In this document: positions 1 through 5,109 of the stretch, piece after piece
How the letters are laid out: every line of letters begins with the position of its first letter
Position numbering within the stretch: the stretch's first letter is position 1
UHGV virus genome: UHGV-0388354
Reading direction: 5' to 3' (one strand)
DNA from: a virus
DNA: 5,109 nt
The notes under the pieces: model-generated
Told to the model about the DNA's origin: nothing
The model's input: the letters and a program-made list of their open reading frames with translations, nothing else
The model's database searches: none
Program-made: the position numbers and the translations under genes

Positions 1-70
1 CTCTTTTGAGGTGGGGGGCAATGGCTTTGCCGAACAAGTCCTTCGGACTGCCCCCCCGCCCGTTAATATC
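1..70. repeat. 3' half of the junction-spanning palindrome (G-rich arm), including a small internal hairpin at 37-49
   Basis: Partner of 5061-5109 as described there. Within the asymmetric internal loop, 37-41 (agtcc) pairs with 45-49 (ggact) around loop ttc. G6 and C7 homopolymer runs occur only here, in an otherwise AT-rich genome. Confidence 0.65.
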
Positions 71-81
71 ACGATAGAGAA

Positions 82-115
82 TGGCGATTACCTATTACTT
101 GACATGTAATCGCCA
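82..115. repeat. Perfect 10-bp inverted repeat (tggcgattac / gtaatcgcca) with 14-nt loop
   Basis: 82-91 is the exact reverse complement of 106-115. The loop 92-105 (ctattacttgacat) contains TTGACA (99-104). The repeat lies in the only large non-coding region. Confidence 0.6.
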
Positions 116-118
116 AGT

Positions 119-148
119 GACACCACGATACAAATACATAGTGGTGTT
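119..148. repeat. Second hairpin (7-bp stem acaccac/gtggtgt plus G-T closing pair, 14-nt loop)
   Basis: 120-126 is the reverse complement of 141-147, and 119/148 form a g-t pair. It lies 4 nt after the previous hairpin. Confidence 0.4.
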
Positions 149-170
149 GCCTATTCAAATAATTTGTAGT

Positions 171-178
171 ACATTTGT
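171..178 (+). promoter_or_regulatory. Candidate Bacteroidetes-type -7 promoter element TAnnTTTG (tacatttg) upstream of rep
   Basis: Exact match to the Bacteroides sigma-A(B) -7 consensus TAnnTTTG, 78 nt upstream of the Rep ATG. A near-match TAatTTGt sits at 160-167. Only a partial -33 (gTTG at 146-149) is present. Host phylum is not established, so this is weak. Confidence 0.2.
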
Positions 179-193
179 GCCATGAGCCGATAA

Positions 194-216
194 CGCTTGA
201 TAGTTAAGATTATCAA
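194..216 (+). other. phiX174-origin-like motif CTTGATAgTTAA within a small 6-bp inverted repeat (ttgata/tatcaa); candidate Rep nick site
   Basis: 196-209 (cttgatagttaaga) resembles the phiX174 gpA origin core cAACTTG^ATATTAATAAC, sharing CTTGATA and then TTAA. It lies 55 nt upstream of the rep ATG. 197-202 is the reverse complement of 211-216. A 7-mer match alone is not statistically significant. Confidence 0.2.
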
Positions 217-255
217 AGCCTGCTTTTGGACTAAACTTATAACTCATTCTAGCAA

Positions 256-1194
256 ATGCAATGCGTTAACAAAATACAAGTTTTGAACCCCAAGACTCAT
301 AAATTTATTAAAGTGCCCTGCGGTACTTGTTACGCTTGTCAAAGCAATAAGCGATCGTCTTGGATGTTCCGTAATACAGTTGAATTACAGTATTGCAAAT
401 CTGCGTTCTTCTGTACTCTCACGTACAATGATACTGCCTTACTAGGTCTTCCGTATCACGGTGCGTCTAACTTGCGTATGCCCTTGAAATATCACTATCA
501 ACGCTGGTTGAAACGTCTTAGAAAGGCGTTACAGCCTGCCAAGGTTAGATATTTCCTTTGCCACGAGTATGGTGATGAGTCTTTTCGCCCTCATTATCAT
601 GCACTGCTGTATTTAGACACTGATATGTCTCTTACAGATATGCGCCGTATTATATCTGATACTTGGCGGTATGGTAATATCACCTGCGATTTTGTTTCGC
701 CTGCTCGCATTCATTATTTGACTAAGTACGTTACTAAACAGTTTCGTCAAGTCAAGAGTTCAGGACGGACTGTAGATTTTATATTTTCTCATACGTGGGA
801 TAATAGAGATCTTCAGCATCGTTATATTCTTGAATACTACCTCAAACGATACAGTTTTGTTGTAGCTAGTCAAGGCTTAGGTTGTCAGCTCCTGCGTGAG
901 CCTGCTTTTATACGTTGGTTTTGGGATCATCTTATTATAGGTGAGTCCTATCCTACTTATGTTATCGGAGGTCGTTCTTTTGCTCTACCTCGTATATACC
1001 TGCGTAAGTTGGTACCCGAGTTGTGGAGAGATGAGATTTCTCCCGATATATCGCCCGAGGCTATATCAGCCCAATTGTCCGAAATCGCGTCTGACGCTAA
1101 TCTCACCGTAAAACAGTATATAGATAACGCGCGCTATATACAAGAGCGTAAGTCTCAAATCATCCGCGCTAATAACAAAAAATCCCCTTTATAA
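256..1194 (+). CDS. VP4: Rolling-circle replication initiation protein (Microviridae VP4 / gpA-like, HUH endonuclease)
   Basis: 312-aa ORF. RCR motif I is FFCTLTY (nt 406-426). Motif II is the HUH triplet H-Y-H in PHYHALLYL (nt 592-600). Motif III is YLTKYVTK (nt 715-738), with two catalytic tyrosines spaced as in phiX174 gpA (YxxKYxxK). The N-terminal VPCGTCYACQ...SW..R matches the conserved PCGxCxxC...S..W..R of gokushovirus VP4. Length is typical for the family. Confidence 0.93.
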   Translation: MQCVNKIQVLNPKTHKFIKVPCGTCYACQSNKRSSWMFRNTVELQYCKSAFFCTLTYNDTALLGLPYHGASNLRMPLKYHYQRWLKRLRKALQPAKVRYFLCHEYGDESFRPHYHALLYLDTDMSLTDMRRIISDTWRYGNITCDFVSPARIHYLTKYVTKQFRQVKSSGRTVDFIFSHTWDNRDLQHRYILEYYLKRYSFVVASQGLGCQLLREPAFIRWFWDHLIIGESYPTYVIGGRSFALPRIYLRKLVPELWRDEISPDISPEAISAQLSEIASDANLTVKQYIDNARYIQERKSQIIRANNKKSPL

Positions 1195-1196
1195 CT

Positions 1197-1325
1197 ATGA
1201 GTTTTCTCAAGCCTAAAATCGGATTCTTCGCAAAGTTGCGTAAGTTCCGCATCCCGATCATTCTTCTGCTACTTGCTGGAGTATTGGTCTGTTTTTCCTT
1301 TGGTTGGTCTGTAATCTTAATCTAG
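1197..1325 (+). CDS. Small single-pass membrane protein (42 aa), basic N-terminus plus C-terminal TM helix; candidate lysis/membrane protein
   Basis: Absent from the supplied track (too short) but translated by hand: MSFLKPKIGFFAKLRKFRIPIILLLLAGVLVCFSFGWSVILI*. The ATG lies 2 nt after the Rep stop and the TAG stop (1323-1325) lies 7 nt before the next ATG, so the ORF exactly fills the 138-nt gap. The first 18 residues carry six Lys/Arg, followed by a roughly 23-residue uncharged hydrophobic segment. Caveat: T-rich DNA yields hydrophobic ORFs easily. Confidence 0.45.
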   Translation: MSFLKPKIGFFAKLRKFRIPIILLLLAGVLVCFSFGWSVILI

Positions 1326-1332
1326 ATCTGTT

Positions 1333-1731
1333 ATGAACACTTGTAAGTACCGAAACAATCCGTTTAACATTCGCTACAATCCTGCGAATAATTGGAAAGG
1401 TCAAACAGAACCTAAGAATGGATTCTGTCAGTTTTCAGAATTGAAGTACGGTGTTCGTGCTGCTTTCCTGCTGGTGTTTAACTATCGTAATCTTCACGAT
1501 GCGACAACTCCTCGTGATATAATACGATATTGGGCGCCCAAGGAAGACGGTAATGATACGTCAGCTTATATAGACTTTGTCGGCCAGCTTATCAATGAAG
1601 ATGAGCCAATAGATACTACTTTAGAGTATCTTATACTTCTTTACTCTATGTGGAAAGTAGAGCAAGGCTGGTGTCCTAGCCTTTGGGAGTTCGCCACACT
1701 TTTGAATTCGTCACTAATAGAAGATCTATAA
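1333..1731 (+). CDS. Conserved hypothetical phage protein (132 aa) with NPxNIR..NNWxG..FxxF..GxRA..IIxRWAP..E..NDT.AYI.FV signature
   Basis: The ORF sits in the intergenic-free slot between Rep and VP1, with its stop 6 nt before the VP1 ATG. The motif string NPFNIRYNPANNWKGQ...GFCQFSELKYGVRAAFLLVFNY...DIIRYWAPKEDGNDTSAYIDFV matches, from memory, a widespread phage domain of uncharacterised function often found at the N-terminus of tailed-phage structural proteins. It is net acidic, so it is not a J/VP5-like basic DNA-binding protein. Confidence 0.7.
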   Translation: MNTCKYRNNPFNIRYNPANNWKGQTEPKNGFCQFSELKYGVRAAFLLVFNYRNLHDATTPRDIIRYWAPKEDGNDTSAYIDFVGQLINEDEPIDTTLEYLILLYSMWKVEQGWCPSLWEFATLLNSSLIEDL

Positions 1732-1737
1732 ACAACT

Positions 1738-3633
1738 ATGCCAAATCTAACTAAGTATTCACTAGATCATGAAGTAAGATCTAGTTTTGAGATGGGTCAA
1801 TTGATCCCATTTTTGTGCCAGGAGGTTGTGCCTGGCGATAAGTATCGCGTACAGTCTAGTACACTTGTGCGCTTACAGCCTATGCTCTCGCCACTGATGC
1901 ACCGTCTTGATTATTATCAGAGGTACTATTATGTGCCTTATAGGTTGCTTATACCTCACTATGAGCAATTACTTACTGACCCTGATAGTAAGTATGTAGT
2001 GCCATCTATGGATAAGTATCTTCAGTTTAAGTCCAAGAAGTTTAAGGATTTATTTGCTGAAAAACCATTGTTGGAGTATTTCGGTCTTGCTACATCAAAT
2101 GGTGAAGCCGATCCTACTAATGTGCTTAAGGATCTTAATGCGACTCCCTTACTTGCTTACTACCTTATATATAATCATTATTATATGAGGTCAGACCTTG
2201 ATAAGCGGTATATTGACCAGCTCCGCCCCGAGAATTTTGAGTCTGCTGAGTTGCGTCAATACATTGGTGATGTTATGAATGTCAACGAAGGACTTGATTA
2301 TTTCACCAGCGCTAAGACATCTACTCAGTATGGTAATATGGTTCAGCTTGATATGAACGGTGACAATACTATTACTGTGCCTGAGATGCGTCTCGCTGAG
2401 CGTTTGCAGTCTTTCCGTGAGCGTCTCCTGCGTGTTGGTGGTAAGTATGTTAATTATATTAAGGAGTTTTTTGACGTTGAACCCCTTGACGCTCGTGTAC
2501 AGATTCCGAAGTATCTCGGTGGTGATTCTTACGTCCTTAATGTATCTGATGTAGATCAAACTGCTCCGTCTGATCTTGGATCGGTTGGTGAGAGTTACGG
2601 AAAATCGGTATCAGTTAATCGTACTGGGTCTATACAGTATGATGTGTATGAGCATGGTCTGATTATTGGTTTACACTTTGTCCGCCCTCGTCCGTCTAAT
2701 ATCGGTGGTTGTCCTAAGTTGTTTACTCGCCGTAATTACTTTGATTTCTTCAATCCCCACTTTTCGGCTCTTGGTTATCAAGAGATAGAAGCGCGTGAAT
2801 TGGACGTTACTCGTCCTAAGACTGAGACTTTTGGCTATGTTCCTAGATATGATGATTATAGATATGGCAATGATGTTGTTAGTGGTGATTTTCGTCGGTC
2901 TCTTAATTATTGGCATCTATCGAGAGATATTTCCAAGGAGCGACTATCAGTACCTTTTGTGACGTGCCGTCCAGATAATCGTATATTTTCTTATGAGGGT
3001 GATAATGGTAGAGTTGAGTTATATTATTTCTCAGGTCATGCGGATCACGTTCTGAAGAATGGTAAATCACAGCGTATTACTGTAGATGGTTTTCTTTGGA
3101 TGCCTATAAATTCGGTTTCCGTAGGTTCAGAGGTTAAACTTAAGAATTATGAATACGATCAGATCGGTGATGATTCTGAAGCTAACTTTATTGAGACAGT
3201 TAAGATTAATGTCTTATTGCCTAGAGAATCTACCGCTATTGTACCAGAGTATGATTCTAAGAGAGACGAAACTAAATTTGATTATGCTCATGAACCTGTT
3301 GAATTGACCACTGCTGATAAGGTTTTTGAAATGGAGTTTTCTGGTGGACATGAAGGGGGCTATTCTTCTCGTGTGCTGGTAGCAACTTGTGCAGATAAGG
3401 TAGGTACATTTATAATTTGCTCTGTTAAACCACAGCTAGGCCCAAATCTTGATACTGTTGAAGAAGTACTACAAGAGGTTGATCAGTTGCGTGCTATAAG
3501 TGGTAGAGTTATTGGCTTTGCTAGTTATCATAAGTCTGGACACCTAGATAACAATCATGTGCTGTCTGTTACTTATAATAATGTTGACGTACTTCGTCCG
3601 CTGGCTCGTTATGATGGTAATGTTTTAAGGTGA
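1738..3633 (+). CDS. VP1: Major capsid protein VP1 (Microviridae, gokushovirus-type)
   Basis: 631-aa ORF. The N-terminal region KYSLDHEVRSSFEMGQLIPFLCQEVVPGDKYRV...LVRLQPMLSPLMHRLDYYQRYYYVPYRLL closely follows the conserved gokushovirus VP1 N-terminus (..SLSH..L.CDMGELVPI...E.LPGD......L.RL.P...P.MHR.D.....FFVPYRLLW). The size lies in the 530-780 aa VP1 range. Strong third-position T bias is typical of Microviridae. Confidence 0.95.
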   Translation: MPNLTKYSLDHEVRSSFEMGQLIPFLCQEVVPGDKYRVQSSTLVRLQPMLSPLMHRLDYYQRYYYVPYRLLIPHYEQLLTDPDSKYVVPSMDKYLQFKSKKFKDLFAEKPLLEYFGLATSNGEADPTNVLKDLNATPLLAYYLIYNHYYMRSDLDKRYIDQLRPENFESAELRQYIGDVMNVNEGLDYFTSAKTSTQYGNMVQLDMNGDNTITVPEMRLAERLQSFRERLLRVGGKYVNYIKEFFDVEPLDARVQIPKYLGGDSYVLNVSDVDQTAPSDLGSVGESYGKSVSVNRTGSIQYDVYEHGLIIGLHFVRPRPSNIGGCPKLFTRRNYFDFFNPHFSALGYQEIEARELDVTRPKTETFGYVPRYDDYRYGNDVVSGDFRRSLNYWHLSRDISKERLSVPFVTCRPDNRIFSYEGDNGRVELYYFSGHADHVLKNGKSQRITVDGFLWMPINSVSVGSEVKLKNYEYDQIGDDSEANFIETVKINVLLPRESTAIVPEYDSKRDETKFDYAHEPVELTTADKVFEMEFSGGHEGGYSSRVLVATCADKVGTFIICSVKPQLGPNLDTVEEVLQEVDQLRAISGRVIGFASYHKSGHLDNNHVLSVTYNNVDVLRPLARYDGNVLR

Positions 3634-3639
3634 TAGATT

Positions 3640-4608
3640 ATGGATCCCGCTACTATTGCAGGTTTAGCAGGTGCAGGTGCTAGTCTTGTCGGTGGTCTTG
3701 TTAATAATGCTTGGGCTGATGCTCGTACTGATAAGCAGTTTAAGCAGATGAATGAGATGCAGGATAAGATGAACGCATATAATGCGCCTGTTGCTCAAAT
3801 GGCTCGATTGCGTGAAGCTGGATTGAACCCTAATCTTGTGTATGCCAATGGCGGTGCTGTTATACAGTCCGCTGTTGGTAATGCTCCACAGCCTGCCCAT
3901 ACTACTCCGATTGATACTCAGGGAGTGTTACAGATGGTACAAACTATTGTCGGTGCTATGCTTGAAAAGGATAAGATACAAGCTCAGAAAGATGTTACGC
4001 AGATGCAGACTCAGTCCAATGAAAAGGTTGCTGAAGGTCATGATACTACTCAGAAAGAGGTTACAGGTATGCAGACTCAGTCTAATGAAAAGATTTCGAC
4101 TGAACGTAATGAGACTGAAAAAGGTATTGCAGATGAGAATCGCAAAGAGAATGTACGTCAGTTTAATGAGACTATGAAGCAACGGATTAGTGAATTTAAC
4201 GCTCGGATTAATCTTGATCGTTTGATAGGATCATATCAAATTAAGAAGATCAATTCGGAGGTCGCTGTTAATCGTATTAGAATGAGTATCGAACAGGATC
4301 AACTATCAATGTCTAAGGCTATGCACAACGTTGAATTAGATTCTGCTTTGGATTCGTTGAATATGCAGAAGTTGCGGTCTTTTATGTCTGTTCCTTATCA
4401 TTTGGAGTCTAAAGACGTTTATCTTTTCATCTCTAATGAGCTCGGTGTATCCGAGTTTTCAAAAACTAAGGCTGAGGAGCTTGCGAAGATGCACAACGAT
4501 ATAATTGATAGACGGATGAAAGATGCCGATTTGTCGACTATGCCGTTGTCTGTTTATTGGGATGCTGTTTTCGGTCCTGTCAAAGATTTGGTGTCTATCT
4601 CGAAGTAG
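3640..4608 (+). CDS. VP2: Minor capsid / DNA pilot protein VP2-like
   Basis: 322-aa ORF immediately after VP1. The Gly/Ala-rich N-terminus (IAGLAGAGASLVGGLVNN), followed by NAPVAQMARLREAGLNPNLVY, matches the conserved VP2 pilot-protein N-terminal pattern (NAP..Q..R...AGLNP). The remainder is Q/E/K-rich and predicted helical, with a tandem repeat. An SD-like AAGGTGA (3627-3633) lies 6 nt upstream of the ATG. Confidence 0.85.
   Translation: MDPATIAGLAGAGASLVGGLVNNAWADARTDKQFKQMNEMQDKMNAYNAPVAQMARLREAGLNPNLVYANGGAVIQSAVGNAPQPAHTTPIDTQGVLQMVQTIVGAMLEKDKIQAQKDVTQMQTQSNEKVAEGHDTTQKEVTGMQTQSNEKISTERNETEKGIADENRKENVRQFNETMKQRISEFNARINLDRLIGSYQIKKINSEVAVNRIRMSIEQDQLSMSKAMHNVELDSALDSLNMQKLRSFMSVPYHLESKDVYLFISNELGVSEFSKTKAEELAKMHNDIIDRRMKDADLSTMPLSVYWDAVFGPVKDLVSISK
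3985..4095 (+). repeat. Intragenic imperfect tandem repeat in VP2 (45-nt unit, 66-nt period, about 40/45 identical)
   Basis: Unit 1 (3985-4029) is cagaaagatgttacgcagatgcagactcagtccaatgaaaaggtt. Unit 2 (4051-4095) is cagaaagaggttacaggtatgcagactcagtctaatgaaaagatt. At protein level, QKDVTQMQTQSNEKV is followed 22 aa later by QKEVTGMQTQSNEKI, and a third degenerate unit follows. Confidence 0.8.
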
Positions 4609-4612
4609 TTTA

Positions 4613-4620
4613 CTATCTTT
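4613..4620 (+). promoter_or_regulatory. Candidate TAnnTTTG -7 element (tatctttg) in the VP2-to-small-ORF gap
   Basis: Exact TAnnTTTG match 25 nt upstream of ATG 4645. The nearest TTTG (4577-4580) is too far upstream for canonical spacing. Confidence 0.15.
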
Positions 4621-4644
4621 GTCTTAGTAACTAATTTCTTTTAT

Positions 4645-4782
4645 ATGGATAAGATATTCAGCAGTATTTTATTTGGATTGCCTTTGTTGGTCGTTGTATT
4701 GGGTTGTATATACTTGGTATTACGGCTTGTCAAAGCTATTATTAACTTGTTTAGAAATAATCATGGAAAAGAGAAGTTATAA
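4645..4782 (+). CDS. Small single-pass membrane protein (45 aa), N-terminal TM helix with Pro plus basic C-terminus; candidate lysis/membrane protein
   Basis: Hand translation: MDKIFSSILFGLPLLVVVLGCIYLVLRLVKAIINLFRNNHGKEKL*. The ATG lies 36 nt after the VP2 stop. The TAA stop (4780-4782) overlaps the start of the downstream ORF (ATG 4763) in another frame by 20 nt. Architecture is a roughly 22-residue hydrophobic core containing a proline, then a Lys/Arg-rich tail. This is the same layout as phiX174 E at smaller scale, but no sequence similarity is claimed. Confidence 0.4.
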   Translation: MDKIFSSILFGLPLLVVVLGCIYLVLRLVKAIINLFRNNHGKEKL

Positions 4783-5062
4783 GTATGTGGCCAGAGAGCC
4801 ACAGAGTGTAGTGTCTGATACTTTACCAAATCAGACTGTAGATCTATCTATACTCGTCAAGCAGTTAATGGACGGTCAAGCCCTTAATGTCGGTTTGTCT
4901 TTGTCATCTGATTCTTCAGATACTTTGGATACTCCCGATATATCTAAGTTTGACGTGCGTCACATGACTGTAGCTGATGTGGATAATCTATTAGCTAAGG
5001 TTTCGCCGGTGAAAATTGATCCTGCGCCGGTTGAGACTGGTACGGCTCCAGTAGCCGATTGA
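4763..5062 (+). CDS. Acidic 99-aa protein in the VP3 (internal scaffold) position; function unassigned
   Basis: ORF MEKRSYKYVAREPQSVVSDTLPNQTVDLSILVKQLMDG...APVAD, with a D/E/S/T-rich C-terminal half. It occupies the position after VP2 where gokushoviruses encode VP3. The track extends it to 4673, but that start is a TTG, and the added N-terminus (MDCLCWSLYWVVYTWYYG...) is W/Y/C-rich and comes from the same T-rich stretch that encodes a cleaner TM peptide in the other frame. I therefore favour ATG 4763. I see only a weak resemblance to known VP3 motifs. Confidence 0.55.
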   Translation: MEKRSYKYVAREPQSVVSDTLPNQTVDLSILVKQLMDGQALNVGLSLSSDSSDTLDTPDISKFDVRHMTVADVDNLLAKVSPVKIDPAPVETGTAPVAD

Positions 5063-5109
5063 TGTTAATGGGTGCGGGGGCTGATGGCTTGTCCATTGCC
5101 CCCCCTCAC
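5061..5109. repeat. 5' half of a nested imperfect palindrome that continues across the window end into 1-70 (C-rich arm)
   Basis: 5061-5080 pairs with 51-70 (16 Watson-Crick pairs, 3 G-T pairs and 1 mismatch over 20 positions). 5086-5092 pairs with 34-40. 5093-5104 pairs with 13-24 (12 perfect bp: ccattgcccccc/ggggggcaatgg), extendable to 5107/8 with bulges. The 9-nt apical loop (5108-5109 plus 1-7) straddles the window boundary. The palindrome starts at the last base of the final gene's stop codon. Confidence 0.65.

Follow-up and report, generated by a model that had tools for sequence, protein, structure and literature searches.

Gene content of the window and makeup of ORF42

The window, meaning the whole stretch of 5,109 nucleotides that was analyzed, is the genome of a temperate, integrase-less microvirus of Porphyromonas (Bacteroidales). 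Its genes and further features are listed below by coordinates and strand.

230..252, no strand assigned: attachment-site core GGACTAAACTTATAACTCATTCT (blastn against the prophage loci L013–L016 and junction sequences)
256..1194, + strand: Rep, the rolling-circle replication initiator (PF23343, E = 3e-18; phrog_942, E = 6e-50)
1197..1325, + strand: ORF42, 42 codons for a predicted tail-anchored membrane peptide (ORF listing and sequence)
1197..1256, + strand: N-terminal segment of ORF42, codons 1–20, basic and aromatic-rich, predicted to be cytoplasmic
1257..1322, + strand: transmembrane (TM) helix of ORF42, codons 21–42, a single helix up to the C terminus without an extracytoplasmic tail
1333..1731, + strand: endolysin of 132 aa with an Enc34/PHA02564-type catalytic domain (phrog_873, PDB 7Q47, Foldseek)
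1738..3633, + strand: major capsid protein VP1 (PF02305, E = 1e-52; phrog_514)
3640..4608, + strand: DNA pilot protein, VP2/H-like (phrog_8689, E = 1e-20)
4587..4621, + strand: promoter-like motif of the Bacteroidetes type (TTTG-N-TAnnTTTG), 24 nt 5′ of ORF45, a consensus match only
4645..4782, + strand: ORF45, a second small TM gene, its product having the TM at the N terminus and a basic tail at the C terminus; it overlaps the 5′ end of the VP3-like gene
4763..5062, + strand: VP3-like gene starting with ATG, about 99 aa, gene-called at 97–104 aa in the prophages

The prophages, which are found in Porphyromonas sp. UMGS166 and in metagenome contigs, are bounded on either side by a copy of the attachment-site core, the two copies forming an imperfect direct repeat. 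The prophages L013–L016 are located between fimbrillin and pyrD, and L022 lies beside pyrD in the other orientation. The clade, which integrates in Porphyromonas, originates from vaginal and other human samples. Integration in Bacteroidales without an integrase and with short flanking direct repeats is the lifestyle of the BMV/"Alpavirinae" type, which this phage shares. Its VP1 reaches no more than 46% identity with any sequence outside the clade. A reading of the genome as gokushovirus-type, made earlier from the sequence alone, is not upheld; it is a temperate Porphyromonas microvirus integrated in host contigs and not a classical gokushovirus. A scan for sigma-70 promoters and terminators gave counts at chance level, and no promoter-like motif was found upstream of ORF42. 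The Bacteroidetes-type motif has two matches in the window compared with 0.17 expected, a number that is reached by 4 of 200 shuffles.

ORF42 fills the gap between Rep and the endolysin gene. It starts with an ATG at 1197 and ends with a TAG stop at 1323–1325 on the + strand, and its product of 42 aa has the sequence MSFLKPKIGFFAKLRKFRIPIILLLLAGVLVCFSFGWSVILI. The span 1197–1325 includes the stop, with codons 1–42 at 1197–1322. The Rep stop (1192–1194) is positioned 2 nt 5′ of the ORF42 ATG, and the lysin ATG (1333) follows 7 nt past the ORF42 stop, in agreement with the spacing given in the sequence-only reading. That reading had also described six Lys/Arg residues followed by one TM helix, which is borne out by the sequence and by three kinds of prediction. 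The basic residues are K5, K7, K13, R15, K16, and R18, giving a charge of +6 on the N-terminal side of the TM and of 0 on its C-terminal side. The best Kyte–Doolittle mean over 19 residues (KD19) reaches 2.48, the Hessa biological scale gives a sum of −2.1 kcal/mol, and the AF2 model places helices at residues 8–16 and 18–41, with a pLDDT of 85–93 for the latter. ORF42 is hence predicted to be a small integral membrane protein with at least one TMD. An amphipathic N-terminal helix was considered and dropped because the hydrophobic moment of the N-terminal segment is low (just 0.15–0.38). In the alignment of relatives, K7, G9, F10, F11, L14, R15, R18, and P20 are invariant within codons 1–20, as are L23–25, A27, and F35-G36-W37 within codons 21–42.

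Conservation and coding capacity of ORF42

Fourteen distinct nucleotide versions of ORF42 were compared, from free microviruses as well as from Porphyromonas prophages, and all 14 comprise 42 codons. The stop is fixed in position but not in kind, each of TAG, TAA, and TGA being found there among the relatives. The dN/dS ratio of ORF42 is 0.23 (bootstrap 95% CI 0.15–0.32), and none of 500 column shuffles gave a value as low (null mean 0.82); for comparison, Rep and the lysin have ratios of 0.125 and 0.113. Both parts of the protein contribute, with 0.26 for codons 1–20 and 0.21 for codons 21–42. The remaining two + frames over ORF42 show ratios of 1.1 and 1.9 and carry one to five stops in each sequence, so that among the + frames selection is confined to that of ORF42. 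A homologue of 44 aa is found at the same position in clade B, the Rep of which is 72% identical, and nine homologues have been gene-called in a set of 5.8 billion proteins. Based on the constant length, the turnover of stop codons, the low dN/dS, and the clade B homologue, ORF42 is a real, conserved, and previously unannotated gene under purifying selection. The proposal of an unannotated small ORF that encodes a peptide with a basic N terminus and a C-terminal TM thus holds across the 14 versions.

It is highly improbable that ORF42 yields no functional protein and is instead a chance ORF, a spacer for translational coupling of Rep and lysin, or a DNA element such as an origin. TM-likeness by itself is weak evidence for the gene, since the strand is T-rich (32.8% T) and hydrophobic ORFs are frequent on such strands by chance. 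Synonymous variation is slightly lowered at codons 9–17, and the ORF has not been called by any annotator in GenBank, the annotation being absent from all five GenBank relatives. These points are set against the restriction of the low dN/dS to one + frame, the constant length, and the exchange of stops at a fixed position, as well as a 1-nt indel upstream in L005, through which ORF42 stays open. A DNA or RNA element in place of a gene was rejected because the ssDNA structure is insignificant (z = −1.34), a small hairpin is not kept among relatives, and an Rfam search of the region gave no match. Minus-strand ORFs over the same region (48 aa in the window, 122 aa in L016) were dismissed because every recognized gene lies on the + strand; the low dN/dS of one reverse frame (0.36) probably stems from the selection that acts on ORF42. 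As seen here, gap-filling ORFs in microvirus genomes can be real genes under selection even at a length of about 40 codons.

Conservation of a small TM ORF at the syntenic position is seen in part of the relatives only: clades A and B keep ORF42, whereas clade C and distant lysin-bearing microviruses do not have it. In clade C (L025, L027), the lysin is kept and ORF42 is missing; two independent samples both show an overlap of the Rep stop with the lysin ATG. Clade C is the outgroup to clades A and B, as judged by the identities of Rep, VP1, and VP3. ORF42 is therefore not necessary to the lysin in every lineage. Among distant lysin-bearing microviruses (L017–L021, L026), no syntenic equivalent exists at the same place, and a search for a conserved small TM ORF 5′ of the lysin in MG945638, OM869647, PQ006325, PQ007207, MG945180, and L026 did not find one. 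MG945638, alone among these, has a 77-aa multi-TM ORF 175 nt upstream of its lysin.

Searches of ORF42 against Pfam, PHROGs, and NCBIfam returned no holin, antiholin, or lysis family, even at E-values up to 10, and a profile search of 1.84 billion representative proteins recovered only its own cluster. DUF5989 gave sub-threshold matches in 9 of 19 members of the ORF42 family (best E = 0.024, below the Pfam gathering threshold); membership was rejected, as the matches sit in a low-complexity KKFxxxPIIxLLLL stretch and are probably compositional.

The adjacent endolysin, ORF45, and the proposed function of ORF42

The gene 3′ of ORF42 is an endolysin domain of the Enc34/PHA02564 type by both sequence and fold. 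It matches the phrog_873 profile ("endolysin") with E = 3e-23 and PDB 7Q47 with E = 8e-6, with W67 and Y79 aligning with Trp79 and Tyr95 of Enc34. Its AF2 model (pLDDT 74.5) has 7Q47 as the sole significant Foldseek match (probability 1.0, TM 0.66). E110 is nearly invariant among relatives and would be the equivalent of Enc34 Glu131, two residues that are not themselves aligned. The premise of the sequence-only reading that no recognized lysis gene exists in such genomes is consequently contradicted by the endolysin at 1333–1731. Muralytic activity of the Enc34/PHA02564 family has been shown experimentally (PMC8943055, PMC7143992). In dsDNA phages, the catalytic domain is fused to a C-terminal TMD, which is indispensable for lysis in M4Lys of Salmonella phage BSPM4, and for Enc34 ORF39 only the full-length protein is toxic to cells (PMC7143992, PMC8943055). 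The lysin described here ends at residue 132 and contains neither a signal peptide nor a TM segment; thus, for access to the murein, it depends on a membrane-acting partner.

ORF42 precedes this lysin with a spacing of 4–7 nt in all genomes of clades A and B. Lysis cassettes classically have this layout, a small TM gene followed by a lysin. Relative to the lysin, the ORF42 frame is +1 for the window and L001, 0 for L002, L003, L005, and L022, and +2 for L016. Because this relation differs among relatives, the two are separate products, and a signal-anchored lysin made by readthrough or frameshift fusion was rejected on the same frames and on the differing stop codons.

A second candidate for the membrane component is ORF45. 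It has a KD19 of 2.84 and a charge of 0 on the N-terminal side and of +4 on the C-terminal side of its TM. Versions of 35–46 aa with very divergent TM sequences are present in clades A, B, and C, and 31 ORF45 clusters were found in the protein database. A charged C-terminal tail is a typical feature of holins. Since ORF45 is present in all three lysin clades and possesses the charged C-terminal tail that ORF42 lacks, it is the likelier candidate for the core holin. The haplotypes of ORF42 do not co-vary with the four TM types of ORF45, the two reassorting freely; this argues against a specific TM–TM pairing of the two.

We tentatively favor, at somewhat less than an even chance, that ORF42 is the membrane-acting partner—holin-like, antiholin, or tether—of the Enc34-type endolysin, which lacks a signal sequence and begins 7 nt further downstream. 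ORF42 and the lysin are probably made from the same transcript, as both genes directly follow Rep. The ORF42 product would sit in the inner membrane of the host as a tail-anchored helix, its N terminus in the cytoplasm and its C terminus at the periplasmic face. It may build up in the membrane and help the cytoplasmic lysin to reach the peptidoglycan. It could do so by permeabilizing the membrane itself in a holin-like manner or, more probably, by modulating or assisting the more widely conserved ORF45. It might also tether the lysin to the membrane in trans, much as Enc34 and M4Lys are tethered in cis by their C-terminal TMD. The narrower proposal that ORF42 is a new minimal class of holin-type protein, a tail-anchored single helix of 42 aa that delivers the signal-less endolysin across the inner membrane either alone or as a naturally split, in-trans counterpart of the Enc34/M4Lys membrane domain, is unlikely. 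If it were true, a 5-kb ssDNA microvirus would use multi-gene holin/endolysin lysis of the dsDNA-phage type, with two tiny TM proteins of opposite topology, and not a single-gene "protein antibiotic". A part in lysis, as had been proposed from the sequence alone, would still be the most plausible function of ORF42, whereas that of an indispensable sole lysis gene does not fit with clade C, in which the same lysin occurs and ORF42 is missing.

It is less likely, though worth weighing, that ORF42 is an accessory membrane protein unrelated to lysis. It might resemble phiX174 K and tune burst size, assembly, or replication from the membrane, or else be a peptide for superinfection exclusion or for modulation of the host. 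A membrane anchor that serves replication or assembly, which the sequence-only reading had named as its alternative, may likewise apply. Its lineage-specific distribution, in clades A and B and missing from clade C and the outgroups, fits a non-essential gene, its place at the 3′ end of rep may recall phiX174 gene K, the phage is temperate, and ORF45 could supply the holin function alone. Such an accessory role leaves the tight juxtaposition of ORF42 and the endolysin unexplained, and no match to K or exclusion families was found. Integration at 230–252 moreover cuts the Rep–ORF42–lysin block off from its upstream noncoding region, which disfavors a role expressed in the lysogen; together with the lack of an upstream promoter-like motif, there is no sign of the prophage expression that exclusion would need.

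For ORF42, a helper role within a lysis module of the holin/endolysin style is more likely than stand-alone lysis, and a single-gene lysis protein that hits host cell-wall synthesis or an autolysis factor is very unlikely. Size and domain order, with a basic N terminus followed by a hydrophobic domain, are like those of L-like proteins, and both halves are under purifying selection. A dedicated endolysin 7 nt downstream makes an Sgl redundant, though, and ORF42 is missing from the sister clade C. The LS motif is missing, as all 19 sequences have V, I, or F at position 33 and S or A at position 34, the TM is C-terminal as opposed to N-terminal in E, and no lysis family of Pfam or PHROGs is matched. 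Of the likeness to MS2 L claimed in the sequence-only reading, the domain order stands, whereas the motif is absent and lysis and holin families remain unmatched. Least probable of all is a J/VP8-like packaging protein that binds ssDNA with its basic N terminus and the inner capsid with its hydrophobic C terminus. The protein is small with a basic N-terminal half, and no J/VP8 homologue has been recognized in Bacteroidales microviruses (PMC3091885). Just 6 of 42 residues are basic, however, and an unbroken hydrophobic helix of 22 residues with a KD of 2.48 is membrane-like and not a short capsid-binding tail. Microvir_J is not matched, and clade C has the same capsid architecture without ORF42.

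ORF42, ORF45, and the endolysin of the Enc34 type make up a compact set of three candidate genes in this clade of microviruses, and neither of the two small ones appears in any public annotation of these genomes.

Comparison with known membrane and lysis proteins

ORF42 shares with the type I toxins TisB and Hok and with the DUF5989 family a length of 30–50 aa, a charged segment, and one TM helix; compared with TisB and Hok, the antisense RNA and the toxin–antitoxin context are absent. From J and gokushovirus VP8 it is set apart by its 6 of 42 basic residues, its TM-grade helix of 22 residues, and the lack of a Pfam match. Within the Microviridae, phiX174 E and K are likewise small hydrophobic proteins. 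K lies at the end of rep, overlapping genes A and C. In E, a proline beside the TMD matters for function, and the invariant P20 at the TM start of ORF42 may be likened to it. E comprises 91 aa, has an N-terminal TMD, and is embedded in gene D, whereas the TMD of ORF42 is C-terminal and the gene fills an intergenic slot of its own without being overprinted; Pfam Microvir_lysis is not matched. MS2 L is also short, and in it, too, a hydrophobic domain comes after a basic N-terminal region. Compared with L, ORF42 has no Leu-Ser motif, no following C-terminal domain, and no sequence similarity, and its genome contains an endolysin.

With holin/antiholin cassettes (lambda S105/S107, T4 T, pinholin S21 68), ORF42 shares the arrangement of a small membrane protein beside a signal-less endolysin. 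Adjacency to the endolysin gene, one of the criteria for holins, is observed in clades A and B, and like holin genes ORF42 is diverse, ORFan-like, and lineage-specific. A single TMD can suffice for a holin, as in T4 T. In contrast to holins, the 42-aa protein has no hydrophilic C-terminal tail and no periplasmic domain, carries its charge N-terminally, and ends at the TM helix (…GWSVILI); a charged C-terminal cytoplasmic domain, a further holin criterion, is found in ORF45 instead. A conserved dual-start motif is absent, no holin family is matched, the setting is a 5.1-kb ssDNA microvirus, and the sister clade has the lysin alone. Provided that it acts on the membrane, ORF42 would rank with the smallest phage lysis effectors or regulators known.

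The closest parallel in the neighboring gene is provided by Enc34 ORF39 and M4Lys, which have the same catalytic domain and in which a TM element is tied to lysis (PMC7143992, PMC8943055). In those proteins, the element is a C-terminal fusion in cis with two helices, whereas here it is a separate upstream gene with one helix, the TM elements share no sequence similarity, and no fusion product is conserved, as the frame relation varies among relatives. Should ORF42 indeed act on the membrane, it would represent a natural test case for whether the unexplained TMD requirement of PHA02564 endolysins can be supplied in trans.

Genome layout and coding status of ORF42

The window is a complete-length microvirus genome, and all its recognisable genes lie on the + strand. 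ORF42, the 42-codon ORF studied here, is located between Rep and the gene of a lysin, with its ATG 2 nt past the Rep stop and its TAG 7 nt short of the next ATG.

Features of the window
256-1194, +, Rep
1197-1325, +, ORF42, 42-codon ORF
1333-1731, +, 132-aa gene (lysin)
1738-3633, +, major capsid protein VP1
3640-4608, +, pilot protein VP2
4645-4782, +, ORF45, 45-codon ORF
4763-5062, +, VP3-like gene, ~99 aa

The ORF42 product, MSFLKPKIGFFAKLRKFRIPIILLLLAGVLVCFSFGWSVILI, holds six Lys/Arg in residues 1-18. Both gaps and the basic N terminus are confirmed by the ORF listing and the sequence as the sequence-only reading had described them.

Conservation is the deciding evidence that ORF42 is more than chance. 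Five GenBank microviruses of human-sample origin (L001-L005) carry it at this position, unannotated in every record; L004 equals the window across ORF42, so the five add four more distinct versions to that of the window. Further copies come from five IMG/VR contigs (L006-L010) and four prophage/metagenome loci (L013-L016). All 14 distinct nucleotide versions have 42 codons and keep the ATG, and the stop position is fixed with TAG, TAA and TGA all in use. A 1-nt indel in the Rep-ORF42 spacer of L005 changes the frame of ORF42 versus Rep and leaves ORF42 itself intact. The Nei-Gojobori dN/dS is 0.23 (codon-bootstrap 95% CI 0.15-0.32), compared with 0.125 for Rep and 0.113 for the lysin, and none of 500 column-shuffled alignments is as low (null mean 0.82). 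The remaining two + frames show dN/dS values of 1.1 and 1.9 and contain 1-5 stops in each sequence. Both the N-terminal part (0.26) and the TM part (0.21) are constrained, and the family alignment A1 contains the invariant residues M1, K7, G9, F10, F11, L14, R15, R18, P20, L23-25, A27, F35-G36-W37, and L41. Nine 42-aa homologues were called by gene callers in a set of 5.8 billion proteins. ORF42 is coding and under purifying selection, and it is almost certainly a real protein-coding gene. A small TM ORF kept open at the syntenic position of clade A relatives (with a homologue in clade B, too) and selection at the codon level, both proposed as checks in the sequence-only reading, are herein borne out.

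Two minus-strand ORFs of 48 aa (window 1258-1404) and 122 aa (L016 7934-8302) overlap ORF42 and the start of the lysin gene, and one reverse frame over the ORF42 region has a lowish dN/dS of 0.36. These minus-strand ORFs are judged spurious.

The strand is T-rich (32.8% T), which makes hydrophobic ORFs cheap; hence, TM character by itself proves little. The best 19-residue Kyte-Doolittle mean of 2.48, a Hessa-scale sum of -2.1 kcal/mol, and a charge of +6 on the N-terminal and 0 on the C-terminal side support one predicted TM helix reaching the C terminus. The AlphaFold2 model has helices at 8-16 and 18-41, interrupted at residue 17, with a TM pLDDT of 85-93, and thus agrees with hydropathy on the single C-terminal TM helix proposed earlier. 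By the positive-inside rule, ORF42 would be tail-anchored, with a cytoplasmic N terminus and its C terminus at the periplasmic face.

Phyletic pattern and temperate lifestyle

Three clades are set by their relationship to the window.

Small TM gene and lysin by clade
Clade A (window, L001-L010, L013-L016): ORF42 of 42 aa; lysin present
Clade B (L022-L024): ORF42 homologue of 44 aa; lysin present
Clade C (L025, L027): ORF42 absent; lysin present

The Rep of clade B is 72% identical to that of clade A, and its same-position homologue is MFNKLPSRKIGFFGKIRRFRVPLLLLLISIVVLCFSFGWASFLI. Rep, VP1, and VP3 all place clade C, with a Rep identity of 54% and a lysin 62% identical to that of the window, as outgroup to A and B. 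In its two independent samples (L025 7066-8384; L027 3-739), the Rep stop overlaps the lysin ATG (ATGA). The pilot gene of L025 is split into two ORFs (177 aa and 204 aa), which may reflect prophage decay or an assembly error in the contig. Neither lysin nor ORF42 is present in the next outgroups PV594030 and PV594034, no ORF42 equivalent lies upstream of the lysin in more distant lysin-bearing microviruses, and, among 1.84 billion representative proteins, the ORF42 profile matched only the family's own cluster. Hence, ORF42 is a lineage-restricted ORFan, not universal even among close relatives. The pattern leaves two histories: insertion between Rep and lysin in the common ancestor of A and B, or loss in clade C. 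The clade is itself isolated, with identities of at most 46% (VP1) and 33% (Rep) to other GenBank phages.

Compared with its closest GenBank relative, PV067921.1 (L004), the window is a mosaic of segments 1-1970 and 1970-5109: identity is 99.7% for Rep, 100% for ORF42 and lysin, and only ~92% at the nucleotide level for capsid, pilot, and downstream regions. This suggests recent recombination within the clade.

ORF42-bearing genomes are found integrated in contigs of 13-21 kb, and the phage is temperate. In L013-L016, the prophage is located between a fimbrillin gene and pyrD/pyrK genes; the species-representative genome set yields a single match, an uncultured Porphyromonas sp., UMGS166. The junctions in L013-L016 show a copy of the att core GGACTAAACTTATAACTCATTCT at each prophage end; in the window, this core occupies 230-252, 3 nt ahead of the Rep ATG. 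No integrase gene is encoded by the phage, in line with Xer/dif-type integration as suggested for microviruses of Bacteroidales (PMC3091885). Given this position of att, the non-coding stretch ahead of it (1-229), with the TAnnTTTG-like motif TACATTTG at 170-177, comes to lie at the far prophage end upon integration. The Rep-ORF42-lysin-VP1-VP2 block could thereby become silent with no repressor involved.

The adjacent lysin and a second small membrane gene

The lysin matches PHROG 873 'endolysin' (E=3e-23) and the catalytic domain of the Hafnia phage Enc34 endolysin (PDB 7Q47, E=8e-6), where W67 and Y79 align to Enc34 Trp79 and Tyr95. For its AF2 model (pLDDT 74.5), 7Q47 is the sole significant Foldseek match in PDB (probability 1.0, TM-score 0.66). 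E110, nearly invariant within a VEQG motif, would be the equivalent of the catalytic Glu131. By sequence and model, the gene at 1333-1731 thus encodes an Enc34-type endolysin domain; its homologues are labelled 'P5-like structural protein' in GenBank. With this domain directly downstream of ORF42 and a temperate phage, the earlier premise of a gokushovirus-type genome without a lysis gene fails. Muralytic activity of the PHA02564 family was shown experimentally, and in dsDNA phages this type of catalytic domain carries a fused C-terminal TMD, which is indispensable for lysis in M4Lys; for Enc34, toxicity comes from the full-length protein only (PMC7143992, PMC8943055). The microvirus lysin contains neither a signal peptide nor a TM segment. 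Peptidoglycan hydrolases of Microviridae noted earlier include M15 peptidases, some beside unknown ORFs, which were proposed as possible endolysins (PMC3394797); no paper linking microviruses to PHA02564 lysins or describing ORF42 was found in the open-access literature.

A distant microvirus from cattle blood, MG945638.1 (L017), encodes a lysin 44% identical to that of the window (6000-6404), labelled 'similar to VP3' in GenBank. A 77-aa ORF with several hydrophobic segments (5591-5824) lies 175 nt upstream of it, and a 31-aa TM ORF starting MDKI right after the pilot gene (4804-4899) recalls ORF45 in position.

ORF45, the second small TM ORF, is unannotated, overlaps the start of the VP3-like gene, and encodes MDKIFSSILFGLPLLVVVLGCIYLVLRLVKAIINLFRNNHGKEKL, with an N-terminal TM and a basic C-terminal tail, its predicted topology being opposite to that of ORF42. 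All three clades keep it, at lengths of 35-46 aa and as four very divergent TM sequence types, and its 31 protein database clusters are all unnamed. A Bacteroidetes-type promoter-like motif (TTTG-N17-23-TAnnTTTG) occurs twice in the window versus 0.17 expected by chance, namely at 4587-4621, 24 nt upstream of ORF45, and at 4924-4952 (+) inside the VP3-like gene. Because of its charged C-tail, fast sequence turnover with topology kept, and presence in every lysin-carrying clade, ORF45 is the better candidate for the core holin. ORF42 haplotypes show no co-variation with ORF45 types.

Proposed role of ORF42

The best-supported reading, held tentatively at somewhat below an even chance, is that ORF42 is a membrane-acting partner of the adjacent cytoplasmic endolysin. 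It draws on the order of small TM gene and lysin, 4-7 nt apart, which is that of a classic lysis cassette, on the help the lysin would need to pass the inner membrane, and on the fusion of the same catalytic domain to a C-terminal TMD in dsDNA phages. ORF42, presumably co-transcribed with Rep and lysin and inserted into the membrane, would act in lysis timing or as an antiholin, as an extra permeabiliser, or as an in-trans membrane tether for the lysin. Since clade C manages without ORF42 and ORF45 looks more holin-like, an accessory role is favoured over that of sole holin.

A membrane protein unrelated to lysis is possible, though rather unlikely, and the patchy distribution would fit it; such a protein could modulate replication, assembly, or burst size in a phiX174-K-like manner or confer superinfection exclusion. 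The integration geometry at att, which carries the motif at 170-177 to the far prophage end, counts against exclusion; no promoter-like motif precedes ORF42 either. A stand-alone single-gene lysis protein akin to MS2 L, the idea raised by the sequence-only reading, is improbable: the endolysin would make it superfluous, and ORF42 has no L-type LS motif. That ORF42 is a non-functional ORF or DNA element is very improbable, being contradicted by the codon-level evidence; there is no significant ssDNA structure (z = -1.34) and no Rfam match. The peptide has too few basic residues and a TM-grade helix, so that a J/VP8-like packaging protein is very improbable, too.

Relatives show all three frame relations between ORF42 and lysin, which excludes a fusion of the two via readthrough or frameshift as a conserved mechanism. 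Both genes share a frame in L002, L003, L005, and L022, with one stop codon and 1-2 sense codons between them (+1 or +2 elsewhere); herein, stop-codon readthrough would yield an N-terminally membrane-anchored lysin, an arrangement that is not conserved.

Sub-threshold Pfam matches to DUF5989, whose small bacterial members combine a TM with a basic segment, occur in nine of the 19 family members in A1 (best E-value 0.024) and are probably compositional.

As an unannotated, real gene with a predicted TM helix next to a lysin of identified family, ORF42 is part of a compact, directly testable three-gene candidate lysis module in a human-associated temperate microvirus. Its sequence falls into none of the holin, E, L, J, or K families tried, and a charged C-tail, as holins typically have, is absent. 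By function, it would still fit the small phage membrane proteins of lysis cassettes, a broad and sequence-diverse class.

Follow-up and report, generated by a model that had tools for sequence, protein, structure and literature searches.

A conserved gene for a predicted single-pass membrane mini-protein in temperate Porphyromonas microviruses that encode an Enc34-type endolysin

Small phages are generally assumed to lyse their hosts through a single gene that poisons cell-wall synthesis. Holins, by their typical traits, are small proteins with one transmembrane domain (TMD), a charged C-terminal tail, very high sequence diversity and a conserved topology; useful comparators of the small or pinholin type are lambda S and phage 21 S21, together with phi6 P10, a small lysis membrane protein of a tailless phage. 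Within the Microviridae, a 2012 survey described phiX174 as the only member with a known lysis mechanism and suggested that acquired M15 peptidases may serve as endolysins (Roux et al. 2012, PMC3394797). A 2011 paper on Bacteroidetes proviruses does not mention lysis (PMC3091885). Among enterobacterial tailed phages, the Enc34/M4Lys-type endolysins combine a catalytic domain of the PHA02564 family, for which Glu131, Trp79 and Tyr95 of Enc34 are reported to be catalytic or substrate-positioning residues, with a C-terminal two-helix TMD on the same polypeptide, and the enzymes need this TMD to be toxic, or to lyse the cell from within (PMC8943055). Full-text searching of the literature on Microviridae lysis, holins and Porphyromonas prophages returned no description of a microviral holin or of the small open reading frame (ORF) analyzed here.

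The window, the whole stretch of DNA that was analyzed, is a complete circular microvirus genome of 5109 nt with genes exclusively on the + strand. These encode Rep/VP4 (256–1194; PF23343), a 42-aa hydrophobic product, tm42 (1197–1325; found in the ORF listing), a 132-aa endolysin (1333–1731), the major capsid protein VP1 (1738–3633; Phage_F), the pilot protein VP2 (3640–4608; PHROG pilot-protein families), the 45-aa product that is our subject, tm45 (4645–4782 including the stop codon), and p99, an acidic 99-aa protein (4763–5062). Its nearest matches in GenBank, L001–L005, are five human-associated genomes of Microviridae, with 80–92% nucleotide identity over the aligning parts. By hydropathy, tm42 and tm45 are the sole strongly hydrophobic products of the genome. 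The last gene product, p99, is conserved (mean column identity 91% across 9 genomes) and has no family or PDB match; its single-sequence AF2 model is poor (pLDDT 52.7) and unusable.

The product of 1333–1731 matches phrog_873, annotated as 'endolysin' (E 2.9e-23), and PDB entry 7q47, 'Endolysin' (E 7.9e-6 with the single sequence, 3e-8 with a profile). Its AF2 model (pLDDT 74.5), submitted to Foldseek, gave significant matches to both chains of 7q47 only, with a probability of 1.00 and a TMq of 0.66 for 7q47_A. Sequence, profile and predicted fold agree that the protein is a homologue of the catalytic domain of Enc34-type (PHA02564) endolysins. In the HMMER alignment, the Trp and Tyr of its RYWAP and SAYID motifs pair with those of RWAP and AYAN in 7q47, which we take to be Trp79 and Tyr95 of Enc34. 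In our reading, the Glu of a nearly invariant VEQG motif, located outside the significant HMMER alignment, corresponds to that of the Enc34 RHENG motif, taken to hold Glu131.

Whereas the Enc34/M4Lys-type enzymes carry their TMD on the same polypeptide, the 132-aa protein lacks one: we found no signal peptide and no transmembrane or hydrophobic segment in it, and its highest mean Kyte-Doolittle hydropathy over 19 residues (KD19) is 1.01. Since the sole transmembrane helices are on the separate mini-proteins tm42 and tm45, any cooperation with the endolysin would have to occur in trans. The setting also differs, in that the Enc34/M4Lys-type endolysins come from tailed phages of enterobacteria, and the present genome belongs to an ssDNA microvirus with a Bacteroidota host. 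A parallel in this respect is the group of M15 peptidase genes in Alpavirinae and Gokushovirinae (PMC3394797), likewise human-associated, Bacteroidota-linked Microviridae that carry a cell-wall hydrolase and may not rely on single-gene lysis; in those cases the enzyme is a peptidase and no partner membrane protein has been described, whereas here it is a PHA02564 glycosidase-like enzyme.

Directly upstream of the endolysin gene lies tm42, with a basic N-terminus and a C-terminal transmembrane segment (N-flank charge +6, C-flank 0). It is conserved in L001–L005, gene-called in L017, L024 and L025, and listed in L016. The original prediction, that both coding gaps of this genome hold single-pass membrane peptides, is borne out: all five complete GenBank relatives keep tm42, as do most of the prophages described below.

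The tm45 ORF runs on the + strand from an ATG at 4645 to a TAA at 4780–4782 and encodes the 45-aa peptide MDKIFSSILFGLPLLVVVLGCIYLVLRLVKAIINLFRNNHGKEKL. It begins after a gap of 36 nt from the end of VP2 at 4608 and overlaps by 20 nt the start of p99, whose ATG at 4763 is read in another frame. Residues 8–26 (ILFGLPLLVVVLGCIYLVL, 4666–4722), the top-scoring stretch of 19 residues on the Kyte-Doolittle scale, reach 2.84 and are followed by a basic tail (residues 27–45, 4723–4779) that is predicted to be cytoplasmic; the net charge of the N-flank is 0 and that of the C-flank +4. At the start of the tail, RLVKAIINLFRN would form a cationic amphipathic juxtamembrane helix with a hydrophobic moment of 0.86, a value reached by 0.6% of shuffles. 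The original prediction had drawn this ORF from the letters alone as filling the gap between VP2 and the next gene and ending 20 nt into the latter in another frame, with a transmembrane segment and a basic tail; its coordinates, its peptide, the two strings quoted for segment and tail and its position between the neighboring genes all proved correct.

By itself, such an ORF is within chance. In random sequence of this genome's composition, 44 codons stay open about 6% of the time, and with the local T-rich composition 11% of the open random ORFs reach a KD19 of at least 2.5. ORFs in alternate frames of this T-rich strand frequently match tm45 in hydrophobicity; one within VP1 (2837–2962) has a KD19 of 2.98 and is equally transmembrane-like. 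Because the T-rich strand makes random ORFs look hydrophobic, we discounted hydrophobicity as evidence, and the verdict on the gene rests on comparative data.

Relatives were drawn from GenBank phage records, IMG/VR contigs, metagenome contigs, one GTDB genome and contigs encoding database homologues. An ATG-started ORF of 35–46 aa is kept in the slot between VP2 and p99 at all 21 related loci that cover the junction, in free genomes as well as in Porphyromonas prophages; whether relatives keep a small transmembrane ORF with its own ATG was a check proposed with the original prediction, and every relative covering the slot does. With the proteins found by profile search, the family comprises 31 distinct sequences of 35–47 aa in six types. 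Type A (starting MDKIF) contains the window and its closest relatives, type B (MNLMHLLTYVVM) L003, L007, L008 and L012, type C (MNIFINYVLYPLL) L005, L010 and L011/L016, and type D (MLDIITSIIYAIPL) L017 and L022–L025; type E (MIVTILFNVAAILGLVWCIIYLVKQLKKQFRKRKK) is represented by L020 and type F (MAHIWNYVPMIL) by P0033.

The types differ strongly in sequence. Identity of the other types to the window peptide is only about 30–50%, and much of the identity between types comes from a terminal (H/N)GKEKL, which is constrained because of the overlap with the start of p99. Transmembrane sequences of different types within one host-associated clade differ by about 65–70%. The architecture is nevertheless constant. 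Topology, charge and proline content were tallied in 30 of the 31 distinct sequences, and all 30 have one transmembrane segment (KD19 2.46–3.16) and a C-flank (+2 to +8) more positive than the N-flank (−1 to 0). The amphipathic character of the tail in types C and D is comparable to that in the window, and in types B and E it is weaker. In alignment A4, one column holds an aromatic residue, Y or W, in all 20 sequences, and one Leu is invariant. These columns are shared across types, suggesting that the types are probably divergent homologues.

A profile search of 1.84 billion representatives yielded seven short clusters, most of them ending in GKEKL (the exception is P0032, from L020), and an eighth match to a 950-aa protein (E 1.7e-4). 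Judged by this sampling, the tm45 family is confined to this microvirus clade. Scans of tm45 against Pfam, NCBIfam, PHROGs and PADLOC gave sub-threshold generic transmembrane matches and no family assignment; an example from Pfam, scanned at E ≤ 0.1 for the window peptide and at E ≤ 10 for 11 family members, is HemY_N with 15 bits against a cutoff of 31. In the outgroup genome PV594030, which was found through p99, a hydrophilic 40-aa ORF occupies the tm45 slot and there is no transmembrane ORF after VP2.

Within types, substitution patterns distinguish the tm45 frame from the other two. In Nei-Gojobori comparisons of pairs with at least 7 differences, pN/pS is about 0.05–0.4 in the tm45 frame and about 0.6 or higher, exceeding 1 in most pairs, in the two others. 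Between the window and L009, tm45 has accumulated 6 synonymous changes and 1 non-synonymous change; between the window and L015 the numbers are 9 and 4. Variable sites at codon positions 1, 2 and 3 number 25/13/40, an excess at the third position (P = 8e-4), and codon columns with synonymous variation only number 26 in the tm45 frame, compared with 4 and 7 in the other frames. On this comparative evidence tm45 is a genuine, conserved gene, presumably translated, whose tiny product is predicted from its hydropathy to span the membrane once.

Other accounts of the same DNA did not hold. In OP549879, a longer protein is annotated in the frame of the downstream gene (2903–3322). This frame shows pN/pS of about 0.6 or higher, and its extension upstream of p99 contains stop codons in four of the eight type-A loci (L002, L006, L013 and L015), in all type-B and type-C loci read and in the type-D locus L017; the stops fall just 5' of MEKRSY. 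With the alternate frame interrupted in most relatives, the longer ORF of OP549879 is a mis-call, and the outcome named at the outset as incompatible with a separate small gene, a single longer protein encoded from an upstream ATG, is not what the relatives encode. Read-through of the VP2 stop codon into tm45 was excluded because it is only in type A that the two genes share a frame, at a distance of 12 codons; in types B and C the frame of VP2 differs. A structured RNA element was also rejected (no Rfam match in the window; fold z-score −1.42 for 4609–4782), as were sigma-70 promoters and intrinsic terminators, whose counts are at chance level and whose models are not relevant to a Bacteroidota host.

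The primary sigma factor of Bacteroidota recognizes TAnnTTTG at about −7, and mRNAs of this phylum lack classical Shine-Dalgarno sequences; we took the consensus and the typical UTR lengths from the same source (PMC7366714). A match, TATCTTTG, is located at 4614–4621 on the + strand, 23 nt 5' of the tm45 ATG. The original prediction was right about the presence of an exact motif and wrong by one base about its position, given as 4613–4620. The motif is not enriched genome-wide: it occurs 7 times where 4.6 would be expected, and 7 is reached in 36 of 200 shuffles. At this place, however, it recurs: representatives of types A, B, C and D carry TAnnTTTG 21–24 nt upstream of the small-ORF ATG (19 nt in L017, by our reading), within a short conserved block flanked by coding sequence that is only 13–40% identical. 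Type E (L020) has no TAnnTTTG upstream of its small ORF. Given its conservation, the motif is probably a promoter serving tm45 and p99. The overlap of 20 nt between the two genes is kept in types A–D, and in L020 they are spaced by 1 nt; tm45 is probably translationally coupled to p99.

One relative is located in an uncultured Porphyromonas genome in GTDB. Six prophage copies adjoin pyrD/pyrK, and four of these also adjoin a fimbrillin gene; the seventh, L020, has a different host context. From the Porphyromonas genome and the prophage contexts, we assign the host to the Bacteroidota. A 21-bp core, ACTAAACWTWWAACTCATTCT, at 230–250 of the window flanks the prophages as direct repeats. The viruses are thus temperate microviruses that integrate into Porphyromonas chromosomes. 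The attP core lies between a promoter-like motif at 170–177 and the Rep ATG, so that integration detaches the block from Rep to VP2 from the 170–177 motif and leaves tm45 and p99 with their own TAnnTTTG. In the prophage, tm45-p99 is the sole phage gene pair still joined to a phage promoter-like motif.

The neighboring pilot gene varies together with tm45. Compared with L003 and L005, VP2 of the window is 63–100% identical in the first six 30-aa segments (residues 1–180) and 13–33% identical from about residue 180 to the end, a C-terminal half encoded by 4180–4608. In the same comparison, identity is 31–39% for tm45 and 87–95% for p99. In these alignments, the tm45 type and the C-terminal half of VP2 co-vary as one recombination module, which hints at a partner for tm45 other than the endolysin.

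What does this mini-protein do? A role in lysis is plausible in general, and we tentatively favor the explanation that tm45 is the holin-like, membrane-permeabilizing component of a multi-gene lysis system that includes the Enc34-type endolysin. The short N-terminus of tm45 would face the periplasm and its cationic, partly amphipathic tail would lie on the cytoplasmic face of the membrane. Transcribed from its own TAnnTTTG promoter, tm45 would build up in the inner membrane while the signal-less endolysin accumulates in the cytoplasm; it would then oligomerize or depolarize the membrane, and this change would let the endolysin reach the peptidoglycan. tm42 may be a partner or regulator.

Several observations support the holin-like role. 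The endolysin has no hydrophobic signal, and strong hydrophobicity is confined to the products tm42 and tm45. Of the relatives that carry the endolysin, L020 is the most distant; it lacks the tm42 slot and keeps a tm45-type ORF. The endolysin and the transmembrane ORF are both absent from PV594030, a co-occurrence that rests on this one outgroup genome. One TMD followed by a charged, hydrophilic C-terminal domain, predicted to be cytoplasmic, was found in 30 of 30 sequences. Like holins, tm45 is small and predicted to reside in the inner membrane, has a charged tail, diverges fast in sequence and keeps its topology, and the genome also encodes a muralytic enzyme without an export signal. Unlike holins, it has no consistent dual-start motif and no family match, and it is shorter and not beside the endolysin gene. 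The best hit among holin families is phrog_920, 'holin', with E 0.37 for one member, which is noise, and Pfam and NCBIfam gave nothing; as far as these comparisons go, tm45 belongs to no described holin family.

Our confidence in the holin-like role is held down by three considerations. With 35–47 aa and one TMD, tm45 is to our knowledge smaller than any characterized holin, and a peptide of this size may not be able to release a folded 15-kDa enzyme. Every complete genome of the clade that was examined encodes a homologue of the endolysin, but the tm45 gene is 2.9 kb from the endolysin gene, to which tm42 is the adjacent ORF. The co-variation with VP2 and the motif retained in the prophage point elsewhere; a lethal holin would sit poorly with constitutive expression from such a promoter. 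If the role is nevertheless correct, tm45 would offer a minimal model for membrane hole formation. That these microviruses pack an Enc34-type endolysin together with two conserved mini membrane proteins into 5.1 kb suggests a compact, multi-component, holin-endolysin-like lysis system in an ssDNA phage.

The same two observations, the co-variation and the motif kept in the prophage, lead to the main alternative, which we consider unlikely, namely that tm45 is a membrane protein expressed from the prophage, for example in superinfection exclusion, and blocks DNA delivery by related microviruses, perhaps through the cognate C-terminal half of VP2. The viruses are temperate, with prophages adjoining pyrD/pyrK, and integration would leave tm45-p99 under its own motif while the genes from Rep to VP2 lose theirs. 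The joint swapping of tm45 type and VP2 C-terminal half between otherwise similar genomes fits, and types that diverge strongly from each other while purifying selection acts inside each are what one expects of specificity determinants. The co-variation may, however, be plain physical linkage of neighboring DNA, tm45 is probably coupled to the highly conserved p99, which may be morphogenetic, and the PADLOC defence models give no match. We know of no exclusion protein in the Microviridae. In a more specific form, tm45 would be a type-specific exclusion (immunity) protein, expressed from the one phage promoter that integration leaves joined to phage genes, that blocks, in the inner membrane of the lysogen, the DNA-delivery conduit of an incoming cognate VP2 C-terminal half. 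The swapping of tm45 and the VP2 C-terminus as a module would then be accounted for; we regard this form as more doubtful still. If true, it would be the first such system described in the Microviridae and would offer a way to study the passage of pilot proteins through the inner membrane. We rate the kin of tm45 as small phage membrane proteins of the lysis or exclusion type.

Less likely than prophage-expressed exclusion, in our estimate, is a single-gene lysis protein, or 'protein antibiotic', in which the transmembrane peptide would bind and block one of the membrane steps by which peptidoglycan precursors are made or exported and cause lysis at division. Single-gene lysis is the sole lysis mechanism demonstrated in the Microviridae (PMC3394797), and very short single-pass lysis proteins exist, among them the 37-residue LysM, which is described as acting on MurJ (PMC12506998). 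The architecture of an N-terminal transmembrane helix with a basic tail agrees with this, as do the one aromatic residue and the one Leu of the transmembrane segment that are conserved across types. The original prediction had compared tm45 with the phiX174 E protein, a SlyD-dependent MraY inhibitor, and in outline the two are alike: both are encoded by Microviridae, have an N-terminal transmembrane helix followed by a basic region, and are predicted to be oriented with the N-terminus out and the C-terminus in.

The analogy with E does not extend to homology. Neither the window peptide nor 11 family members match the Pfam family of microviral lysis proteins (PF04517, Microvir_lysis). The transmembrane proline that had been likened to the essential proline of E occurs in 15 of 30 tm45 sequences; it is absent from types B and E and replaced by Leu in L001 and L004, whose peptides are 89–91% identical to that of the window. 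The tail of E is roughly 55 aa long, compared with about 19 aa in tm45. The gene for E is embedded out of frame in a scaffold gene, and most genes of single-gene lysis proteins are embedded as well, whereas tm45 occupies its own intergenic slot between VP2 and p99, with the 20-nt overlap as its only shared sequence. On homology, proline conservation and embedding alike, these comparisons place tm45 outside the phiX174 E family. A further difference is that phiX174 has no endolysin. The present genome has one, with a conserved catalytic motif, so inhibition of cell-wall synthesis is unnecessary to explain lysis and a single-gene lysis protein would be redundant. The difference of 65–70% between transmembrane segments of different types is also hard to square with a conserved protein–protein interface. 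If tm45 did prove to be either an exclusion factor or a single-gene lysis protein, it would open questions of pilot-protein entry in the first case and of a new cell-wall target in Bacteroidota in the second.

Least probable is that tm45 is a leader whose translation delivers ribosomes to the p99 start, with a peptide of little function and a hydrophobicity that is a by-product of T-richness: the 20-nt overlap in types A–D and the 1-nt spacing in L020, the lack of classical Shine-Dalgarno sequences in Bacteroidota mRNAs (PMC7366714), the frequent hydrophobicity of alternate-frame ORFs and the hydrophilic 40-aa ORF in the outgroup slot would all suit it, but the amino-acid sequence is clearly under purifying selection within types, and this constraint, the transmembrane segment and basic tail kept by all 30 tallied sequences of the six types, the conserved aromatic and Leu positions and the amphipathic tail of several types argue against it.

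Most GenBank records of these viruses either omit the tm45 ORF or call it wrongly. Its description as unannotated in the original prediction is accurate for some of the records and not for OP549878, in which the homologous ORF is annotated as a hypothetical protein. One copy of tm45 is contained in nr, where it is labelled 'hypothetical protein [Microviridae sp.]'.

The C-terminal half of the pilot protein VP2 and tm45, the 45-aa single-pass membrane protein encoded immediately behind it (4645–4782), are swapped jointly between genomes. The exchanged segment corresponds to window ~4180–4782, that is, VP2 from residue ~180 to its end together with tm45. The genomes that exchange it are otherwise closely similar, with Rep, endolysin and p99 proteins 83–95% identical, and the right breakpoint falls exactly at the overlap between tm45 and p99, the acidic 99-aa ORF that follows (4763–5062). 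Among the clade's small proteins, p99 shows the strongest conservation (mean column identity 91%). We found neither detectable homologues of p99 nor a confident fold; it may, as a guess, be a scaffolding-type protein. In a more distant microvirus, PV594030, whose p99 is 37% identical, a hydrophilic 40-aa ORF (4954–5076) occupies the slot between VP2 and p99 and replaces the TM peptide. No endolysin homologue was found in this genome.

The tm45 slot is annotated inconsistently across GenBank records. In OP549879, a 139-aa ORF is called there in an alternate frame (2903–3322). In OP549878, the small ORF itself is called, but from an upstream start. Three further relatives (L003–L005, PV0679xx) carry only three annotated genes, with tm45, p99, the endolysin and tm42, a 42-aa hydrophobic ORF, all absent from the annotation.

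The 132-aa ORF at 1333–1731 is assigned an Enc34/PHA02564-type endolysin catalytic domain on the basis of its sequence, profile and predicted fold, an annotation that its homologue carries in none of the GenBank relatives. Its Trp and Tyr positions align to those of Enc34, and, judged from sequence, the catalytic Glu probably lies within the conserved VEQG. Unlike Enc34, the 132-aa protein lacks a TM domain. Immediately 5' of the endolysin, tm42 (1197–1325), with a basic N-terminus and a C-terminal TM segment, is kept in most relatives. Its slot is missing from the related locus L020. A putative 37-aa ORF with matching architecture (basic N-terminus, C-terminal TM) lies out of frame within the endolysin gene of that locus (6155–6268), possibly by chance.

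A 21-bp attachment core, ACTAAACTTATAACTCATTCT, occupies 230–250; the promoter-like TAnnTTTG motif (170–177) precedes it, and the Rep ATG follows after 5 nt. The same 21 bp form direct repeats at both sides of Porphyromonas prophages (1386–1406 and 6572–6592 in L016; also in L022–L024). Because the core lies between the motif and the Rep ATG, integration would separate Rep and the genes behind it from the promoter-like motif, which could constitute a simple lysogeny switch.

The non-coding region 3' of p99 (5063–5109 joined to 1–60) folds into nested GC-rich hairpins, with a minimum free energy of −61.8 kcal/mol over 107 nt. The L016 prophage carries these hairpins as well, at its right end. 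Their possible roles are those of an origin, of a terminator or of a structure connected with recombination.
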